64,000 nucleotides of DNA from Mobula hypostoma (taxonomy: Eukaryota). Each line of letters begins with the position of its first letter. Within the stretch, counting starts at the first letter, position 1. A program made the translations under genes and the position numbers. Shown piece by piece: positions 1-64,000 of this stretch. The DNA is taken from assembly GCF_963921235.1 (NCBI RefSeq), contig NC_086097.1:167464001-167528000 (forward strand), read 5' to 3'. Under the pieces are notes generated by a model that saw only the letters and a list, made by a program, of their open reading frames with translations, was not told the origin of the DNA and made no database searches.

Positions 1-192
1 TGTAGCCCATCCACTTCAAGGTTTGACATGTTGTACGTTCAGAGATACTCTTCTGCACACCACTGTTGTAATGCATGGTTATTTGAGTTACTGTAACCTT
101 CTTATCAGCTTGAACTAGTCTGGCCATTTTCCTCTGACCTCTCTCATCAACAAAGTATTATCACCCACAGAACTGTTTCACAGGAAACAGTT

Positions 193-1238
193 ATAGTCAT
201 AGAGTCATAGAGAAGTACAGCACAGAAACAGGCCCTTTGGCCTTTCTGAAATCATTTAAACACTCTACACCCATCGACCTGCACTGGGATAATCGCCTTC
301 CATACTCCTACTATTCACTTACCTAACCAAACTTCCCTTCAACATCAAAATCGAGCTCACAGGCACTACTAGTGCTGGCAGCTCATTCCACACTCTCGTG
401 ATCCTCTGAGTAAGAAGTTTCCCTTCATGTTCTCCTTAAACTTCTCACCTGACACCTGTAACCCATGACCTGCTTGCATTTCCCTATCTATAGCCCTCAT
501 AATTTTGTATACCTCTATCAAATCTTCTCTCAGTCTTCTATATTCTAAAGAATACAGTCATAACCTATTCAAACTTTTCTTATAACTCAGAGTTAGCCAC
601 ATCCTACCCAGTTTCATTCCCTTATAGCAGATCCAGTATTGCACGCTCTCTCATTTTGACTTCTACTTTCCTGCACATATTTGACAAACTCTATCCCATC
701 TAGTCTATCCCATACTTTTACAGTATGGAAGTCCCAGTCAATATGTGAAAAGTTAAAATTATCTACTATAACAATATTATCTTTCTTGCAATAATTTGCG
801 ATCTCTTTACAAATTTGTTCTTCTAAATCCCTACGACTGTTGGGTGGTCTGTAATACAGCTGCCTTAACATGGTCATACCTTTCTTATTTCTCAGTTCCA
901 CCCATAACACCTCGCTACTCGACTTCTCCCGTCCATCCGAATGGATCACTGCCGTGATATTTTCCATGACTGGTAATACCATCCCTCCCGCTCTGTCACA
1001 TCTAAAACAACAGAAACCCAGAATACTGAGCTGCCAGTCCTGCCCCTCCTGCAACCAATCTGTCTTTCCCATGATACTTTTTGCGTTGAAATATATGCAG
1101 CTCAGGACAGTAGTCGCACCAAGCTCAACCTTTTGATTCTTGACTTTGTCTGAGGTCTTGCCAACATATGCCTCCACAACCTCTCCACTACCTGTTCTGG
1201 TACTCTGATTCCCATCCCCCTGCAACTCTAGTTTAAAT
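193..1238 (-). mobile_element. Internally deleted CR1-type LINE (APE endonuclease region joined directly to the ORF2 3' end)
   Basis: ORF 614-1225 has CR1 APE motifs (CIYFNAKS, WVELRNKKG, YYRPPN, DNFNF). (CTATGACT)n-type tail at ~193-212; junction near 590. Confidence 0.8.
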
Positions 1239-1329
1239 CTAGGATGTTTTTATTGGGTTTTTTTTTTGCATTATTCTCTGTAAACCCTAGAGACAGTACT
1301 GAAAATGCCAAGAAACCAGCAGTTTCTGA

Positions 1330-1790
1330 AGAGGACGGCAGCAGTAATAGTGGACTGTTTAGTTAGCAGGACAGATAGGCGAATCTGTGGGTGTGAAAAA
1401 GGAAGAAGGATAGTAGTTTGCCTCCCAGGTGCCAGGGTTTGTGATGTTTCTGAATACATCCACAATATCCTGAAGTGGGAGGGTGAGTAGACAGAGGTCG
1501 TGATACATAGTAGTACCAACGACATCGGTAGAAAAAGAGAAGAGGACCTAAAAGCAGAAAACAGGGAATTAGGAAAGAAGCTGAGAAGCAGAACCTCAAG
1601 GGCAGTAATCTCGGGATTGCTGCTTGTGCCACACAACAGTGAGTACAGGAATAGAATGAGATGGTGGATAAATGTGTGGCTGAAGGATTGGAGCAGGGGG
1701 CAGGGAATCAGATTTCTGGATCATTGGTACCTTTTCTGGGGCAAGTGTGACCTATACAAAAAGGACACTTGGACCTGATGGGGACCAATA
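1330..1790 (+). pseudogene. CR1 ORF1 SGNH/GDSL-like esterase domain remnant
   Basis: VVCLPGARVCDV, IHSSTNDIG, VISGLL and FLDHW motifs typical of CR1 ORF1 esterases; in-frame stops present. Confidence 0.75.
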
Positions 1791-2504
1791 TTCTTGCGGG
1801 GATGTTTGCTAATGCTATTGGGGGGGGTTTAATTTAGATTTGCGGGGGCGGGGAAACTGAAGTGAAGAGGCAGAGGATGGGGCAGTTGGCTTACAAGTAG
1901 GGACAGCTGGCAGGGAGTTTGTGAGGAAGGATAGGCAGATGATAGAGCAAAGATACACTCTGCTTGATGGTTTGAGTTGTGTCTATTTTAATGGAGGGAG
2001 TATCACAAACAAGGCAGATGAACTTAGAGCGTGGATCAATGAGTGGAACTATGACCTTGTGGCCATTACAGAGACTTGGATGTCTCAGGGACAGTAATGG
2101 CTGCTGAGTGTGCCAGATTTTAGATGCTTCAGAAAGGACAGGGAGGGAGGCAACAGAGTTGGGGGCATGGCATTGCTAATCAAGAAGACTGTCACGGCTG
2201 CAAAAAAGGAGGAAGTCATGGAGGGAATATCAGTGTGGGTGGAACTCAGAAACAGGAAGAGGGCAATAACTCTACTGGGTGTTTTTTATAGATCCCCCAA
2301 TAGTAACAAGACATTGGGGAGCAGATAGGGAGACAGATTCTGGAACAGTGCAATAATAATAGGGTTGTTGTGATGGGAGATTTTAACTTTCCTAATATTA
2401 ACTGGCATCTCCTTAGAGCAAGGGTTTTAGATGGGGTGGAGTTTGTTAGGTGTGTTCAGGAAGGTTTTCTGACACAATATGTAGACAAGCTAACTAGAGG
2501 AGAG

Positions 2505-2606
2505 CAACATTCACAACACGCTGGAGGAACTCGGCAGGTCAGGCAGCATCCGTGGAGAAGATCGGTCGACATTTCAGGCCGGAACCCTTCGTCAGGACTC
2601 AACTGG
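2505..2606 (-). mobile_element. 102-bp PLE-derived mini-element carrying a hammerhead motif
   Basis: 13-bp TSD AACTAGAGGAGAG (2492-2504, 2607-2619). Minus strand reads AGTC-CTGACGA-agggttccggcct-GAAA-tg-TC-GAC. Confidence 0.85.
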
Positions 2607-2664
2607 AACTAGAGGAGAGGCTGTGCTTGATCTGGTATTGGGAAATGAACCAGGTCAGGCATCA

Positions 2665-2770
2665 AAAACAACAGGAATTCTGCAGGTGCTGGAAATTCAA
2701 GCAACATACATCAAAGTTGCTGGTGAATGCAGCAGGCCAAGCAGCATCTTTAGGAAGAGGTGACAGTTCT
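2665..2770 (-). mobile_element. 106-bp PLE pLTR 3'-tail insertion
   Basis: 12-bp TSD GGTCAGGCATCA (2653-2664, 2771-2782). Sequence matches the reverse complement of ~38110-38207. Confidence 0.85.
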
Positions 2771-3705
2771 GGTCAGGCATCAGATCTCTTGATGGAAGAG
2801 CATTTTGGAGGTAGTGATCATAACCCCATCTCCTTTGGCACAGTGCCGGAGAGGGATAGGAGCAGACAATTTAGGAAAACATTTAATTAGGGTAGGGGGA
2901 AATATGATGCTATTAGGCAGGAACTTGGGAGCATAAATTGGGTGCAGATGTTCTCAGGGAAATGCGCAGCAGAAATGTAGCAAACTTTCAGGGAATATTT
3001 GCATGGCGTTTTGCATAGGTATGTTCCATTGAGGCACGGAAAAAATGGCAGGGTAAAAGAACCATGCTGTACAAGGATGTGGAAAATCTAGTTAAAAAGA
3101 AAAGAACAAAAGGTTCAAGAAATTAGTTCATTACAAGTTTGCCAGGAATGAGCTTAAGAATGAAATTAGGAGAGCTAGAAGGAGACAAGAGAAGGCCTTG
3201 GCAAGCAGGATTAAGGAAAACTCCAAGGCATTTTACAAATATGTGAAGAGCAAGAGGATGAGCTGTGCAAGAATAGGACCAATCAGGTGTGATAGTGAAA
3301 ATGTGTGCATTGAGTCAGAGGAGGTAGCGGAGGTACTTAATGAATACTTTACTTCAGTATTCACCAGGGAAAAGGACCTTGGCAGTTGTGGAGATGACTT
3401 ACAGCGGACTGAAACACCTGAGCTGGAGCTTTTGAAAATCATTAAGTTAGATTAGTCACTGGGACTGGATGGGATGTACCCCAGGCTATTGTGGGAAGCG
3501 AGGGAGGAAATTGCTGAGCCTCTGGCAGTGATCTTTGCATCGTCAATAGGAATGGGAGGCGTACCAGAGGATTGGAGGGTTGCAAATATTTTTCCCTTGT
3601 TCAAGAAAGGGTGTAGCGATTACCCAGGAAATTATAGACCAGTGAGTCTGACCAGTGGTGGGCAAGTTGTTGGAGAAGATCCTGAGAGATTGGATTTAAG
3701 AGCAT

Positions 3706-5481
3706 TTGGAGAGACATAATCTGATTAAGCATAGTCAACTTGGCTCTGTCAAGGGCAGGTCGTGCTTTACAAGCCTGATTGAAATCTTTGAGGATATAAC
3801 AAAACACATTGATGAAGGTAGAGCAGCAGACAAATTTAATAAGTACTTTGGTTCTGTCTTCACTAGGGAAGACACAAGCAATCTCCCAGATGTATGGATG
3901 GGCCAAGGACATAGGGTAACAGAGGAACTGAAATGGATTGACATTAGGAAGGAAACGGTGATGAGTAGACTGATGGGACTGAAGGCTAACAAATCCCCAG
4001 GTTCAGATGGTCTGCATCCTAGGGTACTAAAGGAGGTGGCTCTGGAAATTGTGGATGCATTGGTGATCATTTTCCAATGTTCCTTAGATTCAGGATCAGT
4101 TCCTGAGGATTGGCGAATGGCTAATGTTATCCCACTTTTTAAGAAAGGAGGGAGGGAGAAAACAGAGAACTATCACCCTGTTAGCCTAACATCAGTAGTG
4201 GGGAAGATGCTAGAGTCCATTATTAAAGATGAAATAGCGGCATATCTTGATAGCAGTGATAGGATTGGGCCGAGCCAGCATGGATTTACCAAGGGCAAAT
4301 CATGCTTGACTAATCTATTGGAGTTTTTCGAGGATGTAACCAGGAAGATAGACACGGGAGATCCAGTGGATGTGGTGTACCTTGACTTTCAGAAGGCATT
4401 TGATAAGGTACCACATAGGAGATTGGTGGGTAAAATCAGAGTTCATGGCATTGGGGGGAGGATATTGACATGGATAGAAAACTGGTTGGCAGATAGCAAG
4501 CAAAGGGTAGCAGTGAATGGGTGTTTCTCAGAATGGCAGGTGGTGACTAGTGGGGTGCCACAGGGCTCGGTATTGGGACCACAGCTGTTTACGATTTACA
4601 TCAATGATTTAGAGGAAGGCATTGTGAATAACATCAGCAAGTTTGCTGATGATACTAAACTGGGTGGCAGTGTGACATGTGATGAGGATGTTAGGAGAAT
4701 TCAAGGTGACTTGGATAGGCTGGGTGAGTGGGCAGAAACTTGGCAGATGGCGTTTAATGTGAATAAGTGTGAGGTTATTCACTTTGGGAGCAAGAACAGG
4801 AAGGCAGATTATTATCTGAACGGTGTGGAGTTAGGTAAGGGAGAAATACAAAGAGATCTAGGAGTACTTGTTCATCAGTCTCTGAAGGTGAATGAGCAAG
4901 TGCAGCAGGCAGTGAAGAAGGCTAATGAAATGTTGGCCTTTATTACAAAGGGAATGGAGTACAAGAGCAAGGAAATTCTTCTGCATTTGTACAGGGCCCT
5001 GGTGAGACCACACCTGGAGTATTGTGTGCAGTTTTGGTCTCCAGGGTTAAGGAAGGACATCCTGGCTGTGGAGGAGGTGCAGCGTAGGTTCACTAGGGTA
5101 GTTCCTGGGATGTCCGGACTGTCTTACGCAGAAAGGTTAGAGAGACTGGGCTTGTACACGCTGGAATTCAGGAGATTGAGGGGGGATCTGATTGAGACAT
5201 ATAAGATTATTAAGGGATTGGACAAGATAGAGGCAGGAAATATGTTCCAGATGCTGGGAGAGCCCAGTACCAGAGGGCATGGTTTAAGAATAAGGGGTAG
5301 GTCACTTAGGACAGAGTTGAGGAGGAACTTCTTCTCCCAGAGAGTTGTGGAGGTGTGGAATGCGCTGCCTCAGAAGGCAGTGGAGGCCAATTCTCTGGAT
5401 GCTTTCAAGAAGGAGCTAGATAGGTATCTTATGGATAGGGGAATCAAGGGTTATGGGGACAAGGCAGGAACCGGGTATTGA
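3706..5481 (+). CDS. CR1 ORF2 reverse transcriptase frame (591 aa; first ~42 aa from copy A, the rest from copy B)
   Basis: KSPGSDG, YLDFQKAFDKV, GVPQGSVLGP, FADDTK, VRPHLEYCVQFW motifs. No APE domain, so it is not autonomous. Confidence 0.8.
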   Translation: MERHNLIKHSQLGSVKGRSCFTSLIEIFEDITKHIDEGRAADKFNKYFGSVFTREDTSNLPDVWMGQGHRVTEELKWIDIRKETVMSRLMGLKANKSPGSDGLHPRVLKEVALEIVDALVIIFQCSLDSGSVPEDWRMANVIPLFKKGGREKTENYHPVSLTSVVGKMLESIIKDEIAAYLDSSDRIGPSQHGFTKGKSCLTNLLEFFEDVTRKIDTGDPVDVVYLDFQKAFDKVPHRRLVGKIRVHGIGGRILTWIENWLADSKQRVAVNGCFSEWQVVTSGVPQGSVLGPQLFTIYINDLEEGIVNNISKFADDTKLGGSVTCDEDVRRIQGDLDRLGEWAETWQMAFNVNKCEVIHFGSKNRKADYYLNGVELGKGEIQRDLGVLVHQSLKVNEQVQQAVKKANEMLAFITKGMEYKSKEILLHLYRALVRPHLEYCVQFWSPGLRKDILAVEEVQRRFTRVVPGMSGLSYAERLERLGLYTLEFRRLRGDLIETYKIIKGLDKIEAGNMFQMLGEPSTRGHGLRIRGRSLRTELRRNFFSQRVVEVWNALPQKAVEANSLDAFKKELDRYLMDRGIKGYGDKAGTGY

Positions 5482-5563
5482 TAGTAAATGATCAGCCATG
5501 ATCTCAGAATGGTGGTGCAGGCTCGAAGGGCTGAATAGTCTACTTCTGCACCTGTTGTCTATT
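3833..5563 (+). mobile_element. Young 5'-truncated CR1-type LINE (copy B) nested in copy A
   Basis: Uninterrupted RT frame to the stop at 5481, then a 3' UTR. GACA occurs at both junctions (3829-3832, 5564-5567). The host RT motif EGRAAD|IVY|MDFSKAF resumes after it. Confidence 0.88.
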
Positions 5564-5574
5564 GACATAGTGTA

Positions 5575-7159
5575 CAGGTTTCCCCCGCCATCCGAAGGTA
5601 GAGCATTCCTATGAAACGGTTTGTAAACCGAAATGTCGTAAAGCGAAGAAGCAATTACCATTTATTTATATGGGAAAATTTTGTGAGCGTTCGCAGGCCC
5701 AAAAATAACCTAACAAATCATGCCAAATAACATTTAAAACCTAAAATAACAGTAACATATAGTAAAAGCAGGAATGATATGGTAAATACACAGCCCATAT
5801 AAAGTAGAAATACTTCCCTACAACGATTGCCTGCACAGATCTCCGTAGCGAAAATCTCACACAAGCGCTGTTGGCATAAACGTGCTCTCCAGTAACCTTT
5901 AGGCTATGAAGCTGCCAAATCTACCAAATAACACGTAAAAATACATGGCCTATATAAAGTAGAAATAATGTATGTACAGTGTAGTATCACTTACCGGAAT
6001 TGGGAAAACAACGCCGAGCACACTGATGATGGTGTGTTAGACTGAGTCGTCGCAGGCTGGGTGGTGCAGTGGCCCCCACCCTCATGGCCGCCGACCCGAT
6101 ATATTGCCGCGAAGAACGCAGCGGTAACCAGGAGGCACACAGCACATCGTTAAGAAAAAAGCTGAAATAAACATGCTAATTAATTAGGTGCTGCCCGGCA
6201 CGTAAATGTCAGAGCTGATCAGAGGCGATTGCCGATTGCACCGCCTCTGATCTGGGCCGACAATTACATGCTAGGCGGCACCTAATTAATTAGCATGTTT
6301 ATTTCGGTTTTTTTCCTAAAGATGTGCTGTGTGCCTCCCGGATACCGCTGCGTTCTTCGAGAATCGGTACAGTATCTGTCCGGGTCCCGGGTGTTGGGGT
6401 GGTGGGACACGGGGGTGTCATCTCATCATCGATCAGGGCAGGCAGCTCATCTTCTCCTATGACTGCCTGCCTCGATGTCAAAGGTCGAGGTTCGTCGTCT
6501 GTGTGGCTGATGTGGAAGGTTTGCTTGACTGCTGAGCCTCACACATTTTTCTATCATACAGTTGTTTGTAAGCACTCAAACCATCCTGCAAATATCCCCT
6601 AAACCTACGTACGCTTTCAAAATTAAAGTCGTACTTTATCATTGCAGCGAAAATCTCACGCAGTTGCTTCACTTTCTGCATTCAGTTTCGATTGTTATCC
6701 TTTCCTCTTCCAATTGCATCAGCTCTTCATCTATCAGTTCTTGGTCATGGGATACCAAAACCTTTTCAACATCATCTTCCTCAACTTCCACAAGCCAAAC
6801 TCACTTTGTCCTTGCTTCGTTCACCACGATTGAAACGGTTAATTATGTCTAGTTTTAGGCTAAGTGTAACACCCTTGCTCTTTCAGGCTTTTCCGACACC
6901 TTAGAACTTATCTTGCTAACGGCTGCTCAATGCAATGTGTTAAAGCAATGCCGTTCCAAAACCGGGAGAGAGCGGCTGCTCGGGGCACGCGCTGCTTTTT
7001 ATCGCGCGCTGATTTTTTCGCGTGCTGATTTTTTATCGCACGCTGCTTTTTTTCGTAACAATGAAAACACCTTCTGAAAGCGAAAACAGGGTACTAATGT
7101 AGGTCTTTCGTAACAGTGAGGTTTCGTAAAGCGAACGTTCGAAAAGCGGGGGACACCTG
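5575..7159 (-). mobile_element. Non-autonomous Tigger/pogo-type DNA transposon
   Basis: TA TSD (5573-5574, 7160-7161). Imperfect TIRs CAGGTTTCCCCCGC / CAGGTGTCCCCCGC. Transposase C-terminal remnant on the minus strand at ~6480-6830 (EDDVEKVLVSHDQELIDEELMQLE...YDFNFES...YKQLYDRK). Confidence 0.85.
6108..6360. repeat. Long imperfect palindrome inside the Tigger element
   Basis: The left arm CGAAGAACGCAGCGGT...AAACATGCTAATTAATTAGGTGC...GATCAGAGGCG is mirrored by CGCCTCTGATC...GCACCTAATTAATTAGCATGTTT...ACCGCTGCGTTCTTCG; centre ~6234. Confidence 0.9.
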
Positions 7160-8849
7160 TATATGGATTTCAGTAAGGCATTTGATAAGGTTCCCCATGC
7201 GAGGCTCATTCAGAAAGTAGTGAGGCATGGAATCCAAGGAGACCTTGCTTTGTGGATCCAGAACTGGCTTGTCCACATAAGGGAGAGTGTGGTTGTAGAT
7301 GGTTTGTATTCTACATAGAGGCCGGTGACCAGTGGTGTTCCACAGGGATCAGTTCTGGGACCCCTCCTCTTTTATAAGTGACCTGGATGAAGAAGTAGAA
7401 GGACGGGTTAGTAAGTTTGTTGATGACACATAGGTTGGGATGTTGTGGATAATCAGGAGGGTTATCAGAGGTTACAGCGGGACATTGATAGGATGCAAAA
7501 CTGGGCTGAGAAGTGGCAGATGGAGTTCAACACAGATAAATGTGAAGTGGTTTATTTTGGTAGATCAAATTTGAAGACAGTATTTAGTGTTAACGGGAAG
7601 ACTCTTGGCAGTGTGGAAGACCAGAGAGATCTTGGGATCAGTGTCAATAGGACACGCAAAGCTGCTATGCAGGTTAACAGAATTGTTAAGAAGGCATATG
7701 ATGTTTTGGCCTTCATCAACCGTGTAATTCAGTTCAAGAGTTCAAGTAATGTTACAGCTATTTAAGACCTTGGTCAGACCCCACTTAGAGTACTATGTTC
7801 AGTTCTGGTCACCTCACTACAGGAAGATTGTGGATACTATAGAAAAAATGCAGAGGAGATTTACAATGATGTTGCCTGGATTGAAGGGTGCACCTTATGA
7901 GAATAAGTTGAGTGAACTTGGCTTTTTATCTTCGGAGCAATGGAGGATGAGAGATGACCTGATAGTGGTATATAAGATGATGAGAGGCATTGTTCGTGTG
8001 GACAGCCAGAGACACTTTCCCCAGGGCTGAAATGGATAGCACAAGGGGGCATGGTTTTAAGGTGCTTGGAAGTAGGTACAGAGGGGAGGTTAGGGGTAAG
8101 TTTTCCATGAAGAGAGTGGTGGGTGCGTGGAATGCACTGCAGATGCCGATGGTGGAGGCGGATACAATAGGGTCTTTTAAGAGACTCCTGGATAGCTAAA
8201 ATAGAGGACTATGCAGTGGGGCAATTCTAGGCAGGTTCTAGAGTAGGTTACATGGTCAGCACAATATTGTGGGCCAAAGGGCCTGTAATATGCTGTAGAT
8301 TTCTATGTTCTCTGTTCTACTTTCTATGTTCTGAGATACGCAAACCACGCCACCTAGCACCAACAATCATTCAACAGTCAAAGTCATTATGATCACATTT
8401 TTTCTCCATTCTATGTTTCGTCTGAACAATAATGAACCTCTTGAACATGACTGCATGCTCTTATACATTGAGTTGCTGCCACATGATTGGTTGATTAGAT
8501 ATTTGCATTAACAAGCAGGCGTACAGGTGTACCTAAAAAAGTGGCCACTGTGTGTATGGTACAAAGAATAATTTAAATTGTTCCTACTACTTACACAAGC
8601 AGGCGATTAAAAAATTCACAAAAATGTCTTAGTTTCAATCTGTGCAGAACTCTTTTGCTTACACTTAACCATAAAATCATAAACATATTACAGCATTGAA
8701 AGAGATCAAAGAGCCATTGGATACAGGCCAGATGCCTGGAGACAAAATTATTCCGTTCCATTTCCTCACTATTTCTTGCAGTCCTGGAAGTTAATTTCCC
8801 TCCAATTTCCTTCAATTCCCTCTTAAAAGTATTCATTGGCTCTACAGAG

Positions 8850-9135
8850 AGCTAATACCTCACAGATTTTGTAACCTGGGTTCAATCGACCTCCAATGCT
8901 GAATGAATGGAGTTTGCATATTCTTTCGTGGTTGCTTCCTCCAGGTGTTCTTGTTTCTTACCAGAACCCAAAGATATGTTGACATCTCAGTTAGAAACGT
9001 CAGTACAGGTGAAAGGTCTCAATCTGAAATATCAGTTGTCTATTTCCCTCCATTGGTGATTGATGATGGTGACCCTTTGTGTTCCCTCTAGTTTTTTGCT
9101 TGTTGGTTGGTAGGTTGATTAGTTACCATAAATTT
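8850..9135 (+). mobile_element. Degenerate V-SINE (HE1-like) interrupted by an HHR mini-element (~9000-9100)
   Basis: B-box-like GGTTCAATC and a V-domain-like GGAGTTTGCATATTCT...TCCAGGTGTTCTTGTTTC...CCAAAGA stretch. Confidence 0.55.
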
Positions 9136-9292
9136 GAGTTAGCATAATAAACAAGGAAAAATGCACTTCAACATATCAGGCACCCATGATACGATCCCTA
9201 CAGTAATTCCATGATATTCTTCTGGAACTCCCGTCATTTTCCCAAGGTTCAATCACTCAGACGCCTCTTTGGGGAAATTTACAGTGGCTATT

Positions 9293-9645
9293 GCTCACAA
9301 AATGCTGGAGGAATTTGAGGGGTCAGGCACTATCAATGAAGGGAAATAAACAATCAATATTTCAGGCCAAGACCCTTCATTAGAACTGGAAAAGGGAGAG
9401 GGACAGAAACCAAAACATGAAGGTGGGTGATGGGAAGGAGTTCCAGTTGTCAGGTGATAGGTGAGACTGGGGGATAGTGGAAGATGTAAAGGGTTAATAG
9501 GGAAATAATCTGATAGAAGAGGACAATGGAGCATGGAATATTGGGAAGGAGATGCGTAACTTGAGAAAGATGCAGAACAAGTCATAAGAGCAGAGGGCAG
9601 CGGCCAAAAATGAGGGAAAACAAAAGGGGGGATTGGAAAACAGAG
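9293..9645 (-). mobile_element. Older PLE pLTR fragment with a degenerate HHR
   Basis: AAAATGCTGGAGGAA...TTTCAGGCCAAGACCCTTCATTAGAACTG followed by a purine-rich tract, as in 33400-33780. Confidence 0.7.
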
Positions 9646-9649
9646 TAAA

Positions 9650-10050
9650 GTCTCAGTGAGTACAGGCTCAGAGCCATAAAATGCTCCTTAAACTCTTTCA
9701 TTTCTAGGATCATTTTCATAAAACTCCTCTGGACCCTCTCAAACTCCAGTACATGCTTCCTTAGGTACTGCATATGGCCAAAAAACTGCTTACAATATCA
9801 AAATAGGGTACCTAACAAAGCCTCAGCATTACATCCTTGGTTTTATATTCTACTGTTGTCAAAATTAATGCTAACATTGAATTTGCTTACCTCACCATTG
9901 ACTCAACCTTCAAGTTAACCATTAGGGGATGCCACACTTTGTCTCCCAAGTCCCTTTGCACCTCCAGTTTCTGAAATCTCTCCCCTCTTAGAAAATGCCT
10001 ATATTCCTTCTACCAAACTGAATGACCATACGCTACTCTATTCTGCATTC
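9650..10050 (-). mobile_element. Degenerate CR1 RT/C-terminal fragment
   Basis: LRKHVLEFERVQRSFMKMI resembles CR1 RKDI.ALERVQRRFTRM. Confidence 0.65.
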
Positions 10051-11439
10051 CAGCTGAACATTTGTTTCTCAACTGTTACAAACACCTTGAACTGAATGGT
10101 TTCCATCTGGGTTGTTAACTCCATAACCTTCCCATTCTTAGAGTACGGATGGAACCCTCTCTTCCTCAACATTTTACGTTGCTATACCAGCTCTTTTTCC
10201 TGGTCAAAGCATTCATTCTCATCACATGCATGAAGACATTGCCAAATATTGGAAAGGAGGAACAAAATTAATATGCTTATTGAAATTTACAGAAATTGTG
10301 ACACAAGCTTATCTTCAAACATTGGATTTACTCTCTAAATTCAACCAACGTGGGTGAAGTGGCATGTGGTATTGTAAAGTAATTATTCTGCTAAGTAAAC
10401 TGTGGAAAGTGGCTGTGCAATTAAATATATGCTGTTAAAGAGATGATAGTTGCGGGTTAAAATGGGGATGGAGTGGAACTGTTAAGCACACTTCTTAGTT
10501 GTACTTTCTTCCCCACACAGTCAATTAACTAGTCATAATGCGGGAAGCCATGAGGTTAACCAAAGCCGAGTCCCTACAGGGATAGAAAGAAAAAAATCAG
10601 AGGAAGAGAAGATCAGATGGTTTGGCATATTGGTGGTTGAGTTATTGCACTGGCATCTAGAGACCTGGACTAAATACTGAAGACAAAATCAGCATCACAG
10701 CTGAAGAATCTAACTTCAACTAACTAAACAAATCTTTGAAAGTTAAATAAAGGTAATGGTGGCTGAGAAACTACTGGTTTTTGTTGTTAAGAATCCATCT
10801 GTTTCCCTAATGTCTGTCAGCAATGGAAAGCTGTCTGGCCTAAATGTGACTCCGGATGTAATGCAATAAAGCTGACTTGGTCATTTAATTTTCAAATGGA
10901 AACACAAGAACAGATCAGTCTCTTGTGTCTCTTCACACTTGGTTTATCTCTAACTTTTCCCTTTTTGATGAAAGGCAATTGGCTTGAAATTTTAACTCTG
11001 GGCTACTCCCTCCAGAGAAGTGGCCTGACCTGTTGAGCATTTGCTGTGTTATTTCAGACTGCTGCTTCTGCTACAGTGCTTTGCCTTTGGAGGATCCCAG
11101 GGCTTGGCCTGCCGAGCAGTTTCTGTTTTATTTCAAATTGCTGCCACTGCTACAGCGTTTTGCCTTTGGATGACCCCAGGACTCGACTTGCCCAGTAAAT
11201 GAGAGGAGCAACTGGAAACCAATACGGAGTCAGCTGCTCCTTTGCGAGTTGTATTGTATTAATGCCATGACAGAGTCAGTCATTGGAGTCTGCCAGTAAC
11301 AGTCTCTCATTTGCCCAGTTTTTATGTGGTTTGGGTACTCAGGTTCCAGTACACTTCTTGGTATTTATTGACCAGATCTTCTTCCACGGAATCATAGAGT
11401 CATACAGCAAGGAAATTGTTCCTTCAGTCTATGCTAACT

Positions 11440-11992
11440 AACAAGCTGTCTAGGCCTTACTGAGATTGCACAAGGCATACCGTGTGAAGTTCTGGATGCC
11501 ATTGCAAGAGGAAAAATGTAATTAAGCTTGTGAGGGTGCAGAAAAGATTCACAAGGATGCTTCTGGGACTGGAGGGCGTACATTATGAGGAGAGATAGGA
11601 TAGGCTGGAACTGTTTTCCATGGAGTGGGGGGGGTGACCTTTCAGAAGTTTGTCAATTCATGAAGAATATAAAGAAAGTACACAGAGTCTTTTTCCCCAG
11701 GGCAGGGGAATCTAACGCTGGAGGACATGGGGTGAGCGGGAAAATAAAGGCGGATCTGAGAGGCAAGTTTCTCACATTTTGAATGAGTCTGTTGAATAAA
11801 CTGCCAGAGGAAGTAGTAGAAGCAGGTACAGTTACAATGTTTAAACGATACTTCTGCAGATAGGAAAGATTCAAAGGGATATTGGCCAAATGCAGGAAAT
11901 GGGACAAGTTCAGGAAGGCACATTGTCCAACATGACAAGTTAGGCTGAAGGGCGAAGGGCCTGTTCATGTGCTGTAACTCTGTGATTCTATG
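11440..11992 (+). mobile_element. Degenerate CR1 3' fragment
   Basis: VQKRFTRML-like coding remnant, CR1 3' UTR and CTGTGATTCTATG tail. Confidence 0.65.
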
Positions 11993-13419
11993 CTACCATT
12001 TACACTAATTCAACTGTGATCTCATTTTCTTCTCCCTACTGGTTCATCAATTTGCTCCAATTCCAACTCTCACCTAAACACCAATGACATTTTTTAAGCA
12101 TCTATTTACAACAATCCCATTTTACCCGTGCACGCTCACACCTACGCCGACCAGATTCTGCTGTTCCCCCACACATTTGGGGCAGTGTACGGTGGAAACC
12201 TGAGGACCTGGAAGAAGATGGTGCTGTGACTGAATGCAAGTTACTGGAGCTACTATGGCACACCCTAATCCTTTCACCCTATCATAAATAGTTTAAAAAA
12301 TTAGCTCGGCATTCTTTGAAGGAATGGGATGACCTTAGTGAAACTATAAGATCCTGCAATGATCTGACTGAGCAGATTTTGAGAAATTTCCTTTTGTGGG
12401 AGAGTAGTGAACAAGATGACATAGAACATAGAACATTACTGCACAGTACAAGCCCTTCTACTTATGATGTTGTGCCAGCCTTTTAACCTACTCCAAGTTC
12501 AATCTAACACCTCCCTCCAGTTTCTCATTCACAAATACTAATTAAGGGCCCAATCATATAAAACTGAGATGCATTGGAATTTCTTTTCTCATATTTTCCA
12601 TCCGGGGGAGGTTTGGAGGCTGGATCAATGGGAGCATTTAAAGATTAGGCGGGCACACTTTTGAAAGATCAGGAGATTGACGGCTATGGGAAGAGCAGAG
12701 GCAATGATACCTGTGGCAGATCAGCCATGACCATGTTGAATGTTGGAGCAGGATTAAACGGCCAGGTGATCTATATCCTATGTTCTAGAAGTCCTCAATG
12801 TGATATATTAAGTTCTTCAGGCTGGACTTTATCTTTGTCTTATCCCAGGAACAATTCCAGCACTCCTGTTCCTTGTGTTTTCTCTTTTCTGGCAATTTCT
12901 TTTACTTTGGATTTTCTGTTGACACACATTGCCATGCGATTGTAACTAAATATTGGAGGCCCCATTCATTGTAAGCACCATGCACTGCATTTCCCATTGG
13001 GTCAATCTCAGTTAACACTGTCCTTGGATCTTCCTTTCAAGTCATTTGTTTCCTCCCCTGCAGCCATTTAAGAAATCACATCAGGTACAAATAGGGTCAA
13101 AGTTTTTTTTACAGTTCAGCATGTGGGATTCCAGAGCTATCTGTTGTCTGTACTTAAAGGCAGACTGATAGCCTGAGGATTGACACAAAATGTGTATTTT
13201 ATCAGCGTGCTTACTGATCTTCAAGTCATGAGCCCCCTTAGCAACCATCATGCACTGCAACATCTTCACTCACAATAAGACCAACAAGCTGCTAATAGAA
13301 ACAAGATGTACTGACTGAACAAAGCCCAGATCTGTTCCCACCGCATCCTCCCCTTCCCTAAATAAAACAGAAAAACTTAAAATCTAAAAAGAGTAGAATT
13401 ACAGGAATAATGCCATAAA

Positions 13420-13522
13420 TACAAGTGCTGAAAATCCAAAGCAACACACACAAAACCCACCATATATGGAAATAAATAAACAGTCAACATTTCAAGCCAA
13501 GAGCCTTCTTTAGGACTGGAAA
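13420..13522 (-). mobile_element. Degenerate HHR/pLTR mini-element
   Basis: CAGTCAACATTTCAAGCCAAGAGCCTTCTTTAGGACTG is homologous to the HHR segment, with a mutated core. Confidence 0.6.
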
Positions 13523-13697
13523 GGGATACTGCCATATACTATTGGTCTTACCATAAAGAAGCAGGTTATTGAGACCATCAGATTTATACAGGAGCTCAGA
13601 GCAAACCCAGCCTCATCGCCTCCTGCTATTACCCCATAACATTTTCTCACAAATGTACCCGTTAATATTTCCATAATTCTCCCCCACACCCACTTAC

Positions 13698-14004
13698 TGT
13701 CAGGCCTGCACAGTCAGGCACCTCCTAGTATCCACCTAGATAACAGAAGTCACCTGACACTCATTTCCAACTCATCACCTGCAGCCCATTTAAACCCAGC
13801 TCTCATCCACAATCCCTGTTCACTCATTGAACCAGCCAACTGTTCCTAGTCAGCCATTTGCCTAGTCATTATAAGTACCTGTTCTGTCTTATTTTGTGGC
13901 CCCTTATGGATTGTTACTTTGCAGTTTATTAGAAAACTATCATGTACTGCTAATTTTCTCTGCTGCTCTGTTCTTGGGTCAAGCTTCCTCTACATTTCCT
14001 GACA
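13698..14004 (+). mobile_element. Short solo LTR (gypsy-like)
   Basis: Inverted termini TGTCAGG...CCTGACA; 5-bp TSD CTTAC/CTTAT; TATA-like TTTAAA; TTGGGTC near the 3' end, as in the larger LTRs. Confidence 0.65.
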
Positions 14005-14124
14005 CTTATATTGAAGACAATTTATTGTTGATAATTTGCCTACTACTCATCACTGCAATAGGAGAGGAAAGACTGACAGCTTCAAAGGTCAGACTTGAAC
14101 CCTGGTTCATAAAGTAATTGATTC

Positions 14125-14590
14125 ATTCAGCACAGAATCTGGTCCTTCAGCTCAACGGATCCATGCCAACCAAATTACTATCTAAGCCAGCCTCATTTAC
14201 GTGTATTTGGCCTGAGTCTTTCCGAACTATCAGAATTTCCTATCCATGTACCTGTCCAAGTACCTTTTAAATATTTTGAAAGTATCTGACTCAACTGTTT
14301 TCTCTGACAGCTTACTTCACTCATTAAGTGATAAAAATATCCCTCAAGTTTCTAGTAAATTTCTCCCCTCTTATCTTAAACTTGTGCCCTCTAGTTGTTG
14401 ATTCCTCAGCTCTGGAAAAATTGACTGTGTACGTCCATCCTATCTATAGCCCTCATGATTTTATACACTTTTATAAGATCACCACTCATTTTCCTATGCT
14501 CTAATGACAAAAGTTGGAGACTGCTCAATCTCTCTCCAGAATTCAGGCCCTCGAATCCCTGCAATATCCTTGTAAGTCTCCTCCGCACTG
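14125..14590 (-). mobile_element. Degenerate CR1 3' fragment
   Basis: RRLTRILQGFEGLNSGERL...GDLIKVYKIMRAIDR. Confidence 0.7.
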
Positions 14591-14799
14591 AAGCCGCACT
14601 CTATTCAGCAGTTTTCCCACTATGCTGTGAAGAATTCTAATCCAAATGCTTAAGAGGGTCAGGCTGCCTGGACATTGGTGTCTGTGAAAAATCCATTGGC
14701 CAGATAGAAGCCCAGAATGGAAGGGAATGGGGAAAGATTCAAAGGTGACTCACCTGAGGGTGAAGAGCTATTTTGGGGGAGAAAAGTACGAAACCGAGG

Positions 14800-14970
14800 T
14801 GAACTCACTTATATTTATGTCAATGTTGAAGAAGAGGGGAGAGGAAGAGAATTTTTATTTTTACTGGAAGGGGAAATCGATATTCATGCCATCAGGTTGA
14901 AAGCTACGCGGATGGAATATAAGGTATTGCTCCTGCACCCTAAGGGTGACCTCATCGTGGCACAAGAGGA
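14800..14970 (-). mobile_element. PLE GIY-YIG C-terminal fragment
   Basis: CHDEVTLRVQEQYLIFH...QPDGMNIDF matches the end of ORF 36596-37774. Confidence 0.75.
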
Positions 14971-14974
14971 TGAG

Positions 14975-15355
14975 GGGGACATTTTCAAAAGGCAATGCCT
15001 CAAAAAGACAGGATCTGACGTTAAGGATCTCCATCACCCAGGACATGCCCTCTTCTCATTGCTACCATCTAGGAGAAGACACAGGAGTCTGAAAACACGC
15101 GCTCAACATTTCAGGAACAGCTTCTTCCCCACTGCCTTCAGATTTCTGAATGGACAATGAACCCACGTACACTTTCTCACTGTTTTTTTTGTTTTGCTCT
15201 CTTTTTGTGCCAATTTAATTTATTTTATTAATAAATTTAATTTAATATATTTATAAAATATATACTTCTTATTGTAATATTCAATCTACTGCTGCTGCAA
15301 AACAACATATTTCATGACATATGCCAATGATGTTAAACCCTACTGCGATTCTGAT
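14975..15355 (+). mobile_element. Rex1/Babar-type LINE 3' end
   Basis: CLKK...KDLHHPGHALFSLLPSRRRHRSLKT...NSFFPTA C-terminus; GATTCTGAT tail. Confidence 0.75.
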
Positions 15356-15356
15356 C

Positions 15357-16830
15357 AGAACATCAGAGAAGAAACATGTCCTTCTATCCACCGTGCTCTG
15401 ACCACCAGCATCACATTTTCCTGCATTGATTCCATACTATTGTCGGTAGAATCTTTGATGAAGATGAGAGGGCGAACAGGAGCAAAATATACCAGCAAGT
15501 GGAGTCCAACGACCTTGCATTCAATGCCAGTAAGGCGAAAGAGCTGTTTGTGGACTTCGGGAAGGGTAAGATAGAAACATAGAAAATAGGTGCAGGAGTA
15601 GGCCATTCGGCCCTTCGAGCCTGCACCACCATTCAGTATGATCATGGCTGATCATCCAACTCAGAACCCTGGACTTGCCTTCTCTCCACACCCCCTGATC
15701 CCTTTAGCCGCAAGGGCCATATCTAACTCCCTCTTAAATATAGCCAATGAACTGGCCTCAACTGTTTCCTATGGCAGAGAATTCCATAGATTCACCACTC
15801 TCTGTGTGAAGAAGTTTTTCCTCATCTCAGTCCTTAAAGGCTTCCCCTTTATCCTTAAACTGTGACCCCTCTTTCTGGACTTCCCCAACAGCGGGACCAA
15901 TCTTCCTGCATCTAGCCTGTCCAATCCCTTTAGAATTTTATACGTTTCAATAAGATCCCCCCTCAATCTTCTAAATTCCAGTGAGTATAAGCCTAGTTGA
16001 TCCAGTCTTTCATCATATGAAAGTCCTGCCATCCCAGGAATCAATCTGGTGAACCTTCTTTGTACTCCCTATGTACATAAGATTACTCCCTAAGATGAGA
16101 GAACATGATCTGTCCTCATAGAGGGATCAGAAGTGGAGAGAGTGAGCAATTTCAAGTTCCTGGGCATCAAGATTTCTGAGGATCTAACCTGGTCCCAACG
16201 TATCGATGCAGCTAAAAAGAAGACAAGACAGTGGCTATATTTCATTACGAGTTTGAAGAGATTTGGTTTGTCAACTAAAACACTCGAAAACATTTATGGA
16301 TGTACAGAGAAGAGCATTCAGTATCACTGTCTGGTATGGGGTGGGGGTACTGCACAGGACCAAAAGAAGCTACAGAAAGTTGTAAGATTAGTCAGCTCCA
16401 TCTTGGGTTCTAGTTCTAGCTTCCATAATATCAAAGACATCTTCAAGGAGCGGTGCCTCAGAAAAGAAGTGTCCATTATTAAGGACCCCATCACTCAGGA
16501 CATGGCCTCTTCTCATTGTAACCATCAGGAAGGAGGTACAGGAGCCTGAAGGCACACACTCAGTGATTCAGGAACAGCTTCTTCCCCTCTGCCATCCGAT
16601 TCCTAAATGGACATTGAACCCATGGACTCCACCTCACTTTATATACATTATTTCTGTTTTGCACTATTTTGAATCTACTAAATATACATATATACTTACT
16701 GTAATTGATTTACTTATTTTTTTTATCTTTCTATACTATCATGTACTTCATTGAACTGCTGCTGCTAAGTTAACACATTTCGCGACAATGCCGGTGATAA
16801 TAAACCTGATTCTGGTTCGGATTCTGATTC
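15357..16830 (+). mobile_element. Rex1/Babar-type LINE 3' part, interrupted by a CR1
   Basis: NASKAKELFVDF before the insert and ERVSNFKFLGIKISEDLTW after it; (GATTCT)n tail. Confidence 0.8.
15573..16090 (-). mobile_element. Young ~500-bp CR1 3' fragment
   Basis: ORF 15769-16044 is the CR1 C-terminus; TSD TAAGAT (15567-15572, 16091-16096); highly similar to 54432-54955. Confidence 0.85.
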
Positions 16831-17482
16831 AATGTACCTGCTCAGATGCTTCTTAAATGTTGCTATTGTCCTTGCCTACACCACCTCCTCTGGCAGCTCA
16901 TTCCAAACACTAACTACTGTTTATGTGAAGAATTTGCCACTCAGATCTCCTTTTAATCTCTTCCATCTCACTTGAAGCACATGCCCTCCAGTTTTAAACA
17001 CCAACAAACAAACACTGGCCATCCACCCTTCATGATACCATACAAGTCTGTCCTTCACTCGGGGGGTCTAAAGATTGCTAATCTACCCAGTCAAATGTTG
17101 TGTGTGTTAAAATAAGTTGTTGCAACACTGCCAAAATCTGACCTTGCTTTACTTTTCATAATGTTCATCACAAAATTTCAATGGGAATTTTGCACAAATT
17201 CACAGGTTGTGTAGAAAGAGCTTATCACCCAAGACAACAACTTAACTAGACTGATTAATGGGACACTCAAATATTTCCATTAACAAATCAGTGTAATATA
17301 AAGCCATCTTGATCAATCATGAGTCATCAACTCTTTTAAATTTATTAACAATGAGGCTGTTTGTAATGGCCAGAATCTATCCCCATAACATAAGATGGCA
17401 TCTCAGTTTCTCAGGGTGATTTGCTTTCTCTTATTGAGGTACACCTGTCATTCCCGAAGCACATAGAGACAGAAAGTAGCCA

Positions 17483-18585
17483 ACACACACACAAAATGCT
17501 GGAGGAGCTCAGCAGGCCAGGCAGCATCTAGGAAAAGAGTACAGTCAATGTTTCGGCCTGAGACTCTTCAGCTGGACTGGAGATAAAAAGCTGAGGAGTA
17601 GATTTGAAAGGTTCCTCTTGTTCTCACCTACAACCCCACCAGTCACCACCGCTTCCAGCACATATTTCTCCAAAACTTCTGCCCCACCACCAAGCACATC
17701 TTTCCCTCCTTCCCCCACCCCCCATTTTCTGCAGGGTTCACTCCATACGCAGCTCCCTTGCCTATTCGTCCCTCCCCACTGATCTCCCTCCTGGCACTTA
17801 TCCTTGCAAGCGGAACAAGTGCTACACGTACCCCTACACCTCCTCCCTCACTATCATTCAGGGCCTCAAACAGTCCTTTCAGGTGAGGGGACACTTCACC
17901 TGTGAGTATGTTGGGGTCATATACTATGTTCGGTGATCTCGGTGCAGCCTACTGTATATTGGTGAGACCCAACGTAGAATAGGAGACCACTTCAACGAGC
18001 ACCTACGCTCCATCCAGCAGAAAAAGCGGGATCTCCCAGTGGCCACCCATTTTAATTCCACTTCCCATTCCCATTCCAATATGTCCATTCATGGCCCCCT
18101 CCATTGTTGGGATAAGGCCACACTTAGTTTGGAAGAACAACATCTTATATTTCATTTGGGTAGCCTCCAACCTGATGGAATGAACATTAATTTCTCAAAC
18201 TTCCGGTAATGCCCCCCCGCTTCACCATTTCCCATCCCCTTTTTCCTCTCTCACCTTATCTCCTTGCCCGCCCATCACCTTCCTCTGGTGCTCCTCCTCC
18301 CTTTTCTTTCTTCCATGGCCTTCTGTCTTTTTCACCAATCAACTTCCCAGCTCTTTACTTCATCCTTCTCCCTCCAAGTTTCACCTATCACCTTGTGTTT
18401 CTCTTTCTCCTGCTCCCCCTTTTAAATCTACTCCTCATCTTTTTTCCCCAATCCTGCTGAAGGGTTTCAGCCTGAAACGTTAACTGTACTCTTTTCCATT
18501 GATACTGCCTGGCCTACTGAGTTCCTCCAGCATTTTGTGTGTGTTGCTCAGATTTCCAAGATCTGCAGATTTTTTCCTGTTTGTT
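17483..18585 (+). mobile_element. 5'-truncated Neptune-type PLE with a short inverted pLTR arm (17483-~17611)
   Basis: PGTYPCKRNKCYT linker and GIY-YIG remnant to ~18209; pLTR with a degenerate HHR at ~18450-18487; imperfect TSD AGAAAGTAGCCA/AGAAAATAGTCA. Confidence 0.85.
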
Positions 18586-18749
18586 AGAAAATAGTCACTT
18601 CTTCAGATGTATTCTTTTGTCTCGTGTAATATGGCAAACGCTTAATTGAAGTCATAGAGCACCAACATAGTTACAGGTTCTTTGGTCCATTTAGTCTGGA
18701 GGCTCATGACAAGGAAGATCCTGCCTGACAAACTTACTGCAATCAGTAA

Positions 18750-19225
18750 ATCAGTGGAATTTGTTGCCATGAGCAGCTGTGGAGGACAAGTCATTGGGTG
18801 TATTTAAGGCAGAGATAGATAGGTTCTTGATTAGCCAGGGCATCAAAGGGTATGGGGTGAAGGCAGGGGAATGGGAATGACTGGATGAAGTGGATCAGCC
18901 CATGATTGAATGGTGGTGCAGACTCGATGGGCCAAATGGCCTACTTCTGCTTCTACATCTTGTGGTCTTATGGTCTAGTCTGTGCTGACTTGGTTTTCTG
19001 TCCAATCCTATCTACCTGCACCCAGGCTATAGCCTTTCATACCCCTCTCATCCATGTACATCCAAACTTCACTCAAATTTCACAACTGAACCTGCATCTA
19101 AATTCTGCTGACAGCTCAGTCCACGCTCACACCATGCTCTAAGTGAAGTAGCTCCCTCTTGGTTTCCCTTGAAATATTTCACCTTCCACCCTAAACCTAT
19201 GACCTTTGGTTCTAGTCTCACCGAA
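18750..19225. mobile_element. Two CR1 3' fragments in opposite orientation (+ to ~18975, then -)
   Basis: CR1 3' UTR with a (TATGGTCT)n tail, followed by an antisense CR1 C-terminal remnant. Confidence 0.6.
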
Positions 19226-19764
19226 TCCTAACTACACCCATCCCAATTGTGCAGCATTTCTTGAAGTTTTTTCTAGTATCTGGTCATCTCTCTTCTGGTC
19301 TTTCCTTTGGCTTTGGCCATCATTTCTCTCAACTCTGGATTCCTTCACTTCTTGACATGTCCATAATATTCAGTAGAAGATTATCAAAAAAAAATCAGTG
19401 GGGATGGGGATCTTGATCCTGGAAAGTGACTGGAGTAATAGCAAATGTGTATAGTGCAAATATTGCAATGTTTTGCACTTTGGGAGAAAGCCTTGCAATT
19501 GGAGAAATCTTTGCAGTGGCAGAGAGGGAAAGATTGTTTGCTGGTAACATTACTGCACTAGCAATCTTGCAGGAAGAGTCATGAACAGAAGACAGCAGTT
19601 AATTCCCAACACTCTCACTAGAGAATTTAAATTTACACAATTCATAAATTCTGGCATAAATTGTTAGTTTCAGTAAGACTGGGTGTAAATCTACCAAAAC
19701 CTTTCAAGCTTATGGGGGAAGGAAATCTGCTGTCCTTAACTGGCCTGGCTTACACTAAAGAAAT

Positions 19765-20320
19765 TCAGCATGACCCTGTGACTCCCACCAATTTTTGTAA
19801 GTGCATCATAGAAAGCCTCTTATCCAGATGCATCATAGCTTGGTATGGCAACTGCTCTGCTGAAGGCCACATAAAACTACACAAGAAATTACAGTGAGTT
19901 GTTAACAAAGCCCAATGCGTCACGCGAACTGACCACCTCTCCATTGACTCCATCTTCATTTCCCACTACCTTGGAATAACAGCCAATATAATCACGAACC
20001 CCTCCCATCCCATTCATTTCCTCTTCTCCCCTGCTGCGTTGGGCAGAAGATAACATCAGACTTGAGGATAGCTTCTATTCCACTGTTATCGGATTCTTAA
20101 ACCATCCTCTCATATACTAAAAGATGAACACTTAATCCCCCAGTCTTCTTTATCCTGGCCCTAGCACTTTATTTGTCTACCCACACTGCACTTTCTCAGC
20201 AAATGAAACATTATATTCTACCGATTTCTATTTACTACCTCAGTGAAATTATGTACGACAATCTACCTGGATTGCAGGCAGAATAAAATTTTTTCGCTGT
20301 ACCTTGGTACATAAGATTAA
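19765..20320 (+). mobile_element. Degenerate Rex1/Babar 3' end
   Basis: TNFCKCIIESLLSRCIIAWYGNCS...KKLQ motif. Confidence 0.7.
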
Positions 20321-20997
20321 GATCAGTTTTATTTGTCACATACAGTACATCAGAGCCTCAAAACATACAGTGAAATGCATCATTTGTATCAATGGCCAAC
20401 ACAGTTTGAGAAGGTGCTGAGGGCAGCCTATAAGTGTCGGCATGTTTTTGGTGCTAACATAGCTTACCCGTGACCCTGGCCTGTGCATCTTTGGAAAGTG
20501 AGAGAAAACCAGATGACCCAGAGGCAGCCCAGCTGGTCATGGAGAGAACGTACAAACTGCTTACAGGAGCGGCAGGAACAATGTGATAATAATAAGCCAA
20601 CTACTCCTGCAACACCCCTTCAAATGCAAGGGCACAGAGAGATGGACAATAAATGCTGGTCTTGCTGATCTTGACAGATAACTTAGAAAGACCTTTAACC
20701 GTCTGCAAGATGTACAAAAGCCCTCTGAAGTAAATTATTTTTGAGGGGATATTGCAGTTGTTCTTCCCAGATGTACAGTATATCCTTATCGCAGACTGCA
20801 CAACTGGGCTGTCCAAAGAAATGCATTATTGTTGCACTTGTAGCAGCTTAACAACAATAAGTTGCATTTACATAGTAGCTTTGTTGTATAAAAAAATCTC
20901 CCAAGGTGCTCTTCAGGAGAGTTAGCAGAATGAATCCATCACTGAATTATTTTAGGAAATGTTTGGACAAGTGACTTGAATGTTTGGTCCAACTAAA

Positions 20998-21937
20998 TCA
21001 TTTATAAATGACCTGGATAAGGAAGTGGAGGGAGGGGTTAGTAAATTTGCTGATGACACAAAGGTTGGGGATGTTGTGGATAGTGTGGAGGGCTGTCAGA
21101 GGTTACAGTGGGATATTGATAGGATGCAAAACTGGGCTGAGAAGTGGCAGATGGAGTTCAACCCAGATAAGTGTGAAGTGATTCATTTTGGTAGGTCAAA
21201 TATGATGGCAGAATATAGTACTAATGGTAAAACTCTTGGCAGTGTGAAGGATCAGAGGGATCTTGGGATCCGAGTCCATAGGACACACAAAGATGCTGCG
21301 CAGATTGACTCTGTGGTTAAGAAGGCATATGGTGCATTGGCCTACATCAGCTGTGAGATTGAGTTTAAGAGCCAAGAGGTAATGTTACAACTATACAGGA
21401 CCTTGGTCAGACCCCACTTGGAGTACTGTGCTCAGTTCTGGTCACCTCACTACAGGAAGGATGAGGAAATGATAGAAAGGACACCAAGGAGATTTACAAG
21501 GATGTTGCCTGCATCCTTATGAGAATAGGTTGAGTGAACTCAGCCTTTTCTCCTTGGAGCGACGGAGGATGGGAGGTGACCTGATAGAGGTGTATAGGAT
21601 GATGAGAGGCATTGATCATGTGAATAGTCAGAGGCTTTTTCCAAGGCTGAAATGGCTAACACGAGAGCAGTTTTAAGGTGCTTGGAAGTAGGTACAGAGG
21701 TGATGTCAGGGGTAAGTTTTTTATGCAGAGAGTGGTGAGTGCGTGGAATAGGCTGCCAGCGACGGTGGTGGAGGTGGATATGATAGGGTCTTTTAAGAGA
21801 TAGGTACATGGACCTTAAAAAAGTAGGAGGCTATGGGTAACCCTAGGTAATTTCTAATGTAAGTATATGTTCAGCATAGCATTGTGGGCCGAAGGACCTG
21901 TATTGTGTTGTAGGTTTTCTATGTTTCTATGTTTCTA
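20998..21937 (+). mobile_element. 5'-truncated CR1 (related to copy A)
   Basis: FINDLD, FADDTK, VRPHLEYCAQFW motifs; (TTCTATGT)n tail. Confidence 0.88.
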
Positions 21938-22242
21938 AAAACCTGCCGAGGCTGGGAGCTGAAATAAGACAGAAAATTCCAGAAATACTCAATGGGACAC
22001 GGAACAATTTGTGAATTGAGAAACAAAAATTAAACTTTCAGATCACTGAGTGGTCATCATAATTAAAATATTGGATCTGACTGTGCTTGATACAACTATG
22101 CATGCACCCACAGCTCAACTATCCTGATCACAGAACCACAGAAAGTTTATGATGCAGAAAGAGGCTTTTCAGCCCATCATGCCTGTGCAAGTTTAGAAAG
22201 ACTCCCCAGTCATGCTCTCTCCTCGCTGCTGGTATCAGGAAG

Positions 22243-25200
22243 AAGATCATAAGATATAGGAACAGAATTAGGTCATTCAGCGTATCAAGTCTGCCCAGCC
22301 ATTTCATCATGGCTGATCTATTTCCCCCTCAACATCATTCTCTTGCCTTTCCACATAACCTTTCACACACTGACTAATCAACAACCTATCAAACTTTGCC
22401 TTGTTACGTACCCCGTAACTGGGTTGCCAAACCAGCAGAAATGGATCACTCAGTTGGAGTCTGGATTACTAGAACTAAGAAAGTTTTATTAAAGAAACAA
22501 GCAACACAGTAATCGAAAGGATAATAAATGCAACAGTTCAGCAATGATAAACACACATGTGCACAGAATTAAGATAACAGCATCAATCAAGCTCTATCGT
22601 TGTCTAGGGGTAAATGACCAATTTCAAAGTGACACAAAGTTCAGTCCAATTTAGTTCAGTTCGCAGTAATCGTTGCCATGGCGATGGACAACGTGGGGGG
22701 GAAGGAGAGAGAGAACGAGAACGACTGATCATTCAGAACAGCTTCCACTCACAGACCGGCGATATTGCTCACAAGCAGCTTTCGGGCGGGTCCTTTGTGA
22801 TGTCACCTGAGGTCACCGACTGTGACCCCTCCTCCAGATGCGGTCGATCCTCTGCAGTGAACCCGGCACCCAAGCGAGGGTGGACACACACCGGGTTCCC
22901 GCTGATCGTACCTTTCCACCCTGTGCGTTTATGGCCCGGTACTACCCACCGACTTGTGAGAGGCGCACCGCTTCCAGGGTCTCGTTACCTCGGGTATTGT
23001 GTGTCCTGCCTTAGCGAACCTGTCCCTTTTTATCCCCCTGCTGGGGTATCGCCTGTCCATCACTTCAAACAGTTCAGGGTTCAAAGGGGGAGCCGCTCTA
23101 GACAATACCCAGACTGATGGCTCCTTCATTAACATCTCCAAATGCTGCTTCATTGTTCCTTATCTCTCCCTCCCCTGAGGACAGGTGGCAGACCAACTGC
23201 TGATGCCACTGGTGCTAGCCCAGGCCAGCAAACATCTTAATTTATGTGTATTCTCGTCACAGCCTTAAATGCACCCAGTGCCCTGGCCTCCACTACCACC
23301 TGTGGCACGGATTTACCACCCTCTGGCTAAAGGAATTCCTCCTCAGCTTTGTTCTAAATGGATGTCCCTCTATTTTGAGACAGTGCCCTCTGGGTCCCAG
23401 ACTCCCTCACCAAAGGAAACATCCTCTTCACATCCAATCTATCTGCAACACTCTATCTATCAACACAGACCCTTGTGGAACACCACTAGTCACCAGAGGC
23501 CAATCCAAAAAGGCTCACTTTATTCCCACTCTTTGCCTCCTGCCAATCAGCCAATGCTTTATCCATGCTAGCATCTTTCCTCTAGTACGCTGGGGTCTTA
23601 TTTTGTCAAGCGGCCTCATGTGCAGCACCTTGTCAATAGCCTTCTGAGAATCCAAGGACCCAACAGCCATCAATTCTCCTTTGTCTATCCTGTTTGTCAT
23701 TTCTTCAAAGAATTTGAACAGATTTATCAGGCAAGATTTCCATTCAAGAAATCACGATGACTTTGGCATATTTTGTCATGTGCCTCCAAGTACCCAGAAA
23801 CCACATGCTTAACAATTAACTCCAACATCTTCCCAACCACTAAGGTCAAGCTATCTGGTCTATACATCTGTTCTCCTGACTCCCTCCCTTCTTGAAGGGT
23901 GGAGTGACAAGTGAAATTTTCCAGCCCTCCAAAACAATGCTAGCATATAGTGATTCTTGAAAGATCATTACTAATGGCTCCATAATCTCTTCAGCTACCT
24001 TATTCAAAAACCTGGGGTGTAGTCTACAAGATCCAGGTGACTTATCTACCTTCAGACCTCACTGTTTCCCAAACACCATCTCTGTAGTATTAGCAACTGC
24101 ACTCCCGTTTGCCCCTTGACACTCTTGAACTTCTGGCATACTACTAGTGTCCTCCACAGTGAAGAATGATGCAAAATACTTATTCAGTTTGTCTGCCATT
24201 GCCCTGTCCCCTCGCCAGTGTTATTTTCCAGTGGTCCAATATCTACTCTTGCCTCTCTTTTACTCTTTATATACATATCTGAAAAAGCTTGTGAAGTCAT
24301 TTTTTATATCATTGGCTAGCTTACACCTTTTCTTCTTTCCCCCCTGTGGTTTCTCGGTTGCCTTCTGTTGATTTTCAAAATTTTCCTATATCCTCTAACT
24401 TCCCACTAATTTTTGCGCTATCGTATGACCTCTCTCTTGGTTTTATGTTGGCTTTGACTTCCTTTGTCAACAATGGCTGCATCATCTTCCTTTTAGAGTG
24501 CATTCTCTTCTTTCTGATGCATTTATCCTGTGACTTTAAAATTTGTCCCAGAAACTCCAGCCATTGCTGTTCTTTTGTTACCCCACTAGTGTCCCCTTCC
24601 AATCAGCTTTGAACAGCTCATCTCTCATACCTCTGTAATTGTTTTTACTCCACTTACTCCACTATAATACTGATACATCTGTCTTAGCTTCTTCCTCTCA
24701 AATTGCAGGGTGAATTCTATCATATTATGATCATTATTTCCTAAGGGTTCCTTTACCTTAAGCTCCCTAATCATATCTAATTCATTACACAACACCCAAT
24801 CTAGAATTGCTGGTGGGCTCAACCACAAGCTGCTCCAAAAATCCATCTCAGAGGCAGTCCACAAATTCTCTCTCTTGGGATTCAGCATCAACTTCATCTT
24901 TCCAATCTACTTAAATATTGAAATTCCCCATAATTAAAGTAACGTTGTCTTGTTGACATGCTTTTTCTATCGCCCACTGCAATTTGTAGACCACATCCTG
25001 GCTACTGTTTGGAAGCCTGCAAGAAACTCCCATCAGGGTCTTCTTACCCTTGCAGTTCCTTAACTCTACCCAACAAGAATTCTTCATCTTCTGATCCTAT
25101 GTTACCTCTCTCTAAAGATTTAATTTTATTCTTTACCTACTGAGCCACTCCTCTTTCTCTGCCTACCTGCCTGTCCTTTTGATAGATGGTGTATCCTTGG

Positions 25201-25290
25201 ATACTAAGCTCCCAACTACCATTGTCTTTTAGTCATGACTCCATGATAGCACAACATCATTCCTGCCAATCTCAAACTGCCTGACAAGAT
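22243..25290 (-). mobile_element. Old CR1 with internal deletions, interrupted by a solo LTR
   Basis: 3' tail at 22243-22400; RT remnants (RIDKGE..DSQKAIDKV); APE end (ILDWVLCNE...LGNNDHNMIEF). Confidence 0.75.
22402..23261 (-). mobile_element. 860-bp solo LTR
   Basis: TGTTACG...CGTCACA termini; 4-bp TSD GCCT (22398-22401, 23262-23265); CpG-rich; minus-strand AATAAA near 22485-22490. Confidence 0.85.
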
Positions 25291-25525
25291 CATCTATTTT
25301 TTGTTTTGAAAAGATCTTAAAATTTCTTCATCATACACGTACTCTTTGGTCTAAAAATTTAATATGTATCACATAAAGCAAGGAACAAAGCACTGAGCCC
25401 AGTCTCAAAATTAACTTTCAACTATTATCCTTATTTTCCTGCTATTCAGCTAATTTTGCCAATGGTCATTAGATCCCATGGATATCTACCTGTTTTGACC
25501 AATCTCTGCCAAAAGCCTTGTTAAA

Positions 25526-27950
25526 CATAGAACATAGAATAGTACAGCACAGTACAGGCCCTTCGGCCCACATTGTTGTGCTGACACTCAAACCCTGCCT
25601 CCCATATATCACCCTGCCTTAAATTCCTCCATATACCTGTCTAGTAGTCTCTTAAATTTCACTACTGTATCTGCCTCCACCACTGACTCAGGCAGAGTAT
25701 TCCACGCACCAACCACTCTCCAAGGAAAATTCTTTCCTCTAATATCCCCCTTGAACTTCCCACCCCTTACCTTAAAGCCATGTCCCCTTGTATTGAGCAG
25801 TGGTGCCCTGGGGAAGAGGTGCTGGCTATCCACTCTATCTATCCTCTTAATATCTTGTATACCGCTATCATGTCTCCTCTCATCCTCCTTCTCTCCAAAG
25901 AGTAAAACCCTAGCTCCCTTAATCTCTGATCATAATCCATACTCTCTAAACCAGGCAACATCCTGGTAAATCTCCTCTGTACCCTTTCCAATGCTTCCAC
26001 ATCCTTCCTATAGTGAGGCAACCAGAACTGGACACAGTACTCCAAGTAAGGCCTAACCAGAGTTTTATAGAGCTGCATCATTACCTTGCAACTCTTAAAC
26101 ACTATCCCTCGACTTATGAAAGCTAACACCCCATAAGCTTTCTTAACTACCCTATCTACTTGTGAGGCAACTTTCAGGGATCTGTGGACACATACCCCCA
26201 GATCCCTCTGCTCCTCCACACTACCAAGTATCCTGCCATTTACTTTGTACTCTGCCTTGGAGTTTGTCCTTCCAAAGTGTACCACCTCACACTTCTCCGG
26301 GTTGACCTCCACCTGCCACTTCTCAGCCCACTTCTGCAACTTATCAATGCCTATCTGCAATCTTTGACAATCCTCTACAACACCACCAACCTTTGTGTCG
26401 TCTGCAAACTTGCCAACCCACCCTTCTACCCCCACATCCAGGTCGTTAATAAAAATCACGAAAAGTAGAGGTCCCAGAACAGATCCTTGTGGGACACCAC
26501 TAGTCACAACCCTCCAATCTGAATGTACTCCCTCCACCATGACCCTCTTCCTTCTGCAGGCAAGCCAATTCTGAATCCACCCTGCCAAACTTCCCTGGAT
26601 CCCATGCCTTCTAACTTTCTGAATAAGCCTACTGTATGGAACTTTGTCAAATGCCTTACTAAAATCCATGTAGATCACATCCACTGCACTACCCTCATCT
26701 ATATGCCTGGTCACCTCCTCAAAGAACTCTATCAGGCTTGTTAGACATGATCTGTCCTTCACAAAGCCATGCTGACTGTCCCTGATCAGACCATGATTCT
26801 CTAAATATCCTTATATTCTTATAAGGATATCTCTAAGAATCCTTTCCAACAGCTTTCCCACCACAGACATAAGGTTCACTGGTCTATAATTACCCAGACT
26901 ATCCCTACTATCTTTTTTGAACAAAGGGACAACATTCGCCTCCCTCCAGTCCTCCAGTACCATTCCCGTAGACAACGAGGACATAAAGATCCTAGCCAGA
27001 GGCTCAGCAATCTCTTCCCTCGCCTCGTGGAGCAGCCTGGGGAATATTCCGTCTGGCCCCTGGGACTTATCCGTCCTAATGTATTTTAATACTCCAACAC
27101 CTCTTTTCCCTTAATATCAACATGCTCCAGAACATCAACCTCATTCATATTGTCCTCACCGTCATCAAGTTCCCTCTCATTGGTGAATACTGAAGAGAAG
27201 TATTCATTGAAGACCTCGCTCACTTCCACAGCCTCCAGGCACATCTTCCCACCTTAATCTCTAATCAGTCCTACCTTCACTCCTGTCATCCTTTTGTTCT
27301 TCAATTGAAGAATGCCTTGGGGTTTTCCTTTACCCTACTCGCCAAGGCCTTCTCATGCCCCCTTCTTGCTCTTCTCAGCCCCTTCTTAAGCTCCTTTCTT
27401 GCTACCCTATATTCCTCAATAGACCCATCTGATCCTTGCTTCCAAAACCTCATGTATGCTGCCTTCTTCCACCTGACTAGATTTTCCACCTCACTTGTCA
27501 CCCATGGTTCCTTCACCCTACCATTCTTTATCTTCCACACTGGGACAAATTTATCTCTAACATCCTGCAAGAGATCTCTAAACATCGACCACATGACCAT
27601 AGTACATTTCCCTGCAAAAATGTCATCCCAATTCACACCCGCAAGCTCTAGCCTTATAGCATCATAATTTGTCCTTCCCCATTTAAAAATTCTCCAGTCC
27701 ACTCTGATTCTATCCTTTTCCATGATAATGTTAAAGGCCAGGGAGCGGTGGTCACTGTCCTCCAGATGCTCACCCACTGAGAGATCTGTGACCTGACCCG
27801 GTTCGTTACCTAATACTACAAATTTTCTAGATCTAGTATGGCATTCCCCCTAGTCGGCCTGTCAACATACTGTGACAGGAATCCATCCTGGACACACTTA
27901 ACAAACTCTGCCCCGTCTAAACCCTTGGAACTAATCAGGTACCAATCAAA
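25526..27950 (-). mobile_element. CR1 (APE end to 3' tail) nested in an older CR1 fragment (~25420-28110)
   Basis: ORF 25839-26762 (YMDFSKAFDK, GVPQGSVLGP, FADDTK) and ORF 27301-27777; TSD GTTAAA (25520-25525, 27951-27956). Confidence 0.9.
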
Positions 27951-28104
27951 GTTAAAGTTCATTCAAAGCACATCACATGCATCACTTTCATTGACCTCCC
28001 TTGTTACCACAATAAAGAGTTTTATCAAATTTGTCAGACACAAACTTCGTTAATAAATCCATGCTGACTGTTCCTGATTAACCTGCATTTTCAAATGGTT
28101 TAAT

Positions 28105-28808
28105 TGGTTCAAATAGTTCAAATCAATATCAGAAAATATATACAGTATACAACCTGAAATTCCTAATCTTCGCAGACATCGATGAAACAGAAAAAAACCT
28201 GAAGACTGAATGACAGAAACATCAAAACCCAAGCCCCCTCCCCCTCCCAAGGACAAGCATCAGCAGAAGCATCAATTCCCCCCTCCCCCACCATGCAAAC
28301 AATAGCAATAGCCCCCAAAGAGACTTTGATCTCGAGTCCTTCAAAAACTACAATCCATCGTTACACTTTTTAGGAAGGTCCTCTCTCACTAGCGAGAGGG
28401 AGAAAGGTTGCCCCTGCGGCAACGAGAGCGGGAGAACACCAACTCACTGTATCAATGTTGCTATCTTCTGTGTTGTTTCTCCAAGTACCCAACTTGTGGA
28501 CCAACAGACACCCAATCACCATCAAAAAGACAGAGAGAGAGAGAGGGGCTTTCTTCCAACAGCAGTGCACACTGCCTGTTGCCTTATGTTTCAGTCTCCC
28601 ATGATTCTTCAGTCGGGGACATCGGCAGGGAGCCGGGTCATCTATGAGGCTGCATTCTGAAAGCACACGTCTTCAGCCCGCACGGCGAGTTCAAGAATCC
28701 ACTGCTCATGGAGAACCGTAGTTTGAACTGCAGCTGTTGATCACAGACTCTGACATGGCCCCAGCCACCTTGAAAAGATCTACAAAAACCTCAGGTGCCA
28801 TTTTTTTT
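28105..28808 (-). mobile_element. Probable non-coding LINE-derived element
   Basis: On the minus strand it starts AAAATGGCACC and ends in a TTTGAAC-type tail resembling the Rex1-like tail at ~49910-49990. No coding remnant seen. Confidence 0.35.
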
Positions 28809-30009
28809 TCTCAGTGAAGCATTGTACTGTTTTCATCACGGAATCCAATTTGTTTCCACGTAGCTCCTAACCATCTTGATGCCTTCATTCCGCAACCATC
28901 CCATAAGCAAATCTGATCATGAACAAGCGTGAAAGTGTGGAACGTACTAATATGTACAAGGCTGCTTGCCATCAGCACTGTCCAGCCATTCCCTGGTGCC
29001 GGCTGGCCTGCAGAGTATTTCCAGCATTCTCTGCTTTTGTTCCAAACCTCTGGTTATAAGCTCATAGAGTCACTCTATACAAAAATGGGCCCAATGACCC
29101 CTTACACCTGTTCCAACCTCTTTGTCCATATACCCTAATCCTGTTTGTTTGCATTTGTAGTATCTGTAGTTTTTTATGTGATTCTAATTAAGAGATTCCT
29201 TGATAGAACTTTGAAGATGCACATCAATTAGTAGCAAAAATACTTCTCCAAGTCACAAAAGGAAATACTGGGATTCCTGCTCCTAGATTTTCAAAGATCA
29301 TTACCATCTCAACCAGGGTGAAAGTTGGTTGGAAGTTTGATCTCGTATATGGGATCCAGCTTCTCAGCAGCCTCAACTGCTGTGTACTTTGTCAATCAAT
29401 CCCTTCTCCCCTTTCCCACACACATTGCTCTCCTGCCAAATTAAGTCAGCGCACTATCAATGGGTCAACTGTCCTCCTGTTGCACTCTGTTGCAATTTGA
29501 TTAGTCCAGGAATTATAAACTTGCTTTCTGTACGATACATTTTCATAGCTAGTAGGTTAATAATTAATGAGACAAATGGTAGTTTAAGCTGTTCGTCAAA
29601 GGGCTGGTAATTTCATTGTCTCTGGCATAAAACTACATAACACTGTAAAATCAATGCTGTCCATTTTCCACACTATTGACTCCTTGACAGCAGCCAGACA
29701 GCGACAATGAGATCTTGCACTTTAGCTTATTGTGTCGCCAAATGTTTTAATTTCCTGGTAGGGAAGATGAAAGTCTTTATTAAGGGGAGAATAAAATCAG
29801 TCTATGTAACAAGGAAAAATCACAAAGGAAATGGTAGAAATAAAAAATAAGGGGATGCGAGAATTCACCATTAAACTGGTGGAGCAGGCAAGTGGGTAAT
29901 AACCACCAGATCCCATTCTGATTCTGAATTCCTGCTGCCCGTCTTCTTCTGCAGAGATAGATTATGGATATGATAAGGGTCTTCAGCCCACCGAGCCTCC
30001 ATCAACACT

Positions 30010-30385
30010 GACTTCTCTGACATGAAATTTGTTGTTTTGTGGCAGCAGAACAGGCCTAAGGCAGAAAATTATTATATGTCACAAAAATGAATAAATAGTG
30101 CAAAAAGGAACAAGATGAGGTTCATGGGTTCATGGATCATTCAGAAATCTAATGGCAGAGGAGAAGAAATTGTTCTTATTGTGGATTTGTAGGCTCCTGT
30201 ACCCCCACCAGGATGATAGTAACGAGAAGAGGGCATGTCCTAGATGGAAGGGGTCTCTTGTGATGGCTGCCTCCTTCTTGAGGCATTGCCTTTTGGAGCG
30301 GTCCTCAATGGCGGGGAGGGGTGTGCCTGTCATGGAGCTGTCTGAGTCCACAACCTTCTGCAGCCTCCTTGCCATCCTGTGGTGA
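30010..30385 (-). mobile_element. Rex1/Babar 3' end
   Basis: RLQKVVDS...CLKKEAAITRDPFHLGHALFSLLSS. Confidence 0.75.
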
Positions 30386-30575
30386 CGTACCAAATCCCCT
30401 CAAACTGCTAATGAAGTACACTAATTCTTGTTTATTCTCCCCACATTCCTATCAACAACCCCCCACCCACCCCCCAGATCGTACCACTCACTTACACACC
30501 AGAGATGATTTACCGTGACCAGTTTAACCGGCCAACTCACACACTTGTGGGATGTGGGAGAAACCTGGAGCACTC

Positions 30576-30760
30576 AAAAACAAAAAATACTGGAGGAACT
30601 CTGCAAGTCAGGCAGCATCTATGGAGAGAAATAAACAGTCAACCTTTCAGACTGAGACCCTTCATCAGGACAGTTTATTCCTCTGCATAGGTGGTGCCTG
30701 ATCTGATGAGTTCCTCCAGCATTTTGCTCTGGATTTCCAGCATCTGCAGAATCTCTTGTG
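30576..30760. mobile_element. Fold-back HHR mini-element inside a V-SINE (~30400-30830, minus)
   Basis: The inverted arm contains an HHR (minus GTC-CTGATGA-agggtctcagtct-GAAA) and is followed by a sense pLTR tail. Confidence 0.7.
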
Positions 30761-30889
30761 CTTATGACACCTGTGAAGTCACAGATTATGTAAACTCCAA
30801 AAGCACAGCACCCAAGACTGCGTGCTTAAATACATGTATTGTATTTTATTTGAAAAATCAAAATAAATGGCAGATGTTGGGAATGTAGA

Positions 30890-31418
30890 GTAAAAACAGG
30901 GTGTATAGGATATGCAGGAAGAGGTTTCACCTCTGGTGAAGGGACTTGTCATGACCAGTCTGCGGCAGCTCACTCACCTTTGGTCCCCGCTAGACACTCA
31001 GCTCTCACTCGTGGCTCCAAATAGCTGTTTGCATGCAACAGAGGCCATAAACTGGTACACCATTTTGACAGGCATGCTAAATCAGGTGAGGTTAGCCAGT
31101 GGACATCATACTCTGGCGAAATAGGGACATACCTGTCTTAGCATGCAAAGTCCATTCTGGAGTTCTGGGTTGGTAAGACCTACAATGAGATCCAACAGCC
31201 GAGAAGTTGGTTCTGCAATGCTCCATGGAGAACAAAGGGCATGACAAGGCACAAAAGTCATGGTCATCCACTGCAACCAAGGAAGATCCCAGCTGTGATA
31301 ACTACTTGTACATTGGATGTCCAAGGTTGAGAGAGTGGAACTGCCCCAGTGTAATGGCTTATGTTAAAAACTCTCCTGACAGGTTTCCCATCATCGTTGA
31401 GTACAACTGACGATCACT
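30890..31418 (+). mobile_element. Probable non-autonomous RTE-like element
   Basis: Discrete GC-richer non-coding block resembling an RTE-type UTR; no ORF. The family assignment is weak. Confidence 0.3.
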
Positions 31419-31847
31419 AGAGTAAAAGCAGTAGGAATTTGAAACGCTCACGAGCGAGACAGTACCTGCAGAAAGAATCCACTACCCTCGCTGTGTGTCT
31501 CTACACAGTTATGTACCAGGTTAAGCAACTTCTCAAAAATCACCTGAGGCAGATGCTTCTTCCAGGGCTTTTAATGAGATTTCGGGCTTGTGAAAAGATG
31601 ATGCTGTTTCAAGGACAAATAAAGAGTGGATGGAGATGTGTATCTTTCCACCGTGTGCTTCAAATTGGATCAAAACTAGCGTGCACAGGAAATGTTACAA
31701 AAAACAGCTTACATATCGGAAGTGAAGGTCAAACAAGATGTACTGTGCCTCAGGAATCCAGAATAAAGAGAAACAGAGATAATATTTCAGGACAAACATG
31801 ATTCATCATAACTAGAAAGAGAGAAAAGTGGAACCTTTAAAATGGTT

Positions 31848-32025
31848 TACAGATGCTGGAATCTGGAGCAAAACCATGAACTGCTGGAGGAAATTGGATG
31901 GTCAACATTTCAGGTCAAGACTCTTCACCTGGACTGGCCAGAAGCTGGTCTCAGCACCCACTGTCCTTTTCCCTCTACAGATAATGAACGGCCCGCTGAG
32001 TTCCTCAAGCAGCTATTTTTTTTTT
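31848..32025. mobile_element. Degenerate fold-back HHR mini-element
   Basis: Inverted arm CAGATGCTGGAATC...TTTCAGGTCAAGACTCTTCACCTGGACTG, then a sense tail GCTGAGTTCCTC. Confidence 0.6.
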
Positions 32026-33447
32026 TGAAAGAGAGAATTGCCCTGGTGCAGGATCTTGACCAGCAATTGTGAACATTTTTCCCCTCCACAAATGCTGCTT
32101 CCCCTCCAGCAGTGTACTTCTCAGAAAACAAGTTAGTTTTAATTAACAGGTGAAAGGATGAACAGTCAGAGGCAGCTTACAGTAAATTTAACTTGTTACC
32201 TCACTTTCCAAGCTTAGGTGAAGCTTCCTCAACTCTTGTCTCTCCTTCCATTGATTCTGCCTGACCATCCCTGACTTCTATCAAACCTTACCCTGACCAC
32301 AACCTTGTTCTGATACTCTCAAACTGTCAAGTGTTCCTTCACTTCCAGCCTCAACTGACTCTCTCTTGCCCTGAATTTATCTCATGCCACTTGTTCCCAC
32401 TTTGGCAGACTGTCATTTCTGAGGAGCCCTCACACCTGGTCACCATGGTCCACTATGTAAAGATTCACTCCTTGCATCGGTTTTCTTCCATCCTTCCCTT
32501 GTGTAACGTGTACAGGAATATTTCTCTGATGCAGAGTCCATCTACTGAGAATGATTTTCAGTTCAATGTCCGCCTGTAGTTACACAGAAATACAAAATTC
32601 AGTCAGATTCCCACACAGTGTGTAGAACAAGCTTGTGATCAGTACCAGAACTTCCCACTGGAAACAGGCAGACCACTCATTTCCATGCCAGCGAAAGGAA
32701 AACAAAGGTCCAATATTCTATTTGCCCGCAGGTTTTGTTTCATGATGAGATTTCAACAGGCCAGAGAAATCCATCAAGGTAAAAGATTTTATGGACACGC
32801 TACATTAAAAAAAACACAACTGTCATCATATGAGATTAACATTTAAAATGCCTCACATTCAAAATGCAGGATATTTGCTTCTTTAAGCACATGCCCATAT
32901 ACACAGATAAAAATCAGTACGCAGAGCAGAAGTAATTTAATCTCTGATACAGGATCTCAAGCTGAAACATTGACTATCTCTCCACTGACTTTCTCTACCA
33001 GTTCATTTTTTGTTCCAGATCGCACCATCTGCAGCCTCTTGTATCTTCATAACTCTCGGTACTTCCCAGTCCACCTTGTTGTAGGCTTGCACTTTATTGT
33101 CTGCACTTTTACTGTGCTGCAACACTTCTGCACTCTGTTATTGTTTTACCATGTACTACCTCAATGTATCATTGTAACAAATAGATCTGTGTGGATGGTA
33201 AGCAAAAGATGTACCTTGAGATTTACAACTTACAGATCTAATTTACCTGTTTTCAGCTGGGTTCCTCTGTAATGCCAGTCTCACCCTGGTCCTTTGTCCA
33301 GCCTTTTCTACCCCAGCCTATTCCAAAGACTAGTGGAGACAAAAAACCTGCAGGTGCTAGAAAGCCAAAACATAAAGTAGTTTTGTGACATACATCAAAG
33401 TTGCTGGTGAACGCAGCAGGCCAAGCAGCATCTATAGGAAGAGGCGC

Positions 33448-33483
33448 AGTCGACGTTTCAGGCCGAGACCCTTCGTCAGGACT
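33448..33483 (-). ncRNA. Minimal type I hammerhead ribozyme (left pLTR)
   Basis: Minus strand AGTC-CTGACGA-AGGgtctcggCCT-GAAA-CG-TC-GACT. Confidence 0.85.
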
Positions 33484-33781
33484 AACTGAAGGAAGAGTGA
33501 GTAAGGGATTTGAAAGCTGGAGGGGGAGGGGGAGATGCAAAATGATAGGAGAAGACAGGAGGGGGAGGGATAGAGCCGAGAGCTGGACAGGTGATAGGCA
33601 AAAGGGGATACGAGAGGATCATGGGACAGGAGGTCCGGGAAGAAAGACAAGGGGGGAGGGGGTGACCCAGAGGATGGGCAAGAGGTATATTCAGAGGGAC
33701 AGAGGGAGAAAAAGGAGAGTGAGAGAAAGAATGTGTGCATAAAAATGAGTAACAGATGGGGTACGAGGGGGAGGTGGGGCC

Positions 33782-36485
33782 TTAGCGGAAGTTAGAGAAG
33801 TCGATGTTCATGCCATCAGGTTGGAGGCTACCCAGACGGAATATAAGGTGTTGTTCCTCCAACCTGAGTGTGGCTTCATCTTTACAGTAGAGGAGGCCGT
33901 GGATAGACATGTCAGAATGGGAATGGGTTGTGGAATTAAAATGTGTGGCCACTGGGAGATCCTGCTTTCTCTGGCGGACAGAGCGTAGATGTTCAGCAAA
34001 GCGGTCTCCCAGTCTGCATCGTGTCTCACCAATATATAAAAGGCCACATCGGGAGCACCGGACGCAGTATATCACCCCAGTCGACTCACAGGTGAAGTGA
34101 TGCCTCACCTGGAAGGACTGTTTGGGGCCCTGAATGGTGGTAAGGGAGGAAGTGTAAGGGCATGTGTAGCACTTGTTCCGCTTACACGGATAAGTGCCAG
34201 GAGGGAGATCAGTGGGGAGGGATGGGGGGGGACGAATGGACAAGGGAGTTGTGTAGGGAGCGATCCCTGCAGAATGCAGAGAGAGGGGGGGAGGGAAAGA
34301 TGTGCTTAGTGGTGGGATCCCGTTGGAGGTGGCGGAAGTTACGGAGAATAATATGTTGGACCCGGAGGCTGGTGGGGTGGTAGGTGAGGACCAGGGGAAC
34401 CCTATTCCTAGTGGGGTGGTGGGAGGATGGAGTGAGAGCAGATGTACGTGAAATGGGGGAGATGCGTTTAAGAGCAGAGTTGATAGTGGAGGAAGGGAAG
34501 CCCCTTTCTTTAAAAAATGAAGACATCTCCCTCGTCCTAGAATGAAAAGCCTCATCCTGAGAGCAGATGCGGCGGAGACGGAGGAATTGCAAGAAGGGGA
34601 TGGCGTTTTTGCAAGAGACAGGGTGAGAAGAGGAATAGTCCAGATAGCTGTGAGAGTCAGTAGGCTTATAGTAGACATCAGTGGATAAGCTGTCTCCAGA
34701 GACAGAGACAGAAAGATCTAGAAAGGGGAGGGAGGTGTCGGAAATGGACCAGGTAAACTTGAGGGCAGGGTGAAAGTTGGAGGCAAAGTTAATAAAGTCA
34801 ACGAGTTCTGCATGCGTGCAGGAAGCAGCGCCAATGCAGTCGTCGATGTAGCGAAGGAAAAGTGGGGGACAGATACCAGAACAGGCACGGAACATAGATT
34901 GTTCCACAAACCCAACAAAAAGGCAGGCATAGCTAGGACCCATACGGGTGCCCATAGCTACACCTTTAGTTTGGAGGAAATGGGAGGAGCAAAAGGAGAA
35001 ATTATTAAGAGTAAGGACTAATTCCGCTAGACGGAGCAGAGTGGTGGTAGAGGGGAACTGATTAGGTCTGGAATCCAAAAAGAAGCGTAGAGCTTTGAGA
35101 CCTTCCTGATGGGGGATGGAAGTATATAGGGACTGGACATCCAAGGTGAAAATAAAGCGGTGGGGGCCAGGGAACTTAAAATCATTGAAAAGTTTAAGAG
35201 CGTGAGAAGTGTCACGAACATAGGTCGGAAGGGATTGAACAAGGGGTGATAAAACAGTGTCGAGGTATGCAGAAACGAGTTCGGTGGGGCAGGAGCAAGC
35301 TGAGACAATAGGTCGGCCAGGACAGGCAGGTTTGTGGATCTTGGGTAGGAGGTAGAAACGGGAAGTGCGGGGTGTGGGAACTATAAGGTTGGTAGCAGTG
35401 GATGGGAGATCCCCTGAGCGGATAAAGTCGTTGATAGTGTGGGAGACAATGGCCTGGTGCTCCTTAGTGGGGTCACGATCGAGGGGTAAATAAGAGGAGG
35501 TATCCGCGAGTTGTCGCTGTGCCTCGGCAAGGTAGAGGTCAGTACGCCAGACTACAACAGCACCCCCTTTATCAGCGGGTTTAATAATAAGGTTAGGATT
35601 AGTGCGGAGGGAGTGGAGAGCAGAGCATTCCGAAGGAGTGAGGTTGGAATGGGGACAAGGTGCGGTGAAGTCGAGACGGTTGATGTCCCGTCAGCAGTTG
35701 GCAATAAAGAGATCCAGAGCAGGCAGAAGACCAGAGCGGGGTGTCCATGAAGAAGAGGAGGGTTGAAGACGGGAGAAGGGGTCATCGGTGGGGGTGGAAG
35801 AGTCCTTGCCGAAGAAGTAGGCTCGGAGACGGAGACGGCGGAAGAAAAGTTCCGCATCATGGCGAACACGGAACTCGCTGAGGTGTGGGCGAAGGGGGAC
35901 AAAGGTGAGGCCCTTACTGAGAACAGAGCGTTCTGCCTCCGACAGTTGAAGGTCGGAGGGGATGGTAAAGACCCGGCACGGATGAGAGCTGGGATCAGAG
36001 GGGGAGGGGGGAGGCTGGGGGTGTCAGTGGAGAGGGGAGGGTTGGGGTGAGAGGAAGATGGAGCCTCTGAGGGCCCAGGAGTTGACGGTGGGATCTGAGG
36101 AAGACGGGGCTGCGGAGTGGTGGTGGGGGAAGGGGAGGCGGGAGTCACAACAGCAGCACATAAAGACCCGGCCTGGAGTTCAAGGCTGGAGTCGCAGTTG
36201 GTGGTTGTGCAATCGCTGTGAAGGTGTCCATGGTCTTTGCTGGAGTCCGGGTTTTGAATATGTCCTGAGGTGTTGGAGCCACCGAGATCAATGGCAGGGG
36301 CCGCAATTGAAAGTTCATGCCTGCTAGCGTCGGGGCCGGCAGGCTCTGGAGTCCGTAGATGTAAGATCTTGCGATCTTTGCCTAACATGACAAAGTCAAA
36401 AAAACGGCGATTGCAGGCGTGAATCCGACGGAGGATGAAATAACGGGTAGGACCATTACAGACGGCGAAGAAAGTCTGTAAAGTA
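33782..36485 (-). pseudogene. PLE RT + GIY-YIG ORF, left arm (longer, 5'-truncated, frameshifted)
   Basis: IKPADKGGAVVV, FYLLPKIHK, GRPIVS, DVQSLYTSIP, GVAMG, RYIDD, VIY...YIG motifs. Frameshifts in G-runs near 34225 and 36000, and a stop near 35690. Confidence 0.9.
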
Positions 36486-36595
36486 GAGCAGAGTTCCCCT
36501 CTACCACCACTCTGCTCCGTCTAGCAGAATTAGTCCTTACTCTTAACAATTTCTCCTTTTGCTCCTCCCATTTCCTCCAAACTAAAGGTGTAGCT

Positions 36596-37774
36596 ATGGG
36601 CACCCTTATGGGTCCTAGCTATGCCTGCCTTTTTGTTGGGTTTGTGGAACAATCTATGTTCCGTGCCTATTCTGGTATCTGTACCCCACTTTTCCTTCGC
36701 TACATCGACGACTGCTTTGGCGCTGCTTCCTGCACGCATGCAGAACTCGTTGACTTTATTAACTTTGCCTCCAACTTTCACCCTGCCCTCAAATTTACCT
36801 GGTCCATTTCCGACACCTCCCTCCCCTTTCTAGATCTTTCTGTCTCTGTCTCTGTCTCTGGAGACAGCTTATCCACTGATGTCTACTATAAGCCTACTGA
36901 CTCTCACAGCTATCTGGACTATTCCTCTTCTCACCCTGTCTCTTGCAAAAATGCCATCCCCTTCTCGCAATTCCTCCGTCTCCGCCGCATCTGCTCTCAG
37001 GATGAGGCTTTTCATTCTAGGACGAGGGAGCTGTCTTCATTTTTTAAAGAAAGGGGCTTCCCTTCCTCCACTATCAACTCTGCTCTTAAACGCATCTCCC
37101 CCATTTCACGTACATCTGCTCTCACTCCATCCTCCCACCACCCCACTAGGAATAGGGTTCCCCTGGTCCTCACCTACCACCCCACCAGCCTCCGGGTCCA
37201 ACATATTATTCTCCGTAACTTCCGCCACCTCCAACGGGATCCCACCACTAAGCACATCTTTCCCTCCCCCCCTCTCTCTGCATTCCGCAGGGATCGCTCC
37301 CTACACAACTCCCTTGTCCATTCGTCCCCCCCATCCCTCCCCACTGATCTCCCTCCTGGCACTTATCCGTGTAAGCGGAACAAGTGCTACACATGCCCTT
37401 ACACTTCCTCCCTTACCACCATTCAGGGCCCCAAACAGTCCTTTCAGGTGAGGTATCACTTCACCTGTGAGTCGACTGGGGTGATATACTGCGTCCGGTG
37501 CTCCCGATGTGGCCTTTTATATATTGGTGAGACACGACGCAGACTGGGAGACCGCTTTGCTGAACATCTACGCTCTGTCCGCCAGAGAAAGCAGGATCTC
37601 CCAGTGGCCACACATTTTAATTCCACAACCCATTCCCATTCTGACATGTCTATCCACGGCCTCCTCTACTGTAAAGATGAAGCCACACTCAGGTTGGAGG
37701 AACAACACCTTATATTCCGTCTGGGTAGCCTCCAACCTGATGGCATGAACATCGACTTCTCTAACTTCCGCTAA
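36596..37774 (+). CDS. PLE RT C-terminal half, Cys linker and GIY-YIG endonuclease (right arm, open but 5'-truncated)
   Basis: RYIDD, FLD, YYKPT, CKRNKCYTC linker (Neptune-like), GVIYCVRC...LYIGET, RFAEH, EQHLIFRL. The PLE-homologous frame begins ~36493. Confidence 0.9.
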   Translation: MGTLMGPSYACLFVGFVEQSMFRAYSGICTPLFLRYIDDCFGAASCTHAELVDFINFASNFHPALKFTWSISDTSLPFLDLSVSVSVSGDSLSTDVYYKPTDSHSYLDYSSSHPVSCKNAIPFSQFLRLRRICSQDEAFHSRTRELSSFFKERGFPSSTINSALKRISPISRTSALTPSSHHPTRNRVPLVLTYHPTSLRVQHIILRNFRHLQRDPTTKHIFPSPPLSAFRRDRSLHNSLVHSSPPSLPTDLPPGTYPCKRNKCYTCPYTSSLTTIQGPKQSFQVRYHFTCESTGVIYCVRCSRCGLLYIGETRRRLGDRFAEHLRSVRQRKQDLPVATHFNSTTHSHSDMSIHGLLYCKDEATLRLEEQHLIFRLGSLQPDGMNIDFSNFR

Positions 37775-38072
37775 GGCCCCACCTCCCCCTCGTACCCCAT
37801 CTGTTACTCATTTTTATGCACACATTCTTTCTCTCACTCTCCTTTTTCTCCCTCTGTCCCTCTGAATATACCTCTTGCCCATCCTCTGGGTCACCCCCTC
37901 CCCCCTTGTCTTTCTTCCCGGACCTCCTGTCCCATGATCCTCTCGTATCCCCTTTTGCCTATCACCTGTCCAGCTCTCGGCTCTATCCCTCCCCCTCCTG
38001 TCTTCTCCTATCATTTTGCATCTCCCCCTCCCCCTCCAGCTTTCAAATCCCTTACTCACTCTTCCTTCAGTT

Positions 38073-38108
38073 AGTCCTGACGAAGGGTCTCGGCCTGAAA
38101 CGTCGACT
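38073..38108 (+). ncRNA. Minimal type I hammerhead ribozyme (right pLTR)
   Basis: Stem I AGTC/GACT; core CTGACGA (38077-38083); stem II AGG/CCT; GAAA (38097-38100); palindromic ACGT stem III; GUC site with predicted cut after 38104. Confidence 0.85.
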
Positions 38109-38228
38109 GCGCCTCTTCCTATAGATGCTGCTTGGCCTGCTGCGTTCACCAGCAACTTTGATGTATGTTGCTTGAATTTCCAGCATCTGCAGAATTCCTG
38201 TTGTTTGCGTTTAAAAGTAGTTTTGTGA

Positions 38229-38761
38229 GCAGTTTTGGACCTCTGATCTTAGAAAGGATATGGACACTGGAGAGGGGTCAAAGGAGATTCACGAAAATGA
38301 TTCCAGGATTGAACAGCTTATCATATGAATAGTGTTTGATGGCTCTTGGCCTGTATTCACTAGAATTCAGAAGAATGAGGAGTGACCTATCGAATAGTGA
38401 AAGGCCACGATAGTGAATATGGAGAGGATGTTTTCTATGGTGGGAGAGTAATACCAGAGGACACAGCCTCAAAATAGAGGGGTATCCTTTTAGAACAGAG
38501 ATGAGGAGGAATTTCTTTAGTGAGAGAGTGGAGAATCTGTGGAATTATTTGCCACAGGCAGCTGTGGAGGTCAAGTCTTTACACATATTTAAGGCAGAGG
38601 TTGATAGATTCTTGATTGGTCAGGGTATAAAGGGATATGGGGAGAGGCAGGACATTGGGGCTGAGAGGAAAATTGGATCAGTGATGGATGAAATGGTGGA
38701 GCAGACTTTATGGGCCAAATGGCTACTTCTGTTCCTATATCTTATGGTCTTATGGTCTTAT
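38229..38761 (+). mobile_element. CR1 3' fragment
   Basis: MRRNFFSERVENLWNYLPQAAVE; (TATGGTCT)n tail. Confidence 0.8.
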
Positions 38762-40711
38762 AAACAGAGAATTCTCTGCAGGTCAGGCATTGGGGATGGA
38801 AACATGGTCAACATTTATGATCAGGAGCACTTCCCCAAAAAAAAAAGCAAGAAGACAAGCATGTCTCATACCTCAGAGAGGTTGAGGGATCAAGACCATA
38901 GAGGAGTAACTTATTGAGATCAGTAAGATCCTAAAGGTGATGCTGAAATGTTTCCTTCCACAACTTGTGGAATCAAAGAAGGGACATAGTTTCAAGATTA
39001 GGGTTTGTATAAGAGTTTTATTATACAGAGGATGGTGAATCACTGGAAATCTCTATTTAAATAGATTTCTGGAGGCATTTATAGATGAGTTAGCTATATT
39101 TCTGAATAAGATATTGACTTGAGTTCCCTAGGGAACTGACACAGAGGAAGAGTTAAGCTCGGGGGCAGATCAGCTATAGAATAGTTGAGACAGGGATGAG
39201 GGGCTAAATAGTGTACTCTTGCTCCTAATTTCTTCTGAAGGCCTGTGATTACCAAGATAGCTATTACTTTAAATATCAGTAGATGGAACAAAAATGAAAC
39301 AGGTGCAAACTGAAAGGTACTTTAAAAACTGAAGTAAAGATGCGATAGCATCTGTGAAAGTAAGAGAAGGTTTAGCTGGATTTATTGAATTTAATATTAA
39401 GGTTTTAAAATATCCGGTCAAAATCAGGTGCTGTTCCTCCAGCTCACATTGAACATTGTTGGAGCAACACTGGGAACTGAAAACAAAGAGAACAGAGCGG
39501 GAATTGGTCAGAAAACTGTAATGCCATTCAAAGTATACCATGGTCCCACAGTTTATTTTTATTGTATACTGGCAGCAAGAGCAAGGATTTTTATATTGAA
39601 ATTTTATATTTGTAGCTGATGTGTCCAAGTACAATTTAATGTCAGACCTGGGAAAAGATGGAGGAGGGATACTTTTTTTTGTTAAGTTCTATTGATTCTC
39701 CAATAACTGTAAAGGAAAGGACTACGTGCAATAAGACCATAGTTTTTTTTTTCCCCCAACACATTGCATGGTCATTCATCCTGGTTTATCTTGAACACTT
39801 GACAAACTAAATAAACACAACCTTTTTTCTCACAAGGCTTCAGGGCTTCCCATGCTGCAAGGAGCAAGAATGCCAACTGAATTCTCATCAGCTCTGGGAG
39901 GCAGTTGATCTGCTGGGAAATCTACAGATCCACAACTGATTTTCAGGATCTCAGCTGAGTCCTCTATCTGTCTGGTGGTTGCACATCCCAGTATTCCATC
40001 TTTCTTCTTATCTTTACGTACACTCATTTTCAAGTCATGCTATAATTCCTTATTTTCATATTACCTTATGGCATAGAGGGGGACTAATTGGCCTCATTGA
40101 GTCCACCAGCTCTCAAAGCAATCTCATCTCTTTCATTCTTCATCTATGTCCCTCATAACCTATCCACTCCTGTACAGGACATAGAACATTATTACACAGT
40201 ACAGGTCCTTCAGCCCACAATGCTTTTACTGACATTTTACCCTACTCCAAAATCAATCTAACCCTTCCCTCTTACATAGTACTCTATTTTTCTTTCTTCC
40301 ATGTGCCGATCTAAGAGTCCCATAAATGTCCATCAAGAAATATACCTCTGCCACCAGCCTGGAAGTATGTTTCATGCAATAACCACTCTCTGTGTGAAAA
40401 AACCTACCTCTGACATTTCACCCCCTCCCACACACATATATTTCCTCCAGTCACCTTTAACCACTCTCTCATATGTCCATTAACATTTCACACAAGAGGG
40501 TGTGTCTATGTGGAATGAGTTGCCAGAGGAAGTGTTGGAGGTGGGTGCAGTTATGACATTTTAAAGACATTTGGACAGATACATGGATAAGAAATGTATA
40601 AAGTGATATGAGTCAAATGCAGGCAAATGTCAGTAGCTCAGTTAGTTTGGGTGGATTGGGCCAAAGGCTCTGCTTTCTGGGTTGGATTTCTCTATGTTGT
40701 TCCTTATAGCC

Positions 40712-41265
40712 AGGGGTGGTAATGTGGACAAGCTCCCACTACCTATTAAATGCTCCTGAAGGCGTGTGCCTCAAATAGTCTAAGACAACCAAGACCAGCT
40801 CCTGGTATCCACAAATGGCTTATCTACTAAGCCCAGCGGAACTGTTTCTACTGACAGGAGAAGGGGCAAAGGTGGGTTACTGGTGACTTAAAACCAGTTG
40901 CTTCGGGCAGAAAGAGCTCATCGGCCATGGTTGGCAGCTCATTGAGGAGAAGGAAAACTCTGATCTCAAACCTCCGCTGCCTTGTGGCTATACCCACTCA
41001 TGGGGAAGGCTTCAGGAATAAACCCTGAGGGAAAAATCCCTAAGGCAGTCCTACATTGAGTTCAATGCTGACTAGCAACTCCTGCGACACTGCTGGTATC
41101 TAACAGTATCGGCCTCTGCCATTCCTTTGGGTTCATCAGATGCTTGGAGAAGGCAAGCTTGCTACATGGGCAAAGCTTGCTCTCCATATCGTACTGCTCA
41201 GGCTTGCATATCTATACAGCTAGGATGCAATACTAATGTTCAACTCCGACTGACAGAGGCCCTCA
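40712..41265 (+). mobile_element. Probable RTE-derived non-autonomous element
   Basis: Contains AGGAGAAGGAAAACTCTGATCTCAAACC, a block I recognise from RTE-type 5' UTRs; no ORF. Confidence 0.45.
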
Positions 41266-42059
41266 TCTCACATATCTTTATGTAACAACCTTACAAATGA
41301 CTTCTTGTCTGTACCTGGAGTATTTCATTCAATTCTGTTTGCCTCCTTATAAGAAGTATGCAAAGGTTTTGGAGAGAATGCAGAGGAGGTTTACCGGGAT
41401 GCTGCCAGTATTAGAGGGCTTATCCTACAAGGAGAAGCTGGTCAAACTTTCGTTGTTTCCTGTGGAGCATTGGAGGCTGAGGGAAGATCTGATATAAATA
41501 TATAAAATTATGAGAGGCTAGATAGAGTTGACAACTGGTTTCATTTTCCCTGGATCAAAATGCCCAATTCTAAATGACATGCATTTAAAGTGAAAGGGGA
41601 AAGTTTAAAGGAGATATATAGGGCAAGTTTTCTTACACTGTCATGGTCCGGATCGGGGTCTCTTTAAACTTACCTTGTTTATGTTACGATCGGGACCGTT
41701 GATTCCCTGTTTTCCCGTGTCCCTCGACTTTGCTGATTAGAGGCAATTAATGCTCGGCTGAACCACTAGTTTATAGTCTCCGGCTTTCAGCAGTTTGAAG
41801 CGGGAGCGTCTGCAAAGTCACCAGAGGTACGGCATGCCAATGTCATCCGGCCGGAGCAAGCCTAGTCTCTGCCGAAGCGAGTGTCGGTAATTCGCCTTTT
41901 CCTCACCGGAGCAATCCTGTCCAGTTACCTCGCCAAAGTGAGCCTGCAAAGTTTCCTCACCGAGGTAGGTCCGTCAGTTAACCCGCCGGAGGGAATCAAG
42001 AACCGCTGTTTACTGTTCCCGGGCCAAGTCGAGAGCTCGCCACTACCCGGAGGTCCCAA

Positions 42060-42362
42060 GTACCACGTCCTGGCCCAGGTGGCATTCAAGCATCAAGTCA
42101 AGTCCTGGTCCTGGTGGCATTCTAGCACCAAGTTAAGTCCTGTCCCTGGCGGCATTCAAGCACCAAGTCAAGTCCTGGCCCTGGAGGCATTCTAGCACCA
42201 AGTCAAGTCCTGGCTCCGGCGGTATTCAAGCACCAAGTCAAGTCCTGGCCCTGGCAGCATTCTAGCACCAAGTCAAGTCTTGGACCTGGCGGCATTCTAG
42301 CACCAAGTCAAGTCCTGGCCCTGGTGGCTTCCCAGTTCTGAGTCAAGTCCTGGCCCTGGCGG
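42060..42362 (+). repeat. 35-bp tandem repeat, ~8 copies
   Basis: Unit CAAGTCAAGTCCTGGCCCTGGCGGCATTCTAGCAC, head-to-tail. Confidence 0.9.
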
Positions 42363-42497
42363 TCTGTGATTCCTGTCCTACCCCCTTGTCTGAATCCCTT
42401 CTCTGCCCCTCTCGCCTCTAGCCCTCATCTGTAGCCCTCGCCTGTCTTCGGTCTAGTTCTATCACCAGAACTAGATGGGTATTGTCTGGTGTGCTTT

Positions 42498-42855
42498 CAT
42501 GTTGGTCTTGTCCTGTCCTTGCCTCCGTGGGGTAAGTCTGGCCGTCTTGCCGTTGCCCCGCGGAGAGTCATGTCTTGTCTCGTCTTGCCCTCGCCTCCAT
42601 GGGGTAAGTCTGGCCGTCTTGCCGTTGCCCCGCGGAGAGTCATGTTTTGTCTTGTCTTGTCCTTCCCTCCGTGGGGTAAGTCAGACCATCTTGCCGTTGC
42701 AGAGAGTCATGTCTTGTCTCATCTTGTCCTCGCCTCCATGGCGTAAGTCAGGCCATCTTGCTGTTGCCCTGTGGAGAGTCATGTCTTGTCTCGTCTTGTC
42801 CTCGCCTCCGTGGGGTAAGTCAGGCCATCTTGCCATTGCCCCGCGGAGGGTCATG
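42498..42855 (+). repeat. ~72-bp tandem repeat, ~5 copies
   Basis: Unit CATGTCTTGTCTCGTCTTGTCCTCGCCTCCGTGGGGTAAGTCAGGCCATCTTGCCGTTGCCCCGCGGAGAGT. Confidence 0.9.
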
Positions 42856-43869
42856 AGTCCCAGCCTTATGTCCTGTACCCAAGGAGGGGTCCCGGCTCTC
42901 TGTTCTGTGTGCTTGCCCGGCCCTATGTTCTGTACCCAAGGAGGGGTCCCGACTCTGTGTTCTGTGTATGTGTCCATGGTTCCATGTACCTGCTCCCCGA
43001 GACCGAGGCTCTGTGTTCCTATGTTCCTCCTCTCCCTAGTCCATGTCATGTCCTTGCCTGGTTCTGGGGTCCGAACCCGAGGCAAGACCCAGGTACTGGG
43101 TCCTTGCCCAGTCTCTGGCTCGGAGTCCATACCCTAGCCTCTTCATGTCTCCTCTAGTTCTGGGAGCCGATTCCGAGTCCTAGCCCAGACCCTTTGTCCC
43201 AGCCTAGTCGTAGTCGTGAGTCCCTGTCCAGTTTGCTACTCCTGCTCCTGCCTTGCTCTCCTGGTATCGAACAATAAACTAAATCTAATTAACCTCACAA
43301 GATGTGCCTTGCATTTGGGTCCACCCTTGCTCCCTATGCCCCCGCCACTGTGACATACACAGAGAGTGGTAGGTGTCTGAAATGTGCTGTGGTGAAGCTA
43401 GTGGAGGCAAGCACAACCAAAGTGCTTAAAAGATTCCCTGATAGGTACATGAATATGCAGCGACTTGAGTACGGACGTTGTGCAGGCAGAGGGGATTAGT
43501 TCAGTTAGGCATTTAATTCGTTTGGTACAGCATTGTGGGCTGAAGGGCCTATTCTTGCACTGTACTATGTTCTATGTTCGCTGTCACTCTATCCTGATTC
43601 TCCTACCATCCAGCTACACCAAGGATCAGTTACAATAGGCAATTACCCTACCACCTCTCGCATCTTTTGGAATTAGGGAAAGACGAGAGTGCCATGGAGT
43701 CACAGGGAGAAGATACAAACTTCACACCAACAGCACCGGAGGTCAGGATTATACCAGGGTGGCAAGAACAGTGAAATGCAATGCCTGCTGTGATACTGTA
43801 CAACCTTACTACCTTTGACTCCCAATCCTGTCATCCAAGAAAAGCAAAAGCACACAGGACAATCAGCAG

Positions 43870-45257
43870 AAATGTCTCCAAGTCAGATTTTGACCAAGAT
43901 GAAGGATATGGGGGACCAGGAGATCAGTGCTGAGTGTACCAATACATTAGGGCACTTGGAGGTCAAGGAGGAGGAAGTGTTAGGCCTAATGATTATTAAG
44001 ATGGATGATTCCCCAGGGACTGATGAGATTTACCCCAGGTTATTGAAGGAAGCAAGAGATAGATAGATAGCACAGAGATAGCACAAGAGATAGCATAGGT
44101 AGATAGGGTCGTAAAGAGAGCTTTTGGTACATTGGCCTTTCTTAATCAAAGTATTGAGTGTAAGAGCTGGAATGTTATGATGAGGTTGTATAAGGCATTG
44201 GTGAGGCCGAATCTGGAGTATTGTGTTCAGTTTTGGTCACCAAATTACAGGAAGGATATAAATAAGGTTGAAAGAGTGCAGAGAAGGTTTACAAGGAAGT
44301 TGCCGACACTTGAGAAAGTGAGTTACAGAGAAAGGTTGAATAGGTTAGGACTTTATTCCCTGGAGCGTAGAAGAATGAGGGGAGATTTGATAGAGGTATA
44401 TAAAATTATGATGGGTATAGATAGAGTGAATGCAAGCTGGCTTTTGCCACTGAGGCAAGGGGAGAAAAAAACCAGAGGACATGGGTTAAGGGTGAGGGAG
44501 GAAAAATTTAAAGGGAACATTAGGGGAGGCTTCTTCACACAGAGAGTGGTGGGAGTATGGAATGAGCTGCCAGACAAGGTGGTAAATGCAGGTTCTTTTT
44601 TAACATTTAAAAATAAATTGGACAGATACCTGGATGGGAGGTGTATGGAGGGATATGGTCCGTGTGCAGGTCAGTGGGACTAGGCAGAAAATAGTTCAGC
44701 ACAGCCAAGAAGGGCCAAAAGGCCTGTTTCTGTGCTGTAGTTTCTATGGTTTCTATGAGATTGCTGGGCCCTTTGTGTCCTCTCTGGCCACAGGAGGTCT
44801 GACGAGTGACTACTGTTGCACCTCCATTTAAGTAGGGAACTGGGAAAAGTCCTGGAACTATAGACTGGTGAGTCTCATGTCATTTGCAAGGAATTTTCTG
44901 GAGAAAATTGTTGGGGATAGGATATATGTGCATTTGGAATCCCGTGGGCTAACTAGGGAGAACCAGCACGTTGCAGGTCTTGCCTTACCAACTGAGTTTT
45001 TTGACAAGGTGACAAGAGAGATTGATGAGGGTAGGACAGTAGATGTTATCTACATGGATTTCAGTAAGGCATTAGAGGCTTTTAAGAGACATTTGGATAG
45101 GCACATGGTTGTAAGGAAGACGGAGAAATATGGATATGGTGTAGGTAGGAGAGATTAGTGTCTGGGTGTTCTTGATTTGCCTTTTAGCTGATTCGGCACA
45201 ACATTGTGGGCCAAGTGGCCTGTTTCTGCGCTGTACTCTTCTATGTTCTATGTTCTA
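43870..45257 (+). mobile_element. Older CR1 fragment hosting a young CR1 and ending in a CR1 tail
   Basis: DSPGTDEIYPRLLKEAR|EIAGP is split by the insert; IDEGRTVDVIYMDFSKA is then joined to a 3' end. Confidence 0.7.
44095..44757 (+). mobile_element. Young CR1 3' fragment
   Basis: ORF 44132-44683 is an open CR1 C-terminus; TTTCTATGGTTTCTATG tail. Confidence 0.88.
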
Positions 45258-45619
45258 GATACACACCGAGCCTGTTCATTGCACTGAAATTGAAAAGGAT
45301 ATTAGGGTATGGGTCCTGAGTAATTGGTTAACACCTTCTGGCTGACTTAACTGAAAGGAATTCTCAGTTCAGCTGAATGGAAGTTACCATTTGGCAGTGG
45401 GTGAAAACCTAGCTTTGGTTGATAATGATTACAACTTCAATCATGAGTAAGAACATTAATGGATCAACAGAATGAGATGCAAGAATGAAAACACACACAT
45501 GGTCTTTACTGTAATCTCAGCAGTTTACTATCTGTTGTTACAAGCAAGTCAAAGACAAAATTGCTCACAACTTTAGAATCAAAAATCATAAATCTCTTAT
45601 AACAGAAATGCAGTACAAC

Positions 45620-46210
45620 AATGGTCATCTTTGATCCAGTCTGTCTCTAATGCTGGCCCACACATGCTTTCCTCAATATCACATAGAATGTGCTCTCTAG
45701 CAGTGCAGCGGTAAAATGCCTCCTGGAATGCCTAGTCCAGCCCTGGCAGTCTGACATGGTGATTATCCAACACACCTCAGTTACAGCATACACCAGTGGC
45801 AGTTGGTCAAAACAGTGCTTGTCATAGACCTTCCATCTCCAGGAGGGAAAAAAGACCTCAGTAGGACTGGGGAGTGGGAGTATGGTGGAAGGAATCCCAT
45901 GGACACGTGTGAATGTGCTTGAAACCAGTCTGTCACTGCAGATAATTGGTGGAAATGTACATTGTCCCAGATGATGATGTAATGTGGGCCATCGGGCCTG
46001 GCATCCTGCTCCTCCTTGGATGCGAAGAATTGTCCATCAAGGAATGTAATAAGGCATGGGGTGGAACACGGCCCAGTTGTTGGGATGTATGCCAGTCTGA
46101 TATGGCTGCATACATGGTAATGCTTAAACCTCTCTGGCATGGTGCCTGGACTGTAACCCTTTGCCCTACAACATCCCTCTTTCACCTCCTTGTCTTAGAC
46201 AAGGTTGGTG
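45620..46210 (-). pseudogene. IS630-Tc1-mariner DDE transposase remnant (TRT/DD37E-like)
   Basis: YIIIWDNVHFH...FLPPYS, then after a frameshift EVFFPSWRWKVYD...CQGWTRHSRR...CDIEE. TIRs not resolved. Confidence 0.7.
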
Positions 46211-46639
46211 TATCAACAGATTTGTAATGATTGTTTAATTCCTCGCAAAATAGAGCCACTTTGCATCAATGATCTGCAATTGATTGCGTCAGCTGGGGAC
46301 ATTTGATTGTGTTTTGCTTGACCTAACACTTCCAATTGATTTTTGTGTGTTATAATGACTGTTGCGTCTCGTGTTTTGCAAAAAAGAAATTCATTAGCAA
46401 TTGAGACCGGTGTACATGAAATGCGAAATGGCTGACTGTTTTGTTGAGGTGCTTGCTGTTTCGCTCATATGGAGTATAAAATTGACCACACACTCTGCAG
46501 GCTTGATCTAAGTGTTTAGGTAACTGGTTTTTCCACCCAGGTATTAAGCTGAGTGGTTCTGGAGAGTAGTTGCAAAAGGCTGTACAGCCCTCCTTAGTAC
46601 TGTGTAGAGTATTGGTGAATAATCGATGTTATTTACTAA

Positions 46640-46930
46640 CAATCTCATTACTGATGCACAGTTTGGGTTTTGCCAAGCCCACTCAGATCCAGATCTTATT
46701 ACAGCCTTGGCCCAAAAAGCTGGATTCTAAAGGTGAGGTGCATGTGATTGCTCTTGACTTGTGACAGCAATTCAATGAGTGTGACATCCTGTTCTCCAGG
46801 TCACCTGGACACCCTGGTAAAACTGAAGTGAATGGGCATCCAGGGAAAGCCCTCCCATAGCTGGAAGATGGTTGTGGTTGTTAGAGGTCAATTATCTCAG
46901 CCCAACACACCGCTACAGAGGTTGTTGGGT
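46640..46930 (+). mobile_element. Old LINE RT fragment (CR1/L2 group)
   Basis: QFGF, LDSKGEVHVIALD and KMVVVVRGQ remnants. Confidence 0.55.
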
Positions 46931-47059
46931 TAATAGATCAATGAATGCAGGTAGAGGGAGAGAGAAACAGACAAACGGTCAGGCTGACACAGGGAAAGGC
47001 AGCCAGAAATAAGGAAAAGAGAGAGATGACAACATACATCTACAGATAGAAAAAGGCAG

Positions 47060-47522
47060 GGAGATACAGACAGAGGGAGATACAGACAGAGGGAGATACA
47101 GACAGAGAGAGATACAGACAGAGGGAGATACAGAGAGAGAGATACAGACAGAGGGAGATACAGACAGAGGGAGATACAGAGGGAAATACAGACAGAGACA
47201 GATACAGACAGAGGGAGATACAGAGGGAGATACAGACAGAGAGAGATACAGACAGAGGGAGATACAGACAGAGAGAGATACAGACAGAGGGAGATACAGA
47301 CAGAGAGAGATTCAGACAGAGGGAGATACAGACAGAGGGAGATACAGAGGGAGATACAGACAGAGAGAGATACAGACAGAGGGAGATACAGACAGAGAGA
47401 TACAGACAGAGGGAGATACAGAGGGAGATACAGACAGAGAGAGATACAGACAGAGGGAGATACATACAGAGGGAGATACAGACAGACAGAGATACAGACA
47501 GAGCGAGATACAGACAGAGGGA
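47060..47522. repeat. Purine-rich minisatellite, ~16-bp unit GAGATACAGACAGAGG with 12-14 bp variants
   Basis: Directly visible. Confidence 0.95.
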
Positions 47523-48417
47523 AAAGAAGAGATGGAGCCAGACCGAAAAAGAAACACGGGCACAAGTTAAAGTTGTGAAATGTGGGTCAGAGTTGCCGCT
47601 GAAACATAAATGAGAATACTAAAATCAGCAAATCAGTGCAAATCTGAAACTATTCTGATAAAAGTGAAATTAGCTTTTCATAATTGCAAAAAAATCAAAA
47701 TTCATGCTTCACTGTTTTAATTACCATTGAACAGGAATTAGTGTTTTCATTAATGGCTGCTATAGTTCAATAATGCAGTTTCTGAAGCATAAATTAGTTC
47801 TGAAGAACATTATAGTTGACAATAGCCATTTAATTTCATGCAGCATGTAACCGAGATCAGTTTGTGTGTATTTCGGGAAATAAAGGTGCCTCGATGTGGT
47901 CATTATGTCATTGTGTCTGGTGTGCAAGGGCACCAGGTATAGAAACAAGTTGTTTCACAAGGTAGGGTGAACAAAATGGCGTTGGAGGTTTATGTGGCTA
48001 TAAATTTGTGCTGGGTATTCTATGTATTAGTCTGGCAACAGAAGAGAAAGAGCAGCACAAAGAGAGAAACAGTACGATTAGATTTGTAAAGTACCCTATC
48101 ACATTTCCCAGCAATGTTCCAAAGTGCTTTACATTTAATTCAAAGTGCTTTGAATTAAACTGACCGTTGTTATGTTGATGTAAACACAGAACTCAGTACA
48201 TCAAGTTCACAGAAACAGAATAAATAAACAGTTTGTATTTGGCAAGTCATTGAGGGAGAAACATTGGCTAAAACAGCAGAACATCACCCAGATCTTTAAA
48301 TAGAAGCTTGGGATCTTCAAATGTATCTGAACCCGAGGAATGGGCTGACAAGCCTTCTCTAAAATAAAAAACCTCAAGTTCTGTACCTTAGAAGATCCCT
48401 AAATATTTAAGTGCTAA

Positions 48418-48660
48418 GACAGGTTCACCCAAGTATTAAATACAAGAGTTCACATACTTTTTTTTCAGCCTCGACCGTGAATGGCTAAGCAAAGTGTTCA
48501 ATAAAGACGTGAAAAGTACAATTGTTTGCGTGTTATTAGTTTAGGCAGATTGTGTTTGTCTGTTATTGTGATTTAGATTAAGATCCAACCACATTTTATG
48601 AGTAATTAATGCAGAAAACCAGATAATTACAAAGGGTTCACAAACCTTTTCTTGCAACTG
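48418..48660 (+). mobile_element. Right end of an IR/DR-type Tc1 transposon
   Basis: Ends GGGTTCACAAACCTTTTCTTGCAACTG followed by TA; inner DR GAGTTCACATACTTTT at ~48446; preceded by a KY-stop-like transposase end. Confidence 0.7.
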
Positions 48661-49519
48661 TACATATGGTCTGTAGATATAGACAGACATTGGTACACAT
48701 TCAGGGGCACTCACTCACGCACGTACAAAAAACAAAAAGACACATTTGGGACACAGTAAGTTCCTTCTTCATGTAATATCATGCCATCTGTTCCTGTTAG
48801 AAAATGATCTACATCTCTGCCAAACTATTCCCGCACCAAGCCAGTCCTGGAGTTGTGAGACACCAGCACTAACTATTCCAGCTTTGTGATCTCCATATGA
48901 TGTAAACAAAAGAATATGGGAGAAGGGATTCGTTTTTACAAACCCTGCATTGATCCATGAAAATAAGCTTCTGCAAGAAGATACAGAAGCGCGAAAGCCT
49001 AGATGACCAGATTCTTTCCCTTTGCTATCAGATTTCTAAACCAATCACCTTTTTCACATCCCCTTCCTCAGTGAAGTTGCAGTGTTCTCGAGCCCAAAAT
49101 TCTGCCTCTCTTGGCTATTCTGTTATTGTCACCTTAGTGTTTCTTTTTTTGTGCTGTTTCAGACTGCACAAAAATCAAAGCACAATTCCATTATTTTCTG
49201 CCAGCCACTATTGTCATTGTTGTATCCTGCAGACTGTTCATCCAGTGAGAGTCACATGAGCAAGGAATTTCACTGTACCCTGGTGTATATGACAATAAAT
49301 AATCTGCATCTGAATCTTGCTGTAAGACATCCAGTGTCTGTTCAATTAGCAGTGAGGTTATTGTTACTGACAGTCACAGTCTGCATTAATGTAACTGTAA
49401 TGGTGTGTTTAGAATCATTTGATAATTGACAGCTTTACAATTTAATATTGGGCGATAGGGGCCGATATCTTCACCATCTTGAGTTTCATTTTTAACAAAA
49501 AGAAATTTCACTAAAAATT

Positions 49520-49700
49520 TCAGGGGGTAATTTACAGAAGCCAATTAACTATCCAACCCACGTGGGAGGAAACAAAAGCACCCAGAAGAAACCCACAGGT
49601 TCACAAGGAGAATGCGCATACTCTACACAGACAGAAGCCAAGGTCAGGTTTGAAATAACCTCCCTGGATCTGTGAGGCAGTGGCTCTACCAGCTGCATCA
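49520..49700 (-). mobile_element. V-SINE (HE1-like) fragment
   Basis: Antisense V-domain GTGGGAGGAAAC...CACCCAGAAGAAACCCAC...GGAGAATG...ACTCTACACAGAC. Confidence 0.65.
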
Positions 49701-49909
49701 ACGTGCTTGCCATATTTTAAGGTAATGCATTGCAATGAACTGCTGAGTCATCACATTGCTACAATGAGGACAGCACACATGCTCAGTCCCTTTGCATTCA
49801 GTGTGCAAAGAAGGATTGAAATTGGTTTGGGAGGCATTACCCCGTTGGTCCCTTACGAATGTCAAGCCTTGCTTAATTGTACCCTTTACCACACCCTTCT
49901 GGGTCTCAG

Positions 49910-50490
49910 AGTTCAAGTTCAAAGTTCAAAGTAAAATTTATTATCAGAGTACATACATGTCACCACATACAACACTGAGATTCTTTTTCCTGCTGATATA
50001 CTTAGCAAATCTATAGAACAGTAACTGTAAACAGGATCAATGAACAACAAGCTGTACAAATGTAAATATAATGCAAGTACAATGCCACCATGAAATAATA
50101 AGACACAGTATCCTTAAAGTGAGACCATCAGTTGTGGGAACACCAGAAATAGAATGAGTGTAATTATTCCATTTTGTTCAAGACCCTGATGGCTGAGAGG
50201 TTCTTGAACCTGGTGGTGTGAGTTCCTGAGGCACTTGTACCTTCTACCTGAAGGTAGAAGTGAGAAAAGTGGGTGGTGAAGATCTTTGGTGATAGATGAT
50301 GCTTTTCTATGGCAATATTTCATGTAGATGTGCTCAGAGGTTGGGAGTGTTTTACCTGTGATGTACTGGGCTGAATCCACTACCTTTTGTAGGATTTTCC
50401 ACTCAAAGGCGTTGGTGTTCCCATACCAGGCCGTAATGCAGCCCATCTGCACACTTTCCACCGCACATCTATCGAAGTTTGCCAAGTTTT
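49910..50490 (-). mobile_element. Rex1/Babar 3' end
   Basis: NFDRCAVES..GCITAWYGN...LQKVV...LFSLLPSGRRY; (TTTGAAC)n tail. Confidence 0.8.
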
Positions 50491-52799
50491 CTGATTTAGG
50501 AGATAGTATTTATATTTGAAGAATCCACACAGTCCTAAACAAAGGGCTGGAAAAAAGTGGAGTTAATCCTCATCAAAAAATAGAAAATAGAAGCAAGAGA
50601 AGGCCATTCTCATCTTGAGGCATCCTCCACTAGTCAATATGATTATGGCTAATCATTCACGTTGAGTTCCCTAATCCTGTATTCTCCCTGTACCCCTTAA
50701 TCCATTTGGCAATTAAAAACCATACCTTCCCCATTCTTGAATATATTTAATAACCTGGCCTCTACAGATTCTCCACCCTCTGAATGAAGAAATCTCTCCT
50801 GATCTCAGTTCTAAATGGCAAACCCCTTATAGTTCTATTTTCAGCCAACAGAGGCATTTTTTGTTGTAGATTTCTATGATTTTACATTGCCGTTTAACAG
50901 AAATAAAGTTACTGCATCAACAGTCTGATTAGTTCCAAAGCCAGAAGGCACTGTCCAACTGCAAAGCATGATTTTCGAATGAAATGTGAATTAAGTTTCT
51001 ATCATAGCAAAGTAACTCACACCGCAAAGTTGATCTAGATATATTACCCAGCAAATATTGAGTCAAGAGGGGCTCATAATTTGAAGTCTTAAAATATCAG
51101 TTCCTTAAAAATTCCAGTAAGGAAACCCTCCTTTGGGAAAATAAAACAACAGTTACTCATGATTTCCATGTTCCACTCTGCTTTCATTTTTGATATATAA
51201 AGTATAGTGATTAGAGGAAAAAATATTGTTATAAACATGATTTAAACTGTACTTTCCATTTCCTAGCCATTATCACCCTCCCTGATCAGTTACAGTGATT
51301 CATAATAAATAAACACAGGGTCACTGGAATCTGAAGCACAGAGAGAGACTTGATGACTCATTAAGATCTTGCTGGCCTTTTAATGATCAATACCATCTTT
51401 TACATATCTGTGCTCAATGGCATTGAATTATTTGGACTAAATTTGCAGCTTTGAAGTGCTTCTAACAGTACAGAGTTGAAGTGCGAATTCCAGAACTTAG
51501 TCCCTCGTTAAGGAAGAACATTTGTCTTTGTTTCTCTTATGTTTTAGTTCAAAATGCAACTTAAATCATTGTCTTCTAGTGCTTGAACCTTTCCACATTT
51601 CATCCTTCATTAATATGTTCAAAACCCTTGGTGATTTTGAACACTTCCATCAAATAAACTCTGCCTTATGGAGAATAACGCTTCCATTTCTCTGATGTAA
51701 ATCTAGCAATTCCATTTTGAACCCTCTCTAAGGCCTCCACATCCTTCCTGTAGTTCCATGCCCAGAACTATAGACAACATTCCAGCTGTACCTGCACCCA
51801 ATTTTTACAGAATTCAAAATAACTTCCTTTTTGATTTGGTCATAACACAAATTGTCGGCAAATTCCTTTCATTGGGACACTTTCCCTTTAAATTGGAATT
51901 TGCGTTTTGGGAATAATGCAGATTCGTGCTACCCATTTCCTTCAAATCTCAGTAAGTGTCAACCAAATATTCGTTGTTTCCTTCCCTTTGATCTGAACAT
52001 TTTGCTTCTATTTGGCAGGAAAATTCATATTTTCAAGCTGTTTCACTTGGATTTTAAAAAACTTTGATAAAAGCAATTGCATGTATTTTCATATGCACAA
52101 GTACGTGTATGCACAGGTGCAATAAAAGACTGCTTGCAACAGCATCATATGCACATAGTACCAGGCATACAACATTCCCAAAAACACATAATTTGTACAT
52201 TATACAATATGCAAAAAAGCACTGCTAGAAACAAAGAAACAAAGACTTTTGTGTCAAAAGTGGTCAAAGTGGTCATACCTTCTAATAAAGTAGAGATCCG
52301 GGCATGCCTTCCTTGTGATCATCTCTACTATATGTGCTGGGCACAGGGAAGTTTATCCAATGTGTAAATCCCCAGGGATTGGAAGCTGCTAAACCTCTTC
52401 ACTGCCAATTCCCCAGTGTAGACTGGTGCATGTTTGTCCTCCATCCCCTTCAGGAGTCAACAATCAGTTCTCTCGTTTCACAGACAATGAGCAAGTGTTA
52501 TCCTTTTTCCCTCTTTACCTACATGGAGGTGGTATAATCAGACTGCTCTAATTGTACAGGTTGTGTACTGAAACTTTAGGATTTAATTTATCAGTATTCA
52601 CCCTAGCAATGTTTGCTGTCCTGAACTGCCAGCTGCATCTACATCCAGGAATACTCAGCATCACACCTCTGGTTCCTCATAATCTAGATGCAGGTAAATC
52701 AGTCCATTAAGTCCAAACCAGCTCTCAGAACAATCCCCAGTCCCATCAATTCTACACTTTCTTCCTTTGTTGCCTATTCTAATATCCAGCTCTCCAATT

Positions 52800-53005
52800 T
52801 CTCTACCACCTATCTACAGAACATCCGAGGCATGTAAATTAGTGTGCAACTTACATATCTTTGGTTTATGGGAGGAAACTGGAGCACACAAAGGAAGGCA
52901 CAGGGAGTCATGGGGAGAATGAGCAAACTCCATCCAGACAATGCCTGACATGGAGATCGAACCTGGTTCAGCAGAGCTGTGAGGAGGTTGCACTAATCCT
53001 CCGCT
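52800..53005 (-). mobile_element. V-SINE (HE1-like)
   Basis: Minus-strand B-box GGTTCGATC and V-domain (GGAGTTTGCTCATTCTCCCC...TGCTCCAGTTTCCTCCCA). Confidence 0.7.
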
Positions 53006-53689
53006 AGTTGAGCTCATTGTCACAGCGATCTCATGAAAAACCTTTCTGTGTTAAAGGTACTGTATAATTGTCAGTTACTATGGTGATTGATCATTTGTTC
53101 ATTATTTTCACATGTACCCAGGTACAGCGGAAAACTTTGTTTTACATGCCATCCATACAGATCATTTCACAACGTCAGTACATTTAAGTAGTACAAGGGA
53201 AAAGCATTGAAAGATTGCAGAATGAAATGTTAGAGTCACAGAGAAAGTGCAATGCAGGCAGACAAAACAGTACAAGCCAATGTTGAGGTACATCGTGTGG
53301 CCAAGAGTCCGTTTATTAGGGATGTTTTTCATTTCAACATCAGCATGAAGTTGAACAGAAATGCAAAATTCAGTCAGGTTCCCACACAGTGAGAATGAGC
53401 CTGTGACCAGCACCAGAGCTTCCCACTGGGAAGTAGCAGACCGTTCATTTCCGCACCAGCTAAAGAAATGTGCTACTTGCCCCCAAGTTTGGTTACTTGA
53501 TGAGATTCTAACGTACCAGTGAAATGCATCAACGTATAAGTTCTCATATCATCCTGCATTCAAAACAAAACACCATCCAGCTCAGTTAGGATTTTAATAT
53601 TTAAAATACTTCAAGTTCATAAAGCAAATTGTTTGCCTCTTCAAGTGCACATGCATGGGTAAAATCAGGGCACACAGCAGAAGCAATTC

Positions 53690-53808
53690 TTTCCCTGAGG
53701 TAGGATCTCAACCTGAACCATTGCCTCCATTGATGCTGCCTGACTCGCTGAGTTCCTCCAGCAGTTTGCTTTTTGCTCCGGATTCCAGCATCTGCAGTCT
53801 CAGGTGTC
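53690..53808 (+). mobile_element. Degenerate HHR/pLTR mini-element
   Basis: GATGCTGCCTGACTCGCTGAGTTCCTCCAGC...TTCCAGCATCTGCAG tail, with a decayed core upstream. Confidence 0.65.
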
Positions 53809-53864
53809 TGCAGAAACAATTCCATGTGGATGATCATGAAGCAATGCACTTCGGTAGAAGCAGG

Positions 53865-55075
53865 AATTAAAATTGGAATTGATTTATTATTATCACATGA
53901 ACTGAGATACAGATGCAAACATTACTCAGTGTATTGAGGTAAAACACAGTAAAGCAATAAAAATGCAGAGAAAAGCTGCAGAGAAGATGCACTGCAGGTA
54001 AATGATAAGGTGCATGATCATAACAAAGTAGATTCTGAGGTCAAGAGTTCAATTTATCATAATGGGAATTGTTTAATAATCTTATGCCTGCAGATAAAAG
54101 CTATCCTTGAGCGTGGTATTGCAAGCTTTGTATCTTCTGCCCAATGGAAGAGGGGAGAAGAGAGAATGTCCACGTGGGGTGGTAACTTTAATTATAGTGG
54201 GGAGGCTGGTTTCCATGTTGTGCTGATCTGTGTCCACAACTCTCTGCAATTTCTTGCTGTCACGTGCAAAATAGTTGCTATACCAAGCGTGATGCATGGA
54301 GATAGGATGCTTTCTACGTTGCATTGATAAAAATTGCTAAGGGTCAATGGGACACGCCAAATTTCTTTACCTCCTCAGGAAACAGAAGTGTTGGTGAGCT
54401 TTCTTGTTGGTTACGGCTATGTGGTTGGATCATAGAAACATAGAAACATAGAAAATAGGTGCAGGAGTAGGCCATTCGGCCCTTCAAGCCTGCACCGCCA
54501 TTCAGTATGATCATGGCTGATCATCCAACTCAGAACCCTGTACCTGCCTTCTCTCCATACCCCCTGATCACTTTAGTCACAAGAGCCATACCTAACTCCC
54601 TCTTAAATGTAGCCAATGAACTGGCCTCAACTGTTTCCTGTGGCAGAGGATTCCACAGATGCACCACTCTCTGTGTGAAGAAGTTTTTCCTCATCTCGGT
54701 CCTAAAGGGCATCCCCTTTATCCTCAGACTGTGACCCCTCGTTCTGGACTTCCCCAACATCGGGAACAATCTTCCTACATCTACTCTGTCCAATCCCTTT
54801 AGAATTTTGTACGTTTCAATAAGATCCCCCATCTATCTTCTAAATTCCAGAGAGTATAAGCCTAGTCGATCCAGTCTTTCATCATATGAAAGTCTTGCCA
54901 TCCCAGGAATCAATCTGGTGAACCTTCTTTGTACTCTTTTGTACTTCTTTGTACTGATCGGAACAGGCTATTGGTGATGTGCATTCTTAGGAACCTGAAG
55001 CTCTCAAACTTCTCAACCTCAACACCATTGATATAAACAGGAACCTGACCTCTTCCTGAAAACAATGACTAGCTC
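53865..55075 (-). mobile_element. Rex1/Babar 3' part interrupted by a CR1
   Basis: KKLQRVVD...HSLFSPLPLGRRY; a VEKFESFRFL-like segment lies beyond the insert. Confidence 0.7.
54432..54955 (-). mobile_element. Young ~500-bp CR1 3' fragment
   Basis: ORF 54530-54832; GATC on both flanks; near-twin of 15573-16090. Confidence 0.85.
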
Positions 55076-55824
55076 TTTTTTTTTCCAGAAACGTATTTGT
55101 TGATAACTTGAGGATCTACAAAGCCAGACTCTCAACAAAGTCCCAGAATCATAGAGTCACACAACATGGAACCAGGCTCTTTGGCGCAACTCGTCCATGC
55201 TGATCAAGATGACAAGTCAAACCAAGTTTACTCATGTGCAGACACAATGAGAAACTTGATTGCAGCAAAATCACAACGCATAAGTAAGCCCACCAAAGTT
55301 AGTCCCATCTGCCTGCATTTGGCCCATTTCCTTCAAAACCTTTCCTAGCCATGCACTATCCTACAATGCTAGAGAAGAGCGGGGCAAGTCAGGCTGGGAT
55401 CACTGAACTCTGATGAATATAAAAACAAGGAAACCATGCAGGATCTCATCACCCTGGAGGGAGTCAGAGAAGGTTTACAAGAGTGTTTGGTCTTGTGGAA
55501 CTATGGAGAAGCTGCGGTCACTTCCTTTATTGTGAAGAATTTTATTGCAAGAAGGAAAATCACAATGTCTCGCTCGATCTCTCAGATCTATGATATAATC
55601 ATCAAATTTTTCCCACTGGCATCAGATTACTCCAGCTAAATTTGTAGCTTTGAAATATTTCTGACAGTGTTGAGTTGAAGTGTGACTTTAATTTTTCAAC
55701 CACACAGTCATTTAGGACATAAATTGCAACAAGTGGTGCCTACAGTCAGCCAGTGGCTTCCCCTCCCATTAATAATGTGACTTCCTTCCACTCACAAAAT
55801 GTTTTTTATTTTTCACATTTTCAG

Positions 55825-56620
55825 AGTCATCGTCATAGAGTCATACAGTATAGAAACAGGCCTTTCAGTCGAGCTCATCTATACTGACAGATGGGATTAG
55901 CTCGCCTGTTTTCCAGTGAGCTAGTCCCATTAACCTCATTTAGCAATAGCCCTCGAAATCTCTAATATCCATGTATTTATCTAAGTGGTTTTCAAATGTT
56001 GCTAATGTGCCTGCCACAACCACTACCACCAACAGCACTGCTCTTTGCATGATGAAGCTGTCTCTAATATCCCTTTTAAATCTCTCACCTCTGACTTTAA
56101 ACTTGTGCCCACTTTGTTTTAGCATCTCATCCCTGGGGGAGACAATGTGCTTTTACCGGTCATATATTTATATCGCTCTGTCAGGTCACCCCTTTGTTTA
56201 TATCTTCTACATAGAACACAGTACAGGACAAGAACAAGCCCATGGTGAACTTTTGCATAAAAAATTGTAGAAATTTATGAACAAATTTCACCTCAGCTCT
56301 GGCCAAATGGTTGACCCTTTATTTTAAGCCAGTTATCCCTGATTCTTGAAACTAATGCATAAAATTCTACATCTACCCCATCAATACCCATGGGAATTCC
56401 ATCACTGAAATCACCTTCCATTTTCCTAAATTCCAGAGAGCATGGTGCAAGTCTGCTTAATCTTTCAACATACAGCAATCCCAGGAATCAATCTGGCTAA
56501 TCTTCACTGCACTCTCTCTGCACACTGTACATTTATCTTTCCTCAGGAAGGGAAATCAGACCTTAACGCAATATCACAAATGTGGTCTTACCAGGGCTCT
56601 GCATTATTGGAAATAGATCC
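55825..56620 (-). mobile_element. Degenerate CR1 3' fragments
   Basis: GHKFKVRGERFKRD and YVERLSRL..LEFRKM remnants; ATAGAGTC tail. Confidence 0.6.
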
Positions 56621-56784
56621 TCAAATTCTCTGGAAATAAGGGCCATTATACATTTCTCTTCCTCGGTACCTGGTGCACATGGACTTTCAGTGATTCATGA
56701 ATATCCACATCCCTTTAAACACCAATATAGTTTGATTAATTTAAGAGATAATTCTACTATTTTTTCTACCATGTTTTCTATGTG

Positions 56785-56915
56785 ATGCGTGCATGAGCAG
56801 GTGTGAGTTTTGTGTGTCTGTTTCTGTCTGTGTGCATGCATGTACGTGCATGTGCATGATTGTGTGTGAGTGCTTTTGTGTGTGTGCACATCCCACGCAC
56901 ATACGTGTACATGTA
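56785..56915. repeat. Degenerate (TG)n/(CATG)n simple repeat
   Basis: Directly visible. Confidence 0.85.
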
Positions 56916-57570
56916 TTGACCTAATTCTTCAGTTTAAATGGATTCTGTTATTACTAGGGAAAGTTCTCTCAGCCCTGGCCAAGGCAGTGTTTAAAATAAA
57001 CCTTTGGAAATGTGTTTTTTTTAGTTTTTCTAATCCCTCAGCTGAACAACATTTTAAACAGGTTTTGTCATAAGCAATGAGGTGCCAAAACACAGACAAC
57101 AGGTTCTAGATGAACATAAGGAATTTGGACTCTGGAAGCAGTGATCCACACCTGCACACCGTTTCATTCACACTTTGTAACATAACTTCGTTATTTTCTA
57201 GTACCCCTCATTAATAAAGCTAAATTTCCAGAGAAGAAATAGAGCTTGGATTTACATAGAACCTTTTGTCACTTCCAGAATTCAGCTACTTCTAATTGAA
57301 TGTTCTAAAGTGTAGACACTGATGTAAGTAGGAAACACAGTGTCCAATTTGTTCCCGTTTACAGGACTGTAAATAAGGACGGGATGATCTGTTTTCGTCA
57401 CATTGATTGTGGGATAAATACTCTTCAGTGGAGGGAATGTTCTGCTAAAGCCAGCTCATGATAGACCCTTCCAGACCCAATCAACCTTTCTGGTCAGTCA
57501 GCTGAATAACAGGCCAGGTAGCATAACTCCCTTACTCTTCCATGAAATAATGTTCTGGGATCTATTAAAG

Positions 57571-57648
57571 CAGGGGTCCCCAACCTTTTTTATGCCATAA
57601 ATACATACCGTTAACCAAGGGGTCCATAGACCCAGATTGGGAACCCCC
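57571..57648. mobile_element. 78-bp hAT/Charlie-type MITE
   Basis: TIR CAGGGGTCCCCAAC / ATTGGGAACCCC; degenerate 8-bp TSD TATTAAAG/TTTTAGAG. Confidence 0.7.
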
Positions 57649-57649
57649 T

Positions 57650-57940
57650 TTTAGAGTCATACAGAATCAAGTTCTTTGACCTACTGAAACTCGTGTTAAC
57701 ATCAAGCACTCATTTGCACTAATCCTCAATAATCCCATTTTATTATTCCCACATTCCCATCAACTCCATCCAGATTCAACCACTCATCCAATTAACAATG
57801 ATGAATTATAGCCCACCAACTTGGTTCTTTGGAATGTGGGAAGAACCAGGAGCACCTGGGAGAAACCTATGTAGTTGCATGGAATGTCAAATGTCAGGAT
57901 AGAACCCAGATCACTGGAGCTCAGAGAGAAAAACTGTTGC
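57650..57940 (-). mobile_element. V-SINE (HE1-like) fragment
   Basis: TTTGGAATGTGGGAAGAACCAGGAGCACCTGGGAGAAACC and ATAGAACCCAG (antisense B-box-like). Confidence 0.6.
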
Positions 57941-58119
57941 ACCTTTTCAAGGAGTAATAAAACAAGCAGAGATACGCAAAGGACTTGCATTAGAATTGGT
58001 TTCCTTTGGCAAAGAATTAGTCACATACATGGCAGACTGAAGTAGCAAGAGAAGATGGTGAGTTGGGTGGGCGTACAATGTACACAAGAGGCCAGTGTCC
58101 GTAAAGCAAAGGGCATGGA

Positions 58120-59500
58120 TATCAAAGTCCGGTCCATGAAGTCTGCATTCCGGTTCACGGTCCGGTCCATGGACTCAGATCTCCGGGTCTTCCAGCTGTC
58201 CTTTGTTTCAGTTGGGTTAGGCACCTGATTCCCATCTTGGAGCTTGGAATATAAGTAGCCTTGGGGTCGCGTGTGGGCTGCTTGTTTGTCTTGTCAAGAT
58301 CCCCTGGGAGCAACCTGCCAGTGGAAGGCTAGAGTGGCCACTTGCCATCATTAGGCTGCGTTGGAGAACCACCATTTCATGGAGCCTTGCTGACGGTAGT
58401 CGTAGCGGTCTTTGCGGTATGGATTCGGCCGTTTCCTAGGCCAGCTGAGTGGCCGACAGCCACTCTGAGCTAGGTAAGGATCCAGCTGTTTCTGTAGCCA
58501 GCTGAGGTTGCTGGCCATAACTGCAACTCGGAGCAACCCCAATGCAGAGATGAAACTGTCTGTCGTTCTTCAGTGTTTGTCTCTTCTTGTCCTCGCCTCC
58601 ATGGGGTAAGTCAGGCTGTTCTGCCGTTGCCCTGCGGGGGGATCTGTCTTGTCTTGTCTTGTCCTCGCCTCTGTGGGGTAAGTCAGGCTGTTCTGCCGTT
58701 GCTCTGCGGGGGGGGGGGGACTGTCTTGTCTTGTCCTCACCTCTGTGGGGTAACTCAGGCTGTTCTGCCGTTGCCCTTCGGGGGGATCTGTCTTGTCTTG
58801 TCCTCGTCTCTGTGGGGTAAGTCAGGCCATTCTGCCGTTGCCTTGCGGGGGGCTGTCTTGTCTTGTCTTTGCCTCTGTCGGGTAAGTCAGGCCGTTCTAC
58901 TGTTACCCAACAGGTGGACCTGTCCCACCTTAGTATGGAGATAAAGTTGAGTCCTGGCTTGTCTAAGGATAAGTCCCGGCTCTATGTCTAAGTACTGTCC
59001 AGTCTCATGTTAGTGTCATGTTAAAGATCAGTCCTGGCTTTTCGAGGGATAAGTCCGGGCTTTATGTTAATGTACAGTTCCCAGTCTGTCTCCAAGCTCC
59101 AGCCTCCGAGTTATCAGCCTCCACATTCCAAGACCCCAGCTTCCAGCCTGCAGCCTACAGCCTCAAGACCCCAGCCTGCAGCCTCAAGCCTCAAGACCCC
59201 AGCCATGTCCTGTCCTGTAGCCATGTCATGTCCTTGCCTAGTTCTGGGGTCCGAGCCCGAGGCAAGACCCAGGTTCTGGGTCCTTATCCAGTGTCTGGCT
59301 CAGAATCAAAGCCCAGGCTCCTAGTTCATAGTTCCTCGTCCGGGTTCCCTGTCTAGTCCATGTCCTAGCCCGAGTCTGCGTTCTTGTCCCTGCTCCTCAT
59401 CTGTATCCTGTCACATCCCTAATCTAGTCAAGTCCTGTTTCTAGTACTTCAGTGTCTGTATCTTGTGTTTGGGTCCGTTCCCAGCACCCCAACTGTGACA
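58120..59500 (+). mobile_element. 1381-bp solo LTR related to 41639-43355
   Basis: 3' end TTTGGGTCC...CTGTGACA; decayed 5' end TATCAAAGTCCGG vs TGTCATGGTCCGG; TSD ATGGA/GTGGA; shared block 59222-59300 vs 43042-43120 and a shared GGGGTAAGTC array at 58575-58905. Confidence 0.8.
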
Positions 59501-59564
59501 GTGGAATCTACAATCATTCACAAAGATAACAATTGCCAAATGAAGGTAAGGAACAAGCTTCTCT

Positions 59565-60560
59565 CAGAGTTATAGAGCAACACAACATGGAGACAGACAC
59601 TTCAGCTCAATGAGTGCATGCCGACCATGGTGCCCACCCAGCTAGTCCCAATTTACTGCATTCAGTTCCATCTCCCCTGTAACCCCACCCCTCTATGTAC
59701 ACAACAAAGTGTTTTTTTAAATGATACTATTCTACCTGCCTCAACCACTTCCTCAGGCAGCTTATTACATATACCCACCATCTTCTGCGTGAAAATGTTG
59801 TCCCTCAGTTTCCTTCTAAATCTTTCCCCTCTAATCCTAAACCTCTGCCCCCTAGTTTCAACCTCCACAGTCCCAGGGAAAAGATTGTTCCCATCCACCT
59901 TATCTATGTTTGTCACAACTTTAAACACTTCTATAAGAACATAGAATAGTACAGCACAGTACAGGCTCTTTAGCCAATTATGTTGTGCCAACTTTATAAC
60001 CTATTCCAACATCAATCAAACATTTCCCTCTCACATACCCCTCTATTTTTAATTCATCCATGTGCCTAACAGCGAGCCTCTTAAATGTCCCTGATGTATC
60101 TGCCTCTGCTCACCACCCCCGGCACCATATTCCAGCACCTAGCACTATCTGTATAAAAAACCCTCCCCTGACATGCTCCCTGTGTTCCTCCAATCACCTT
60201 AAAATGACTATGTCCCCTCGTATTAGTCATTTCTGCCCTGAGAAAACAGCACCAGCAGTTCACACTACCAATGCCCCTTACCACCGTATACACCTGGTCA
60301 CAAGACGTAAGGTCACCTCACGTTCTCCTATGTTGCAAGGAAAAAACAGGCTTAAAGTGGCTAACCTCTCCCTATAACTCAAGCTCTTTAGTCCTGGCTA
60401 TATCCTTGTAAATCTTTTCTACATTCTTTCCAGTTTAAGCACATCTCTCCTACAACAGAGTGACCAAAACTGTGTACAGTATTCCAATGATTTAAACAAC
60501 TGTAACATAATAGCCTAACTCCTGTACTCACTGTCCTGACTGATGAAGGTCAGTGTGCTG
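59565..60560 (-). mobile_element. CR1 3' fragment with a second CR1 tail (~59937-60305) nested inside
   Basis: IEVFKVVTNIDKVDG...RGQRFRIRGERF; the inner element has a (CTATGTT)n tail. Confidence 0.7.
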
Positions 60561-61299
60561 TTGAAGGCTCCAAATGGAATTTCCAGCTTTTGGCAGCTTG
60601 AACAGAACAGAGTCGACTTCAGGGCATGTAATTGAGCCCCTCCAGAGCTCAGTGCTGTCTGAAGAGTTCACCAAATAGTGAACAGTAGTGAACTGGCAGC
60701 TGGATTAACATTCTGTCTACATAAAGAGTAAATAATGCAGCCTGTAAAATGGGGCCATTCCTGTTTCGCTTTGCCACTGTGGGTGAGTTCCTGACCTTTT
60801 CTATCAACTCAGTCTTTGCTCCTTTAGTAGAGTGAGATACCTCTAATGGTTACAGTAATTTTGTTTCCTAGCTTCCTTTCTCTACAGAAATACGAGTAAC
60901 TTCAGGCTCCTAAGGAAATACAGAAAGGAAGTCCTTCCGGACTTCTGTTAAAGCTTCTATTAAATAAAGCAGAGGAATTGGTTATTGCTGTTCATCTGAG
61001 CATTTAAACCTGAAGCAAAATACATGAACATAAATTCCAATTAAAAAGCCAGAAGAGAGCAGGATATCACTGTGAGAATAAATACTGAATGCATGATAGA
61101 GTGAACACTGTCCGTAGGAAACAAAACAAAGTTGTGATAAACACTGTACTTTTTTAATTATTCATTTTTCAAAATCTACAGGTAAAACCATAAGACATTG
61201 CCGCAGAATTAGGCTATCTAGCCCATTGAGTCTTCTCTGCTGTTCTATCATGGCTGAGTTATCATCTCTCTCTACCCTATTCTCCTACCTTCTCGTAAC

Positions 61300-61685
61300 C
61301 CCTATCAACATGGGCACACTGGAAGCCGTGGTAGAACAAAGGATCCTACAGAAATTCCTGGCAATTCTGGACAATGCTTCTCACCCTCTGCATGCCAACT
61401 TGGATGAACAGAGGAGCACTTTAACTAATAGACTAAAACAACTGCTCTGCTCCAAAGAGCATGATATGAGGTCATTCTTCCCCTCGGCCATTAGGCTGTA
61501 TAATGAGTCGGCCTATAGCCAGGAATGTGACGAGGCCCCCCCCCCCCCATTAGACTGTTCGTGGTAACATTTTTTTTATCCTTTCTTACTTCTTTTCTAA
61601 TAATTGTATATTTGTATATCTCTGCACTTGTACTGCTACTGTGCCAATGTAATTTCCTTTGGGATCAATAAATATCTATCTATCT
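61300..61685 (+). mobile_element. Rex1/Babar-type 3' end (different subfamily)
   Basis: ILDNASHPLH...RSFFPSAIRLYN; AATAAA followed by a (TATC)n tail. Confidence 0.75.
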
Positions 61686-62009
61686 TTCCAAATTGGCCAG
61701 GAGAAAGATGAATGGTAGACCATCTTCCTGAAATGCTGCAGTCCTTCTGCTGCAATTGTTGGGTGTGAGTTCCAGGATTTAGCCTCAGGATGAAGAAGGC
61801 TCACCAATGTATTTCCATGTCAAGTTAATGTGTGAATTGGAGAGAAATGCACAGCAGGTGAAAGTATTCATACGCATTGTCTTTGCCAGTAGAAGGAAGG
61901 TTTGGGAGGAACTGTCAAAGCAGCCTAAATAAGAAATTATAGTGCATTTTGTAGATGGTATCTATCACAGCAACGTGCACAGGACTGTATGTTCTCTGTT
62001 GTGCAAATA

Positions 62010-62548
62010 TACTCTTAATGGCCACTTTATTAGGTACACCTATACACCGGTTCATTAATGCAAATATCTAATTAGCCGGTGATGTGGCAGCAACTCAAAG
62101 CATAAAAGCATGCAGACATGGTCAAGAGGTTCAGTTATTGTTCAGACCAAACCTCAAATTGGGAAGAAATGTGATCTAAGTGACTTTGACCATGGAATGA
62201 CTGTTGGTGCCGAATTAGGTGGTTTGAGTATCTCAAAACCTACTGTTCTCCTGGGATTTTCACACACAGCGGTCTCTAAGTTTTACAGAAAATAGTGCAA
62301 AAAACATAAAAGCATCCAGTGAATGGCAGTTCTATGGGTTTATTAATGAGAGAGGTCGGAGGAGAATGGCCAGACTGGTTCAAGTTGACAGGAAGGTGAC
62401 AGTAACTCAGATAACACATGTTACAACAGTGGTGTGCAGAAGAGCATCTCTGAATGCACAACATGTTGAATCTTAAACTGGATGGCCCACAGCAGCAGAA
62501 GGCCACATCAGGTTCCACTGCTGATCCTGGTAAATTTGTCACTGAGTG
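62010..62548 (+). mobile_element. Complete ~540-bp non-autonomous Tc1-like element
   Basis: TA on both flanks; degenerate TIRs (..TGGCCACTTTATTAGG / ..TCACTGAGTG); N-terminal transposase HTH remnant GKKCDLSDFDHGMTVGA..LSISK...LLGFSHTAVS. Confidence 0.85.
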
Positions 62549-62749
62549 TACATATTTATAAAGCAGATTAGATTAACAAATAATCTTCAAATAACTAGGG
62601 GTCTTATTCTAACTTGATGAATACATCAGTATTAACTGCACTGCTTTGGAAATGCCTGATAAGAACATTGATTTTGTAGCTTGTTCTTTCAGAGATAGTC
62701 GCTAGAAAACTGGGAATTTCAGAAAATGCTCAGCAATGCTTCCACTTAC

Positions 62750-62825
62750 ATTCAGATGAAGGATCTTGACCTAAAACGTTGACTGTTCATTTCCCTCCAC
62801 AGGTGCTGCCTGACCCTTTGAGTCT
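62750..62825 (+). mobile_element. Degenerate HHR mini-element
   Basis: CAGATGAAGGATCTTGACCTAAAACGTTGACTG. Confidence 0.6.
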
Positions 62826-62930
62826 GGTAAATAAAAAATTGGTTTATTGTTATCACATGTACCAAGATAAAGTGAAAACTTTGTTTGGATACCATCTGTA
62901 GGAACCATTTCATTAGAACAGTGCATTGAA

Positions 62931-63060
62931 TTGAATTGACTTTATTTCTTACATCCTTCACATACATGAGGAGTAAAAATCTTTATGTTACGTCTCCATC
63001 TAAAAAAATAGATTTGGAATGGAGCTCACAACACAGCCGCCGTACGCGGCGCCATTTTGG
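62931..63060 (-). mobile_element. 130-bp young non-autonomous retroelement inserted in a Rex1-like 3' UTR
   Basis: TSD TTGAA (62926-62930, 63061-63065); minus strand CCAAAATGGCGCCGCG head, then AATAAA and a (CAATT)n tail. Confidence 0.65.
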
Positions 63061-63900
63061 TTGAAGTAATATGAAGGAAAACAATAACAGAAAGCAGAAT
63101 GAACTGTCACAGATACAGAGACAGTGCAGTGCAGGCAGACAATGAGGTTCAAACTCTAATGAGACAGATTGTGAAGTCATGAGTCCACCTAATTGTACTA
63201 AAGGATTGTTCAAGCAGCCACCGGTTGTGGATGAAGAGGATTGACAGCAGCTGGGCCCTAAAATTACCCATGGGTGGCCAGATGTGAAGAAGGATGTACC
63301 TGGCACGCTGGGTCGCATTGCTGAGCTGGAGATGTAGTGGGCTTAAATTGAAGAAACATCTAAGTAGGGGACTGCCCACCTGATGTCCCCTGGGAAGCAT
63401 CAGCCACCCACCAAGCCCCACTTCAACTTCTCTGCCCTATGCTATGCTGAGTTTGGATCTGCTTATCAAAGGGATTGAAACATCTGGTCCTATGAGCTTG
63501 AACCATTATAACAGTGGGATGGAAGCAATCCTTGAAACTGATGATATGTACTTACGGGTTTTTGTAGCCTAATGGGAGACAGGAGAGGACAAAATGTCCA
63601 AAGCACCTGTCTGATATTCCAGGTTCCAGCATCAGCAATGCCTTGCGTCTCCATGATCCCTCCGCTATTTCCAGGGCTACTTCCATTCATACACTGCAAT
63701 GCAGATTATCAAAACCTGAGGAATTATGAGCATTTAGTCCCATCCTTAATTTTAATTTCCTTCAGTTTCTCCCTCTCTTTAGACCATCGGTTTCCTAACA
63801 CACCTGAGGGATTTTTGCCCCCCACCCCACCCGCCTTTGTAAACACAATCAAATATCAGTGTTGTGCCTCCTCTTCAATCCTGGTTATAATATCAGCCGA

Positions 63901-64000
63901 CATACATCAAAGTTGCTGGTGAACGCAGCAGGCCAGGCAGCATCTATAGGAAGAGGCGCAGTCGACTAGTCCTGACGAAGGGTCTCGGCCTGAAACGTCG
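63901..64000. mobile_element. Young fold-back PLE mini-insertion (runs off the window)
   Basis: 63901-63966 is nearly identical to 33389-33454 and is followed immediately by the sense HHR. Confidence 0.85.
63968..64000 (+). ncRNA. Minimal hammerhead ribozyme (truncated by the window edge)
   Basis: Identical to 38073-38105. Confidence 0.8.

Follow-up and report, generated by a model that had tools for sequence, protein, structure and literature searches.

Motif and Host Element

The window, which is the whole 64,000-nt stretch of DNA analyzed here, carries at 38073–38108 a minimal hammerhead motif close to the end of a Penelope-like element (PLE) with RT and GIY-YIG domains (Table 1). On the plus strand, the motif runs in the order stem I 5′ strand, CUGACGA, stem II region, GAAA, CG, UC, and stem I 3′ strand. 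All hammerhead boxes—CUGANGA, GAAA, and UH—are present, and only CG separates GAAA from UC. The intact core (CUGACGA, GAAA, and GUC), the stem I of four base pairs, and the loop-less ACGU that an earlier note on this DNA had described can be read directly. By the established hammerhead numbering, the cut would fall after C38104 and the new 5′ end at 38105, the position that the note had rightly predicted.

The core followed by ACGUC is matched three times in the window and not once in any of 100 dinucleotide shuffles; the complete 36-mer occurs twice. The two further copies that the note had called identical differ in this respect: the one at 33448–33483 is identical but lies on the minus strand, which had been left unstated, and the one at 63968–64000 is partial, with 34 of 34 bases identical over 63967–64000 and the last three bases of stem I beyond the window. 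The left arm of the insertion to which this third copy belongs (63900–63966, minus strand) equals 38102–38168. At a distance of 25.9 kb, the copy at 63968 is the nearest, and in the window the sole, intact same-strand copy relative to the 38073 motif.

A search with Rfam gives no hammerhead match at E ≤ 5 in the window, and the motif lies outside the canonical type I class, which has a helix III with a loop; four weak Rfam matches elsewhere in the window are chance-like. The folding energy of the 36-mer is no better than that of its shuffles (z −0.37) and is therefore no evidence for the motif, so that the case for a hammerhead is made by motif, context, and comparison. Bare core boxes lacking the stems of the PLE family are also found at 28199 (plus strand) and 28612 (minus strand), possibly by chance.

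Table 1. Coordinates of the hammerhead motif, its copies, and the PLE insertions in the window
Feature	Position	Strand	Remarks
Minimal type I hammerhead motif	38073–38108	+	36 bases
Stem I	38073–38076/38105–38108	+	4 bp
Core CUGACGA	38077–38083	+	
Unpaired A	38084	+	After A9
Stem II	38085–38088/38093–38096	+	4-nt loop
GAA	38097–38099	+	
Palindrome ACGU	38100–38103	+	Loop-less
C17	38104	+	
Identical motif, opposite strand	33448–33483	−	Other arm of the 33388–38213 insertion
Third motif copy	63968–64000	+	Ends at window edge; right arm of small inverted insertion from 63900
Left arm of insertion	33388–36491	−	Longer 5′-truncated copy of the same PLE; ORF over several frames
Right arm of insertion	36492–38213	+	5′-truncated PLE copy: RT C-terminal half, linker, GIY-YIG, stop at 37774; then pyrimidine-rich pLTR, hammerhead, short end 38168, tail
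Tail	38169–38213	+	45 nt; one arm only
Left target-site duplication	33374–33387		14 bp (15 if next A counted)
Right target-site duplication	38214–38227		Identical to left
Short young-family copy	2666–2771	−	Tail, 12-bp duplication; 5′ end within about 1 nt of predicted cut site
Older-subfamily inverted insertion	17479–18583		Short end left, tail right; hammerhead cores mutated
Older small inverted insertion	30576–30760		Arm 5′ ends: stem I outer edge/about cut site
Older small inverted insertion	31846–32014		Same two 5′ end kinds, ∼20 nt apart; degenerate, read by eye

The 38073 motif follows the stop codon of the GIY-YIG frame by 298 nt, precedes the end of the element, and sits in the PLE terminal repeat (pLTR). 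The Pfam matches to RVT_1 and GIY-YIG lie in one frame, both slightly below the curated cut-offs. At E ≤ 1e−20, 111 relatives are longer than the query frame, the best being 54% identical. The linker has the form C-x4-C-x2-C, and C297, C302, and C305 are invariant in all 40 aligned proteins (39 of the 111 and the query). No viral relatives appear in the protein alignment, and the pattern specific to the window's PLE family has no match in metagenome or viral contigs. Further repeats share the window: tandem arrays at 42029–42857, 46980–47600, and 58557–58924 have units of 35, 72, and 16 nt, the 72-nt unit being found at two sites 16 kb apart, and other RT-encoding retroelement remnants (RVT_1) at 3700–5481 (plus strand) and 25839–26810 (minus strand) look CR1/L2-like.

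An RT with a C-terminal GIY-YIG domain and a CX2-5CxxC linker is described for the Neptune/Nematis PLEs (PMC8557442). The linker of the present element is of this type as judged by sequence, and the putative assignment to Neptune/Nematis draws on domain order and linker. The host is, to judge by the repeat landscape, probably a cartilaginous fish.

Stem II Register and Covariation

Relatives were taken from metagenomes (285 confirmed stretches, of which the best 79 distinct loci were used) and from six genome-collection loci—85 loci or 328 kb altogether—with a descriptor that demands at least 3 bp in stems I and II, an offset of stem II of 0 to 2, and 0 to 8 nt at stem III. The descriptor finds 24 matches. 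In 21 of these, stem III has no loop and GAAA and UH are 2 nt apart; the intervening dinucleotide is CG in 18 cases and TA, TG, and CA in one case each. The remaining three comprise two with a 4-nt palindrome, which are the two arms of one element, and a canonical one. Twenty shuffles as a control yield 0.45 descriptor matches per shuffle and no loop-less one. Alignment A2 (n = 17) consists of the window motif and 16 of the 24 matches; the others, namely five that are duplicates or second arms, the pair with a 4-nt palindrome, and the canonical match, were left out.

With an A unpaired after A9, 94.7% of the cells in A2 pair (slid controls at most 45.4%), both-side changes occur at 8 of 10 pairs, and all four pairs of stem I covary; the relatives represent few families, and because the descriptor itself requires stems I and II, covariation is partly there by construction, so that the figures speak for consistency more than for independent proof. 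In the register that has G38085–U38096 as its first pair, stem II is 97.1% paired in A2. This first pair is G-C in 16 of the 17 sequences and G-U in the window copy. The helix AGG/CCU, which the earlier note had proposed, is 58.8% paired, with its outer A-U pair in 1 of 17. The natural variant T38096C, which makes up 19 to 30% of the summed contig depth (a rough measure) in all four runs, turns G-U into G-C and keeps the G10.1 pair, and it would break the A-U pair of the AGG/CCU register. By covariation over the 17 motifs and by this variant, the proposed helix is off by one, stem II being formed by a bulged A and GGGU/GCCU. For the palindrome at 15.2/16.2, a double change is seen in just one of the 17 motifs (L080, where the motif lies 2.2 kb from its matched ORF), and the constancy of ACGU could stem from the needs of the core rather than from pairing.

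Same-strand pairs of descriptor matches are absent within each of the 85 loci. L028 and L035 have the motif upstream of a long ORF and direct repeats at the contig ends, as expected of tandem units. In L082:2187 and its inverted copy, stem III contains a palindromic insert of 4 nt and stem II measures 7 bp; L067 holds a canonical type I hammerhead with a 6-bp stem I. L080–L085 are six PLE loci of one assembly titled 'MAG: bacterium', which probably represent eukaryotic DNA in the bin.

The spread of the motif among relatives bears on whether it is of any importance for the window's PLE family or is merely a passenger of the pLTR. Of 31 related ORF ends with at least 250 nt downstream, 11 are followed by a strict core within 600 nt, and the other 20 lack one; in addition, proliferation is reported for Naiad and for most Chlamys PLEs although these have no canonical hammerheads, and the possibility of HHRs parasitizing PLEs has been raised (PMC8557442). 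A mere passenger is nevertheless highly improbable, given that the core is invariant and the stems covary between the window's vertebrate-type element and invertebrate relatives with ∼50% protein identity, and that the variants within the 36-mer fall at only three positions among those listed, two of them at CpG sites.

Inverted Insertions and Their 5′ Ends

The insertion at 33388–38213 consists of two arms, of which 33388–35059 and 36492–38168 are inverted with respect to each other and 98.7% identical. The left arm runs on to 36491, where it joins the right arm 5′-to-5′, and ends at 33388 without a tail. The motifs at 33448 and 38073 hence stem from a single insertion event, one in each arm, and lie on opposite strands, so that one RNA cannot carry both in sense. 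A transcript through the block would contain one sense motif and its perfect antisense, favoring a long duplex over a ribozyme dimer. The locus is not a source element because the start of the ORF is missing from both arms and frameshifts disrupt the left one. A tandem array with a hammerhead in each unit is absent from the window, the closest intact same-strand pair being the one 25.9 kb apart. The arms differ at 16 places in the inner 1047 nt and at none in the outer 630 nt (14 substitutions, nine of them non-synonymous, and two indels; P about 0.009 if uniform). This uneven divergence could reflect two template RNAs, conversion between the arms, or assembly polishing.

An inverted truncated partner and a one-sided tail are standard for EN+ PLEs (PMC8557442). 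The insertion at 33388–38213 resembles those described there in the inverted 5′-truncated 5′ partner, the tail at one end, and the CX2-5CxxC linker of Neptune/Nematis, but it differs by being without an upstream pLTR or partial tandem and by having a clear target duplication of 14 to 15 bp. PAc, a Poseidon PLE of Anolis carolinensis, shares the pLTR hammerhead and the presence of tailed and untailed ends; two nearby RT start sites explain the tail, giving rise to ends with and without it, and both DNA strands are primed (PMC11167929). PAc belongs to a different clade, the window element having the extra Cys linker, and its tail is 30 to 40 nt long compared with 45 nt here (PMC11167929). A search by title or abstract found no paper on PLE insertions with twin priming.

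For 12 5′ ends, a duplication or an inversion joint marks the boundary; of these, four lie within ∼7 nt of the outer edge of stem I, four within ∼3 nt of the cut site, and four elsewhere, in a sample that is small, read by hand, and biased to copies keeping the motif (it includes 2503–2613, 2666–2771, 30576–30760, 31846–32014, and 63900–64000). Three small inverted insertions have one arm for each kind of end, stem I edge and cut site. Altogether, five 5′-to-5′ inverted PLE insertions were noted in the 64 kb, namely 17479–18583, 30576–30760, 31846–32014, 33388–38213, and 63900–64000; in all four with both ends visible, one arm is short-ended and the other tailed, as read by eye.

Contigs show loose ends at 38073–38075 in four of four runs (X1: 285 and 125 contigs; X5: 218 and 86), a pile-up that is partly a conservation edge since the table is biased by subfamily divergence on either side of the motif. 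No loose end at 38105 is found among the matches listed. Transcript ends are absent from runs X9 and X15, whose contigs are of uncertain kind (in the case of X15 probably DNA). The joints 38103>38062 and 38104>38060 occur in single contigs of unstated kind and were not counted as evidence. A splice acceptor at the AG of the stem I start, after the pyrimidine tract, was rejected: the AG is not kept in relatives, and several window copies retain upstream bases.

These ends allow for a reading in which the hammerhead dimer acts as a pairing device: a dimeric PLE protein, priming both strands of the target, would hold two element RNAs together, one cut and one uncut, and the small inverted insertions would be fossils of dimer cleavage in vivo. 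The idea has a slim chance of being right; the 4-nt complementarity of stem I can join two cDNAs at these ends without cleavage. Folding back of a single cDNA via stem I was considered as a source of the small inverted copies and rejected, as it would leave the tail of the second arm at 30576–30760 unexplained. If true, the pairing device would supply the missing in vivo evidence of dimer formation and cleavage for PLE hammerheads.

Proposed Dimer Formation and Its Possible Role

The motif at 38073–38108 is a loop-less minimal hammerhead at the end of a PLE, of a kind already described. The min-HHR of metazoan PLEs, including Xena, Poseidon, and Neptune of fish, is likewise type I and without helix III and loop 3 (PMC4209133). 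Further shared features are the palindromic 15.2–16.2; the extra nucleotide between 9 and 10.1; the short helix I; the location in the pLTR, mostly as solo or opposite-strand copies; and the dimer model. The window copy features two differences compared with the min-HHR of PMC4209133: G10.1 pairs with U instead of C—the C being present in 19 to 30% of the family depth—and helix II has only 4 bp. The small PLE hammerhead variants that cleave as dimers share a palindromic, extremely short stem III, and a tandem layout is proposed to enable their cleavage (reviewed in PMC6765202). Non-LTR retrozymes also carry type I hammerheads, which are dimer-enhanced in amphibians and for which an origin from PLE pLTRs is proposed, but they are tandem arrays, and no tandem hammerhead unit lies in the window (PMC7229834; bioRxiv 10.64898/2026.07.22.740005).

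Stem III must come from two copies because A-C-G-U cannot close on itself without a loop. The statement of the earlier note that the motif probably needs to dimerize is well founded, but it is not new, being the published view of the min-HHR, which was defined on dimer reasoning and from which a loop-less descriptor was designed (PMC4209133). That minimal PLE hammerheads can cleave as dimers, as the note had held, agrees with the literature, where the activity is low (PMC4209133, PMC6765202): the Schistosoma monomer is inactive, and dimer and trimer constructs cleave weakly (PMC4209133). The tandem layout may be required for the hammerhead dimers of PLEs, according to the review (PMC6765202).

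Folding predictions for the lone motif give an inactive hairpin of −10.0 kcal/mol in which G5–G8 pairs with CGUC; two of its pairs were checked and have probabilities of 0.98 and 0.96. The predicted energies are −9.5 kcal/mol for the active dimer, −20.0 kcal/mol for two monomer hairpins, and −28.3 kcal/mol for a misfolded dimer, the nearest-neighbor models ignoring contacts within the core. Of the 17 motifs, 9 have this inactive hairpin as the dominant fold, and none has the active dimer as the predicted optimum.

The hammerhead of the anole PLE cuts only with protein added and is dispensable for insertion in vitro; unprocessed RNA is the main insertion substrate, core mutants insert normally, and no RNA reads end at the cut site (PMC11167929). 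Dimerization alone is unlikely to be the whole switch because this hammerhead requires protein for its cut. The disfavor of the active dimer in the predicted energies fits, in direction, with the protein need of the anole element.

The note had further proposed a switch that fires in transcripts with tandem pLTRs, or cleavage in trans with mini-element RNAs; the tandem-dimer idea had already been published in much the same terms (PMC6765202). In its strict form—dimerization of RNA alone as the trigger of cleavage, either within tandem transcripts or with abundant mini-element RNAs acting in trans—such a switch is improbable. It would explain why dimer and trimer constructs cleave and monomers do not (PMC4209133), and suitable partners could be supplied by a PLE family as abundant as that of the window, to which 102,745 contigs of run X1 align over 391 bases, with a stem I common to the PLE subfamilies. 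Against this stand the opposite strands of the arms at 33388–38213, to which the tandem version is inapplicable; the predicted energy of an RNA-only dimer, which falls short of that of two monomer hairpins by at least 10 kcal/mol; and the low dimer activity in the publications cited above. The shared stem I would in principle allow mini-element RNAs to pair in trans, but this is unsupported: cores are broken in most short copies of the window, with 3 of ∼20 other pLTR fragments retaining the core boxes and none of those three retaining ACGU.

The protein need of the anole hammerhead and the use of its unprocessed RNA as main substrate (PMC11167929) would also suit a role of the motif in RNP folding or as a binding site, in which protein shapes a single copy or uses an uncut one and dimerization is incidental. 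The loose contig ends just before stem I, found in all four runs, correspond to the whole uncut motif being kept. Such a protein-assisted monomer is still rather unlikely, since it is at odds with the inability of A-C-G-U to close on itself, with the palindromic 15.2/16.2 and loop 3 reported across metazoan PLEs (PMC4209133), and with the 4-nt palindromic insert in L082.

The reading preferred here, which is judged likely, is that self-cleavage by the motif is weak and takes place in a dimer in which two element RNAs swap strands, probably with the aid of protein, within multimeric transcripts that arise from source loci at other places in the genome. A single copy would fold into the inactive hairpin. 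In the dimer, the ACGU segments of two copies would pair to form a stem III of 4 bp, and each stem I would form between the copies. The PLE protein would probably be required for dimer formation. The dimer would likely serve in trimming or releasing element RNA, multimeric or read-through, that comes from tandem source loci, and the copies at 33388–38213 would then be by-products of one insertion and probably not the site of ribozyme action.

Loop-less dimer-type hammerheads in PLE terminal repeats, including those of fish Neptune, were described in 2014 (PMC4209133), and the motif adds little to this. By title or abstract, no published example of a PLE hammerhead from a cartilaginous fish was found, and the primary dimer study (Lunse et al.) or supplements may list one. 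The in vivo role of PLE hammerheads is still described as open (PMC8557442, PMC11167929), and the value of the locus lies in the material that it offers: a young, very abundant PLE family with identical intact copies.
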